Origin: Mustelus asterias
Lineage: Eukaryota
DNA length: 64,000 bases
Assembly: GCF_964213995.1 (NCBI RefSeq)
Contig: NC_135801.1
Span: 26,660,001 to 26,724,000 of the forward strand
Direction of reading: 5' to 3'
In this document: positions 1 to 64,000 of the stretch, piece after piece
How the letters are laid out: each line of letters begins with the position of its first letter
Position numbering within the stretch: the stretch's first letter is position 1
Position numbers and translations under genes: made by a program
Notes under the pieces: model-generated
Databases searched by the model: none
The model's input: only the letters and a program-made list of their open reading frames with translations
Told to the model about the DNA's origin: nothing

Positions 1-393
1 CACCATAACCCTTAATTTCTTTACTGTTAAAAAATCAAATATCTTTGCCTTAAAAACATTCAATGAGGTAGCCTCAACTGCTTCACTCGGTAGCGAATTC
101 CACTGATTCACAACCCTTTGGATGAAGAAGTTCCTCCTCAACTCAGTCTGAAATCTGTTCCCCCTTATTTTGAGGCTATGCCCCCTAGTGCTGGTTTCAC
201 CCACCAGTGGAAACAACCTCCCTGCTTCTATCTTATCTATTCCCTTCATAAGTTTATCTGTTCCTATAAGTTCCTCCCTCATTCTTCTAAATTCCAATGA
301 GTATAGCCCGAGTCTACTTAGTCTTTCCTCATAAGCCAACCCTCTCAACTCCAGAATCAACCTCATGAATGTCCTCTGCATCCCCTCCAGTGC
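1..393 (-). mobile_element. CR1/HER1-like LINE, 3' part of ORF2 (cut by window edge)
   Basis: Minus strand reads as CR1 ORF2 C-terminus (GHSLKIRG..TELRRNFFIQRVVNQWNSLPSEAVEATSLNVFK). Very similar to the copy at 14434-14903. Confidence 0.9.
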
Positions 394-665
394 CAGTAAA
401 AAAGAAAGGAAAAATGCAAAACATAGTGTAGGCCCTGATGACTGGGAGAGATATAAAAGGCAGGAAAGACTTAGCAAGAGTTACAAAAAGGGAATAGGAA
501 AAGAAACTTGCAAGAGACACCAAAATTATTTCAAAAATGGTTTACTATTATATGAGTGAAAAGAGCACAGTCAGGAGGAATGTGGGCTTTTTGACAACTG
601 ATAGTTGCTGATATTGTCAATGGAAATCAGGAATAAGTGGACATGTTGAATCTTTATTTCTACTC
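394..665 (+). mobile_element. Degenerate CR1 ORF2 fragment (region between endonuclease and RT)
   Basis: Frameshifted DWERYKRQ..EKKLARDTK..YYYMSEK..RRNVG..DMLNLYFYS. Resembles the same ORF2 region at 41750-41900. Confidence 0.65.
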
Positions 666-671
666 CTTACT

Positions 672-976
672 TAGGGTGGCGCAGTTAGCACTGCTGCCTT
701 ACAGCGCCAGTGACCAGGGTTCAATTCCAGCCTTGGGTGACTGTCTATGTGGAGTTTACATGTTCTTCTCACTTCTGCGTAGGTTTCCTTCGGGTGCTCC
801 GGTTTCCTCCCACAGTGCAAAAGATGTGCGGGTTCGGTGGACTGGCCACGCTATGTTGCCCCTTACTGTCAGCGGGATTACGTGGGGTTACAGGGATAGG
901 GTTTAGGTGGGATTGTTGTCAGTGCAGCTTCAATGGGCCAAATGGCCTCCTTCTGCACTGTAGGAATTCTATGATT
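672..976 (+). mobile_element. HE1-type V-SINE (CR1 tail)
   Basis: tRNA-like head (A/B boxes), V domain GGTTTCCTCCGGGTGCTCCGGTTTCCTCCCACAG, tail ATGGGCC..ATGGCCTCCTTCTGCACTGTAGG..CTATGATT. Confidence 0.9.
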
Positions 977-2604
977 CACTCGGGAGGAAATCCCGCCCTA
1001 GGATTGGCTGGCAGCTCTCCAGTTCCCCACAGTGACAGAAGCTGCAGTGGACAGAAGTAGAAATCCATGAGGCTGATAGGGTCTAAGACGCGGGGGAAGG
1101 TGAGTTTTCAGGGTCTCAGGGTGGTGAGGGTGGGTGGGGGGGGGGGGAGAGGGACTGGTTGGATAGTGGGGGACTGGGGTGTCAATGGAGAGGTTGGGAG
1201 TGGGTGGAGCTGCCATATCCAGCAGCCACCAGACCTTAGAGGAGGAGTGCCTGAAGTTAGAAGGAGGCTCCCCCCCTCCCCCCCCCGACCCCCCCTCCCC
1301 CCCACCTTTCCATAAATAAGAAATCCACTCACCAGTCTAAAAATTGATGCCAGGCAGAGAACAGGGAATAACTGGCCACTTAAGGCCCTCAACTGGGACA
1401 AGAGTGAGTGGGCCACCTGAGGTTTTGCCTGCCCAAGATTAAATTCACTGAGATGTCAGGTCAGGCAGGAAGTCCATTCATCCTATTTCATGCTCCCCCC
1501 CACCTCACCCCACCCCCACCTAAAAACCCACTGGCAAGCGAGTGTGAAATTCCAGCGTTAGCTAGCATGCTGCCAAATTGCAAGATGGTACAGCAACACA
1601 ATTTAGATGCCTAATCAGTTTGCTGAACCTCTCTCTGTTTTCATTTTAGATTGAATCGCTGAGTTAATGATTAAACAGGCTGAAGTACGAAGATTTGGAA
1701 GCAAATTGTTTCATCTGGAATCTGACAAAATCCTGAGTTAAGCATAATGCTGATCCAATCATAACATTCCTTGGCAAGTCGATTGCAGATGCGGGAGGAT
1801 TTATCGCGTGCTATGAGCAGTGAATGTTAGAAAGTATTTGCGGACGTCAGTGCAAGCGAAATGGGTGGGACATGTCCCAAGCTGCTTCAGCCCCCTGTGA
1901 CTTAATGCTGGAAACCCTCGTAGAGTTGTGTCCTTCCATTTCTAAACAGCTCTTTCACTGGATAGACTAAGTTTCGTAACAGTGCCTGAGGCATATTATG
2001 AATTCTCACTGACATCAGTGGTGTGCCTGTCCACAGAACAAATAATACAGGAATAGTAGCCAGTCTCCACACACCTCCCACCCACCAGATCCATTGAGTG
2101 AGGCACCGCTGTTCATTCAGATGGAGATTATTGACTTGAAATAAGATTTCTTTTGAACATAGGGACACATTTATAAGAGCTTAGATGTCAGCTTTTAGCA
2201 TCCACTCTGTATCCCACTAGGGTTACTTTTCAATCCTGATTTACAGCAGTGCTATCAATCTGAATCACACACTCACTTAAGACTGACGCTGGCACAGCAG
2301 GAGTCAATTTTTTCCGAGTCTCGCTAAAAATGGTTGCAATCTAGATAATTCTTCCCTCAGCTACCCCGGGGCCGTTTCTCTTCCATATGGTCACCTACAG
2401 AGAAGTAGCTTCAATCATCTTTGGCAGGCAGCAGATGCTTCAGCGGAATCTTATCCTTTGCGAGTCAATAAAGTTAAATGGAAGATTGCGTAGATTAACA
2501 TATCCAGCCAAATGTTTAAGCTAAAAGCTCTTTTGTGAACTAGGCTTTTAAACGTATTGTTCCCAAGCCTCAAAATAAAGGTGTTGGTGTTTGCAGATTC
2601 AGAA

Positions 2605-2904
2605 GGCATGGTGGCACAGTGGTTAGCACTGTTGCCTTGTGGTACCAGGGACCCGGGTTCGATTCCCGATTTGGGTCACTGTCTGTGCGGAGTCTGCACG
2701 TTCTCCCCGAGTCTGCGTGGGTTTCCTCCGGGTGCTCCGGTTTCCTCCCATGGCCTGAAAGACGTGCTGGTTAGGGGCGTTGGCCATGCTAAATTCTCCC
2801 TCAGTTATCCGAACAGGCTACAGAATGTGACGATGAGAGGATTTTCACAGTAACTCCATTGCAATGTTAACGTGAGCCTATTTCTGACACTAATATATAA
2901 ACTT
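2605..2904 (+). mobile_element. V-SINE, alternative-tail subfamily
   Basis: Same head and V domain; tail GGATTTTCACAGTAACT..ATTGCA..GTTAA..GACACTAAT..TAAACTTT. Confidence 0.88.
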
Positions 2905-3082
2905 TCAGTAACTTTGATGAGGCAATGTCGAGGTGACTGGAAGGTTACCGGGAATTGAGGGGCTGTGGATCGAGAAGGGGAGTGAAACTAATTGGACAAC
3001 TCTGACCCAGTACAGGCACAATGGGCCAAATGTCTTACTTTCTGTCCTGTGTAATTCGAAAAAAAGATTACTTGCACTCAAT

Positions 3083-3253
3083 GCATGAGATTTTCCAGAT
3101 CTTCCTGACAGCAGGATACTCCAGTCTCGCCAAAGGATCTTCAGGTTCCCCAGCAGCGGGACGGGCGAGTCACACACAGCAGTCCGTGGACATTGGTGGA
3201 ACTGCCTCCGCCACCAGAAAACACGCTGTGGTGGGGACTGGAAAATCCTGCCC
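3083..3253. mobile_element. Harbinger-type MITE
   Basis: Imperfect TIR (..GATTTTCCAG / CTGGAAAATCCTGCCC), 3 bp TSD AAT. Confidence 0.65.
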
Positions 3254-3416
3254 AATGGCTTGGGTTTTGTGGTAGCGAAACTGTCAGCATTCACCATCAT
3301 GATAAAACTGACAGCAACACCTGTCAGCATAAACACAATTAAATGTGGGAATCCAGAAGTTACTTTCAGTGAGCCTACTTCTCCAGAGGGTGCTCAGTTG
3401 AAGAACCCCAAGAGTG

Positions 3417-3720
3417 TTAAGTTTAGGTTCATTTATTATTGTCACAAGTAAGCTTACGTTAATACTGCAATGAAGTTACTGTGAAACTCCCCTAGTCGCC
3501 ACACTCCAGCGCCTGTTTGGGTACACTGAAGGAGAATTCAGCATGGCCAATGCACCTAACCAGCACACCTTTCAGACTGTGGGAGGAAATTGGGCACCCA
3601 GAGGGAACCCACGCAGACACGGGGAGAACATGCAGACTCCGCACAGACAAACCGGGAATCAAACCCAGGTCCCTGGCACTGAGAGGCAGCAGTGCTAACC
3701 ACTGTGCCACCGTGCCGCCC
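3417..3720 (-). mobile_element. V-SINE, alternative tail
   Basis: Reverse-complement full-length copy. Confidence 0.88.
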
Positions 3721-3974
3721 AGGTCAACCAATTGAAATCACTGAGGTCATGAGAACTGAGTGGGCTGAGCATCAGGTATTCTCATCTTTGATGTTCTCTT
3801 TCTCTCAGTTTATGATTCTGAAGGATCATGGGGCCAGTCAAGTTGCCTATTCTATTGACTGCAATCAATCAGTAGCAGCGAAGTTAACGTGCCTACCTCC
3901 AGATGTCAGAGCTGCAGTGCTGGAGAAAGCTGTGTTTGTCCTGGGGGACAGTGGGCCACCTGTACCAGGTGATG

Positions 3975-4534
3975 CAAGAGACATGGACTGGGAGGTCATC
4001 CATTGCCTGTGGCCCTTAAAATTACTGCCGCTCTGAACTTCTATGCAAGTGGCTCATTTCAGGGCTGCATGAGTGACCTGTGTAGCATATTCCAGTCAGC
4101 AGTACGCAAATGCATAAGGGAGGTTACAGATGTACAATTTGTGAGGGCCCATATGTACATCAACTTGGACTGGGACCAGGCAAACCAGGACGCCAGGGCC
4201 ATGGGCTTTAGCCACACACCAGGCATGCCCCAGGTGCAGAGTGTCATCAGCTGCACCCATGTGGCTCTGCATTCTCCATGGCAGCATGTGGTCATCATGC
4301 AGTGCCCAGTTCCTGGGGGGCATCCATGATAGTTACATCTTGCAGTGCTCGCAGATCCCGGCTATTTCTGAGGGAGAGCAGCGGCTGGAGGGATGGCTCC
4401 TCGGGGGCAAAGGGTACCCACTCAGGAGGTGGCTGATGAGGCCAGTGAAGCGGCCATAAAACACCCACTGAGTCTAGCTACAAGGAGCCTCAGGTGTCAA
4501 CGCGCACACTGATCAGGCATGGAAAACCCCGGCC
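3975..4534 (+). mobile_element. PIF/Harbinger (HARBI1-like DDE) transposase remnant ending at a TIR
   Basis: LPVALKITAALNFYASGSFQG..DLCSIFQSAVRKCIREVTD; GMPQVQSVISCTHVAL (cf. G.IDCTHV); GGIHDSYIL; GWLLGGKGYPLRRWLMRP (cf. LLGDKGYPL..WLMTP). Frameshifted, with catalytic Asp positions mutated. TIR-like GGAAAACCCCGGCC at 4521-4534. Confidence 0.88.
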
Positions 4535-6349
4535 TGTGTTATAAAAATAGGTGGTGAATTTCTCCTGGCACTCTCCTGCTAATCTGCTGGAGGCCGAGGA
4601 TTAATATAAACCCTGGCAAAAGATTGTGCATGCATCTAGACTACTTTTCCAAAGATTCAGCAACTCCTCTGCCAGAGCTACAGCAGGTGAGTGGGAGTAT
4701 CTCATGGAAGGTTCACAGCCTTGGCATCATTTTATTAACATATTGTTAATTCAATTCTATTCCAGCTTAAGAAAAGATTCAGTGTATTCAACAGCACATT
4801 GTAGAGGTCAGCCATGAGCTGGATTTTTGGCTAGGCTCAGAGGTGACAGGGTGAGGATTAGTCCCACCAGCCTGCAAGCTGGTCCCCAGGGTCCATCACA
4901 CCCCCAGGCCATTTTTACAAAGATGGGATCAGAGCGTGTCGGGCAATCAGTCCACATGTGACGGATCAAGCTTATTAGGAGTCTAACCGAGGCCAATCAA
5001 AAGAGGTTAACTGGGGCTTTCCGGTCAGCCTGCAGGTTTCCACACCAGTGAGGCCAGCCCCCACTCCCCTGTGGTGGGGGGGAAAGTTGTTCCCAGAAAG
5101 TCGGAGACAGCCGAGTCCCTGTTTCTGGACCCCGGAGAGAAATTCTGAACCTATGCATCCGTTCAACACACAAGACATAAGAGCTGCTTTTCCTACCTGA
5201 AGCTGTGCATTGTCAGAAGTTCTTGATAATGGATTTGACCCATTCTCAGGTGCATAAACTTTCGCCATCGGTTGCCGTGCCTTTGGTTATCTAGACCACG
5301 CACCTAGAAAGTACGTGCTGTAACCAAGAGGCCTGAGGCTGGTCCAGAATTGGAGCTTGGACTTCAATAACATTATCTGAGTGAGTTGTTGGCATCACGA
5401 CAGGGAGTACAAATAATTTAATGGTCCAAAATTCAGCATCTTAGACTCCCCTATAGTTACCCAGTCATAAACACCAGAGTGGGTGAGGGTGGGGTGACAT
5501 GGGCACAGCACCATGGCAGGGTGGTTTTCACGGGGTTATGTCTGAAGCCCACCCCTGGTTCCATAGTACCTTGTTTATTTTTTAATTTCAAAATCTGACC
5601 TTGCTCTATTACATTTAAAAAGATGTCCTTTTTAGGCGGCTGCCCACTGCTTAGGCCATAGCAGTCACTGAAGAATTTGAAGAGCAGGCTCGGCTAATGC
5701 TTGGATCTGCAATGTCAAATTTCCTAGAGGGGGTGAAAACAAGTGTTAGCTTCCCCCTCCCCCCACCTTCCCCAAATTCATCCTTTACGCGTCAAGGGCA
5801 GACAACCTGTTTTAATCAGCTGCTTGGGATGTCTGACAAATTGGCCAATCCATTATCAGGTGCCCCAAATTGGTCATCATTGCATCCATTTGACATTCCT
5901 AAATAAATTAGACTGACCAGTTTAGCCCGTAGCCATTGTCTGGCATTGAATTATTCTCTGCTTTCTAAGGTGACAGAATTTAATGGGTATCTCGTTCATT
6001 CTCAAGTAAGTGGCTTACTGTGATTAGAGGTTAATTGTTAAACCTAGGCACTCTATTCTGAGCATGTCAGAGAACAGAGGCACACTCGGTTTACAAGGAA
6101 CTGATGATGAAAACTGCATTCTAGTCAAGAAAATATGAAATGCGCTCAGAAAGAGTATGCCCAGCCGTAACACTGGCCTCTCAGAATAAGAGCGACCCTT
6201 CGTTCCAACATACCTTTCATCTGCAGCCAACCATTCCGACTCATCCTTGCAGTGCAGAGTAGGTCATGCACCCTCTTCCTACACTAGACCCAGTCTCGTT
6301 GCTGAATTCCGTGACCGCTCACCTCCACTGTGACCTCCATCCAGGCCTA

Positions 6350-6510
6350 AGTCCGAAAGACGTGCTGGTTAGGTGCATTGGCCATGCTAAATTCTCCCCC
6401 AGTGTGCCCGATCAGGCACCAGAGTGTGGCGACTAGGGGATTTTCACAATAACTTCATTGACAGTGTTAATGTAAGCTCACTTGTGACAATAATAAATAA
6501 ACTTTAAACT
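6350..6510 (+). mobile_element. 5'-truncated V-SINE, alternative tail
   Basis: 3' half only. Confidence 0.8.
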
Positions 6511-6545
6511 TTTCCTCAGTTAACCAAGATAATCTCTGCCTTAAT

Positions 6546-6680
6546 AAAAGCAAATTACTGCGGGTGCTGGAATCTGAAACCAAAAGAGAAAATGCTGGAA
6601 AATCTCAGCAGGTCTGGCAGCATTTGTAAGGAGAGAAAAGAGCTGACATTTCGAGTCCAGAAGACCCTTTGTCAAAGCTA
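6546..6680 (-). mobile_element. Penelope-like terminal fragment with degenerate hammerhead motif
   Basis: Minus strand 6679-6641: AGCT-TTGACAA-AGGGTC/GACTC-GAAA-TG-TC-AGCT. Same family at 10155, 31300 and 46607. Confidence 0.6.
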
Positions 6681-7224
6681 AAGCTAAAAAGTAATACATG
6701 CCATACTGATCCCGGATTCTCTACAGGAGTTCACACAGGGAACTGTGTGGCTACTCTCTGGGTAATCTGCACCAGCCCTCCACTTTTGCACTCCCACGTT
6801 TCTCTCATCGATACTTCTCTCTCTGTGGGGTGCAGGATGGATAAATTAGCTCCAAAATGATCAATTCCACATTGAGAAACGACTTCAGTTTGCACCTGTA
6901 GGTTGCTGCTGTGAGCTACTCCTCTGACTGACTCTCTTTGACTTTCAGGCAAACACTGCAGCAGAAGTGAAATTCCGAAGGCAGGACTGGCTGCCATTTA
7001 ATCAAGGCACCAGCTCTTGCATCTCTGCAACTTGATACAAGCCTGAGTGACCAACCCTGGGAAAAAGAGTATTGAGGGTCACTTACCCGGAGGAGCACGG
7101 GGGAGTGGAGCCTATGGTGGAGACTGGAGGAGTGGGAGATGAGACCGGCAAGTTGGGAGCAGAGTGCTGACAAGGCCAGGGATTGAGGGAAGAAGATGAG
7201 GCTGGAAAGTGTAGAGGATGGTGG

Positions 7225-7335
7225 ATGGCCAAACGTGGGCAATTGGGACTAGCTTAGTGGTTAAAAAGTAAAAGAGCAGCATGGACATGTTGGGCCGAAG
7301 GGCCTGTTTCCATGCTGTAAACCTCTATGGCTCAA
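7225..7335 (+). mobile_element. CR1 3' tail fragment
   Basis: GCATGGACATGTTGGGCCGAAGGGCCTGTTTCCATGCTGTA terminal stem-loop. Confidence 0.7.
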
Positions 7336-8276
7336 TTATGCTATCTTTCTAATAAAGGCACCAGGGCAGGAGCCTCAAGGGAAACATGCACACAGTATTA
7401 CTTATGGTCTGCCTCCTCAATCCAATGACACAATGCACACTGCTCCTTCAAAGGACAGTGCTGCCCCCAGATACTCCTTGCTGCTCCCCAACACAAACAC
7501 ATACATATCAGCCCAACACCCCTCCCTGGACAGACATACTCAGAATTCCCTTTCCCCAGTGCCCACTCTCCCCCTTTCGCTCAGAATCTCCTCTCTCCCC
7601 CACCTCGGACCTGACAGTGCTCTATCCCCCTTGGGCCTGCTGGAACCCAGTCTCCACTCGACTGCTGGACCACCCCATTAGTGCCCGCTGGATCCCAATT
7701 CCCCCTCGAGCATGCAGATGCCCCCCACCCAACTCAGACTTTATGGAGACCACCCCTCCCCATCTAACCTGGCCAGGCACCCCTCACCCTTACCCTTAGG
7801 CCTACCCAGACATCCTCTACTTAAGGTCCGTGCTGGGTCACTACCACCAAAGCTGACCCTGGACTCCTCCCACTCTCCCCCGCAAAGGTAGGGTTCAGTG
7901 CCACCATGCCTAGCCTGGACCTCCCAGCCCCAACTGCATAAGCTCGACACGTCCCCTGGAGGGGAGTGCTGGTCAGTTCATGGCTGAATGAGCTTGTGTC
8001 TCAGCTGCAACGGAAGACTCTGAGTGTCACCTCAGTCACTGCCCGGGGGGATCTGGGGCAAATGGCAATCCAGGAAGGCCATGGTGCAAGGGACGCGGGA
8101 TGGGAAGCAAAATCCCAGCAAATCCAGGACATGTTGGCCATGCTAATGCCCGTATTACCACATGGACTCCTAACCCTGTTACATGATTGGACAGCCTCCA
8201 CATGTCCCTTCCCCTAGTTGGCTGCCATGAAGCCTTTTCTGGGAATCCCATCACCAGGACTGTAGATTCCTAGAAG

Positions 8277-8548
8277 TAAAGTTTACTTATTATTGTCACA
8301 AGTAGGCTTACATTAACACTGCAATGAAGTTACTGTGAAAATCCCCTAGTTCGGCTACACTGAGGGAGAATTTAGTATGGCACCAGCACATCTTTCAGAC
8401 TGTGGGAGGAAACCGGAACACCTTGAGGAAACCCACACAGACACCGGGAGAACGCACAGACTCTACACAGTGACCTAAGCCGGGAATCGAACCTGGGTCC
8501 CTGGCGCTGTGAGGCAACTGTGCTAACCATTGTGCCACTGTGCTGCCC
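8277..8548 (-). mobile_element. V-SINE, alternative tail
   Basis: Reverse-complement copy with small deletions. Confidence 0.85.
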
Positions 8549-8654
8549 CACAGACAGGGATGTGTAGTTGCATATAACGCTATAATACTGGTTGTTACAT
8601 GAGAATGCGGTGCCAAAGCTGGTGAAGACTTGTGTAAAATAAATAATTCTTATT

Positions 8655-8894
8655 TGTAACTGAAAAAACTCCTCAGAGGCTGGAATCCCTTCACCAGATT
8701 CCCTTTATTTACAAACTGAATTCCACTCCTAAGAGTGCTTCAGGTACAAAGTCGGAATCCAGAGTGTCAGTCGCCCTGACACTCCTCAATATATATATAA
8801 GTGAGACTCCCTGATTGGGCAGGCAATCATTACCTCAATCAGGGAGCTCATACTCCAAGCGGCCAACTTCTTGGACCTCGTTGAGGTCATCACA
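8655..8894 (-). mobile_element. Probable solo LTR (~240 bp)
   Basis: TGT...ACA ends. On the minus strand a TATA run (~8790-8800) lies upstream of AATAAA (8708-8703). No TSD visible. Confidence 0.45.
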
Positions 8895-9019
8895 GAAATT
8901 ACAGCCTCCGATCTTGACAGTGTAAAGAACCTGAGGTAAGGCAATAATATTATTAAACCTGACAATCTAGATTGCAGCTCAATTATAAACCATACAAGTC
9001 TTCATAATAACCTGAGAAT

Positions 9020-9117
9020 TAAAAAAAACACAGGAAATGCTGGAAACAGTCAGCAAATCAGACATCATTTATGGAGAAAAAAATATAATTCAGGTCAAGG
9101 ACCTTTCATCAGAACTG
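9020..9117 (-). mobile_element. Penelope-like terminal fragment with hammerhead core
   Basis: Minus strand 9112-9089: CTGATGA-AAGGTC-CTT-GACCT-GAA. Confidence 0.55.
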
Positions 9118-9118
9118 T

Positions 9119-9559
9119 CGTATGAGAAACAGTTGAGGACTCTGGGTCTGCACTCGTTGGAGTTTGGAAGGATGAGGGGAGATCTTATTGAAGCTTACAG
9201 GATACTGTGAGGCCTGGATAGAGTGGACGTGGAGAGGATGTTTCCACTAGCAGGAAAAACTAGAACCTGAGGGCACAACCTCAGGCTAAAGGGACGATCC
9301 TTTAAAACAGAGATGAGGGGAATTTCTTCAGCCAGAGAGTGGTGAGTCTGTGGAACTCTTTGCCGCAGAAGGCTGTGGAGGCCAGGTCATTGAGTGTCTT
9401 TAAGACAGAGATAGATAGGCTCTTGATTGATAAGGGGATCAGGGGTTATGGGGAAAAGGCAGGAGAATGGGGATGAGAAAAAAAATCAGCCATGATTGAA
9501 TGGCGGAGCAGACTCAATGGGTCGAGTGGCCTAATTCTGCTCCTCTGTCTTATGGCCTT
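9119..9559 (+). mobile_element. 5'-truncated CR1 LINE (ORF2 C-terminus + 3'UTR)
   Basis: YEKQLRTLGLHSLEFGRMRGDLIEAYRIL..GHNLRLKG, followed by the CR1 3' stem-loop. Confidence 0.9.
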
Positions 9560-9888
9560 AACTGGAAGCTGTAAGAGATTAACTAGCTTTTAAACAAATG
9601 CACCGACAGGGGAGAGAGGAACAGAGAACCATCAAAAGGGAGACAGTCTACAAACAAGGATGGAGGGCATGAGTGATGATGCTGTTGCAAGGTTAATGAG
9701 GTAAGTATGGATACAAGAGCTCGAGGTCTCTGGATATGTAGACAGAATAACAGAGGGGAACCTGAAAAGTTGGGCTAGAATTTGGCACCCAAAAACAGGT
9801 AGGTTGGGACCACATCAGAAATTAAAATTTAGAAAAGTCCCAAACTCTATCTGAACCCGTCTCTCCCAAACATTCCTACATAAAGATG

Positions 9889-10073
9889 ATGTGGAGATGC
9901 CGGAGTTGGACTGGGGTGGGCACAGTAAGAAGTCTCGCAACACCAGGTTAAAGTCCAACAGGTTTATTTGGAATCAGGAGCTTTCGGATGATGAAGGAAC
10001 AGCGCTCCGAAAGTTCGTGATTCCAAATAAACCTGCTGGCTTTTAACCTGGTGTTGCCAGACTTCTTACTGTG
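9889..10073. mobile_element. Penelope-like inverted terminal-repeat insertion with hammerhead remnant
   Basis: ~69 bp inverted arms (9920-9988 / 10006-10074); TGATGA-AGGAAC-AGC-GCTCC-GAAA at 9989-10012; 10 bp TSD CATAAAGATG (9879-9888, 10074-10083). Confidence 0.7.
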
Positions 10074-10154
10074 CATAAAGATGGACCAAGGGGTGGGTTA
10101 TCAACTTCAATATTTTAATTAGACTAGCCTAATCAGCCTCTGATTTAACCTGGA

Positions 10155-10260
10155 TAAAAGCAAATTACTGCGGATGCTGGAATCTGAAACCAAAAGAGAA
10201 AACGTTGGAAAATCTCAGCAGGTCTGGCAGCCTGAGATTTTCCAGCATTTTCTCTTTCTC
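10155..10260. mobile_element. Penelope-like short fragment, fold-back
   Basis: Same family as 6546-6680, with an inverted partial copy. Confidence 0.55.
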
Positions 10261-10589
10261 TTCTGATTCAACCTGTTTTGCAAGTTTAACTACAGCTGAA
10301 GGGGAGCTGATGACAGCTTCGGGGAGTGGGTAACTGCTTTTATTTCACTGCTTGAGAGTTAGGAGAAATATGGTACTCCTTCCTGGCAATCAGAATCACC
10401 CTCCTCCAACCTCCTCACCAAACATCCCCCACACAAAGCCTGGAGGTTGGGGATCAGAATCCGCTTGAGATTTTCCTGTCCACCCCCTCTCTGGGCAAGG
10501 GACTGAACCTACCTGGTCCTATGGCCTGTTCTGCAATCCTCCCAACCTAACCGGAAGCTAAGTCTGTCTATCTGGCTGTCTTTTCACAG

Positions 10590-10860
10590 ATCATAGAATC
10601 CATAGAATCACTGGAGTGCAGAAAGAGGCCATTCGGCCCATCGAGCTTGCACCAACAACAATCCCATTCAGGCTCTCTTCCAGTAACACTCTGTATTTAC
10701 CCTGCTAATCTCCCTGACAGTAAGGGGCAATTTGCATGGCCAATCAACCTAACCTGCACATCTTTGGACACTAAGGGGCAACTTAGCATGGCCAATAAAC
10801 TTAACCCACACATCTTTCAGACTGTGGGGGGAAACTGGAGCACCCGGAGGAAACCCATGC
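10590..10860 (-). mobile_element. HE1-type V-SINE, partial
   Basis: CR1-like tail and part of V domain on the minus strand. Confidence 0.8.
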
Positions 10861-10966
10861 CGATATCTGACGCAGTACTCCAACTGCAATCTACTTGTGA
10901 AGATTCATCATCGCCTCATTGCTTTTGTAGCCACTTCGATGGTGCAGAAATTCCATCACCTCACTA

Positions 10967-11250
10967 GGGGCGCCATGGTGGCACAGTGGTTAGCACTGCT
11001 GCCTCACGGTGCCAAAGACCTGGGTTCAATTCCCAGGTTGGGTCACTGTCTGTGTGGAGTCTGCACATTCTCCTTATGTCTGCATGGGTTTCCTCCAGGT
11101 GCTCCGGTTACCTCCCACAGTCCGAAAGACGTGCTGGTTAGGTGCATTGGCCGTGCTGAATTCTCCCTCAGTGTACCCAAACAGGAGTGTGGCGACTAGG
11201 GGATTTTCACAGTAACTTCATTGCAGTGTTAATGGAAGCATACTTGTGAC
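10967..11250 (+). mobile_element. V-SINE, alternative tail
   Basis: Full head, V domain and tail. Confidence 0.88.
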
Positions 11251-12158
11251 TTTTCTCTTTCATTATTAGCTACAATGCTCCTTTACGAAGCCCTTTCTGT
11301 TTTCCTCATTCCACTGAGAATGTCACTTCTGTTTTGATTTCTGTTCTTTATTCCACCTACAAACTATTTATCTATGCAAGAATTCCATCTGCACACTCTG
11401 TCAATCTATATCCCCCTGCAGTTTTCCCCATGTCCCCTAATTTGGTATCTTAGCTGCCAGATTAAACAGTGTTCAATCACAAACATCGGCCATATCATCG
11501 CATGCATTACTTTGAAGATTCTGCTCCAGTTAGTTTGCATGGGATTGCACAGACCTGAATTGAAAAATCTATGTCCTCTAACTTTTGCAGCTTAAAGTCT
11601 TCCATGGGGACTGTTGGATCAATAAAGCCTGTTAAAATATTTCTCACCATCATCCCAGTTCTTTTTAATGAGAAACTACATTTACCAAATTGATAGATTT
11701 ATTCTGAGGTAGCCTTTCCAGCGCTTGGCTTTCAAATATTTGGCTTCTGCCCAAAGATAGCATTTTAATGTGTCATCGTGACATTAGCAGGTAACTCCAC
11801 TTCAGAATTCACTGTTTCCAGGAGTTTTTCTGGAGCTTTATATTTTGCTAACATTACTTGCCAGTGTTAATATCAGCAGACTCATTTATAAAGATCAAGT
11901 GGCTAATTTCGGGCTCACTGAACTGATTAATTTGGATTATTACAACTTATAATTGATTGGATGGAAAAACTTACTGTTGGTGATGTTATCACCAGAGAGA
12001 ACACAGAATAAACAGCATCAGCGTATTTTTGGTTCATCGCCATTAATGTTGACAACTTAATGCTCAAATGTTCGATAAAATGACATTGTATATTGCAGTC
12101 GGAGATATTCAATATTATTTAGCGTGTGGGGGAGGGGAGCCGAGGTTTGCAGTAACAT

Positions 12159-12286
12159 GGGCTAGAATTTTACCATCCCGCCTGCCATGGGAATCGGAGC
12201 GGGCGAGGGGCGGACCGTGGAAATGTCTGTTGATCGCATGCAGGACTTTACGGTTTCAGGACAAGCGAGACTGTAAAATCCTGCCC
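12159..12286. mobile_element. Harbinger-type MITE
   Basis: TIR GGGCTAGAATTTTAC / GTAAAATCCTGCCC, TSD CAT. Confidence 0.72.
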
Positions 12287-12361
12287 CATGCACTTGATTC
12301 ACCTAATCCCCAATCACTTCCTTATTAGGCTATTACTAACTTATTGGCGTGAAGGTCATTA

Positions 12362-13750
12362 GAACATAGAACATTACAGCACAGTACAGGCCCTTCGGCC
12401 CTCGATGTTGCACCAACCACTGGAACCAATCTAAAGCCCCTCTAATCTTCAGTATTTCAATATCATCCATATGTTTTTCCAATAACTATTTGAATGCTCT
12501 TAATGTTGATGAGTCCACTACTGCTGCAGGCAGGGCATTCCACACCCTTACTACTCTCTGAGTAAAGAACCTACCTCTAACATCTGTCCCATATCTCTCA
12601 CCCCTCAATTTAAAGCTATGTCCCCTCGTGTTAGCCATCACCATCCGAGGAAAAAGGCTCTCACTATCCACCCTATCTAATCCTCTGATCATCTTGTATG
12701 CCTCTATTAAGTCACCTCTTAACCTTCTTCTCTCTACCGAAAACAACCTCAAGCCCCTAGGCCTTTCCTCATACGATTTTCCCACCATACCAGGCAACAT
12801 CCTGGTAAATCTCCTCTGCACCCTTTCCAACACTTCCACATCTTTCCTATAATGCGGCGACCAGAACTGTATGCAATACTCCAAATGCGGCCACACCAGA
12901 GTTTTGTACAGTTGCAGCATGACCTCCTGGCTCCGAAACTCAATCCCTCTACCAATAAAAGCTAACACACCGTACGCCTTCTTAACAACCCTATCAACCT
13001 GGGTGCCAACTTTCAGGAATCTATGCACATGGATACCCAGATCCCTCTGTTCATCCACACTACCAAGTATCGGGGCGGCACGGTAGCACAGTGGTTAGCA
13101 CTGCTGCTTCACAGCTCCAGGGACCTGGGTTCGATTCCCGGCTCGGGTCACTGTCTGTGTGGAGTTTGCACATTCTCCTCGTGTCTGCGTGGGTTTCCTC
13201 CGGGTGCTCCGGTTTCCTCCCACAGTCCAAAGATGTGCGGGTTAGGTTGATTGGCCAGGTTAAAAATTGCCCCTTAGAGTCCTGAGATGTGTAGGTTAGA
13301 GGGATTAGCGAGTAAATATGTGGGGGTAGGGCCTGGGTGGGATTGTGGTCGGTGCAGACTCGATGGGCCGAATGACCTCCTTCTGCACTGTAGGGTTTCT
13401 ATGATTTCTATGATCTTACCATTAGCCCAGTACTCTGTATTCCTGTTACTCCTTCCAAAGTGAATCACCTCACACTTTTCCGCATTAAACTCCATTTGCC
13501 ACCTCTCAGCCCAGCTCTGCAGCTTATCTATGTCCCTCTGTAACCTGCCACTTCCCTCCGCACTGTCTACAACTCCACCAACTTTAGTGTCATCCGCAAA
13601 TTTACTAATCCATCCTTCCATGCCCTCATCCAGGTCATTAATAAAAATGACAAACAGCAGTGGCCCCAAAACAGATCCTTGCGGTACACCACTAGTAACT
13701 GAACTCCAGGATGAATATTTCCCATCAACCACCACCCTCTGTTTTCTTAC
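12362..13750 (-). mobile_element. CR1/HER1-like LINE, 5'-truncated, RT C-terminal part, interrupted by a SINE
   Basis: ORFs 13274-13903 ([22 protein letters not shown]) and 12486-13058; (GTTCTAT)n-type 3' end at 12362. Confidence 0.95.
13072..13412 (+). mobile_element. HE1 V-SINE inserted in CR1
   Basis: Near-consensus full-length copy; CR1 sequence resumes after it. Confidence 0.93.
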
Positions 13751-13751
13751 A

Positions 13752-14079
13752 GGGCGGCACAGTGACACAGTGATTAGCACTGCTGCCTCACAGCGCCAGG
13801 GACCCAGTTTCGATTCCCGGCTGGGGTCACTGTCTGTGTGGAGTTTGCACGTTCTCCCCCGTGTCTGCGTGGGTTTCCTCCGGGAGCTCCGGTTTCCTCC
13901 CACAGTCCAAAAATGTGCGGGTTAGGTGGATTGGCCATGCTAAAATTGCCCCTTAGTGTCAGGGGGACTAGCTCGAGTAAATGCATGGGGCTACGGGGAG
14001 AGGGCCTGGGTGGGATTGTGGTCGGGTGCAGACTCGATGGGCTGAATGGCCTCCTTCTGCACTGTAGGATTCTGTGATT
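13752..14079 (+). mobile_element. HE1 V-SINE
   Basis: Full-length copy. Confidence 0.92.
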
Positions 14080-14152
14080 ATATTCCACTGACCATGTTAA
14101 TCTTTTCATGTGAAGATTGTTTCCAATTTCTAGTTAAAGAATTATCATTATT

Positions 14153-15763
14153 GGCCCCTAACTTTCTGGATCCCCAGCGTCGGATTTGGTGGGGGATGGG
14201 GGCTGGGGCAGGGGGGGGGTGCGTTGGTGGAGGTGGGGAGCCTCAAAGCTGCACTGGGGAATCCCTCTCGGAAGTATCCGGGTCAGGGTTTATCCAGCAG
14301 TTGTCGAACACAAATTTCCCCTGACACTACTCTGGCAACCATCCAACAAAGCAAGTTAAATCACTAACTTCAGATAGTTCTGTCAGTTTTCTATCAATAT
14401 TTACTCTGAAAGAGTTAGAAGAGATAAAACATGAGAACATAAGAACATAAGAACTAGGAGCAGGAGTAGGTCATCTGGCCCCTCGAGCCTGCTCCACCAT
14501 TCACTAAAATCATGGCTGATCTTTTTGTGGGCTCAGCTCCACTTACCCACCCGCTCACCATAACCCTTAATTCCTTTACTGATCAAAAATCTATCTATCT
14601 TTGCCTTAAAAACATTCAATGAGGTAGCCTCAACTGCTTCACTGGGCAGGGAATTCCACAGATTCACAACCCTTTGTGTGAAGAAGTTCCTCCTCAACTC
14701 AGTCCGAAATCTGCTCCCCCTTATTTTGAGGCCATGCCCCCTAGTTCTAGTTTCACCTGCCAATGGAAACAACCTCACTGCTTCTATCATATCTATTCCC
14801 TTCATAATTTTATATGTTTCTATAAGGTCCCCCTCATTCTTCTAAGTTCCAACGACTATAGTCCCAGTCTACTCAGTCACTCCTCATAAGCCAACCCTCT
14901 CAAACTTCTAACTTCAGCGTAATTATTTTAAACACCCAGATAGAGGCCCACAAGGGACAACCCCCAGGAGACTCCACTACACCTCAGCACCCAACCTCGC
15001 AAGGTATCCCCCACACCCGACACATGCACAGATTTCCCCATCGCCCCCTGCTCTGACCACCTCCCCAACTCCTTCCTCAACCTAACATGATCCCTAACCC
15101 CCAGGGCCCAACGTGACTCCCAAGCCCCTCACACCCAACACAACCCAATACAATCCCCCCACTCCTGAGCCAGCCTTTAACACATCCTCCCTGCCCAACC
15201 CAATCCTCACCTCCCCGACCCTACCCCACAACCACCATGTCCAACCACCCCACCTTTCAATGTCTGACTCCCCCCTCCCAGATGTCCCATCACCCCGCTG
15301 TCTAGCAATCATACCCAGATGTCCAAGCCTCCCTGATATCTGACCCCCTTGAAGTCCAACCCTCCCCCAGTGTCCAACCCCCCCCCGATATCCAACTCTG
15401 ATCCCACCAAAGTCGACACCCCATTGATATCTGATCCCCCACCCCATCCCGATGTCAAACCCATTCCACCATTGTCTGACCACTCTCACCCATGTCTAAG
15501 CTCCCATCCACTACATCCTATTCATTTACCTTCGACACCTAGCTTCTCTCTGGCCTGTCATGTTGAATGGGACATTGAAACTCACCTGCTTTACGGCAAC
15601 TAGTACCTCTTTCACTCCAGTTCATATACACTTGGTTGCTATAGCTGGGAATGCGCTGCACTGTCTGAATCTCACTAGGCCTGAGTCAGGATGGTTGGGT
15701 GAGACAGGCACTTTAGAATTCAGTACAGTGTGGCAATCTGCCACTCCAAGGAAGCTATGGCCC
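14153..15763. mobile_element. Large non-autonomous Harbinger-like element with C-rich degenerate minisatellite and nested CR1
   Basis: Ends GGCCCCTAACTTTCTGG / CCAAGGAAGCTATGGCCC, TSD ATT (14150-14152, 15764-15766); C-rich repeats 14950-15510. Confidence 0.5.
14434..14903 (-). mobile_element. 5'-truncated CR1 LINE
   Basis: ORF 14533-14805 is the CR1 ORF2 C-terminus; (TTCTTATG)n-type 3' end. Confidence 0.92.
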
Positions 15764-15789
15764 ATTATGTTATCACGCAGCACTTGCTT

Positions 15790-16585
15790 AGCAGCTCACC
15801 ACCACCTTCCCAAGGGCAATTAGGGATAGGCAATATGTCCTGGCCTAGCCAGCGATGCCCATATCCCATGAATGAATAATAAAAAAATACAATCTGCTCA
15901 CTGACACTCAGTTTGGATTCTGTCAGGGTCACTCAGATCCTGACCTCATTAAAGTCTTGATTCAAACATGGACAAAAGAGTTGAACTTCAGAGGTGAGGT
16001 GAGAGTTACTGTCCTTGACAGCAAGGCAGTATTTGACCGAGTGTGGCTTCAAGAAGCTCTAGTAAAACTGGAGTCAAAAGGAATCAGAGGCAAAACCATC
16101 CATTGGTTGGAGTCATGCCTGGTATAAAAGGAGATGGTTTTAGTTATTGGAGGTCAATCATCTCAGCTCCAGGACATCTCTGCAGGAGTCCCTCAGGGTA
16201 GTGTCCTAGGCCTAACCATCTTCAGCTGCTTCATCAATGACCTTCTCTCCATCATAAGGTCAGAGGTGGGAATGTTTGTCGATGACGGCACAATGTTCAG
16301 CACCATTCGCAACTCCTCAGATACTGAAGCAATTCATGTCCAAATGTAGCAAGACCTGGACAGTATCCAGCCTTGGGCTGACAAGTGGCAGGTAACATTT
16401 GTGCCACACAAGTGGCAGGCAATGACGATCTCTAACAAGAATGAATCTAACCCTTGCCCCTTGACATTCAATTGCATTACCATCACTGAATCCCCTACTA
16501 TCCTGGAGGTTACCAGTGACCAGAAACTGAACTGGTCTAGCCATATCAATACTGTGACTACAAGAGCAGTCAGAGGCTAGGAATC
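15790..16585 (+). mobile_element. CR1/L2-group LINE fragments (3' end, then RT domain)
   Basis: [58 protein letters not shown]; stops present. Confidence 0.85.
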
Positions 16586-16589
16586 CCAC

Positions 16590-17055
16590 CCACAGAGCTG
16601 ATAGGGAGGGATTTCCAGGATTTTGACCTAGCGACACTGAAGGAACAGCAATTTATTTCCAAGTCAGGATGGTGAATAGCTTGGAGGGGAACTTCCAGGA
16701 GGTGGTGATCCCATTTGCCTGCTGCCCATGTCCTTCTAGGTCGTAGTGATTGTGGGTTTGGAAGGTGCTGTCTAAGGAGGCTTGGTGAGTTCCTGTAGTG
16801 CATCTTGTATATGGCACACACTGCTGTTGCTGTGCATCGATGGTGGAGCGGGTGAATGTTTGTGGATGGGGTGCAAATCAAGCAAACTTCTTTGTCCTGA
16901 ATGGTGTTGAGCTTTTTGAGTGCTGTTGGATTTGCATCCATCCAGGCGAGTGGAGAGAATTCCATCAAAAACCTGAACTTCTGTCTTGTAGATGGTGGGC
17001 AAGTTTTGGGGAGTCAGAAGGTGAGTTAACTCACTGCAGGACTCCTAGCCTCTGC
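16590..17055 (-). mobile_element. Same LINE family, C-terminal fragment in opposite orientation
   Basis: TIYKTEV..MEFSPLAWMDA..TALKKLNTIQDK..IHPLHHRCTA.AVCAIYKMH. Confidence 0.8.
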
Positions 17056-17442
17056 ATTTGCAGATCATACCAAAGTACAAGGGACTTTTAATTTCTTGGA
17101 AGATCAAGGGGAGCTATAAAATGATATCGGTGAGAGAGGAAAATGGGCTAAAAAGTGGCAGATGGAATTCAATGTCAGTTTGTGGAAATCGATGCATTTT
17201 GTAAGAAGAAATAACAGCAGTAATTATACTCTGTATGGATGGAGCTCAGTGCTGTAGAAGAGCAAAGGGATTTGGGAACACAGGTTAATAGGGCATTAAA
17301 ATACAGCACTTCAGGCAGATAAAGCTGTAACAAAAAGCTAATGGAATTCTAGCATTTATCTCAAGAGATATACCATATAAAAGCCAAGAGGTAATGATAA
17401 GCCTATATAAAATCTCAATAAGACCTCAGTTAGAGCATTATG

Positions 17443-18039
17443 GTCGGAAAAAAGATACAGAAGTCTGAGAACATGTACCAACCGACTCAAGAACAGCTTC
17501 TTCCCTGCTGCCATCAGATTTTTGAATGAACCTATCATATATTAAGCTGATCTTACTCTACACCGTATCTGTGACTGCAACACACCCTCTCCTTTCCTTG
17601 TCCCCTTTGAACAGCATGTTTTGCCTGCGTAGCGCACTAGAAACAATACTTCTCACTGTATCCCAATATGTGTGACAATGTGGGAGTGACACGGTGGCAC
17701 AGTTGTTAGCACTGCTGTTTTACAGCGCCAGGGACTCGGGTACAATTCCAGCCTCGGCTGACTGTCTGTGTGGAATTTGCACATTCTCCCTGTGTCTGCA
17801 TGGGTTTCCTCCAAGTGCTCCGGTTTCCTCCCTCAGTCCAAAGATGCATGGGTTAGGTTGATTGGCCACACTAAAATTGCTCCTTAGTGTCAGGGGAATT
17901 AGTAGGATAAATACGTGGGGTTACCGGGATAGGTCCTGGGTGGGATTGGTGTCAGTTCAGGCTTGATGGGCCAAATGGACTCCTTCTGGACTGTAGGGAA
18001 TCTATGATTCTTCTTCAATGAATAATAAATCAAATCAAA
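17443..18039 (+). mobile_element. Rex1/Babar-like LINE 3' end
   Basis: RYRSLRTCTNRLKNSFFPAAIRFLN, then 3'UTR ending AATAAATCAAATCAAA. Confidence 0.7.
17683..18010 (+). mobile_element. HE1 V-SINE
   Basis: Full-length, nested in the Rex1-like tail. Confidence 0.9.
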
Positions 18040-20220
18040 ATTGTACTTTAGATTATAGGAAAGACATATTGAGGCTTTGGAGGGTGTAGAATGCAGATTG
18101 ACGAGGAGACTGCCTGTATGAAGAAATACAAATATGAAGGAAGACGTGAAACTAAGGCTCATTTTTCATTGGAACGGCACAGACTGTGGAGAGCCGTGAT
18201 GGGAGTGTTTATGAAACTTATGAAAAGATGTGACAACAGGATAGATAGAAATACACTGTTCCCATTCGTTGAGTAGTAAAGATCGGGGATGTTAAATGAT
18301 GAGATTAGCTGCAAGTGAACATAGGGAAAGAGAAACTGTTTTACACAATTTCGAGGCCGTGAAGTTTATATACAGGGATAGTGGTTGATGCAAAAATCAC
18401 TTCAATATTGAAGAGAGACCAAGTCGGTTAGGATTATATTCACTGGAGTTTAAAAGAGTGAGGGAGGATCTCATAGAATCTCATAGGCCAAATGGCCTAC
18501 TCCTGCTTCTAGTTTCTATGTTTCTATTTTCTGTTAGATTGAAAAGGTGGATGAAGCAAAAAAGGGTTAAAGGGGATGAGGTGAGTAAATTAGAACGATT
18601 TAATCACAAGGTAATCTGATACATTTTGCTCAACTGCAGCAGGCAACTTTTGACTTCCTTGTGTCCCAGGTTGAATAGTATGAGAGACATGCCTGAAGCA
18701 GCATGCCCTAGCCAAGGTAGAGCGATGGTCAGACAATTGTTAAATATAAGTTTCACTCCATGGATTACGATCACTAAAAAATCTTGCCTTTGTTATTTGT
18801 GAACTACTTGGGAAGCGTATTCAGGTGAAATTTGTTAAATTAATTTTCCACCACTGCCTTAACTTTTAATAAAGAGGGTTATCAATTTATACTCTAACCT
18901 GCGGAGTCTGATAGAACCTTCTGTTTGTTTTCATTCAAAGACAAGAACAAGAGAAGGTTCATTTGAGTGTATCGATGTACAGTAACAGTGTATTAATTTC
19001 AACACTTGGGCCACGCACAATGTGCACAAAAGGTTTCACTTCTCTGCATAGGGAATGAGAGCATGCTCATGGGAGAGTGATCCTTGACACCAAACATGAA
19101 GTAGTATCTAGTGAAGCCCTCACAATGTATGAATGAAGAAAGCATCTATACTATATATTGTAATAGAGTACAATTTTGGACAAGCAGTTGTCTGCACTGC
19201 ATTCCACCATGGAACACTGGGCAACTCTTGAAGCCATCCAGGGCACAATGTTTCGGATGGCAGAGTTCCCCACTCTATCACCGGAAGAGGCAGCGGGAAA
19301 GACAACCCACATTCACATCGGCTGCCCCGCAACCATTGAGTGAGTTCATGAGGAAGTCATGCCTTAGTGGGTTGCTGACCAATATGGAGTCCCAGCAACA
19401 CTAGCAGCCGCAGTGGCCTATACTGGGACCACAGCAGCTCCCAGGTTCAATGTCCCAGAGTCCAGGATCAGGTTACTGTGGTAAGTCTCATGACAGGGTA
19501 GAGAGGTGAGGTCTGAGAGAAAGGGATGGGGGCCTAGATGGAGAGGCCAGGGACTGGGGAAATGAGCTGCGGCGGGAGGTGTCGGGGGAGGAAACTTTGT
19601 AGGGTGGTGCCCGATATAGAAAGGAAGCTGTTGAGTGAAGCTCGGCCCCCTCCTCAGGGCTTGGGTGGTCTGCTGGATTCCCCACATGCCTCACAACTCT
19701 ATCCGCCAGCCTAAAGAATGAATCCACGTGGGTAATACCCCTTATGTGGTCATTAACTGCCTCCTTAAGGGCCTTAACTGAGGCAAGTGTGGATGGGCTG
19801 CCCTACTGTAGAATTGTGGACAGGCCAGGGTCGGCAGGAGGTTGGCTGGAAGGCCACTGGGAGAATTTTACACAGGTCCCCACCTGCAAACCCAGCAGAA
19901 GGGGATGGTAACGTTGCACCAAATGTAACTGTGGGAATTCCAACGGGAGCAGGCATCCATTGCAATTATTTTGCTCCAGGAGTTACAGGAAATTTTGATA
20001 AGATAACATTTCTTCTGCTTCATTGAGGACACAGCGCAACATGTAGGGGCTAAAGAGGCAATTTTTGGAGAAGTAACTGCGTTGCAGAAATGTGTCTTCT
20101 TGTCAATTGGTGAAAATGGCAAAGTCATTGGCCATGCTGAACAAAGCATCTATAATTTTCCTGGAGGATCCTTGGGATATCTGTGGATATAATGAATCAA
20201 ATGTACTCAAAGGACTCAAA

Positions 20221-20827
20221 GGGCAGCACGGCGTCACAGTGGTTAGCACTGCTGCCTCACAGCACCAGATTCAATTCCCGGCTTGGATCACTGTCTGTAT
20301 GGAGTTTGCACATTCTCCCTGTGTCTGCGTGGGTTTCCTCCGGGTGCTCCGGTTTCCTCCTGTGGTGAACCATAGATGGTTATCACTATGGGTACTTGTA
20401 CATATGTTACTCTTGTTACTGTTGGGGTTAGGGTTGGGGTGTTCCACCTGTTATCATTGTTTATGTGGTACACTCCGTTTGGCTCCGCCTTCTTATAGGA
20501 GTATAAAGGTCACTGCTACTTCCTAGTGGCCCTTAGTCTGGGATAGTATTGTTAAGCAGTATGCTCTATTCTTGTTGCGAATAAAAGCCTTTATTCCCAG
20601 GTACGACCTAGCCTCCCGAGTGAATTAATCGCGCATCACCTCCCACATGCCAAAGATGCGCGGCTTAGGTTGATTGGACATGTTAAATTGCCCCTTACTG
20701 TCAGGAGGACTAGCTAGGGTAAATACATGGGGTTATGGGGATAGGGCCCGGGTGGGATTGTGGTCGGTGCAGGCTTGATGGGCCGAATGGTCTCCTTCTG
20801 CCCTGTAGGGATTTTATGATTCTATGA
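20221..20827 (+). mobile_element. HE1 V-SINE split by a solo LTR
   Basis: V domain broken at CCTCC and resuming at 20639. Confidence 0.9.
20361..20638 (+). mobile_element. Solo LTR (278 bp, Gypsy/BEL-like)
   Basis: TG...CA ends, TATAAA (~20502), AATAAA (~20580), 5 bp TSD CCTCC (20356-20360, 20639-20643). Confidence 0.85.
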
Positions 20828-20921
20828 CCTGATGTGCAAAAAATGAAGGATTTGCTTTTGACAGTCACTGGCATCAACTGTGACTCAAGAAATCTCCATC
20901 AACAAGACACCACAACTCTAA

Positions 20922-21045
20922 GGGGGGGGGGTGGAATTTTACACCAGCAGGATTTTATGCTCCCGCCAAAGTCAAGGACTCGTGGATGGCTCGCTGCATT
21001 TTATAGCCCCGCCTCTTCTGTCAAGGGAGCTGTAAAATTCTGCCC
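20922..21045. mobile_element. Harbinger-type MITE
   Basis: GGGTGGAATTTTACA / TGTAAAATTCTGCCC. Confidence 0.65.
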
Positions 21046-21727
21046 ATTGACATTCTCAGTCACAGCATTGGTTGCTGATAGACCCAAAAAAAATACAAAT
21101 GAGCCTATCAGCAAATTCAGAGCTCTCAGGCTTTGATTGATGCCCCAAAGCCACCAGCTAGCATGGGGCCTCCACTTTGGTTGGGGCCCTGGGGTTCTCT
21201 GTGCCTAGGCACGATGTGTTTCATTGTAAGTCTGCCTCTGAGAGGTGTTGCTTGGACTAAGCCATTAGCTTTCCCCTTCTCAACTCCTAGTCACGTGGCT
21301 CCCTCTTACCTCTTCATGTGGGCCGTACTGTTTCTCCCATCCCACACATCAATCCTCTCAGCCCCAAACACCTTAGGACCCTATTTTTCCTGCTCTCTTG
21401 TTGGTCCTTGCAGCCAGTTACAGCAGTAACGGAGCATGTAGTCCTGTAAACACAGCAAACAAAGTAATGCATGTTATTGTTCAGCTGTCAGTTCACATGA
21501 CCTGCCTGCTGCAAAATCAGTGTTATATGAAGGTTGGCGACATGCCTTACGTACAATGTGTAACCCTTGAAACTGGGCGCCCTTTGCATTTAAATGGCCA
21601 ACATTGTCATGGCAACAGGAAACTGGGACTGAGTGAAATCTACCATCTACAACTTCACCAGCTACCCACAGACATATTGAACTGTGTAAAGAAGATATGT
21701 TTAAAAAAAAATACGAGAAAATATACT

Positions 21728-21903
21728 GGGGGGATTCTCTGGCCTCTCCGTGGCATGTTTCTCATAGCGGGAGGCAGAATGCCACTTGCTGGTGGCAGGA
21801 TCTTCTGGACTGCACCCCACACCACTGGGAAATCCCTGGCAGGAGTGCGCCATTGGCAGGACCAGAAGATCCCATCCACGTGAACAGCTGGAACGTTCCG
21901 GCT
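21728..21903. mobile_element. Harbinger-type MITE (degenerate)
   Basis: Internal similarity to other copies (GAAGATCCC motif); eroded TIRs. Confidence 0.5.
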
Positions 21904-22117
21904 ACTGATCGATACTAACAGTCACCTGATGTTTGGTGTTGTAAGTGACCACTTTTCTGGAAAGTTCCTAAATTGTTTGTACTGCAGATCTGCTCTCAGA
22001 TGTTGCATACATTCTCACACTTGGGGACTGTCAGCGTCCTCATCAAGCAGGGAATCTTGAAGGAAAGGCATTAACAATGCAAAGTGCTAGACTTTTAATC
22101 CATTGTGATGCTGTGAA

Positions 22118-22403
22118 AAGTTTAAGTTTATTTATTGGTCACAAGTAAGGCTTACATTAACACTGCAATGAAGTTACTGTGAAATTCCCCTAGTCACCAC
22201 ACTCCCGGCACCTGTTCAAGTCAATGCACCTAACCAGCACGTCTTTCCGACTGTGGGAGGAAACTGGAGCACCCGGAGGAAACCCATGCAGACACGGGGA
22301 GAACGTGCAGACTCCACACAGACAGTGACCCAAGACAGGAATTGAACCCGGGTCCCTGGTGCTGTAAAGTAGCAGTGCTGACCACTGTGCCGCCGTGCTG
22401 CCC
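22118..22403 (-). mobile_element. V-SINE, alternative tail
   Basis: Reverse-complement copy. Confidence 0.88.
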
Positions 22404-23855
22404 ATGGCCTCCTCACATTAACCCCTGGTCAAGCCACTCTCCCATGGCCCATTACCAATAACCCCTGGAAGTAGTACTCGCATTATGAGTAGGTAATCTG
22501 ATAATAATTAAAATGTTCTGTGGCGCTGTGAGGCAACAGTGCTAACCACTGTGCCACCCAAGCAATTGAAGACACTGTGATGGTAATGGAAACTGCTACC
22601 CAGCTAGTTGCACCCCCCAGTTGCTCAGAATCCCCCTGCGAACAATGAAATAACCCCATCTCCTGTTGATTTGTATTTCAGAAATGTGTCAAAATCTCTC
22701 TGAGATGAAAGATTAAAAACTGGGATCACTACAACAATAGATACAAGACATGCTAATGGAGTTCCCTTCCGGGAATATACAAAAATTAGTTTAAAACTGG
22801 CTCTGGCAAGCAGAGATGGGACAAGCAGGAAGAGAAAAAAAAACATGACAGTCATCTGAAGCCTTGCTAGTAAAGAATAGGAAAGACATCTCTCTCTCTG
22901 AAGCCAGAATGCCTTCAACAGAGTGCAGACCTAAACAAATCCAATGCCAGACTTCTATTGGAAGCCACCTAACTTCAAACGGCTGCAATGTTCCACAATC
23001 TCCACCTCATGGACAAGCAAAGGTCTTACTCATATATTCTTTTAACCTTCATTTTGTACTGTAACTTTCTTACTTTTGAAAACTAAACTTCTGCAGAATA
23101 TTACCCCTTCAGCCTCAATAGTGCAGATCTTGCCAGTTCTAAACTATTCTGCTCAAGACTTTTGCTTCTGTCCTGTGGATCCTTTCGGTCCTAATGTTAT
23201 TATGACCTTCATGGGGAAGATATCCTTGGTTTTTGCCAATTGATAAATTGAATCTATTTATTGTGCACCAACATTGCAAATGCAATATGCATGAGTTTAA
23301 TGCAATACATAACGGCAATGAAATGCAGCTGGGTTTGTTAAGAATTAGAGCAAGATCGAGTGTGGTCCCTCAAAATCATTAGGATTGTTTTCTAATCCAC
23401 CACAATGTATCAGTAAAATTTCGCACTTATTTTAAATAACAAATTCTTTCCTAAACGGAGAAGCAGTATCGTTAATGAATTTTATCTCCTGTGTCAGTGA
23501 CAATAAAGCCCACTCCATGAGTTACTTATAGCGCATAAGGGATTTGTTATAACAGAACACAGTGCATTTAATTAGTTGGGATCAAGCCCCCAAAATGGGT
23601 TCAATTGGCATTTAGTCCACTAGCATTAAGGATACTGCTGTTAGATCCATATTTAAAAAGGAAACGGCATTACAGCTGTCATCTGTGCTTAAAGGAAAGA
23701 GTACTATTTTCAGCCTATTATTGTGTTAGAATAAGAACTACTGACAGTCAAAAATTAAGGTCCTCAATATCATGATGTTAACCCCTGATAGATATTGGCA
23801 AAATTCATCTCTTAGCATGTGGTATGGTATTTTATAAATTATTGGCTGGGAGGAC

Positions 23856-24148
23856 CATAAAAGCATAGATCCTGACTGTGCGGAAGAGGCCATTCGGCCC
23901 ATTGTGTCTGCACCGACTCTCCGGCAGAGTAACTTACCAAGGCCCTTTCTCCCACCGTATCCCCATAGCCCCCCACACATTTCCCATGGCTAATCTATCG
24001 AACCAACACATCTTGGGACACTAAGGGGCAATTTAGCATAGCCAATAGTCCCACACCCACATCTTTGGACTGTGGGAGGAAACTGGAGCACCCAGAGGAA
24101 AACCACGCAGAAATCAGGAGGACGTGTAAACTCCACACAGACAGTCAT
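23856..24148 (-). mobile_element. HE1 V-SINE (head missing)
   Basis: Tail and V domain on the minus strand. Confidence 0.82.
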
Positions 24149-24308
24149 TGTTAACTTATTGGTACAGGGAATTAATTACTAAAATCTTACACTTGAATTC
24201 ATATTATCATCCTGATTTTGGAGCAAGTATTGTATTAGCTAACTAATTCAAACAAATAATGTACATATTGATATGGTAGCACTTCATTTACCAGCTTTGG
24301 GTGTTACA

Positions 24309-24625
24309 GGTGACATGGTGGCACAGTGGTTAACACTGCTGCCTCAGAGCACCAGGGACCCAGGTTCAATTCCGGCCTCAGGTCACTGTGTGGAGTTTTC
24401 ACATTCTCCCCGTGTCTGCGTGGGTTTCCTCCGGGTGCTCCGGTTTCCTCCCACATCCAAAGATAATGCAGTTAGGTGGATTGGCCATGCTAAATTGCCC
24501 CTTAGTGTCAGGGGGACTAGCAGGGTAAATACATGGGGTTACATGGATAGGGCCTGGGTGGAATTGTGGTTGGTGCAGACTTGATGGGCCAAATGGCCTC
24601 CTTCTGTACTGTAAGGATTCTATGA
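24309..24625 (+). mobile_element. HE1 V-SINE
   Basis: Full-length copy. Confidence 0.9.
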
Positions 24626-26689
24626 AGAGCGAAACATGATGGGCATCTTCATTGGCAGCACTGCACAATTAGGTACTCTATCTAATACACAGGCTTTGTA
24701 TAAAGGTAATTAAATTGCTTATGGAGACTGCAGTGTTAGTGAATACAAGAGACAGATACTGGGAAAAAGTCTGAACTATCATTCTCAAATTCTTGATCTT
24801 ATCTTACTGCTTGGCATGATTTGTGAATGGTCATTCCTATATTCTTTGAAAGGAGAAAATATCATTACTATTCACAGCATGGAAGAGTCGTGAACTTAGC
24901 AGGAAGAATCAGTATTACCCTGACAGGAATCTTAAAGAGAAATGACACAGTGTTACTTTTAACCTAGGATAGAAATTATATAGAAATTCATGGTGCAGTG
25001 CGATGCACAATTCTGTTTGAACACAATGTCAGAACAACAGTTTCAATCCTCATGCTAGATACAAAATACATCATAGGATGTCTTTTTTTGTATTTGATTA
25101 TTTCAAATAACATTTGTTCCAATTTTGTTGTAAACTGTGTATGCTCACAGCAGAGGAATGGGGTTTTGGAGAGGGTGAGGGTTACAAGTCTGAGTAAAGC
25201 AAGGGCCAATTGTGTTCCTGCTTATGGCTGTGGCATTGATATTAAGTCTTGCTGGCCACCTGCCCTTCAGCTATGTCCCTTGGCAGACTTGCTACTCAAA
25301 AATCAAAGGAATACTATTAGAAAACCAGTAACCAGCGAGCAAGTGAAAGGGCTATCAACTCTATTATTCTTTTCTTCCTGAAAGAAAGTACCTGTACCTC
25401 AATCGGCAATTGGCCTCAGTGACATGATTGAAATCAAAAACCTATCATGTGGTTTAATTTGCTCTGTGCATTAGAGCTAGTACATGGTCTTATTGGACAT
25501 TAAAGAGTAGTTACTTTGGGATTTGGGCATTAATGGAGTAGTGGCCATGACGCTTTCCTTACAGTTCAAAGCCTGCTTCTGTCAGTAAATAATTCTGACA
25601 ATATTTTTAGCATATAGATTCTGGTGTTAACACTCATTTGCTTGGTAACTTATTCTTAAACACGTGCAGCATAAAGATTTACTCAGAATCGCTCCTTAAC
25701 TGGCGCATTGCTTTAATTTATCCTATTTAAAGTTAGTTTTAAAACACTGGACAAAGGCAGCTGCTTTTCAGATTTTGAACAGAGCGGAAGACATTGGAAA
25801 AGCTGAAATCTTTCACTAAACTCTGCAGATATAAGTGGTGCATCAAGTCCACCAGTGCTTGATGGTTTGGGAGAAGGGGAACAGAAGTACCAGGAGAAAT
25901 AATCCAGAAGATTTGAGACACAAGACCAAAAATCCTTGTAATATGATAAAAGTGAAAGTAATTTGTCACGATTTTTGTTTTCTATGGCTGGGGAAGCAGT
26001 TATATCTCGATGTTGAAGGGAACAATCCATTCGATGGCTTCAGCTTGTGCATTGTGAATGGTTGCGATGCCAACAAGAATGGATCTCTCAGGGCAGGAGA
26101 TCAGTATATGGGCGATGGTGTGACTAAGATGGCCACCATCACAATTTGAGCTGTCCCTCATGTTCCACTTGTGGCCACACCTTCCCTGGCCCATCCTCAG
26201 GTGGTTGAGGGTTGCCCGTGGAATTGCAACCTGGCATGGGCGAGATGGGCTGAGTGGCCCCTTCTGTGCTGTATCAGTTCTATGGTGACTGGTCTATATG
26301 TTGAAGAAGACCAGTGTGAGGATTGCACCCTGAGGAAGTTGGTTAAACATAGACAGTTGATTTCACCACAAAGATACATGTGGTGTTCTGTCACAGTCAA
26401 CATGAGATTATCTTTTCAAACCAAGTTCACAGTCATTTCCACAAACTTCCGAGTCCCCTAAACATTGGTTAGTTTTCCAGCCTGCGAACTCCATAACAGC
26501 CTCCTCTGAGGGACTAAAGAGTTTTTATCTGCCACATGTCACAACCAATTGAAAGTGGTCTCAGTTGAAGATTCTTTTCTTTAAAGGAAGTATGTTTTGC
26601 CTGAGGTGTAATTTTGCAGCATGAAGCAACGGCCACATTAACCTTTGATTATTTATTATATATAAAATTGTCGGTGTGAGTGTCATCAA

Positions 26690-27045
26690 ACCATTACATC
26701 ATGGAAGGAGGCCAGTCAGCCCATTGAGCCCATGCTAACTCTCCATGGAGAAAACCAATCATTCCCATTCCCCTGCTTTATCCCTGAGGCATTGTTAATT
26801 AGTTTCCCACAAGTGCCCATCCATTTTTTTTTTCCTCAAATCGTTCATCAATTCTGCTTTAACCACCTTCATAAGCTGTAAGTTTCAGGTCAATGCCATT
26901 TACTGCATAAAAATGTTATTCCTCACATCCCCCAGTATCTCTCTTGCATCCTAGTCCTTGTACCATTGGTTAATGGGAACACTTTTGTTTGCTACTTCAT
27001 GTAAACCTGTCATAATCTTGTATATGACTATCAAATCTCCCCTTA
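26690..27045 (-). mobile_element. Old CR1 3' fragment
   Basis: Degenerate match to CR1 ORF2 end and 3'UTR. Confidence 0.6.
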
Positions 27046-27262
27046 TACATTTATATATATGTATTTTATATATATAATATATAAATAAATTGCTGGGTGT
27101 AATAAAATGAAATATATAATATCTAGTTAATTAACAATCTTTCTCAGCTCCTTACACCTATTGTAATGCTTCCAGCATGTATTTATTACCACGATTTGAT
27201 TCTCTAGTTATTGACAAATGTCCGAGGTAAATTTTGCCTAATAATAGTCTTGGATGAACCAC

Positions 27263-27512
27263 TTTTTATTTATTCGTGGGACATGGGCGTCGCTGGCTGG
27301 CCAGCGTTTATTGCCCATCCCTAGTTGCCCTTGAGAAGGTGGTGGTGAGCTGCCTTCTTGAATCGCTGCAGTCCATGTGCTGTGGGTTGACCCACAATGC
27401 CTTTAGGGAGGGAATTCCAGGATTTTGACCCAGCGACTGTGAAGGAACGCCGATGTATTTCTAAGTCAGGATGGTGAGTGGCTTGGAAGGGAACTTGCAG
27501 ACGGTAGTCTTT
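27263..27512 (-). mobile_element. CR1/L2-group LINE 3' end
   Basis: Matches 15790-15890 and 37515-37748 (GGGCAACTAGGGATGGGCAATAAA..GACGCCCATGTCCCACGAATAAATAAAAA). Confidence 0.8.
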
Positions 27513-28247
27513 CCATACAGGTGAATATGGCTGTATCTGTAGTACCCCCGTCTAGAAATTCCTGACAATTTCAAGTAATTGCCAACCATGTTTACATAAT
27601 GCAATATTTGATAATCATATCAATATTTAACACAAAAACAATAATTTTCATTGCTTACTGTGGTATTTTTGGTTTAGTCAGTATACCCTCTTCTGTACAT
27701 CCCTCCAATCACAACAAATTATTGCGATAATTTTGACACACAAACAATGGTCTCCTAAACAAAACAAAAAACTGTGGGTGCTGGAAAGCTGGGGCAATAT
27801 TTTCCAGCCGCATGCGCGCCAAGACTGGAAATTCCCCCCGAAATCAACAGACCTTTAATAGTCTGCTATATTTTCTACAATTCCCATGTGAAACAGTGCC
27901 GGCCAGATCGCAAGAGGCGAGAATCCAGGCCCAAACCTGATCTTTCCGCTCTCTCCCTATCTTACCAGCTCACCATACTGATCGACCAGCGCAGTGAGCC
28001 GGTAAGATCGCACCCAGAATCTTGTGTAAATAACTACCCGCACACTACCTGTCTCGTAGATGAAAATCCAACCCTAAGTATGCAAGTACATGCTGACAGT
28101 TAGGATTCCCACCTGCTGCCAGTGTATACAGTACTGGGAGATCATAGACAACATAAATGTGATTTCCCAACAGGTACTAGTGATGGATGATGCTCTCTGT
28201 CACCAACCCATACTCACAAAATTATCTCTTCCTGCAGCAAACCTTTA

Positions 28248-28283
28248 CTTCTCGGCCTTTTGGCTAAGATCAAGTGTTGTATC
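28248..28283 (+). pseudogene. RNU2: U2 snRNA 5' fragment
   Basis: CTTCTCGGCCTTTTGGCTAAGATCAAGTGTTGTATC vs U2 CTTCTCGGCCTTTTGGCTAAGATCAAGTGTAGTATC. No Sm site or 3' domain, so not a functional gene. Confidence 0.9.
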
Positions 28284-28557
28284 AACATGCTGTGCTTGGT
28301 TGAAGTCATTAGGTTACATTTTAGCTTCATTTGAAGCAATTTTTAAAAGCGGCATCTCGGCCTTTTGGCTAAGATGCAAATGAGATCAAGCCTTGGAGGA
28401 GGAGCTATGCCTACTCCAATCAGCTTGGATCATGTCGATCAAGCCCAAGACAGAAGGTGAGAGCCCTGTCTTGTCAGCTTGGATCCGGAATGTCTCAACT
28501 TGTTGAGGCTCTGAATTGGACTTGATTTGATTGAATTGGAATAAAAACAAAAAAAAA
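28248..28557 (+). mobile_element. U2 snRNA-headed retroposed element (SINEU/Keno-like)
   Basis: U2 nt 5-40 at 28248-28283 (one mismatch), U2 nt 7-27 at 28355-28375, AATAAA and A tail 28540-28557, TSD AAACCTTTACTT (28239-28250, 28555-28566). Confidence 0.8.
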
Positions 28558-28942
28558 CCTTTACTTACTCATCAATGTGAAAAAGATTACAGGAAATGTT
28601 TGGAATATTTTAGAACTGGCCCTTGCATATCACTGCTTTTACAGTAATGTTTAGAATAGCAAATATAATCTATCAGAATTTTATATCTTTGTCAGATATT
28701 CAGCTCTTACTATTGAAAATCTCACCTTACCCTTTGAGCCTTCTGGTACCTCTTCCTCCATACAGACTCTCATACCAATTTTCACAGGCACTCCCCACCA
28801 TTCTACCCCCTTGATCTCAGTCTTACATCGGTCATGATTCCACATCCCATTACCCTATTCTGATCTCCCTTCATCTGTCTTGGAATGGCACTTTCAAACT
28901 CAGCCTTCCTTTCACCCTGAAAGGTCTACAGATGTTGACCTG

Positions 28943-29301
28943 AATCATAGAATTCCTACAGTGCAGAAGAGGCCATTCAGCCCATCAGATCGGCACTGAC
29001 TCTCTGACAGTGTACCTAATTCAGGCCCTCCCCCGCGCTATCCCTGTAACCCCACACATTTATCATGGCTAATCCACCTAACCTACACATTTTGGGACAC
29101 CACAGGGCAATTTAACATGGCCAATCCACCTAAGATGCACATTTTTGGACTGCGGGAGGAAACCAGAGCACCCGGAGGAAACCCACACAGACATGGTGAG
29201 AATGTGCAAACTCTACATAGACAGCGACCCAAGGCTGGAATTGAATCCGGGTCTCTGGCACTATGAGGCATTAGTGCTAACCACTGTGCCATGGTGCCGC
29301 C
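28943..29301 (-). mobile_element. HE1 V-SINE
   Basis: Full-length, reverse orientation. Confidence 0.9.
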
Positions 29302-29689
29302 CATCTGCCTACTCACCTTTACCTCTGATGACTTTGTCATCAGTAAAACCATTAGCCTTCTATCCTGTTCCTTCCCAATGGTCTGGACTCCATCTTCGCT
29401 CTCTCAATTCCAAAGGCACAGACTTGAACATATCAGGTTTGCGACTGGTTTAGCCACCCATCATCAGACCTGGCTGGACCATAACCCTTACATATACTTA
29501 ACCCTTTTGGGACACGTTTTCATAAGAATTAAAGCAGAGCAAGGAAAGAACATTAGTTTATTCAGGCAGTGTGTTCATTCAGAAACATTCTACAGATCTT
29601 TTCACCTAGCCGGTTACATTTCTTAATGCATTCAATGTGTGCAGTGGTCACAGTTTGCAGTATTGCAATGGTTCCCTCACAACGTGTCG

Positions 29690-29949
29690 TGGGGTGGGTT
29701 TTTCCAGTCCTTCCTGCCAGTGGGATCTTGCAGTCTTGAGTCTTGCTGAAGGTGACCCACACCCCAGCCCTCCCCCATACCCCCACCCCACAACCACGTG
29801 GCGGGTTCCGCAGCAGCGGGATGGGTGAGCAATGCAAAACGTTGTGGTCATCAGCGGGACTGGAAGATCCCATCAACAGCCAATGGCAAGCCGCCTCTGC
29901 TGCTCGAGGAGGTAGAGGGGGGGGGGGCGAGTGGGTCCAAAAATCCCAC
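29690..29949. mobile_element. Harbinger-type MITE
   Basis: GGGGTGGGTTTTTCC / AAAAATCCCACC; internal CAGCGGGACTGGAAGATCCC shared with the copy at 31921. Confidence 0.6.
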
Positions 29950-31299
29950 CACTTGTCTTCGCTATTTTAAAAATCAGGAAAAGCATCATGTCATATTCCT
30001 TCTTTATAATTCACGCTGAGACTTTTGACTAGAATCCCCGAGAGGTTGGCCCGAAAAAGATTGGCAATTCAAGAGTTAATTGGGCAAAATCTCTTTCAAA
30101 TTGAAGTTATAAAGGATTGCTGATGATGAATAATTCAAAAGCTGAAGAACTGATGAAGAATAATAATGTGCTTTCTCTGCGTGCTGGCTATATTTTCCTG
30201 TATGGCAGCTGATAAAACAGCTGAATGTGTTTTTCTTTTGCAGGACCAACATAAATCTGAAAACTGATCATTCAGTTCCCCACAAAAGGAGAACGATAAT
30301 AAGAGAAATTAATGTATTTAGTGGCATCACAGATTGCTGGATACAGTGGTACTGTATCAGGCAGTGGGTTTATTGACCTTACAGAAGCTAAAGACATTAT
30401 GCTATGCTAATGAATCTACTTTAGCTAGAACAATTTGATGCTTAACGTGATGCATGTAGCTTCTATCTTCACTGGTGTTAAAATACTAAATGCTTTAATA
30501 TTAATAGTGCCATCAGTCAAATGAAATAAAACAGAAGCTGCAGATTAAGCTAAGTAAGCTGATAGTACAGATGTGTAAAGACTAGCATTGGCAATACTGT
30601 CAGATGCAATTAGTACAGTACCAGTGATACGTTTTTAAAGATGTAGGTGAATATTTTTAGATTTCCTGGTTCTCTTTCTATGAAGAACGCTGTGCAATGC
30701 ATCATAATCTGGCTAAGAGCAGGTGATAGCGACCTATTCCCAGGGCTCTGCCAATTCCACTCTATGATCAACTATAAGATGGTGCATGAGAACAGTCCAA
30801 GGTGACTCCCTCTCTATGTTCCCTTCCTTGTCTGTGGAGAACAACTTGTCCTCTGTTATGCGCATCCCCTCATGAAATAGATGGGAATGAGGATTCGCCG
30901 CATGGGGATTCATGGATGTAAATTCACATTGTGTCATAATGTGGAAGTTTAAGCATCTAGATTCTCCAGGCAACAATCTCTCTGAAGTTGTGTTGAGGTC
31001 ATGCCCAGCGGTGCCCTGTACCATTGACTCTGCTGTGAGGTCAGTGGACAGGCACCTTAATGGCATGGGTTGAATGGGAGCAAGCATCACTTCTGGTGTA
31101 TCTTCAGCAACTGCTTCACCCATCCGCCTGTAGAGGGGTTGGTTATCCAGCGCCCCAACCCAATTCTAGACCAGCTCTAGATATCCACCAAGAAAAGAGA
31201 CTGATCCAATGTATGTTTAAAGAGGTGTCAGGGATTGCGTTCTTAACAGCTGAAAGGAAGAGAAAAAGGTTCTTGTGAAGGCATCAGAGAAGACCGCAT

Positions 31300-31400
31300 T
31301 TCTGAAGAAGAGTCATGTGGACTCAAAACGTTAACTTTGTTTCCCTGTCCACAGTTGCTGCCAGACCTGCTGAATTTATCCAGCATTTTCTGTGTTTATC
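31300..31400 (+). mobile_element. Penelope-like terminal fragment with hammerhead remnant
   Basis: CTGAAGA-AGAGTC-ATGTG-GACTC-AAAA(GAAA)-CG-TT. Confidence 0.6.
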
Positions 31401-31920
31401 TTATATTTTTAATGACATTTGTTCCTCTTTAGGGGTTGCTTGCCAGGCCTGGCCTATACCCATTGAGACCCACCTGTAGCCTTTTTGAGGACAATATCAT
31501 CACTTTACTGGCCCACGACCATTACATCCATTCCATTCCATGGCTAGGGATTGCTAACTTTAGGGAGACCCCTAAGGGGAGACCCAGGGTGATCATTTTC
31601 CTTGCACAGTGTGGACACAAGCCTTGCAAGTTATTGTAACTATCTCTAAATCGGCAGAGATCTCACATAAGAGAATTGGCAGGGAGGGTAACGCTGGTCT
31701 CCCACTAAAGTTACAGAGGACACTGATGAAACCATGAGGAGGTTAAGGCCAAGTCTGTGCCCCTATAGTTTCATAACCACAATGTTTTAAATACGTCATG
31801 ATAGACATTTAAGTACGTATTGTTTGTGCTCACTGAGTCGGGTCTGAATTTCCTTGGAGGCTTTCCAAGATGTCTGTCATAGCCAGTGCAGAAAATTTGT
31901 ACAAACCCAGCAGAAACAAT

Positions 31921-32135
31921 GGGTGGAATTTTCCATGCCCCACCCGCAGCATGCTTGGCCGAGGTGGCCCGCCATTGAGATCTTCCAGTCCCGCCAATGT
32001 CGACGGCCTTTTCTGTTGCTTGCAACCTCCGCTGCTGAGGAACGGATGGGGGCAGTGGGGTAGGAGGGGGGTGTGGGGTCACCATCAGCGGGACTGGAAG
32101 ATCCCGCCAGCATGAAGGGCTGGAAAATTTGGGGC
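31921..32135. mobile_element. Harbinger-type MITE
   Basis: GGGTGGAATTTTCCA / TGGAAAATTTGGGGC, TSD AAT. Confidence 0.68.
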
Positions 32136-32619
32136 AATATAAATTGTGATGCTCAGGAGAACTCGCACAGAAATTCAGCTCTCCCTAGAAATGAAATTGA
32201 GCGTAGAAACAATAGCAGTTTGGGTTCTTTTACTCAGCTTCCCCACTTTGGGGTGTTGTACAAAGCTTTAGTATGATCAAAGCTATTTAATAACTTTCTT
32301 TGGTGCAGACCAGACAGAAGCTCGGTAAACCCAGGCCAAGAATGAACCCAATGGCACAGGTTCAAATGAAGAGCTCTCAAGCGATGAGAACAAATGTTCC
32401 TCAAACAGATGATAAATGGAATAGACTCAAAGCAAAAATATTCAGCTAGATTTTTTGATTTCCTGTCTAATACAAGTCAGGCAGGATTTCTACCCATTTC
32501 CCCAACTCTGGCCCAGATTTAGAGGTCATTGTGCATGGAGGAAGAAGTTCCATCAGAAGCAGGAATCAATCACTGCCAGTTCAGGAATTGTGGGCAGGGA
32601 TGCAGCAAGACAAGTACAT

Positions 32620-33240
32620 CAACAACAACAACAACCTGCACTCATAATTTTAATGTCACACAAAAGTCCTGAAGTCTTCAGTGGCGCCTAATCAAAGAAG
32701 GAGACATTAGGACAGCTGAACAAGAGCTTGGTCAAATAGGCAGGTGTTTAAGGAGAATCTTAAGGAAGGTGAGAGAAGTAGAGAGGTTTAGGGACAGAAT
32801 TCCAGCGTTTAGAGCTTGGACAGGACTGCAATTAGTGAGGCAAAGGAAACCAAGGATGTACAAGAAACCAGAATTGGAGGAGGGCCCATTTCACAAAGGG
32901 ATTGAGGTGATTACAGAGATGGAAAGGGGTGAGGCCATGGAAACATCTGAACACAAGGTTAATTTTTTTTTTTAATTTGAGGCATTGCGAGAGAGGGGAG
33001 CGATGCAGGTCAGTGGCACTGGAGTGATGGTGAGTAGGACTCGGTGTATATTCAAATAATGGCAACAGAGTTTGAGATAAACCCAAGTTTATGCAAGTCA
33101 GAAGATGAGTGGGGGGCAGATGCCAATGCTTTGAGGTAGAAGTAGGCAGTCTTAATGATGGAAAAGATATGGGGTTGGACATTTAGCTCAGGATCAAGTG
33201 AGATACGGAGGTTGTGAACAGCCTCAGACAGTATTCAGCG
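32620..33240 (-). mobile_element. L2 LINE 3' fragment
   Basis: ..INLVFRCFHGLTPFHLCNHL (cf. L2 ILVFKSLHGLAPPYL); (GTT)n 3' end at 32621. Confidence 0.75.
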
Positions 33241-33294
33241 AGGGGAAAGGATTGGTGGCTAAGGAATGGAGATTGTGGAAGGACCAAAGACACT

Positions 33295-33422
33295 GGGTGG
33301 GATTTTCTGGCCACATTCATCCCAAGTCTGGAAAATCCCACCCGAGGTCAATGGAACTTTGCATGGTCCGTGTCCCACATGTCCCGCCCGCTACAATTCC
33401 CGTGTGAGCGGAAATCCTGCCT
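33295..33422. mobile_element. Harbinger-type MITE
   Basis: GGGTGGGATTTTCT / GGAAATCCTGCC; similar to the copy at 48372. Confidence 0.65.
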
Positions 33423-33826
33423 GACTTGTATTGGACAGGAAATCAAAAAATCTAGCGCAATATTTTTGCTTTGAGTCTATTCCATTTATCATCCATGTAA
33501 GGAATCTTTGTTCTCATCGCTTGAGAGCTCTTCATTTGAAACTGTGCCATTGGGTTCATTCTTGGCTTAGGTTTACTGATCCTCTGCTTATCCAGTGCTG
33601 GATGTCGGGCAAGTAACCGGACATCAGAGGCAGTTAAAAATGGGTGTCGTAGTCTTAACTAGGGAGCCTGATGTGTTTATGGATTATATCACTGAGGACC
33701 ACTATATAGGTGAGAAAAATGCCGGGGAGGTTGGGGGGCGGGGGGGGGGGGGGGGGGGGTGCGGGGGAGGGGGAGGAAGGGGGGAGGAGGGGGGGTGGTC
33801 AAGGTTAGATCTGTTCAGAACATTAA

Positions 33827-34552
33827 AGAAGAAAGGACCAGCACTTACATAGTGCCTTTCACTATTGCAGGTGTCCTAAAGTGCATTACAGCCAAAGAAA
33901 TACATGTAGGTATAGAAAACAGGGTGGCACGGTGACAGGGTGGTTAGCACTGCTGCCTCACAACATCAGGGACCCGGGTTCGATTCCTGGCTTGGGTCAC
34001 TGTCTGTGCAGAGTTTGTACATTCTCCCAGTGTCTGCATGGGTTTCCTCCGAGTGCTCCGGTTTCCTCCCACAGTCCAATGATGTGCAGGTTAGGCGGAT
34101 TGGCCATGCTAAATTCTCCATCAGTGTTCCCGAACAGGCGCCAGAGTGTGGCAGCTAGGGGAATTTCATGGTAATTTCGTCGCACTGTTAATGGAAGCCT
34201 ACTTGTGACACTAATAAATAAACTTTAAAAGAAACACAGCAGCGAACCTGCATAGATCAAGATCACACAAAAAGTACTGTAATAATGATCGGATAATCTG
34301 TCCTTATTGGTTGAGGAATAATTATTGTCCAAGTCACCGTGGACAACTTCTGTTCTTCTTCAAAATAGTGTCGAGGGATCTTTCATACTGGTCTGAGAGA
34401 GTAGTTTAAATCAGTTTTAAACAGTTCACCTGATAGATGACACCTGTGACAATGCAGCAGGTTCTCAGTACTGCAGTGTGTGTTAGCCGAGAGTTTGTCT
34501 AACCTTCTGATTGACAGGCAAAAGTGTTATCAGTTTGGTTACAGCTGACACT
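33827..34552 (-). mobile_element. Old Deu-domain SINE (SacSINE1/AmnSINE-like) with L2-type tail
   Basis: Minus strand CAGTACTGAG..GCTGCATTGTC..GGTGTCATC..AAAGATCCC..CACTATTTTGAAGAAGAACAG resembles the Deu domain. Split by a V-SINE. Confidence 0.6.
33922..34227 (+). mobile_element. V-SINE, alternative tail
   Basis: Full-length copy. Confidence 0.88.
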
Positions 34553-35336
34553 AAAGATAACAGAGAGGGAATAGAAGCTATTCCCAAGTGAGGGCAGTTC
34601 CACTCAACTGGCCAAAGGATAAAAACTGACAGAGGAGGAGAGTATAGTTAACTACATGTCAAAGACTGCAAACAGATTGAGAAGAATGAGGAATGCATCA
34701 CGGTCACAGTCAGCATCCAAAAAAGCAGAAATTAGCTTAAATGGGCACGGCCTCCAAAGATTAGAGGAGTATTTTGCTGTTAGATTTACTCTTACTTTAC
34801 GTGACAAAAGAGCAGCACACCTACTGCTAGGCCCTCTCCTACCAGCAGCAGAAGGTCCTATAAGGAGCATCCGTCCACCATCTGCAGCTGCCTCCACAAC
34901 ACCATCCCACCACCCCTACAAACCTCTCTGCTCCCCTAGGGTCAGTGACTTTCCCAGTCAGGGCAGAAGGGTAAGCCCCACTAATCAATTTTCCTATTCT
35001 TTCTATTGCTATCCAGTCTGATTTGAGGAAAGGTATCAGAGGAAAATTCTAGGCCTTGATGTGTTCATTCTCTGCAAAGCTGGATAAATATCTATTTTGG
35101 GAATTGGATTGAGAATTTTCCGGATAACTACCCCCTTCTACCCAATTCAAAGATGGGGCCAGTTCAGGGCTCCTACCTGATGAGAATCCTCGAATGTCCA
35201 GTCTTCCAGAAGTGAGCAGGCAAAACCATAGGCACCTTCGTGGTGAATATAATACTTTCCTCTGAAGCTCGTTCTGTGGAAATCTTTGAATTGGGTTTGA
35301 AGCAAATTATTATCACAGTGATGCATTAAGGAGCTT

Positions 35337-35648
35337 AGAATCATAGAATCCCTACATTCCAGAAGGAGGCCATTCAGCCCATTGAGTCTTTACCGACCAC
35401 AATCCCACCCAGGCTCTATTCCCGTAACCCAACACATTTACCCTGCGATTCCCCCTGACACTAGGGTCAATTTTAACATAGCCAATCAACCTAACCTGCA
35501 CATCTTCAGTCTGTGGGAGGAAACCGGAGCAAACCCACGCAGACATGGGGAGAAAGTGCAAACTCCACACAGACAGTGACCCGAGGCCAGGATTGAACTT
35601 GGGACCCTGGCACTATGAGGCAGCAGTGCTAACCATTGTGCCACCACA
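35337..35648 (-). mobile_element. HE1 V-SINE
   Basis: Full-length; short tandem duplication of its 5' end at ~35629-35677. Confidence 0.9.
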
Positions 35649-37191
35649 CTTCTAACCATTGTGCCACCACGCTTCTATCTGGATGCAACACAAGAAAAAC
35701 AACATGTCGTTCGCTTATAGAAGAGATGGAAAGAACCGAAGACACCTTAATGTAATGGTGATTGAAGAATGTTAATCCAAGTGGGTATATAAGATATATA
35801 GATACAATGAGTACTATGGGTGCCTGTAAATGATGGCAACATGTTATGAATGAATGATGGCATACTTGATATTTTAAAAACAATTGCACAATTGGTACAG
35901 AAATTGCTGGATGATATGTTCCGCCATTAGCCTCACTAAAAAAAAATTAAAACATCGTTTTGTCAGTCTTCCTATGGAAATGAATTATCTGTCAGCAAAT
36001 GACTAAATTTATGCCATTAATGGGAATTAATTTCGCTGGAACCATTTAGGACCAGTAATCTGTGTTGTGAGAATTCTGTTAATGCAATGGTTTATGGTTC
36101 GGGGTGATATGGTCTTGTCATAAAAGTGGAGTTCAGGATTATCATCTCAGATTGGTCATGGTCTCATTGATTGGCAGAGCAGACTCGATGGGCTGAATGG
36201 CCTACTTCTGCACCTATATCTGAGACGTCATGGTAGCCCATAAAAAGAACAATTAATCTGTGGAGTCTCACTCCAGCAAGCAGCGAATTGCTCCGAGAGA
36301 TTTATTTTCAATCTTGCTATCTGCCTTGGCAGTATTTTGTGCCAGTCTTGCCATCGACATTCCTGTTCACGGAATCATTGGTGCAATTTAATGTTGGCAT
36401 TGGGGCTCTTGCCCACTGGGTGTAGAACTGGTGGGAGTCCCATTTGCTTCTGTTGAGGAAAGCCTTCAAAAATTAAGTGCCTGACTGGCCAGTATCCGGC
36501 CTTCCCCAGGATTTAGGATCCCAGTGGACAGAAATCCCATCTGACAAGAGCTGTCAGCCAGAGGCCAACAGTTCTCCATTGCCCACTAATGCCAACGACA
36601 ACAGTGGCTGATGCTGGTAATGCACACACCAGAGGCCTAGGTGAGGAACCCTGGCCACAGGTGACTGAGGACAGGATAGGGGTAGCTAGCTGGGGGTGTG
36701 ATAGAGGAAAGGGCACTGGGGGGAGTGGTGCTCTGAGCAGTTGCCCCCAACGACCCCACTCTTGATGTTAGGTCTCTCAAACAGGCACTGAGTTCCTTTG
36801 AATGAGTGACCTCCCCACTCGAAGTCCATTTCCAGGCTACCCTCATGGCGACTGTCCTGCCTACCACTGGGTGAATACCAGTGGCAATGGAATGAGGTCC
36901 TTAATTAGTGCTCTGATGAGAAGGCCATTGAAAAGCCTTCATGCCTCAGACTTATTTAGGAAAGCAGAGGGCTCATCAAACTGCGTGCTCCTGCAAGATT
37001 AAATACAACTCACCACCAAAGTTGACACTGGTGTCATTAGATTCCACACATATTCCAGCCCCACTGCAGATGCAGCAAACCATTCAAACGTCTTTTGGCC
37101 TCGGCAGAACTGGAAGATCCCACCAGCGGGAGGGGCAAGAAAATTCCAGCCAAATGATTAACTTAAGAAGTCGACCAGCAGCAACTTGCAT

Positions 37192-37498
37192 TCATAAAGA
37201 ATCCCTACAGTGCAGAAGGAGGCCATTTGGCCCATCGAGCCAGGCCTTATCCCTGTAACCCCACGTATTTACCCTGCTAATCCCCCTGATGCTAAGGGGC
37301 AATTTATGGTCAATCATGGTCAATCAACCTAACCCGCACATCTTTGGACTGTGGAGGGAAACAGAGAACCCAGAGGAAATCCATACAGACACGGGGAGAG
37401 CGTGCAAACTCCACACAGACAGTAACCCAAGCCAAATTGAACCCGGGTCTCTGGTGCTGTGAGGCAGCAGTGCTAACCACTGTACCACCGTGCTGCCC
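37192..37498 (-). mobile_element. HE1 V-SINE
   Basis: Reverse-complement copy. Confidence 0.88.
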
Positions 37499-37514
37499 CA
37501 ATATAGCAACTTTA

Positions 37515-37748
37515 ATTTTTTTATTCATTCGTGAGAGTTGGGCATCGCTGGCTGGCCACCATTTATTGCCCATCCCTAGTTGCCCTTGAGAAGGTGGTGG
37601 TGAGCTACCCTCTCGAATCACTGCAGTCCACGTGCTGTGGGTTGACCCACAATTCCATTAAGGAGGGAATTCCAGGATTTTGACCCAGCGACTGCCAAGG
37701 AACGGCAATGTGTTTCCAAGTCAAGATGGTGAATAGCTTGGAGGGAAA
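37515..37748 (-). mobile_element. CR1/L2-group LINE 3' end
   Basis: Homologous to 27263-27512. Confidence 0.8.
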
Positions 37749-37919
37749 TTAATGTGGTAAAACATCCTTGGTAGGAAAATTGCAGCTACTTCTCTAGTCA
37801 AGCCAGGGTTAAGAGTGCTGCCAGAGCCTGATGATATCATTGAACTCCGATCTCCATACTTAGAATGAGACCCTTTTGTTTTCAGGCTGGTTCCTTCCTC
37901 AGAATTAGCTGGTTAAGAT

Positions 37920-38017
37920 CCACTCCATCTGCCGAAGGAGCAGCGCTCCGAAAGCTAGTGGCGTTTGCTACCAAATAAACCTGTTGGACTTTAACCTGGT
38001 GTTGTTAGACTCCTTAG
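37920..38017 (+). mobile_element. Penelope-like fragment with minimal hammerhead
   Basis: CCAT-CTGCCGA-A-GGAGC-AGC-GCTCC-GAAA-GC-TA-GTGG (37925-37961); possible TSD TAAGAT. Confidence 0.68.
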
Positions 38018-38261
38018 TAAGATTAGGATTAGCATAGGGAGATCAGCAGGTAAGTCATCTGGGTATTTTAATTTCTTTCACCAGATGGCAAAGTTAAAAT
38101 TGCTTGGTAAATTTAACCACTTCCATGCCTTGTCCAATGTTACTCCATAAGGATAGCCAATTATGATTTCCAAATGAATAATCCAAAGGCTAGTCCCCTT
38201 CCCATTCCATGAAGCAGTATCAGCTCCTGAGCTGGTCTGTTGTGTGTTGCCAGATCAAAGG

Positions 38262-38425
38262 CCAACAGGTTTATTTGCAATCACGAGCTTTTGGAGCGCT
38301 GCACCTTCATGCTGTGAAGCAGCGCTCTGAAAGCTCATGATTCGAAATAAACCTGTTGGACTTTAACCTGGTGTTGTGAGGCTTCTTACAGTGCCCACCC
38401 CAGTCCAACGCCGGCATCTCCACAT
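38262..38425. mobile_element. Penelope-like inverted terminal fragment
   Basis: Same family as 9889-10073, fold-back around GCAGCGCTC.GAAAGCTC. Confidence 0.65.
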
Positions 38426-39472
38426 CTGTTGTATGTTGTCCTCTTTTGAGGTCAGATTAATATATTTTTTGCAGATAGATGGTGGCTGAACTGTTACCAA
38501 TTGATTAAGCAAGCAATTACAGTCTGCAGTGAACATAGAATTATCATAGCACCATTCCAGTTCCTTTACTTGACCTCACAATCAAATGACAATTCTACCA
38601 ACGCGAAATGCCAAAAGTAATTAAAATACATTCAGTATCACATGATTATCAAGGGCATTAATATACATCAAAAGGCAAATGGATACTTACAGTAGAAACT
38701 TGATCAGGTAATGGTGTAAATCAGTGAATTGTATTAAATACTATTTTTAATTTGACTTAAAAAGAAAATAATTAGTGCCAGAGAAGAAAATAAAACTGAA
38801 AGGCAGCACTGGATTGCTCCTTAATATTTGCTTTTAATTGCTATTTTCGTAAACATGACTTATTCCACTAAATCTGGGTGTCATAGCACAGTGTTGAAAT
38901 GGAGTAGCTGCGGTTACCAGAGATAGGATTGATAAATCTGTAGTACTATTATTGACAAGTTAAGCTGCATGTTCTTGAAATGTGGAGACAGTCTTAACAA
39001 AACTTAAGTATATTCATGAACAATGCTCCTTCAGTCTCTGAGCAGATTTGTTGGTTGATGAATCTTATATTCTTTCAGCCAGCCAATATAAATGCCTATA
39101 TATAACCCTCGGCGCTTTATCTTTCCAATATATTTATTGCAAGCTGTGGACCACCTTGTCACGCTTTATCCTTGATTTGTCCCTGCCGACCCTGGGCTGG
39201 ACAGGTGTACAGTCCCTGAGTTTGGTGAATTGGGCATTCGATGCAGGTGTTGTCCAGGTGGGTGGAGCTCCAATAACACTCAAGAAGCTTGACAGAGCAA
39301 AGCAGCCCTCCTGACAGACATTCACCCCCTCCACCACCAATGAACCTTGGCAGCAGTGTGTACCATCGACAAGATGTATTGCAGAAACTCATTGATTATT
39401 TTCCACTTAAGTATCTTCTGAATGGCAGTGTTGAGGTTTTTATAGATTGGAATTGATTACATCTTTGATACA

Positions 39473-42080
39473 AGGGTGGAATTTTACACTCTCCTGCTGG
39501 AGGATTTGTGGGTTTGGGGGAGGGGGGGTGGGGTGGGGGGATTGGGGGGTCGGCGGTGGGTGTAAAATTCCTCGGATGGGTTTCCTGCTGGATTACTGCC
39601 CACCCCAATCTCTCCACAATTTTATACTGGGATGGGCAAGATCAAGGTCCACCAGCCCGGCCTTGTCCTAATTGAGACCTTAAAGGCCATTTCCTTCCTA
39701 ACCTCAATTTTCAGGCTGATGGGAGGAGTTGCAGAGCAGGGGGAAAGCCAAACATAAACAGAGTTCAACTCTTAGGTAGGAGGTGGGGTGGGAAGGGACA
39801 CCTCCATCAGCAGCCTCCTTTTAACAAAAGGTCTGGTTCCTATAAGTCCCCCCCACTGGTTTTTCTGCTGGCACCCCAACACCCCTCTGTCCACTCCCCT
39901 TCCAGGCCTCACCTACCCTCCCTGTCCTAAGACTTCCAAAACTTACCTGGTCCTGGACTACCAGGATTTAACCTAAGGGGACTGTTTTCAGTCCCAGTCC
40001 TGTCCACTGCATCTTCTGGCATTGCAGAGATTAGAGAATTGCCGGCCAATCAGATTAGCTGTAACTCTCTGAGAACATAGAACATAGAACAGTACAGCAC
40101 AGAACAGGCCCTTCGGCCCACGATGTTGTGCCGAGCTTTATCTGAAACCAAGATCAAGCTATCCCACTCCCTATCATCCTGGTGTGCTCCATGTGCCTAT
40201 CCAATAACCGCTTCAATGTTCCTGAAGTGTCTGACTCCACTATCACTGCAGGCAGTCCATTCCACACCCCAACCACTCTTTGCGTAAAGAACCTACCTCT
40301 GATATCCTTCCTATATCTCCCACCATGAACCCAATAGTTATGCCCCCTTGTAATAGCTCCATCCACCCGAGGAAATAGTCTTTGAACGTTCACTCTATCT
40401 ATCCCCTTCATCATTTTATAAACCTCTATTAAGTCTCCCCTCAGCCTCCTCCGCTCCAGAGAGAACAGCCCGAGCTCCCTCAACCTTTCCTCATAAGACC
40501 TACCCTCAAAACCAGGCAGCATCCTGGTAAATCTCCTCTGCACTCTTTCCAGCGCTTCCACATCCTTCTTATAGTGAGGTGACCAGAACTGCACACAATA
40601 TTCCAAATGTGGTCTCACCAAGGTCCTGTACAGTTGCAACATAACCCCACGGCTCTTAAACTCCAACCCCCTGTTAATAAAAGCTAACACACTAAAGGCC
40701 TTCTTCACAGCTCTATCCACTTGAGTGGCAACCTTTAGAGATCTGTGGATATGAACCCCAAGATCTCTCTGTTCCTCCACAGTCTTCAGGACCCTACCTT
40801 TGACCCTGTAATCCACATTTAAATTAGTCCTACCAAAATGAATCACCTCACATTTATCAGGGTTAAACTCCATTTGCCATTTTTCAGCCCAGCTTTGCAT
40901 CCTATGTCTCTTTGCAACATACAACAGCCCTCCACCTCATCCACTACTCCACCAATCTTGGTGTCATCAGCAAATTTACTGATCCACCCTTCAGCCCCCT
41001 CCTCTAAGTCATTAATAAAAATCACAAAGAGCAGAGGACCAAGCACTGATCCTTGTGGCACTCCGCTAGCAACCTGCCTCCAATCCAAAAATTTTCCATC
41101 CACCACCACCCTCTGTCTTCGATCAGCCAGCCAGTTACCTATTCAATCAGCCAACTTTCCCTCTATCCCACACCTCCTCACTTTCGTCATAAGCCGACCA
41201 TGGGGGACCTTATCAAACGCCTTACTAAAATCCATGTATATGACATCAACTGCCCCACCTTCATCAACACACTTAGTTATCTCCTCAAAAAATTCAATCA
41301 AATTTGTGAGGCATGACTTGCCCTTCACGAATCCGTGCTGACTATCCCGGATTAATCCGCATCTTTCTAAATGGTCGTAAATCCCATCCCTAAAGACCTT
41401 TTCCATCAATTTACCAACCACCGAAGTAAGACTAACCTGTCTATAATTACCAGGGTCATTTCTATTCCCTTTCTTAAACAGAGGAACAACATTCGCCACT
41501 CTCCAGTCCTCTGGCACCATCCCCGTGGACAGTGAGGACCCAAAGATCAAAGCCAAAGGCTCTGCAATCTCATCCCTTGCCTCCCAAAGAATCCTAGGAT
41601 ATATTTCATCAGGCCCAGGGGACTTATCGACCTTCAGTTTATTCAAAACTGCCAGGACATCCTCCCTCTGAACATCTATTTCCTCCAGCCTATTAGCCTG
41701 TAACACCTTCTCTTCCTCAAAAACATGGCCCCTCTCCTTGGTGAACACTGAATAAAAGTATTCATTCATCACCTCGCCTATCTCTACTGACTCCATACAC
41801 AAGTTCCCACTACTGTCCTTGACCGGCCCTAACCTCACCCTGGTCATTCTTTTATTCCTCACATAAGAGTAAAAAGCCTTGGGGTTTTCCTTGATCCGAC
41901 CCGCCAAGGACTTCTGAGGAGGGGCTTCCTCCTGCATGAGGAATGGAATCCTGTCTCCAGCCAATGAACGTTCATTGGTGTGTTAAAAGACTGCAGGGCA
42001 GGCAGTAACAGCAGGAATGTGCTCCCCACCGACTCTTCAAATGGCGGGAGGGAAACCCCTCCATCCTAAAGATCCTGGCC
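39473..42080. mobile_element. Non-autonomous Harbinger-like element split by CR1
   Basis: Left end GGGTGGAATTTTAC, right end AAAGATCCTGGCC; CR1 inserted inside. Confidence 0.45.
40074..41912 (-). mobile_element. CR1/HER1-like LINE, 5'-truncated, with most of the RT domain
   Basis: ORFs 41143-41964 (KSPGPDEIYPR..QHGFVKGKSCLTNL..YMDFSKAFDKVPH), 40843-41109 ([18 protein letters not shown]) and 40154-40924. Stop and frameshift present. TSD TCTGAG (40068-40073, 41913-41918). Confidence 0.96.
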
Positions 42081-42113
42081 AATAATTTAGCCAAAAGTCT
42101 AGCCGAGTATCCA

Positions 42114-42250
42114 AGGGCGTGATTTTATTGGTCATTCATGCCACAGTCCTGCTGCAGCAAAGTCGGAGAATTTGGCACCCAGCCAAATCTCCTCTCACTG
42201 AAGCGGGATGGGAAAATCCCATTAACGTGAAAGACTGTAACATTCCGGCC
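42114..42250. mobile_element. Harbinger-type MITE
   Basis: GGGCGTGATTTTA / TAACATTCCGGCC. Confidence 0.55.
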
Positions 42251-42415
42251 TTAAATGGTTGTTGCACATCTCTAGATTGTTATTATTGATTCATAAAACT
42301 GAACTTTGCTAGCAGTCACGTATGAAAAGATAGAGTTAAAATGGCCATCAGGCCCATCAAGCCCTCCACCAAGTAATACACCCCTGATCCATCCGTTACC
42401 TCCTGGGCAGCTGCA

Positions 42416-42715
42416 AACGTTGGCACAATGGTTAGCACTGCTACCTCACAGTGCCAGGTTCGATTCCCAGCTTGGGTCACCGTCTGTGTGGAGTCTGCAC
42501 ATTCTCCCCGTATCTGTGTTTCTTCCAGGTGCTCCGGTTTCCTCCCACAGTCCAAAGATGTGCAGGTTAGGTGGATTGGCCATGCTAAATTGCTCCTTAC
42601 TGTCAGGCTAGGGTAAATGCGTGGGGTTAAGGGGATAGGGCCTGGGTGGGATTGTGATCGGTGCAGACTCGATGAGCCGAATGGCTTCCTCTGGACAAAT
42701 CTATGGATTCTATGG
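42416..42715 (+). mobile_element. HE1 V-SINE
   Basis: Near full-length. Confidence 0.88.
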
Positions 42716-44354
42716 AACCAGCAGCCAATTCTAGGAAAACTGAGAAATTCCTCTCTGTGCAACCTTACCATAGTCTAAACATTTTGTTACTGCTTTTGCA
42801 CTAATGGTGGATGCCAAATGCTGCTTTCCAAAAATACTACTTGCCCATCTGTCGGAACTGATTCTGAAGCTCCTTACAAAGGATAATAATGGGACAGAAC
42901 CTGTTATTGTTAACTAACGGCATCTATTGGAGGTGTGACTGAAAATGACAGAACAAAGTTATGATGGCCAAGAACGTTTGTCTCCTGACAGGATATTGTT
43001 TGAGGCTCAAATATAATGTGCAATTACCCACAGTTATCCAGCCTTTACTTGTAAAAATACAATGCTTACCCCTTGGTTACTTGTATTTATGTCCAGCATA
43101 GAAAAACAGTGTGGGTTTGATCGCTATTGTTTTAGTGATTGAAGAACAGCTATTTAAATTGAAGTCCTTTCTCCATTGCTCAGGGAAGTTACCTATCTCC
43201 ATCTGTGATGCTTTTATGAACTGTTAATAATAGGACTGTTTTTTGTTGCTGTTTTTTGCGTTTGGCTAGATTCCCACAGTAGGAATCTGTAGGATTCCGC
43301 TTCTTGGCTGTACATTATATTTGAGGAAGTCGATGGTTCAAAACCGGAGGTAATTATTTATTGCTAGCTTATATTTGGACTGATGCAACCCCTTCCCTGC
43401 TCCCACACTAGGCCTCATAACAACACTGCCAAGATCATTGGCAAGAAAGAACATGTAATTCAATAGACTAAAGGTGTTTGCCAAGGAAGCGTTTTCAGCG
43501 ATTGACTCAATGAAAAGCTCGAGAATGATTAAGTTCTGAATGGTACAATCCTAAACATGGATAAATAACGGCAAAAACACAGCAAGAAAAATGGTCCCAT
43601 CAAGCCTGTCCCAACATTTCTGCTCATCTGTTCGATCCATTTGATGCCTAAGCCTGCAACGACCTCCCTCTACAAAGTCTCCCTGAATATTTCAGGTGAT
43701 TTGTGCCTATGGACAGAGAAGTGGGGAGAGAAGGTGGAGGAAAGGAATGAGTTCTGGTTGAGGGGGGGAGGGGGGGGGGGAATAAATTTGCAGCCTGGGA
43801 GCCTGATGGGTATCCCTCAGGGCCCGATTACCATTACCGCAGCCAGATAGATTGAGTGGTTCTCAGGCAGATGGACCTTCAGCATCACTCAGTGAGCAGA
43901 GAGAATGGAGGGATAGAGGACATTGGTGAAGCAAAGGGGGGAGATCCAGACAGATTGGGCGAGGAGAGGAGATGATCACAGGATCCCGTGGAGGATATGG
44001 CAGGGTCGTATCAGGAGGAGATCACTGCACATGGAGGACTTCACATCACACAATGGGGTTTTTCTTTCAGAGGCTTAGGTTCATAGGTTTTCTTCGTGAA
44101 CAGGGGTAAATCATATATTCCTGCCCCACGAACAGGCACTCACCTATCACATGCAAAGTCTTCACCTCTCTTTAGCTGTAGCATTCCTTGAGACCTGGGA
44201 TTGTCCAGTTTTAAAGCTGCAACAAAGAAAACAAAATATGCCTCATTAAAATATTTCAATAGACAATACCCCTCTTAGGGCTGCTTTGGCTGCACAAAAC
44301 TATACCCACTGAAGACATTTTGCATGATTGTTACTCATCATTACTGCCTGCTTA

Positions 44355-44680
44355 GGGCAGCACCGTGGCACAGCGGTTAGCACTGCTGCCTCACAGCGCC
44401 AGCAACCCGGGTTCGATTCCGGTCTTGGGTGACTGTCTGCACACTCTCTCCGTGTTTGTGTGGGTTTCCTCCGGGTGCTCCAGTTTCCTCCCATAATCCA
44501 AAGACGTGCATGTGGATTAGGTTGATTGACCATGCTAAATTGCCCCTTAGTGTCAGGGGGAATAAGAGGCTAAATACATGGGGTTATAGGGATAGGGCCT
44601 GGGTGGGATTGTTGTCCGGGGGCTGAATGGCTTCCTTCTATACTGTGGGGATTCTATGATTCTATTCTATAATTCTATGG
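44355..44680 (+). mobile_element. HE1 V-SINE
   Basis: Full-length copy. Confidence 0.9.
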
Positions 44681-45435
44681 TCACTTGTCATTTTTCTTTT
44701 ACAAACTCATCCTTTTTGCAAAAAGTTGCTTCTCTCCCTCAATTTTTCTTTAGCAGACCCTAATTCCTCTGCACTACTCTTACAACGCACACTCTGCAAT
44801 TGCACTTCTGCCAATTGTTTCTGAGACTGTTCATGCTCTTTTGTGAGAAGTTCTAGTTGCTCTTCAAAGGTATATACTCAGCATGAATTCTGTGTTTCAA
44901 ATCTTCCAAGTGTTTATAGTTTTTATCTTATGTCTCATATTGTTATTGCTATAATGTCAATAGTACATTATCATCACCCCATCTCTCCCCTTCAAGTCCT
45001 TGAAAGGGAACCCTTGTTGCCACTTATTTCCCAATTTAACCCAAATGCTTGAGTGCTTCCATCTTTTCCAGTTGTTTCATTCAGCTCAGTAACTATTCTG
45101 GTAGGTCGAGTTGTCTTAGTTTCAGAGTTACCCTTATATCATTTTCACAACTTCATCTGGGCATTGAGGTCTGCTTGGAATCTTTCTTCCATGGTCACTG
45201 ACTGCTCTTTGAACTCTTTCAGTTCACTTGTTAAATCATCAATCTCTTTCATTAAATCCCTCTGATTGAAGTATGGATTCGCTCTTCCATATTACATATC
45301 TCAAACTTCATGTTACTCAGATTGGATCAAAGGTTTAAGAAGTTCATTAGTTTCGATTGTTAATTCTGCTTTCACGCAACTGTTCTAATGTGTCAGCAAC
45401 TCTTTCTGCTATTGAGACCTGCCATGCTGTACCCA
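44681..45435 (-). pseudogene. TPR: Decayed, intron-less TPR (nuclear basket coiled-coil protein)-like segment
   Basis: Minus strand ~45420-45075 translates (with stops and frameshifts) QKELLTH*NSCVKAELTIETNELLK / SNLSNMKFEICNMEERIHT / NQRDLMKEIDDLTSELKEFKEQSVTMEERFQADLNAQMKL*K*YKGNSETKTTRPTRIVTEL. This is colinear with my recollection of vertebrate TPR ([92 protein letters not shown]). Further unassigned coiled coil to ~44690. Confidence 0.75.
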
Positions 45436-45505
45436 AAACCTTCCTCCATTAAAACCAGAAGTGGATGGTTTTAAAGAGGTCTTAGTTCGGGCTTGAGATT
45501 TATTT

Positions 45506-45858
45506 GCACGGTGGCACAGTGGTTAGCAATGCTGCCTCACAATGCCAGGGACCCGAGTTCAATTCTGGCCTTGGGTGACTGTCTGTGTGGAATTTGCACG
45601 CTCTCCCCGTGTCTGAGTGGGTTTCCTTTGGGTGCTTCGGTTTCCCCCCACAGTTTAAAGATGTGCAGGTTAGGTGGATTGGCCATGCAAAATTGTGCCT
45701 TAGTGTCCAAAGATGTGTGAGTTAGGGAGATTAGTGGGTAAATGTGTGGGGTTACAGGGATAGGGGAGAGGATGGGCCTGGCTAAGATGTTCTGTCGGAG
45801 AGTCAGTGCAGACTCGATGAGCCAAATGGCCTGTTTCTGCAGTGTTGGAATTCTATGA
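45506..45858 (+). mobile_element. HE1 V-SINE
   Basis: Full-length copy. Confidence 0.88.
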
Positions 45859-46284
45859 GATTATTCCATTTGACTACTTTCCAGTTGATCCACACTCACC
45901 TGTTTAAATGTCCCCTGGCTTTTTCTTTTTAATTTCCTGACAGCAGAAGCTGCTGCTTTAAATAGCAGCTGCAACCTTTAGGATCTGCACACGTGTTCCC
46001 GCCTCCTGCTGACAACAACCACCCACAAATCAACTCCATTCTGCTTGGCAACTTGCCATGAAATGGTAAAACCTCATTCCTCCAGTGAAAGCAGTTTCTT
46101 GGTTTGATCTCCCTTCCATCTGTCAGTAACCGGTCCTTAAACTCAGAGTTTAAAACCAATAGCCAGAGCCAACGTCCAGGAATCCAGCAATTAATTAAAG
46201 TTGCAATGACGTCTTTATTTGTGATACAATTCCACTTAGAGCAGTTCCGGGCTAAGCAACCTCTTCGGGATCAGGCCCTTTCTC

Positions 46285-46588
46285 AGTGCCTCACAGCGCC
46301 AGCGACCCGGGTTCGATTCCCGACTTGGGGCACTGTCTGTGCGGAGTCGCCACGTTTCTCTCCGTGTCTGCGTGGGATTCCTCCGTGTGCTCCACTTTCC
46401 TCCCACAGTCCAAAAGATATGCGGGCTAGGTGGATTGGCCATGCTAAATTGCCCCTTAATGTCAGGGGCACTAGCTAAGTTAAATGCATGGGATTATGGG
46501 GATAGGGCTTGGGTGCGATTGCGGTCAGTGCAGACTTGATGGGCTAAATGGCCTCCTTCTTCACTATAGGATTCTGTGATTCTATGAT
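46285..46588 (+). mobile_element. HE1 V-SINE (A box missing)
   Basis: B box, V domain, CR1 tail. Confidence 0.88.
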
Positions 46589-46606
46589 TAAATCATTTTC
46601 GCAAAG

Positions 46607-46742
46607 GGAAGAAGCTTCAGGGTCACCCAAACTCAAAACATTGGCTCTATTCTCTCTCCACAGGTGCTGTCAGACCCGCTGAGATTTTCCAGCATTTTCT
46701 GTCTTTGTTCCAGATTCCAGCATCCACAGTATTTTGCTTTTT
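46607..46742 (+). mobile_element. Penelope-like terminal fragment
   Basis: Reverse complement of the 6546 family. Confidence 0.55.
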
Positions 46743-47002
46743 AGCTTACTTCTGATACCTTCAGGGGGTTGAAATTCTGCTAGCTTTGTAGTGCACTCCC
46801 AGTGGAGTTAACCTGGGAACCTGGTGGAAGGGTTGGAACATAGGTCTTAGCCTTATTAATGGGATTATTGCTGAGGGGCTGGACCTGCACCAAGCAAAGC
46901 CACTGGAATGGGTAGGGACAAGATTGAAGGCAGGGGCCTTTCAGAAGACTAGCACATCTCTGGAGGCAGATTTGCAGAGAAGAAAGGGGAATGAACCTCT
47001 TC

Positions 47003-47314
47003 CATAGTGAAATCCCTATAGTACAGAAGGAGGCCATTCGACCCGTTGAGTCTATACCGACCACAATCCCACCCAGTCCCTATCCCCTTATCCCTCAATT
47101 ATGCTGATAATCCCCCTGACACGAGGGTCAATTTATCATGGCCAATCAACCTAACCCTCAAATCTTTGGACTGTGGGAGGAAACCAGAGCACCCGGAGGA
47201 AACCCACGCTGACACGGGGAGAATGTGCAAACTCCACGCAGACAGTCACCCGAGGCCGGAATTGAAGCTGGGTCCTGGTATTGTGAAGCAGCAGTGCTAA
47301 CCACCGTGCTGCCC
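47003..47314 (-). mobile_element. HE1 V-SINE
   Basis: Reverse-complement copy. Confidence 0.88.
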
Positions 47315-48371
47315 TGTGTTTGCAGGGGCTCTATGGAGCATCAGGCCGAGGAACATAGTCTGGATTCCTACAACTGACTTTACCAATGAAAGTCACATCT
47401 TTCAACTGATAATCAAATTATCTGCTGTGATGTTCCAGTCCAGTACTTCATTAACTCTATTGATAACTGAATACTTTTAATGATTAGTCAATAATGTACT
47501 CAATACCTTATTCCTCTTATCCAGGCTTCCCACTGTGCCCATGTTTCTTGCACTGATGAGCATCTGCTGACATGCTCCAACGCAAAATCCCATCTTCTAC
47601 TCCTTAAGCAACCTGGTTAATTTGTCAAGACTCGGGCCTAGAATTTCTGTTTGATCACACCACGTTGTTCAACATAGCTCCCCAAATATTGGGGCAATTT
47701 GAAGCACAATTTACATTCAGTGCAACGCGAGTTTCCACAATCTTTTATGTGGTTTTAAAAACATTATTCCAGAAACTCAGAAAACAGGACAGGGAACCAA
47801 CACCATCCCCTCTGCCCCCCCCCCCCAACCGCCCCCCCCCCCCCCCCCCCCCCCCCCCCGACCCCGACCCTCCGGACTCTCCACCCACCCAATCCAGCCT
47901 AAATTAATCCCCATTGGGATTTTCCACTAATTATTCTCATTTGTACGTTTTCAATAAGGTGACAAAATTAAACTGGATGTCTCTTTGAGTGCAAGGACAT
48001 GACTAGGTAGACTTTGAATTATTTCCTCTTGTAATGGTTCCCTCCTCATGTACTGAAGAACTGTCCCCCCCATGTAACTAGGAAATAGTTTTGTGTGTTT
48101 CTTCAGAAGTCATTTGCAATCATTTAAAATCAGGTTACTTACAGGCGGTATTTTGCCACTGTGATTTGAAATGTATAATTTTTTTGTGATAACCCCACTT
48201 TCAGCAGTATTGATCAAGCTTCACCAAGTTTCCACCCTTAAATACATCAAAAAATATGTTTTAGAGCAAATCTTTTGCAAAACAAGTTAAGTTTAAATCC
48301 CGCCTGATTGCTTAGTTCTAGACAAATGGGTTCAATGATATGCAAACGCAATTGAACAGAAAAAATACACT

Positions 48372-48498
48372 TGGCGGGATTTTATGGCCTCACTCATCCC
48401 GAAACCATAAAATCCCGCCTGAGGTCAATGGACCTTTCCATTGTCCACCCCCCACCCACTCCCATTCCCATGACAGGTGGGACAGTAAAATTCCGGCC
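48372..48498. mobile_element. Harbinger-type MITE
   Basis: GGCGGGATTTTA / TAAAATTCCGGCC, TSD ACT. Confidence 0.7.
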
Positions 48499-49034
48499 AC
48501 TGACTTAATTCGTGCAACTTCACTTGGTTTAGGATGTCTTGGAACCGCCCCAGTGAGTGGCTAAGGCCCCATCACTATACAAGGCTGGCAACATACAGCA
48601 CCTTGTAGGTTAACTGCTATGTAGTTAGCTCATTCATTCATTGGAAAATTCGTAATGTTGCCTGCCTTGAGATTGTCTCTAAATCCATGACACTCTCGGC
48701 ATAGCTGAGATACTCCATCAACTGTGAGTTTCATGTTGAACGCCATTTTCCATTGTGATCCAGTCATGTTCACTTTAACTGGGCTATTCTGACATTTTGT
48801 TTCCTTTTTGGTTGCTGTGATTCAGCTGCATTTTTCTCTGAGATTCATTGGGCTTCTGCATTTTTGCCTGGGGGGGCATGGGGTGGGTGGTTGTTCACTT
48901 TTTCTTCAATTAATTGATGCTTGGCTTAAGATTCTGAGATAGACTCACAGCATTGATCTCCTATCAATTACATCAACTCCCCAGTTTCTATTCTCTAGGA
49001 CTGCTACTGAACTGTACCAAAATTAAAAACAAAA

Positions 49035-49338
49035 TAAATAAAGTTTACTAGTCACGAGTAACTTCCATTAACATTGCAATGAGGTTATTGTGAAAATCCC
49101 CTAGTCGCCACACTCCGGCACCTGTTCGGGTACACTGAGGGAGAATTTAACATGGCCAATGCACCTAACCAGCACATCTTTCTGACTGTGGGAGGAAACC
49201 GGAGCACCCGGAGGAAACCCACACAGACACAGGGAGAACATGCAGACTCCGCACAGACAGTGACCCAAGCCGGGAATCGAACCTGAGTCCATGCCGCTGT
49301 GAGGCAGCAGTGTTAACCACTGTGCCCCAGTGCCACCC
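49035..49338 (-). mobile_element. V-SINE, alternative tail
   Basis: Full-length, reverse orientation. Confidence 0.88.
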
Positions 49339-50224
49339 ATAAACAAAAACCAGAAGTGAGGATCGTCCCTGCACTCCAGCAATTCTGTTACTTTCACAGA
49401 CCATGTGCAATCCGTTGCATGATTGATTCCAAATAGTCCTTTCTGTTCTGCTTATTTGCCATTGATGGAATGAAAACTGAATGGATTCTATAGCAGGCAG
49501 TCAATTCCTTTCACCATTTAATTCCCAACTGTGAGGGTTAAAATTGCCCCAATATCTTAAGCATTAAGTTATTACTGGTATGTGGTGGACTTTGTGGCAT
49601 TGCTGATGTACTCTGTCTCCTTAGGACACTCTCTATTTCCTGCTGTCTCAGGACCTGGTGTGGTGAGGGGTTCGAGCAACCTCTCCTCTGATGGTGGTGG
49701 TTGATGTATCCCTTTCATGTCGTTGCCTGGGGATAATTGCAATCTCCTGCCAGATGGTTCCATGAGGGATCCTAACTGATGTGACAACTTTCCAATCTTT
49801 TGTCCCAGTTGTGTTTTGCCCTGCAGCTGTTGGGCTGTCTGGGATTGTCAGATTCTGTCCGCCTCCCTTTCCCTGAATCATCCAAATTGTCTCCGATTCA
49901 TCTCGACATCCTTATAGAATTTATTTACTTGACATGGTAGCTTTTTTATGTACAGTAAATAACATGACAGAAAAGAACTGGATCAGGAGCCTGTGGACAT
50001 GGTCTCTGTTCTTGAAAGGACTTGATAGCAGAATTAAACACTGTGAATGTCATGATCCTTACAGAACCTTGCAAAATAAAGCTACAGGATACCAATAGTG
50101 TGTATCTTTGATGAGATATCTTTGCTTAGATATGTACACACACATACAGATGTTTCTACATACACATATGTATATGTCTTTACATATCTATGCACATATT
50201 GGATATCCTGTAGTTTTACTTTGC

Positions 50225-50246
50225 ATATATATATATATATATATAT
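50225..50246. repeat. (AT)n microsatellite
   Basis: About 11 AT units. Confidence 0.9.
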
Positions 50247-50729
50247 AAAATTAGTTGATATTACAAGCCTTTATATGTGGGAGTCAGCTATTGCATTGGT
50301 TTAGAATATCTGTCATCTGCTGTTGTAAATTGCTTAAAACATTATAATCATATTATTCCTTCAAGCGACACTCATGTATGGTTCTGCAATTTCATTACTA
50401 AAATTATGTATTATGTGCCAGGGCATCAGACAGAGAAAAAAAAACAGAGAAACTGCAAAAAAATTCAATTCCACCCTGCAGCAGCAAAGCTGTACGCTGA
50501 AGTCTCACAAAGAACATCGCAAACTGTGTAGACAGTCACATCTTTAGCTTCACAACTCAATTACATTGATGCAAATTATCAAATCAACGGGGGAATGCGA
50601 GCACTCCACCTCCACATCAGATAATAATTAAACTGAGCACGACAAATCTCAACATTTTTATTACTGTTACGTACAGAACTGTTTTACTTTCACAATACAT
50701 AACCCCAAACAGAAAACAAAATGTGTGGC

Positions 50730-50929
50730 NNNNNNNNNNNNNNNNNNNNNNNNNNNNNNNNNNNNNNNNNNNNNNNNNNNNNNNNNNNNNNNNNNNNNNN
50801 NNNNNNNNNNNNNNNNNNNNNNNNNNNNNNNNNNNNNNNNNNNNNNNNNNNNNNNNNNNNNNNNNNNNNNNNNNNNNNNNNNNNNNNNNNNNNNNNNNNN
50901 NNNNNNNNNNNNNNNNNNNNNNNNNNNNN
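50730..50929. other. Assembly gap (200 N)
   Basis: N run flanked by an identical 80 bp sequence (50650-50729 = 50930-51009). Confidence 0.99.
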
Positions 50930-51377
50930 CAACATTTTTATTACTGTTACGTACAGAACTGTTTTACTTTCACAATACATAACCCCAAACAGAAAACAAA
51001 ATGTGTGGCCGGACAGATAATTCACCCTGCTGTCTCCAGACGATGCCAACTGACCAATTTATAAATACCAAATATAATTCCGCTGGTCAGTGCACTAACA
51101 ATCTCCCGATAGAAAAAAAAACAAACACACAATAATTCACTAATCAACCACCTTCCCACGTCTACTGGAGCTGCAAATTAATTACTTGTCAGTGATTTTT
51201 TTTAAAGTTGCATGTATATTTACGTTAAAATACAACATGAAGCAAATGCCCGTAGCTAAAAACGAGATACTTCCAAATCCAGAGATTTGTAAAAACAAAG
51301 GTTAATTATGAATAGAGCACCACATGCACAAAAATAAGAACAGAAAGTGGCTAGGAATAATCAGCAGGACTGGCAGC

Positions 51378-51890
51378 ATAGAATCACAGAATCCCTTAGT
51401 GCAGAAAGAGGCCTTTCAGCCCATCGAGTCTGCACTGACAACAATCCCACCCAGGCCCTATCCCTGTACCTCATACATTTAGAATCATAGAATCACAGAA
51501 ACATGGAATCACAGAATCCTACAGTGCAGAAAGAGGCCATTCGGCCCATCGGGTCTGCACCAACTACAATCCCACCAAGGTCCTATCCCCATAACCCCAT
51601 ATACTTACCCTGCTAATCCCCTGACTCTGGGATCAATTTAACATGGGCCAATCATCCTAACCCACACATCTTTGGACTGTGGGAAGAAACCGGAGCACCC
51701 GGAGGAAACCCACGCAGACACGGGGAGAATGTGCAAACTCCACACAGACAGTGACCCGAGGCCGGAATCGAACACAGATCCCTGGCGCTGTGAGGCAGCA
51801 GTGGTAACCACTGCCACCGTGCTGCCCCAAATTAACCTGCTAATCTCCCTGACATTATGGGGGAAATTTAGCATCGCCAATCCACCTAAC
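51378..51890 (-). mobile_element. Nested HE1 V-SINEs (SINE inside SINE)
   Basis: Tail fragment 51378-51480, full copy ~51481-51828, and the outer copy resuming after it. Confidence 0.85.
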
Positions 51891-52016
51891 TCTCAACTGC
51901 CCTCAGGCAACTAGGGATGAGCAATATATGTTGGCCAGTCAGTGACGCCCATGTCCCAGGAATGAATTTTTTAAAAATCACCACAGGAGGCCAACTGCAG
52001 TAATTTTCCAAAGTGA

Positions 52017-52485
52017 ATCATAGAATCACTATAGTGTGGAGGTGTAAATATATGAATAGGATGGGAATGGAGGAATATGATCCCCGGAAGGGTAGGGGAT
52101 TTTAGTTCAGTTGGGCAGCATGGTCAGTGAAGGCTTGGAGGGCCGAAGGGCCTGTTCCTGTGCTGTAATTTTCTTTGTTCTTTGTTCTTTGAGGTCATTT
52201 GGCCCATTGAGTCTGTACTGATAACAATCCCACTCAGGCCATATCGCCGCAACCCCACATATTTACCCTGCTAGTCACCCTGACACCAAGGGGCAATTTA
52301 GCATGGCCAAACAACCTAACGCGCATATCTTTGTAGTGCGGGAGGAAACCGGAACACCTGGAGGAAGCCCACGCAGCCACGGGGAGAAGGTGCAAACCCC
52401 ACACAGTCACCCAAAGCCGAAATTGAACCCGGGCCCCTGCAGCTATGAGGCAGCAGTACTAACCACTGTGCCACACCGTGCTGCC
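52017..52485 (-). mobile_element. HE1 V-SINE with CR1 3' tail (+, ~52045-52190) inserted
   Basis: SINE tail interrupted by GGGCAGCATGG..GGGCCGAAGGGCCTGTTCCTGTGCTGTA..(GTTCTTT)n. Confidence 0.82.
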
Positions 52486-52538
52486 TCACAGTCTGTGGGG
52501 AGAGAAACAGACTTAATATTTCAGCTCAAAGATCCTTC

Positions 52539-54005
52539 AACAACAATAACTTATATTTATAGAGCATCTTTAATGTAATGAAACATCCCAAAGTGCTTCG
52601 CAGGAGCATTATAAAACCAAGTGCACGGAGTAACGGAAGGAGATATTAGAATCATAGAATCCTACAGTGCAGAAAGAGGCCATTCGGCCCAACGAGTCTG
52701 CACCAACCACAATCCCATCCAGACCCTATCACCATATATTTACCCACTAACCCCTCTAACCTATGCATCCTGGGACACTAAGGGGCAATTTAGAATGGCC
52801 AGTCAACCTCGCCCGCACATCTTTGGACTTTGGACATTAGGTAGGATGACCAAAAGCTTGGTCAAAGATGTAGTTTTCAGAAGTGCCTTCAAGTAGGGAA
52901 GTCAAGTATAGAGGCAGAGAGGGTGTTGAAGAGTGTAGGCAACTGAAGGCAGGACAACAAATATTTGTAAAATTAGAACTGTGAATGCCAACAAGGCCAG
53001 AATTAGAGGAGCGCAGACAACACAGAGGGTTGTACATCTGGAGAAGGTTACAAAGATAGGGAGGAGCAAGGCCATGGAGGGATTTGAAGAAAAGGGTGAG
53101 CATATTAAAATCAAGATTTTGCTTGATTGGGATCCAATATAGTTTACCTTTATTTATTAGTGTCACAAGTAGGCTTACTTGCAATGAAGTTACTGTGAAA
53201 ATCCCCTCGTTGCCACCCTCCGGTGCCTGTTCAGGTACACTGAGGGAGAATTTAGCATGGCCAATGCACCTAACTAACACATCTTTCGGACTGTGGGAGG
53301 AAACCCACACAGACACGGGGAGAACATGCAGACCCTGCAGAGACAATGACCCGAGTCAGGAATCGAACCTGGGTCCCTAGTGCTGTGAGGCAGCAGTGCT
53401 AACCATTATGCCACTGTGCCGTATGTAGTTGAGCACAGGAGTGAAAGGGGAACAGATCACGCTGCAAGGTGAGACACGGACAACAGAGCATGGAATTACC
53501 TCCGTTTTATCGGAAGTAGAGTGACAGACCAGCTGGGAGAATGTTGGAATAGTTGAGTCTCGAGGTAAGAAAAGGCCTGGATGAGGGTTCCAGCAACAGG
53601 TGAAGCTGAGGCAGGAGTTAAATCAGGCAATGTTATAGAGATGGAAATAGTGGAAAAAGTCTCAGTGTTGGCGTGAATATGAATTCAGCAACTCATCTCA
53701 GGATCAAATGTGACACCAGGGTTGCAAACAGACTGGCTTAATCTCAGACTGTTGGCCAGGGAAAGCATTGGAATCAGTAGCTAGGGAACGGAGTTTGGAG
53801 CAGGAGGGGTGGTGGGGGGGGGGGGGGGGGGGGGGGGCGTCCAAAACATCCTGGTCATTTTGTTGGAGGAAAGTTCTGCTTCTCCAGATGCTGGATGAGC
53901 AGTCTGATAACTGAACAACAATGGAGGAGTCGAGAGGGGCAGCGGTGAGGTCGAAGTGGCTGTCATCAGCGTATAGTGAAAAATAACACTGTGCCTTCAC
54001 ACGAT
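52539..54005 (-). mobile_element. L2 LINE 3' portion, with V-SINEs nested at 52648-52835 and 53142-53421
   Basis: FSLYADDSHFDL (RT motif, ~53975); LYWIPIKQNLDFNMLTLFFKSLHGLAPPYLCNLLQ; L2-type 3' end. Confidence 0.85.
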
Positions 54006-55019
54006 CTTGTGGAGGGACAGAAAGAAAATCAACCTGAAATGCTGGGTGATAATCTCTCAGCCCGTCCGTGGCGGGTTTGGTAGCAGGTGGGAGCGGAGAA
54101 TCAAGCGGGAGCCAAAAAGTCGGAAACCACATGGCGTAAAATCACATTGCAATTCTCCCACTGGCGGGTTAATGGTGAGTTGGTCTTCCCGCCGGGAATT
54201 CCATTTGCATTCATTTGCACCTCATGAATGCTCATTAACACAGCTGCCTGGCAGGCCTTTCAATCTTACGTCTCGCCAGCAGGAAGGTTCGTCAGTCTAA
54301 AACCCAATATCTAAAGGGTGGCCTTTCACAAGACACAAGGTCTTCGTTCACTGACTCCCCCACTCCACCCCACCCCACCTCCGTTTCAAAGATCTCAGAC
54401 ACAACTGTCAATGAAATCCTAAATCTCGCCGCCCCTGAGTCTTTGATCAGTGTCAAGTGGGATGGGACCATTTTTGAAGTTATACTTAAACAAATGGCTG
54501 TTTCGCTATCAAAATTAAATGGATTGTCGATGCTTGACAGTGACAAAGCTGTCTGGTCCTTCATTCGATCTGTCTGCAGTAACTGGGAATATATGTCTCT
54601 GCATTCGGCCTGCATTAATGCATGAGGATATATTTGTTTAACAGACCATCATCCCAATGCATATAAACTGACCTTTGCAGACTCTAGTTTACCAAAAAAC
54701 TCCACAATTAACCCGATGTGTGCTGTTTTGTAGAACTGTGACTATACAAATTAAAAATAAATCACAGACAAAAAGTTGTTTTATCACATCCACTTACTGC
54801 TTTACTGCAGGAAAATGAAGACTGAACCTGGCTGATAATGCAGATCCAAAGACCTCAAAGTTTAGACCCAAAGTGTGCCATGGAGCTTTAGAGAAAGGGT
54901 TTCCAGTAGGGAATACAAGTGCATGGTACCGGACAGTTAAAGAAAAGGGCCAAGGGTAGCTGGGATCCCAATCTCCTGAGCTCCTGTATCACAGCTCTAG
55001 AAGGTTCCCTGACATTGTT

Positions 55020-55297
55020 TAAGTTTTCAGTTTATTTATCAGTGTCACAAGTAGGCTTACATTAACACTGCAATGAAGTTACTGTGAAAATTCCCTAGTC
55101 GCCACACTCTGGTCCCTGTTCGGGTAACACTGAGGGAGAATTTAGCATGGCTAATGCACCACATCTTTCAGTGTGGGAGGAAACTGGAGGAAACCCACGC
55201 AGACACGGGGAGAAGGTGTAAACTCCGCACAAACAGTGGCCCAAGCCGGGAATTGAACCTGGCACTGTGAGGCAGCAGTGCTAACCACTGTGCCATC
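55020..55297 (-). mobile_element. V-SINE, alternative tail
   Basis: Reverse-complement copy. Confidence 0.86.
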
Positions 55298-55328
55298 GCA
55301 TTTTGAGATGTTGGCAATGCGACACAAT

Positions 55329-55499
55329 GGGGGAAATTTTCCCGTCCCACGTGCCACGGGAATCGTAGTGACCGGCTGGGGGGTGGGGTGGGGGGGGGGG
55401 AAGGGGGGGGGGGGTGGTGGGGGCAGACCATGCAAAGGCCTGTTGACCTCGGGCGGGATTTTCCAGTTTTGGGGCAAACGCGGCGAGAAAATCCCGCCT
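55329..55499. mobile_element. Harbinger-type MITE
   Basis: GGGGGAAATTTTCCCG / CGAGAAAATCCCGCCT, TSD AAT. Confidence 0.7.
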
Positions 55500-55680
55500 A
55501 ATGTTCACAAATCTCTCAGCCGTCACCCAATCAGCCCATGCCGCTCCAGAGAACTATCAAATGCTCCACGGTGGTACTCTCTGAGTACTCTCGGACCCCA
55601 GGGTCCTATCAACATACCAGTAAACCTTGAGACCCTATTCCAGCACTTGTATATACACCAGGCTACCTTCCCAATAATCC

Positions 55681-56007
55681 CACGGTGGCACAGTGGTATA
55701 ACCCCACGGTGCCTCACAGAGCCAGAGACCCGGTTTCAATTCTGACCTCAGGTCGCTGTCTGTGTGGAGTTTGCACATTCTCCCCATGTCTGCGTGGGTT
55801 TCCTCCGGTTTCCTCCCACAGTCCAAAGATGTGCAGATTAGGTGGATTGGCCATGCTAAATTGCCCCTTAGTATTAGGGGGATTAGCAGGGCAAATATAT
55901 GGGGTTACGGGAATAGGGCTTGGGTGGGATTGTGGTCAGTGCAGACTTGATGGGCCGAATGGCCTCTTTCTGTATTGTGGAGATTCTATGATTCTATGAA
56001 TTCTATG
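55681..56007 (+). mobile_element. HE1 V-SINE
   Basis: Full-length copy. Confidence 0.88.
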
Positions 56008-56073
56008 ACACCCCTCAATGCAATAAATTAGCAATCCTTACTGATACACCTTGTCAATCTGGTTTATGTTATT

Positions 56074-56238
56074 CATAGAATCCCTACAGTGCAGAAGGAG
56101 GCCATTTGGTCCACTGACAACAATCCCACCCAGACCCTATCCCCAAAGCCCTCCCCTGTATTTACCCTGCTAAACCCCCTGACACTAAGGTTCAATTTAG
56201 CATGGCCAAGCCACCTAATCCGCATTTCCTTGGACTGT
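56074..56238 (-). mobile_element. HE1 V-SINE 3' half
   Basis: Tail region only. Confidence 0.78.
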
Positions 56239-56751
56239 TAACCTCTCCCAGACACTGTACTTTTCCTCAACCACCCTGGATATTAAGTCTTTTCTCCACC
56301 AAGTAAGTGTTGTTCTCAATATATTTATCTTTTCTGATTAGCTTCATTTTAAATTTACTGGCTGTAAGTTGAAATCCCCATCCTCAAAAAAGAAGCCATC
56401 TTCAGATTGCACTTGTCAAGTAATTCCTTATTTGTAAAATGACAATTAATCAAAAATGCATATTGTTTCTAGTGATTGCAAACATCAATGTCCAAACCCT
56501 GAGGTGCTTGCAGGGTTTTTGCTTCATTTAGCCGTGCGCCAAAGACAGACTCGGATTCAGAGAAATTACAACAATGCCATCTAGTGGATCTGAAATAGGA
56601 TTGGTCTCTCGATTTTCTCACTGTTTAGTTTTTTATGTCCTCCTTAGCTTTGCCCTGTTCCATATTCCATGCTTCCCCTGTTCCATGCATTCTTCCCAGC
56701 CTGAGAGGGCAGGTGGACTGTCTGTTCATAACTCCACTTTACATTGGTTTT

Positions 56752-57587
56752 TGTTATGGTTCAGGTCAGAAACTCCGACGTGTTTCATGGAGCCCGCCTG
56801 GGTCATAAGATTTGCACCTTGAGGTTGGTTAGGATAAGCATGGTAGGTTTCACCTCGGGTATGATTCAAATGATCCACTAGGGAGCTTTTATCAAACAAA
56901 GTTTATTTAAGAATATTGTTAACATTTATAGTAAGAATATTAGCAATAACATTTATAAATTACAAACAAAACAAAGCAACCACAATAATGTATAACCCTT
57001 AACAAATATATCTAAGAGGTTCTAATCAGACCAACCCCATAAGCAAAACCCTTCCACTGGTTTAACACAGCAAAGGTCAGAGCTCGCGTGATATTGGAAT
57101 TGAGTCCTTTGGTTGAAGAATTGAAAATCCTGACTTCTCAGCTTGTAACTTCTCACAGTCCTCTGCATACACTCGGAACAGTTTGAAGTCAGAACACCAG
57201 GGAAAGACTCTGGTCAAGCCACCAACAGCAGATTTTCCACTGCAGGAAGGCAAGAAGCCTTGCTTTCAGCTAACCAGCAGAACTTCCAAAACCCAGGGAG
57301 AGAGAGAGAATTCTTTCAGCCTGATGTCCACTCCCTTCTGCTGCCAGCCAAAAACAGAAAATGAAACTTTGAATTCCTCAGGAAGGAAAAAAACCCTGAC
57401 CAGAACCCATGACTTTTTCCTCACAATGCAGGGCCATAAAACAACTCAGAGTAAAAATAAACAACTCCCAGTTAAACTACTGAAGGAGCAATAAAAGGAT
57501 TCCTACAGACAACCCGGCAACAATGAGAGCTGAGAGCTACAGAGAACATGATTTTTTAAAAACTCTTAAAGGTACAAGAATATCACA
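56752..57587 (-). mobile_element. Probable solo LTR (836 bp)
   Basis: Ends TGTTAT...ATCACA, flanked by TTTT on both sides (possible 4 bp TSD); AATAAA on minus strand at ~56905. Confidence 0.6.
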
Positions 57588-58016
57588 TTTTCAACAGGCT
57601 AATTTCTTCTTATCTAAGAAGAAGTGTCTTGTCTCTGTGTCTGAGAGATACACAGAAGTAGTGACATTTTTAGCGGTAAGGTTTGATCACCTGCAACATT
57701 GCCGACAAACACTTGGAGGAAAGGCGAGCGTGGTGTTCCCTGTGTGTTACCCAATACTGCCACTGCCTCCACCTCTGGGCCAGTTCAAGTCCAACACCAG
57801 GACTTGTCGGCCACGGAAGGAGTGCTGATAATGCGGATCGCCAGCTGATAATCAGCTCGGGAATCCTTTCCCCACTATTCCCCAGAGAGGGAGAAATGTG
57901 TATGAAGAACCGCTATAAAAATAATACTGCCATTGTTTTGTTTCTCTTGCACATTTTCAGTTGACAGCTGAGGGTTTCTTTGTCCATTGAGATGGCATTG
58001 TAAACTTCAATATTTG

Positions 58017-58310
58017 GGGGAGATTGTGGTGCAGTGATGATGGCACCGGAATAGCAATCCAGAGGCCCAGGCTAATGCTCTGGACACAAGGGTTCAAATC
58101 CCACCATGGCGGCTGGTAGAATTTAAAATTCAATTAATGAAATCTGCGTTTGAAAACTGGTGTCAATAATGGTGACCATGAAGCTTTTGATTGTCATTAA
58201 AGAAAACCTATCTGGTTCACTAATGTCCTTGAGGGGAGGTTCCATCTGGTCTACATAGGACTCCAGACCCACTGCAATGCAGGAAAGTGACACCCATATC
58301 TCATAAAAGG
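58017..58310 (+). mobile_element. tRNA-derived Meta-domain-like SINE
   Basis: GGTTCAAATCCCACCATGGC head; GGTGACCATGAA..GATTGTC..TCTGGTTCACTAATGTCCTT core. Confidence 0.65.
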
Positions 58311-58369
58311 ATTTTAAGAAAATCTCAGCTTTGTGGGTCCAAAGCTGGCAACAGCTTTTTAAAAAAATA

Positions 58370-58790
58370 TTGAATGGGACATGGACATTGCTGATAAGGC
58401 CAGCTTTTGTTGCCCATCCCTTGAACTGAGTGGTTTGCTAGACCATTTCAGAGGGCAGGTCAGTGGGACTAGGTCCAGGTGCAGGTCAGTGGGAATAGGC
58501 AGAAAAATGGTTCGGCACAGCCAAGAAGGGCCAAAAGGCCTGTTTCTGAGCTGTAATGTTCTATGGTTCTATGGCAACTATGAGTCAACCACATTGCTGT
58601 GGGTCTGAAGTCACATGTAGGCCAGACCAGGCAAGGGTGTTACCTCCCATAAAGGGGCTTGCTGGGTATTCCCAGATTTAAAGTCATGGTAGGATTTAAA
58701 CCCATATCCCAAGAGCAATAGTGTGGGCCTCTAGGTTACTAGTCCAATTATATTACCATTATGCCACCATCTCTCCAGGCTGGTCCTGTT
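58370..58790 (-). mobile_element. Meta-domain-like SINE, reverse, with CR1 tail insert (~58460-58573)
   Basis: Reverse complement of CTGGTCTGGCCTACATGTGACT..CAGACCCACAGCAATGTGGTTGACTC. Confidence 0.6.
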
Positions 58791-59342
58791 GGCGGAGTGC
58801 CATTTGCTTTCTGTACGGTGACCAGTTACTGGTCAGTGAAGGAGTTCAGTACTGCTATGGTATCTGTATCTGTAAATGGAAAGGGTGGCAGTCCCCAGCA
58901 AGGACAAGCTGTCATCCCTTCATATCTGTGATGATTACCTGCCACCTCTCTTAACCACTCTGTGCCTCAATTACTTACAGCAGCATCCCTTACCCTCTCG
59001 CTGTCCTGCTACTCTCCAGTAGCTTATGTAAGGTACCCCGGCACCAAGGAAGACTGAATCAATGGTGCATGCGATTATGCAAAGGCAGCTTCCCAGAGAG
59101 AGAGAGTGGGAGGAGAATTGCTTGTGTGAAACCTGGAAGAGAATTTAGTTGTTTGTAATGTTTGATTTCAAATAGATTGCCCAAGTCCATGTTTCCCCTC
59201 TGTCTTTTGCATCTCTCACCATGGCGAGTGTGCTATAAACCCACATGACGTGATCTTAATTCCACTATTTAAAGGGACAAGGAAAAAATTATACTTGGAG
59301 TAGCTTGGAGGTTTTGTAAGGAGACAGTGAAAGTGAGAAAGT

Positions 59343-59470
59343 ATGGATTCAGGACAAGCAAGGTCAGCTCCCAGATTTAACAATGCTTCCCTTGACTTAC
59401 TGCTGGGTGCTGTCATGAGCAGGAGGAAGATAATTTTCTCCGATAATTCCCTGGGGACAATGACAGATTC
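59343..59470 (+). mobile_element. Remnant of Harbinger Myb/SANT-like accessory ORF
   Basis: MDSGQARSAPRFNNASLDLLLGAVMSRRKIIF fits the R..RF....LE.LL..V..R..VLF start of Myb/SANT-like (MSANTD-type) domains. Confidence 0.5.
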
Positions 59471-59671
59471 ACCGACATACTGCAGCGTGCAACACCCTCC
59501 ATCTCACCAATACAGAGTACTCACCACGTTACCCCTCACACTCATTTAAGTTTGGACATCGCTATTCCTTCACTGTCTACACCATTCTTCACCACCCCAT
59601 TTATTCATCTAACTCTGCCAGCCAGATCCATCAGTCCGACAGTCACGCTCTCATCCATCAAGTGAAAATTT

Positions 59672-60075
59672 TAAAGTTTATTAATGTCACAAATAGGCTT
59701 ACTGCAATGAAGTCAGTGTGAAAATCCCCTTGTCGTCACACTCCGGTGTCTGTTCGGATACACTGAGGGAGAATTTAGGTTAGGTGCATTGACCCAAAGA
59801 GGTGCCGGAATGTGGCGACTAAGGGAATTTCACAGGAACCTCATTGCAGTATTAATGTAAGCCTCACCTGTGATTAATAAATGAACATTACTTTAATACA
59901 ATATAGCATGGCCAATGCACCTAACCAGCACACCTTTCAGACTGTGGGAGGAAACCGGAGCACCCGGAGGAAACCCACACAGACACAGGGAGAACGTGCA
60001 GACTCTGCACAGATAGTGACCCAAGCCAGGAATCAAACCCGGGTCCTTGGCGCTGTTAACCACTGTGCCACCGCC
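59672..60075 (-). mobile_element. V-SINE (alternative tail) with an opposite-orientation SINE tail nested at ~59777-59890
   Basis: Minus-strand copy interrupted by plus-strand tail GTGGCGACTAAGGGAATTTCACAG..TAATAAAT. Confidence 0.8.
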
Positions 60076-61155
60076 CCTATGTGAAGTGAAGTGAATACCC
60101 GCACTTCAGACACTCACAGGTCTGTGCTCCTGTCCCTTATGGGAGAGGACAGCACAGAACATGAGGCAGTGGAAGATGACTGAACATGGCCCAACTCAAA
60201 TTGTGCAGTTCACAGAAGCAAAGGATGGGGCATTGAGATAAATGACATATCAGTATCCCTTACAATTGGAGATGGAGAAGCTGCAAACTCGCAGATGTAA
60301 GATGAAAGAAAGAGAAAATATCCCTGATACATGCTGACTCTTATTCATCAAAGCCTGAACTATGGGAAACCTCAGTATTCTGAATGTCAAGATAGTTACT
60401 TTGCCAGGACTAATTCATATCTGTGCCTTTTGTATTCCAGGGTCTTCACGCATAGAGAAACAGTCTGAGCAAGACTAGTGTGATCCCTCAGAGGACCTTG
60501 TTTCTTCTGTTGGTGTATTGTCACTGGATGACAGCAATGCAACTACTTACACTTTGTTGGGCCCAGTTAGACAGTAAATTGGATTTTCACCTGATGATTT
60601 GTAATCCACAAGTCAGTACAAGGAAATACAGGTGGCAGGGACAACTGTGGAATATCCATATCGGAATGGGGTGGGATGGGGCAGGAACACAATCCAATCG
60701 GTCCAAGCTCTACTCAGCGGAACACAGGCAGTGAAGACTAGGGGGCATAATTGAGAAGGAGAATGATAAAGGTACACCTGCAGCTTTGTGATGTACTGAC
60801 AGACTTGTCATGTAACACTCTCCACAACAGCAGAAAGAATGGAGAAATCCATTTCAACTGGATTGGCGGAATATTAATTGCAGAACTGTCTGCCAAGAGT
60901 TGTGGCCTAGGTGGAATATCAGCATAGCTCTCAAATGAGCCTAAACAGGCTGTGACCACAGCTGTGCAGGAGACACCTGCCACCTTAAACAAGGTGACAG
61001 ATAGCCGTGATCTTACATTGTGCCACTGAGCAGCCCTTGAGCTGCTCTCCTGCAGTGATGTGGTGCTGTCCCAGAAGAGGAACACTGGAAGTGGAAAGTG
61101 CATTCAAAAGATTCCCACTTCTCACTCATTTCTCTTCCCCCTCACACTCCCCACC

Positions 61156-61212
61156 TCAGCCATGATTGACCATGATGAAGTAGGTTGCTTCATCATGGTC
61201 AATCATGGCTGA
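61156..61212. repeat. Perfect 25 bp inverted repeat, 7 nt spacer
   Basis: TCAGCCATGATTGACCATGATGAAG-TAGGTTG-CTTCATCATGGTCAATCATGGCTGA. Confidence 0.95.
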
Positions 61213-61231
61213 TTCTGCCCTGCCCAGGGCA

Positions 61232-61450
61232 GATAGTGAAATTTGAATTCAATCAAAATTTGGGAGTCCAATGCTGACTATGAAACCATTGTTGATTGTT
61301 GTAAAAACCCATCTGATTCACTAATGCTCTTCAGGGAAGGAAATCTGTCATCCTTACCTGGTCTGGCCTACATGTGACTCCAGATCCACAGCAATGTGGT
61401 TTACTGGTGACCACCCAGCAAAGCCCACATCCCATGAATGAACAAAAAGA
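61232..61450 (+). mobile_element. Meta-domain-like SINE fragment
   Basis: GATTGTTGTAAAAACCCATCTGATTCACTAATGCTCTTCAGGGAAGGAAATCTGTCATCCTTACCTGGTCTGGCCTACATGTGACTCCAG. Confidence 0.7.
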
Positions 61451-62185
61451 AATGGTGACGCAGTCTTTGGTGGGGCCTATGGTTGCTGAGCCTCCAGGAT
61501 TGGATTGGAGTCTTCAGGAATTGAAGACCAATCTCCCAGGACACTGCTGTGTGCAACCCTGGAGAAACAAAATCATCGGGACATTAAAATATATCGATAT
61601 TGTTGTCCATTTTCTGAAAATATTTCTCTTTAGCAGCTATTAACATATTGAAAATGGGGTGGGAGAGGATGGTGTGTGGGTTGGGGAGACGGGGAAGGGG
61701 GAGTGCTGGGGGGGGCAGAGGCTGTTTGGCTGACAGCCAAGCATCATCCAAATGGGTAATGAGTCTTTGTTTGCTTTCCAATTGGCACAGGAAGGCAGGG
61801 CGCCACAAGGATGGATGTGTTTGCCGACTAATGGCAGGAGCCTTGGGGCGAATGATGTGATGAAAGCTCCAGGAACAGATTCAATCACCGTTAGCAATCC
61901 TAGGCATTCAGAAGCTCCAAACTCCAGAGGGTAGAGACCAAACATATCTCAGCAGGCAGAGCGAGGATCTGAGCAGCTTGCCAATAGCTCTGCTGAAGCC
62001 ATAGGGGATGCATTCTGGAAAAGTGATAGGAAATCTAAGAGAAAGCTGTTATAATTCAGCCAAAGTGCACAAGTGTTTAACAACATATTCTATAATGACA
62101 TCAGTTTTCTTTCCGACAGCAGCATAGAAGGTTTCATGATTTGCCCCACTTGCCCATTATTACGTCCCCAATTTCAACTCACAGT

Positions 62186-62398
62186 TTGGGATTTTCCAGC
62201 CATTCCTACCGGCGGAATCTTACGCTTCCGCCATTGGCAACCCTCTCCCTTCCACCAGTGGTTCCCCTGGCAACGGAGGGTGCGAACAATGGGAAACCAC
62301 GTTGACAGTGGTGAGACCGGAAGAACCCACTACCGCCCAATGGCGGGCCGCCTCTGCCACCGCAATGTACGCTGTGGGGTGAGTGAAAAAGTCCACCC
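62186..62398. mobile_element. Harbinger-type MITE
   Basis: GGGATTTTCCAG / GAAAAAGTCCACCC. Confidence 0.55.
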
Positions 62399-62852
62399 TT
62401 TGAGTTGCCTCATGATGAATACAGAAGCGTGACAGAATATGGTGGGGAGGGCAGTGCTAGGGTGTGTGATTGGGTTGTTTTATGAAAAGGGTGGGATTGA
62501 TGACGGTGGGAACAGGCTGGACAATTTCATTTTCTTTTACATTCGCTGCAGATCCCACCACAACTGATGTCGCTGTCATGGATGCCTGATGTTCTTTTCT
62601 GATGTCCTGCCCAAAAGAAAACATCCCTGGGTGCCCCAATCCTGGACCTTATCCATTTGAAAGCTCTGAAACCCTCCGTGATCATAAGAACTCTCTGCAA
62701 ATCAATTTCTAGTGGGAACTGAGAAATTAGTTGCAAGTGATGATCTTCTATTCATATTAACCAATCATAACTTTAGCACCCCCATGAAGCGCTACTCAAT
62801 CTCACCTTCAATTCACTGAATGACGCTGTCGAAATCCAATCCCCGTTGAAAC

Positions 62853-62980
62853 CATAGAAACCCTACAGTGCAGAAGGAGGCCATTCGGCCCATTGAGTCT
62901 GCACCGACCACAATCCCAGCTGACCTCTATCCCCGTAGCCCACTTATTTACCCTGCTAGTCCTCCTAAACCCCCTGAACC
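62853..62980 (-). mobile_element. HE1 V-SINE tail fragment
   Basis: CR1-like tail only. Confidence 0.75.
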
Positions 62981-63579
62981 TACAGGTCACTCGCACACAA
63001 CCAAACACACGTCTGTTAAACGCACAAAGGGCTCGTTGGATGCAAGTTGGAACCAGATTTGAGAAACCTCTGGTTTTATCTTTCCAGCTGAACTCAACCC
63101 AGCCTTCATTGGGGTTAAAATCTCCCCAGCGTGTAAAAAGGAGAGAGCAAAGTTCATAAAATGCCTCAGCTGTTGATCAGAAATGGCGAATAATCTCGTC
63201 CACTTCTCATTTAATTACTTTTCAGCAAACCTCTAAATGTTGTAACGTTCTGCCAAAGGAAACAAAACTGATATTCCCCCCTGTTTTTCTTTGATTTGAT
63301 TTGTTTTACCTCCTGATAAAAAAAGTCAGAGAAAACGTTTCACCCAGTAAAAGTCAACATTGGCGAAGGAAGAAACAGATGTGTAGAACAATAACACAGC
63401 CATGGGGAAAGTTACTTTACACCTCTGTGAATATAAGTTACGGCCATCCTTCAAATCCAACCTCCCACTGTTCCGATGAAAACATTGGCACTCGGTGGCC
63501 AAAAAAAAGGTAGAGTGGGCTATATCTCTGCTGCACCAAGTAATATTCATACCAAGTTCACCTCCTAAAGAAGGCAAAT

Positions 63580-64000
63580 GGCATGTTGGCCTTCATTGCA
63601 AGAGATTTCGAGTACTGGAGCAGGGATGTGCTGTTGCAATCATACAGGGCCTTGGTGAGGTCACACCTAGAATATTGTGCGCAGGTTTGGTCTCCTTTTC
63701 TGAGGAAGGATGTTCTTGTTCTCGAAGGATTGCAGCGAAGGTTTACCAGGCTGATTTCGGGGGTGGCGGACTGATGTATGAGGAGAGATTGACTAGGTTA
63801 GGATTGTTTTCGCTGGAGTTCAGATGAATGAGGGGGGATCTCATAGAGACTTAGAAAATTCTAATAGGACTAGACAGGGTAGATGCAGGGAGGATATCCT
63901 CAATGGTGGGGAAGTCCAGAATCAGGGGTCACAGTCTGAGGATCCAGGGTAGACAATTTAGGTCAGAGATGAGGAGACATTTCTTTACCCAAAGATTGGT
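63580..64000 (+). mobile_element. CR1 LINE ORF2 C-terminal fragment (runs off window)
   Basis: MLAFIARDFEYWSRDVLLQSYRALVRSHLEYCAQVWSP..LEGLQRRFTRLI. Confidence 0.92.

Follow-up and report, generated by a model that had tools for sequence, protein, structure and literature searches.

Retroposons headed by a piece of small nuclear RNA (snRNA) were defined as the class SINEU by Kojima in 2015, in a paper whose accessible text places none outside crocodilians and links them to Tx1-Mar and Mariner-N4 (PMC4494074). Because U1 and U2 have no internal promoter, the transcription of SINEU is left unexplained in that text (PMC4494074). U1 heads are known on crocodilian Tx1-Mar. A review of 2017, in the portion that treats these elements, still has SINEU as crocodilian only. 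A further relevant system is Keno, a LINE of the Tx1 clade, which, according to the parts of the reports that concern its target, inserts 37 nt into U2 and has an AP-type endonuclease (PMC6136364, PMC4640811). Within the text available for the articles searched, including PMC5786205, PMC5499810, PMC7245038 and PMC8455134, and with Repbase, Dfam, subscription journals and supplements outside the search, no article reports an snRNA-headed SINE from a cartilaginous fish; the family described here could well be present in an automated repeat library.

Layout and predicted fold of the unit

The locus that we compare with these systems lies in a window of 64,000 nucleotides (the whole stretch of DNA analysed), where a U2-headed retroposon had been predicted between short direct repeats. 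This unit, about 310 bp long, occupies window positions 28239-28566 (contig C1 at ~26.688 Mb) and belongs, as a dispersed copy, to a two-armed SINE of several thousand copies that is made from rearranged U2. Its features are as follows.

28239..28250, + strand: 5' target-site duplication of 12 bp, perfect direct repeat; its last 3 bases overlap the head
28248..28283, + strand: first head, U2 nt 5-40 (35/36, E 3e-15), with a private substitution at 28278
28284..28351, + strand: rest of the left arm, without sense similarity to U2 (z 0.0 vs U2 nt 41-191)
within 28284..28351, + strand: in order, predicted fold-back onto the head, small hairpin, T/A-rich linker (MFE; helix 1)
28352..28375, + strand: second head, U2 nt 4-27 (23/24), start of the right arm
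28381..28435, + strand: first copy of the hairpin module, an internal duplication of the next module (HMM of six old monomers, E 2.6e-07)
28436..28537, + strand: second hairpin module and diverged U2 (same HMM, E 2.8e-14)
about 28466-28535, + strand: equivalent of U2 nt 40 to ~105 (comparison via old monomers)
28492-28509, + strand: stem-loop-IIb-like hairpin within the diverged U2 part
28540..28557, + strand: AATAAA (28540-28545) and A-rich tail, read from the sequence
28555..28566, + strand: 3' target-site duplication, 12 bp, perfect match to the 5' repeat

Heads were aligned to the U2 gene of the same genome. The original prediction had called the pair of 12-bp repeats, the first head as U2 nt 5-40 and the three-base overlap between the two, all of which these alignments reproduce; the second head, called as U2 nt 7-27 at 28355-28375, is exact over that length and extends to nt 4-27 from 28352. 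Reading the second head as U2 upstream flank with a deletion was dropped, one substitution in U2 nt 4-27 being simpler. The start of the first head at nt 5 holds for the window copy, but the family head begins at U2 nt 1, and the window copy is without the first bases. The reported change in the branch-point-pairing hexamer is real (28278) but private, being found in 1/91 aligned copies, and is not a family trait. AATAAA and the A-rich tail are present as predicted, although AATAAA in this place is typical only of the unit's own subfamily and most others end otherwise.

An Rfam scan of the unit returned U2 alone, at 47.5 bits against a gathering threshold of 46, and T-runs are present inside both heads and the linker. 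The weak Rfam matches near the unit, mir-2329 among them, fall outside it; the mir-2329 match is spurious and stems from a repeat at window 27786-28040 with a 48-bp palindrome (27960-28007), a repeat that recurs in part at window 55423-55492.

The predicted fold of the unit surpasses those of 200/200 shuffles (z -3.75). The ~70 nt between the heads, which had been called unrelated sequence, have no sense match to U2 (z 0), but their first part, directly after the head, is predicted to pair with U2 nt about 25-36 of the head; the left arm would fold back over the branch-point-pairing region of U2. This helix (helix 1) is paired in 95.8% of cells across aligned copies, and among 30 copies picked to span the subfamilies the stems are paired in 97.5% of cells while the loops vary. 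In the 30 copies chosen across subfamilies, 2/60 base pairs have changes on both sides and covariation does not rise above that of shuffles (36/500 and 16/500), so covariation was rejected as proof of a selected structure.

A dispersed family and its older monomers

That the unit might be a one-off U2 chimera with a single-copy body is ruled out by its copies in the genome. Of 1,971 candidates, the 40 that were scored were full-length in every case (40/40), at 96-100% and on 20 contigs, and an 18-mer of the body has 2,978 exact matches genome-wide, the reversed control having 0. A 23-mer of the head has 3,357 exact matches, again with 0 for its reversed control. Thirty consecutive U2-head loci on C1 comprised 24 two-armed copies, 5 old monomers and 1 unrelated locus, and the body 18-mer was carried by only 3/29 lineage loci in this sample; the two counts thus overlap little and suggest a lower bound of roughly 6,000 copies. 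A motif of the old monomer gave 2,973 matches with at most one mismatch (counted as matches, the loci themselves unread), and one of the window subfamily gave 340 exact matches. The 135,653 candidates of an Rfam U2 search of the genome give a first, rough impression and should not be taken for a count of copies; family copies occurred in only 1 of 20 random 10-kb stretches.

Many dispersed copies with differing target duplications had been named as supportive of a SINE family, and this is the pattern found: direct repeats of 8-23 bp flank 36/72 full-length copies, compared with 25/352 control pairings, while an exact target duplication is absent in 36/72. The head-body junction is fixed within a subfamily, and many subfamilies with different junctions and loops coexist. 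For the window subfamily, 38 aligned copies differ by a mean of 1.5% from the column majority (the window copy by 2.0%), 30/38 having been picked for closeness to the window copy and the other 8 ranging from 1.7 to 3.4%. We consider the family young, or recently active. At least half of the sampled words were present in 15 public sequencing runs (9 studies; 7 coded organisms plus unlabelled ones), one of which is maybe the source sample.

Tandem copies are common (4/30, 9/30 and 2/30 loci in three samples). At L106, L080/L130 and L250, tandem joins occur without duplication of flanking DNA, one tail running into the next copy's U2 nt ~16 or 31-32, which suggests insertion into the head of an existing copy. 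A family copy at L068:977-1300 has its head inverted relative to the body, as in twin priming. L116, a U2 5' piece followed by unrelated DNA, is likely an ordinary tailless U2 retrocopy.

The older copies bear on where the body came from. Six old monomers compared with U2 nt 36-191 reach z 4.1-12.4 (500 dinucleotide shuffles); the best of them aligns through stem-loop IIb, the Sm site and stem-loop III, and the old monomer resembles U2 to about nt 150-180, Sm-site region included. An HMM of the six matches U2 nt 44-179 (E 3e-11), and since it matches both 28436-28537 and 28381-28435, the hairpin module has been duplicated. The window body is similar to three old monomers (z 7.6-9.0), whereas its direct match to U2 is weak (z 1.6 for 28376-28550; z 3.5 for 28455-28550, the last 96 bases). 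By these alignments, the 3' half of the body is diverged U2, clearly so via the older copies and weakly when compared directly, which corrects the original label of a non-U2 body.

Eight old monomers are 82% alike on average, and they are therefore older than the two-armed copies. Intermediates with a duplicated module and a tail resembling the last Keno bases are found at L065, L067 and L075, and L075 has a short left arm consisting of U2 nt 1-46. From these structures we infer an order that starts from a diverged U2 monomer of nearly full length carrying an inverted-repeat insert. This monomer would have lost its 3' domain, after which the hairpin module would have been duplicated, a second U2 head gained and the left arm lengthened. 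With the old U2-like monomer and the intermediates in the same genome, an origin independent of SINEU is likely.

A Keno-type LINE and family copies in U2 genes

On C24, an 8,035-bp tandem unit consists of an intact U2 gene and a LINE joined by its tail to U2 nt 38-191. This LINE (L051 2086-7733) is accompanied by a duplication of U2 nt 38-58 and bears a 5' head of its own, U2 nt 5-35. Its Pfam domains are Exo_endo_phos (E 3e-15), an RVT_1 fragment (E 3e-06, below cut-off) and zf-RVT, with zf-CCHC in ORF1; a search for ORF1 homologs gave no match among 1,189 candidates. A Tx1/Keno-like LINE had been proposed as the motor, and the C24 LINE is inserted before U2 nt 38, matching the Keno junction as given in the pertinent part of PMC6136364; judged by junction and domains, it appears to be of Keno type. 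A LINE copy on C21 is near intact, with ORFs of 365 and 1,135 aa. The 8,035-bp unit is repeated ~15 times in tandem at C24:44.815-44.94 Mb (L051), and the Keno ORF2 examined in it is split by a high-copy 350-bp insert. At L053:3638-3717, a short U1-like 5' piece (Rfam weak, E 3.2) precedes the U2 head of a decayed Keno-like element that adjoins a U2 gene.

Keno-like 3' ends are dispersed as well (1,553 candidates). In a set of 25 non-redundant ones (30 loci fetched of the 1,553, minus the query and 4 duplicates), 5 have a family copy at most 25 bp from an end, an adjacency with a binomial chance p of about 2e-12 if 20,000 random copies are assumed, and in four of the five the same target word is repeated at every junction. 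The dispersed sites of the family and of Keno have no likeness to the U2 target above background (8/80 vs 46/673, p 0.18), and the 83 3' flanks compared with one another have no target in common beyond family copies and two pairs of common repeats.

A comparison of the last ~100 nt with Tx1/Keno 3' UTRs had been suggested; for the window subfamily no long tail in common with the Keno 3' end was found, only a 19-nt A-rich match (E 0.1). The idea that the element is a deleted Keno or an R2-type SIDE was rejected, as BLAST against the Keno unit returned only the U2 head and the 19-nt A-rich match. The family element is non-coding and its match to Keno is limited to the U2 head and this short A-rich end; it would be a passenger and not a deleted Keno.

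Copies that are preceded by U2 upstream sequence and followed by the rest of U2 on the 3' side, likewise anticipated as support, were found in a C24 gene and among matches to a second U2 type. Exact junctions between an A-tail and U2 nt 38 number 33, of which 15 lie in one Keno tandem array, 17 others were read and 1 was left unfetched; upstream of the 17 we find a two-armed copy in 7, an old monomer in 1, a family-like tail in 1 and a Keno 3' end in 8. At C24:43.06 Mb, where an array of type-A genes ends, one gene is made up of upstream sequence, a family copy from +1, duplicated target, truncated Keno, duplicated target, a family copy and U2 nt 38-191. The family follows 1/30 type-A promoters read (58 found). 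At C24:43.02-43.05 Mb (L232-L234, L261), 7/30 type-A U2 genes read are 16 nt longer, and in the 4 aligned genes the insert repeats U2 nt about 23-38, adjoining the Keno site; it is possibly what an aborted insertion left behind, multiplied as the array turned over.

The second U2 type (B) has 21 differences, a 448-bp unit, a spacer of ~260 bp and a different upstream sequence, and it lies at C21:28.045-28.082 Mb (L253-L256), where most units carry Keno and four are intact. Its upstream motif has 17 matches, followed by the family in 8, Keno in 5 and intact U2 in 4. One of the 8 family-followed matches belongs to the C21 array; most others are dispersed units. Those on C14, C1, C2, C6 and C7 have outer direct repeats of about 9-18 bp, between which lie array spacer, U2 pieces and family copies, one to three per unit. 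A unit on C12 also combines outer direct repeats, U2-array spacer or U2 pieces, and family copies; for a unit on C8, no outer direct repeat was found. Their outer repeats and array spacer mark the dispersed units as retrocopies of RNA read through family-bearing U2 units, which constitutes DNA evidence of germ-line transcription of such units; several of the 8 matches, being retrocopies of array RNA, are therefore not independent sources. The C2 unit, with 153 bp of type-B upstream DNA and a terminal copy 95% like the window's subfamily, could possibly have arisen by sequential insertion instead.

Traces of U2 genes are found at further copies: 7 bases of type-A upstream DNA lie within a clean 16-bp duplication at L167, U2 nt 33-53 and 38-58 flank a family copy at L201, and extra U2 5' pieces precede L165, L166, L236 and L238. 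The U2 arrays proper of this assembly hold three family copies (one on C21, two on C24), all of other subfamilies and one of them internally deleted. For the window subfamily, no copy directly behind a U2 promoter was found, and only 1 copy is followed by U2 nt 38 onward. Turnover of U2 arrays is rapid, and an assembly may collapse them; sources could escape notice in this way, which does not count as evidence for them. In three samples not chosen for U2 context, 34/75 copies reaching the head start at U2 +1, and in none of these 34 do four bases agree exactly with the two upstream flanks that were compared; most copies thus look like products of RNA starting at +1.

Proposed cycle, its alternatives and class assignment

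We think it likely, on genomic sequence throughout, that the source loci are U2 genes hit at the Keno site and that the motor is a Keno-related ORF2p. One U2 gene does contain a family copy whose tail runs into U2 nt 38 onward and whose head continues without a seam from the upstream sequence and +1. Such a head, equal to the sequence just 5' of the target, would anneal there at insertion, and the copy would inherit the U2 promoter. RNA made by RNA polymerase II would begin at U2 +1 or, as the DNA supports, read in from an upstream array unit; Pol III transcription is unlikely because of the internal T-runs, an argument taken from PMC4494074. Reverse transcription of the A-tailed RNA may then be carried out in trans by a Keno-family ORF2p; most new copies would land at unrelated sites, often next to a family or Keno copy already in place, and occasionally one would enter another U2 gene, which would renew the sources. 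The original prediction was of an element transcribed from a U2 promoter and mobilised by a Tx1/Keno-like LINE: the family, its U2 origin, its residence at the Keno junction, the sharing of sites and the retroposed array RNA are seen, and from them we infer transcription and mobilisation in trans. We are slightly inclined to a wider reading, in which U2 gave rise to this lineage separately from crocodilian SINEU. Since the head equals the DNA immediately 5' of the Keno cut, every insertion into a U2 gene would create a seamless source under the U2 promoter, a form of homing by which the element restores its promoter; a less stringent Keno activity would distribute copies by the thousand, and the steps from near-full-length monomer to two-armed element would still be present in this genome.

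The dispersed copies could instead be the sources, read through from host or LINE promoters, with the U2-resident copies as dead-end by-products of Keno's target preference. In-array copies are few and no source of the window subfamily behind a U2 promoter was found, tandem copies and those right behind Keno 3' ends could be co-transcribed, and flanking transcription is what PMC4494074, where it addresses the matter, proposes for crocodilian SINEU. Read-through of this kind is nevertheless unlikely: it leads one to expect shared non-U2 5' extensions, which were sought by eye at ~100 junctions, but the start is at U2 +1 in 34/75 copies, and such extensions as were found consist of U2 upstream sequence or array spacer. 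The extra U2 5' pieces before L165, L166, L236 and L238 raise the further thought that every insertion acquires a new head when the reverse transcriptase switches template to a free U2 snRNA; the products would be chimeric retrocopies whose +1 start says nothing about a promoter, and the relevant passages of PMC4494074 document snRNA jumps for SINEU-2, such jumps being described also for R2. Against this stand the head-body junction, fixed and inherited within a subfamily, the arm after the head, whose complementarity to it means that both evolve as a unit, and the U2 upstream DNA in L167, L236, L238 and L250, for which mature U2 RNA is impossible as a source, and we hold such jumping to be very improbable as the general origin of the heads.

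The smallest chance goes to a variant-U2 RNA gene, maybe functional, that stands apart and is driven by an snRNA promoter of its own; the dispersed copies would be its retrocopies. The U2 likeness of the old monomer as far as nt 150-180, including the Sm-site region, would suit such a gene, as would stems paired in 97.5% of cells beside variable loops. The many coexisting subfamilies fit many selfish sources better than one gene, however, no compensatory signal rises above shuffles, and every promoter-linked copy found uses the upstream DNA of an ordinary U2 gene.

The element falls within SINEU as that class is defined. It has a U2-derived 5' head (Rfam; 34/75 start at U2 nt 1), is about 310 bp long and thus under 500 bp, and has a 3' poly(A) and duplications in part of its copies (36/72); fixed junctions mark a family with shared structure as opposed to independent chimeras. 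The two heads and the pieces before L165, L166, L236 and L238 are recurrent snRNA 5' additions, and insertion sites are shared with a putative Tx1-type LINE, which would mobilise the family. The host is probably a shark or ray and not a crocodilian, by the indirect sign that the best vertebrate-named matches of a CR1 RT in the window are proteins of Mobula, Hypanus, Scyliorhinus and Pristis, which rank above those of turtles and birds. The element has neither the 7SL, tRNA or 5S head and internal Pol III promoter of a classical SINE1/2/3 nor the make-up of an R2-type SIDE from its partner LINE's 5' and 3' ends.

In the description of SINEU-1/-2/-3 given by PMC4494074, we recognise the U2 head, the length below 500 bp, the poly(A), the internal oligo-T and the repeated snRNA 5' additions, together with tandem insertions under a common target duplication, the presence of duplications at some copies but not at others, and a Tx1-type partner with an snRNA head; SINEU-3, too, is mostly rearranged U2. 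In contrast to SINEU so described, the host is likely an elasmobranch, the family is without a U1 part, its partner targets U2 genes and not Mariner-N4, and family copies lie within U2 genes behind U2 upstream sequence, an arrangement that the text of PMC4494074 does not report. The element would stand apart from SINEU-1/-2/-3 by host, target and source loci, as those are described.

With Keno, as presented in parts of PMC4494074, PMC4640811 and PMC6136364, it shares the junction 37 nt into U2, and the local Keno-type LINE is also U2-headed (nt 5-35); unlike Keno, it is non-coding, and most copies of both elements are dispersed in this genome. The nearest functional parallel is offered by the R2 SIDEs of Drosophila, which PMC3414825, in the portion on them, describes as non-autonomous, lying in the RNA gene that a site-specific LINE uses as its target, and dependent on that gene's transcription. 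Those SIDEs are R2/R1 internal deletions with a ribozyme in 28S rDNA, whereas our element is the target gene itself, spread genome-wide. The proposed monomer-to-two-armed history resembles that of Alu from 7SL, where, in the outline of PMC4494074, a structural RNA gene became a monomer by internal change (FAM, FLAM, FRAM) and then two arms with an A/T-rich linker; Alu differs in having an internal Pol III promoter and using L1, U2 being without an internal promoter. Tailless or chimeric U2 retrocopies, as PMC4494074 portrays them, also hold a U2 5' part between target duplications, but they are one-off events, whereas thousands of family copies share one inherited body.

For annotation, thousands of copies can be mistaken for U2 genes, the window copy itself exceeding the Rfam U2 threshold, and the double head of each copy raises the number of U2 genes counted in annotations of sharks and rays. 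The named loci in which the element replaces the U2 transcript behind U2 upstream sequence make the question of SINEU transcription testable; if true, borrowing of the U2 promoter would explain how promoter-less elements are transcribed. The family would be a second origin of the snRNA-headed SINE class, outside crocodilians and recently active, in which the target gene of a site-specific LINE would have turned into a passenger of the same LINE.
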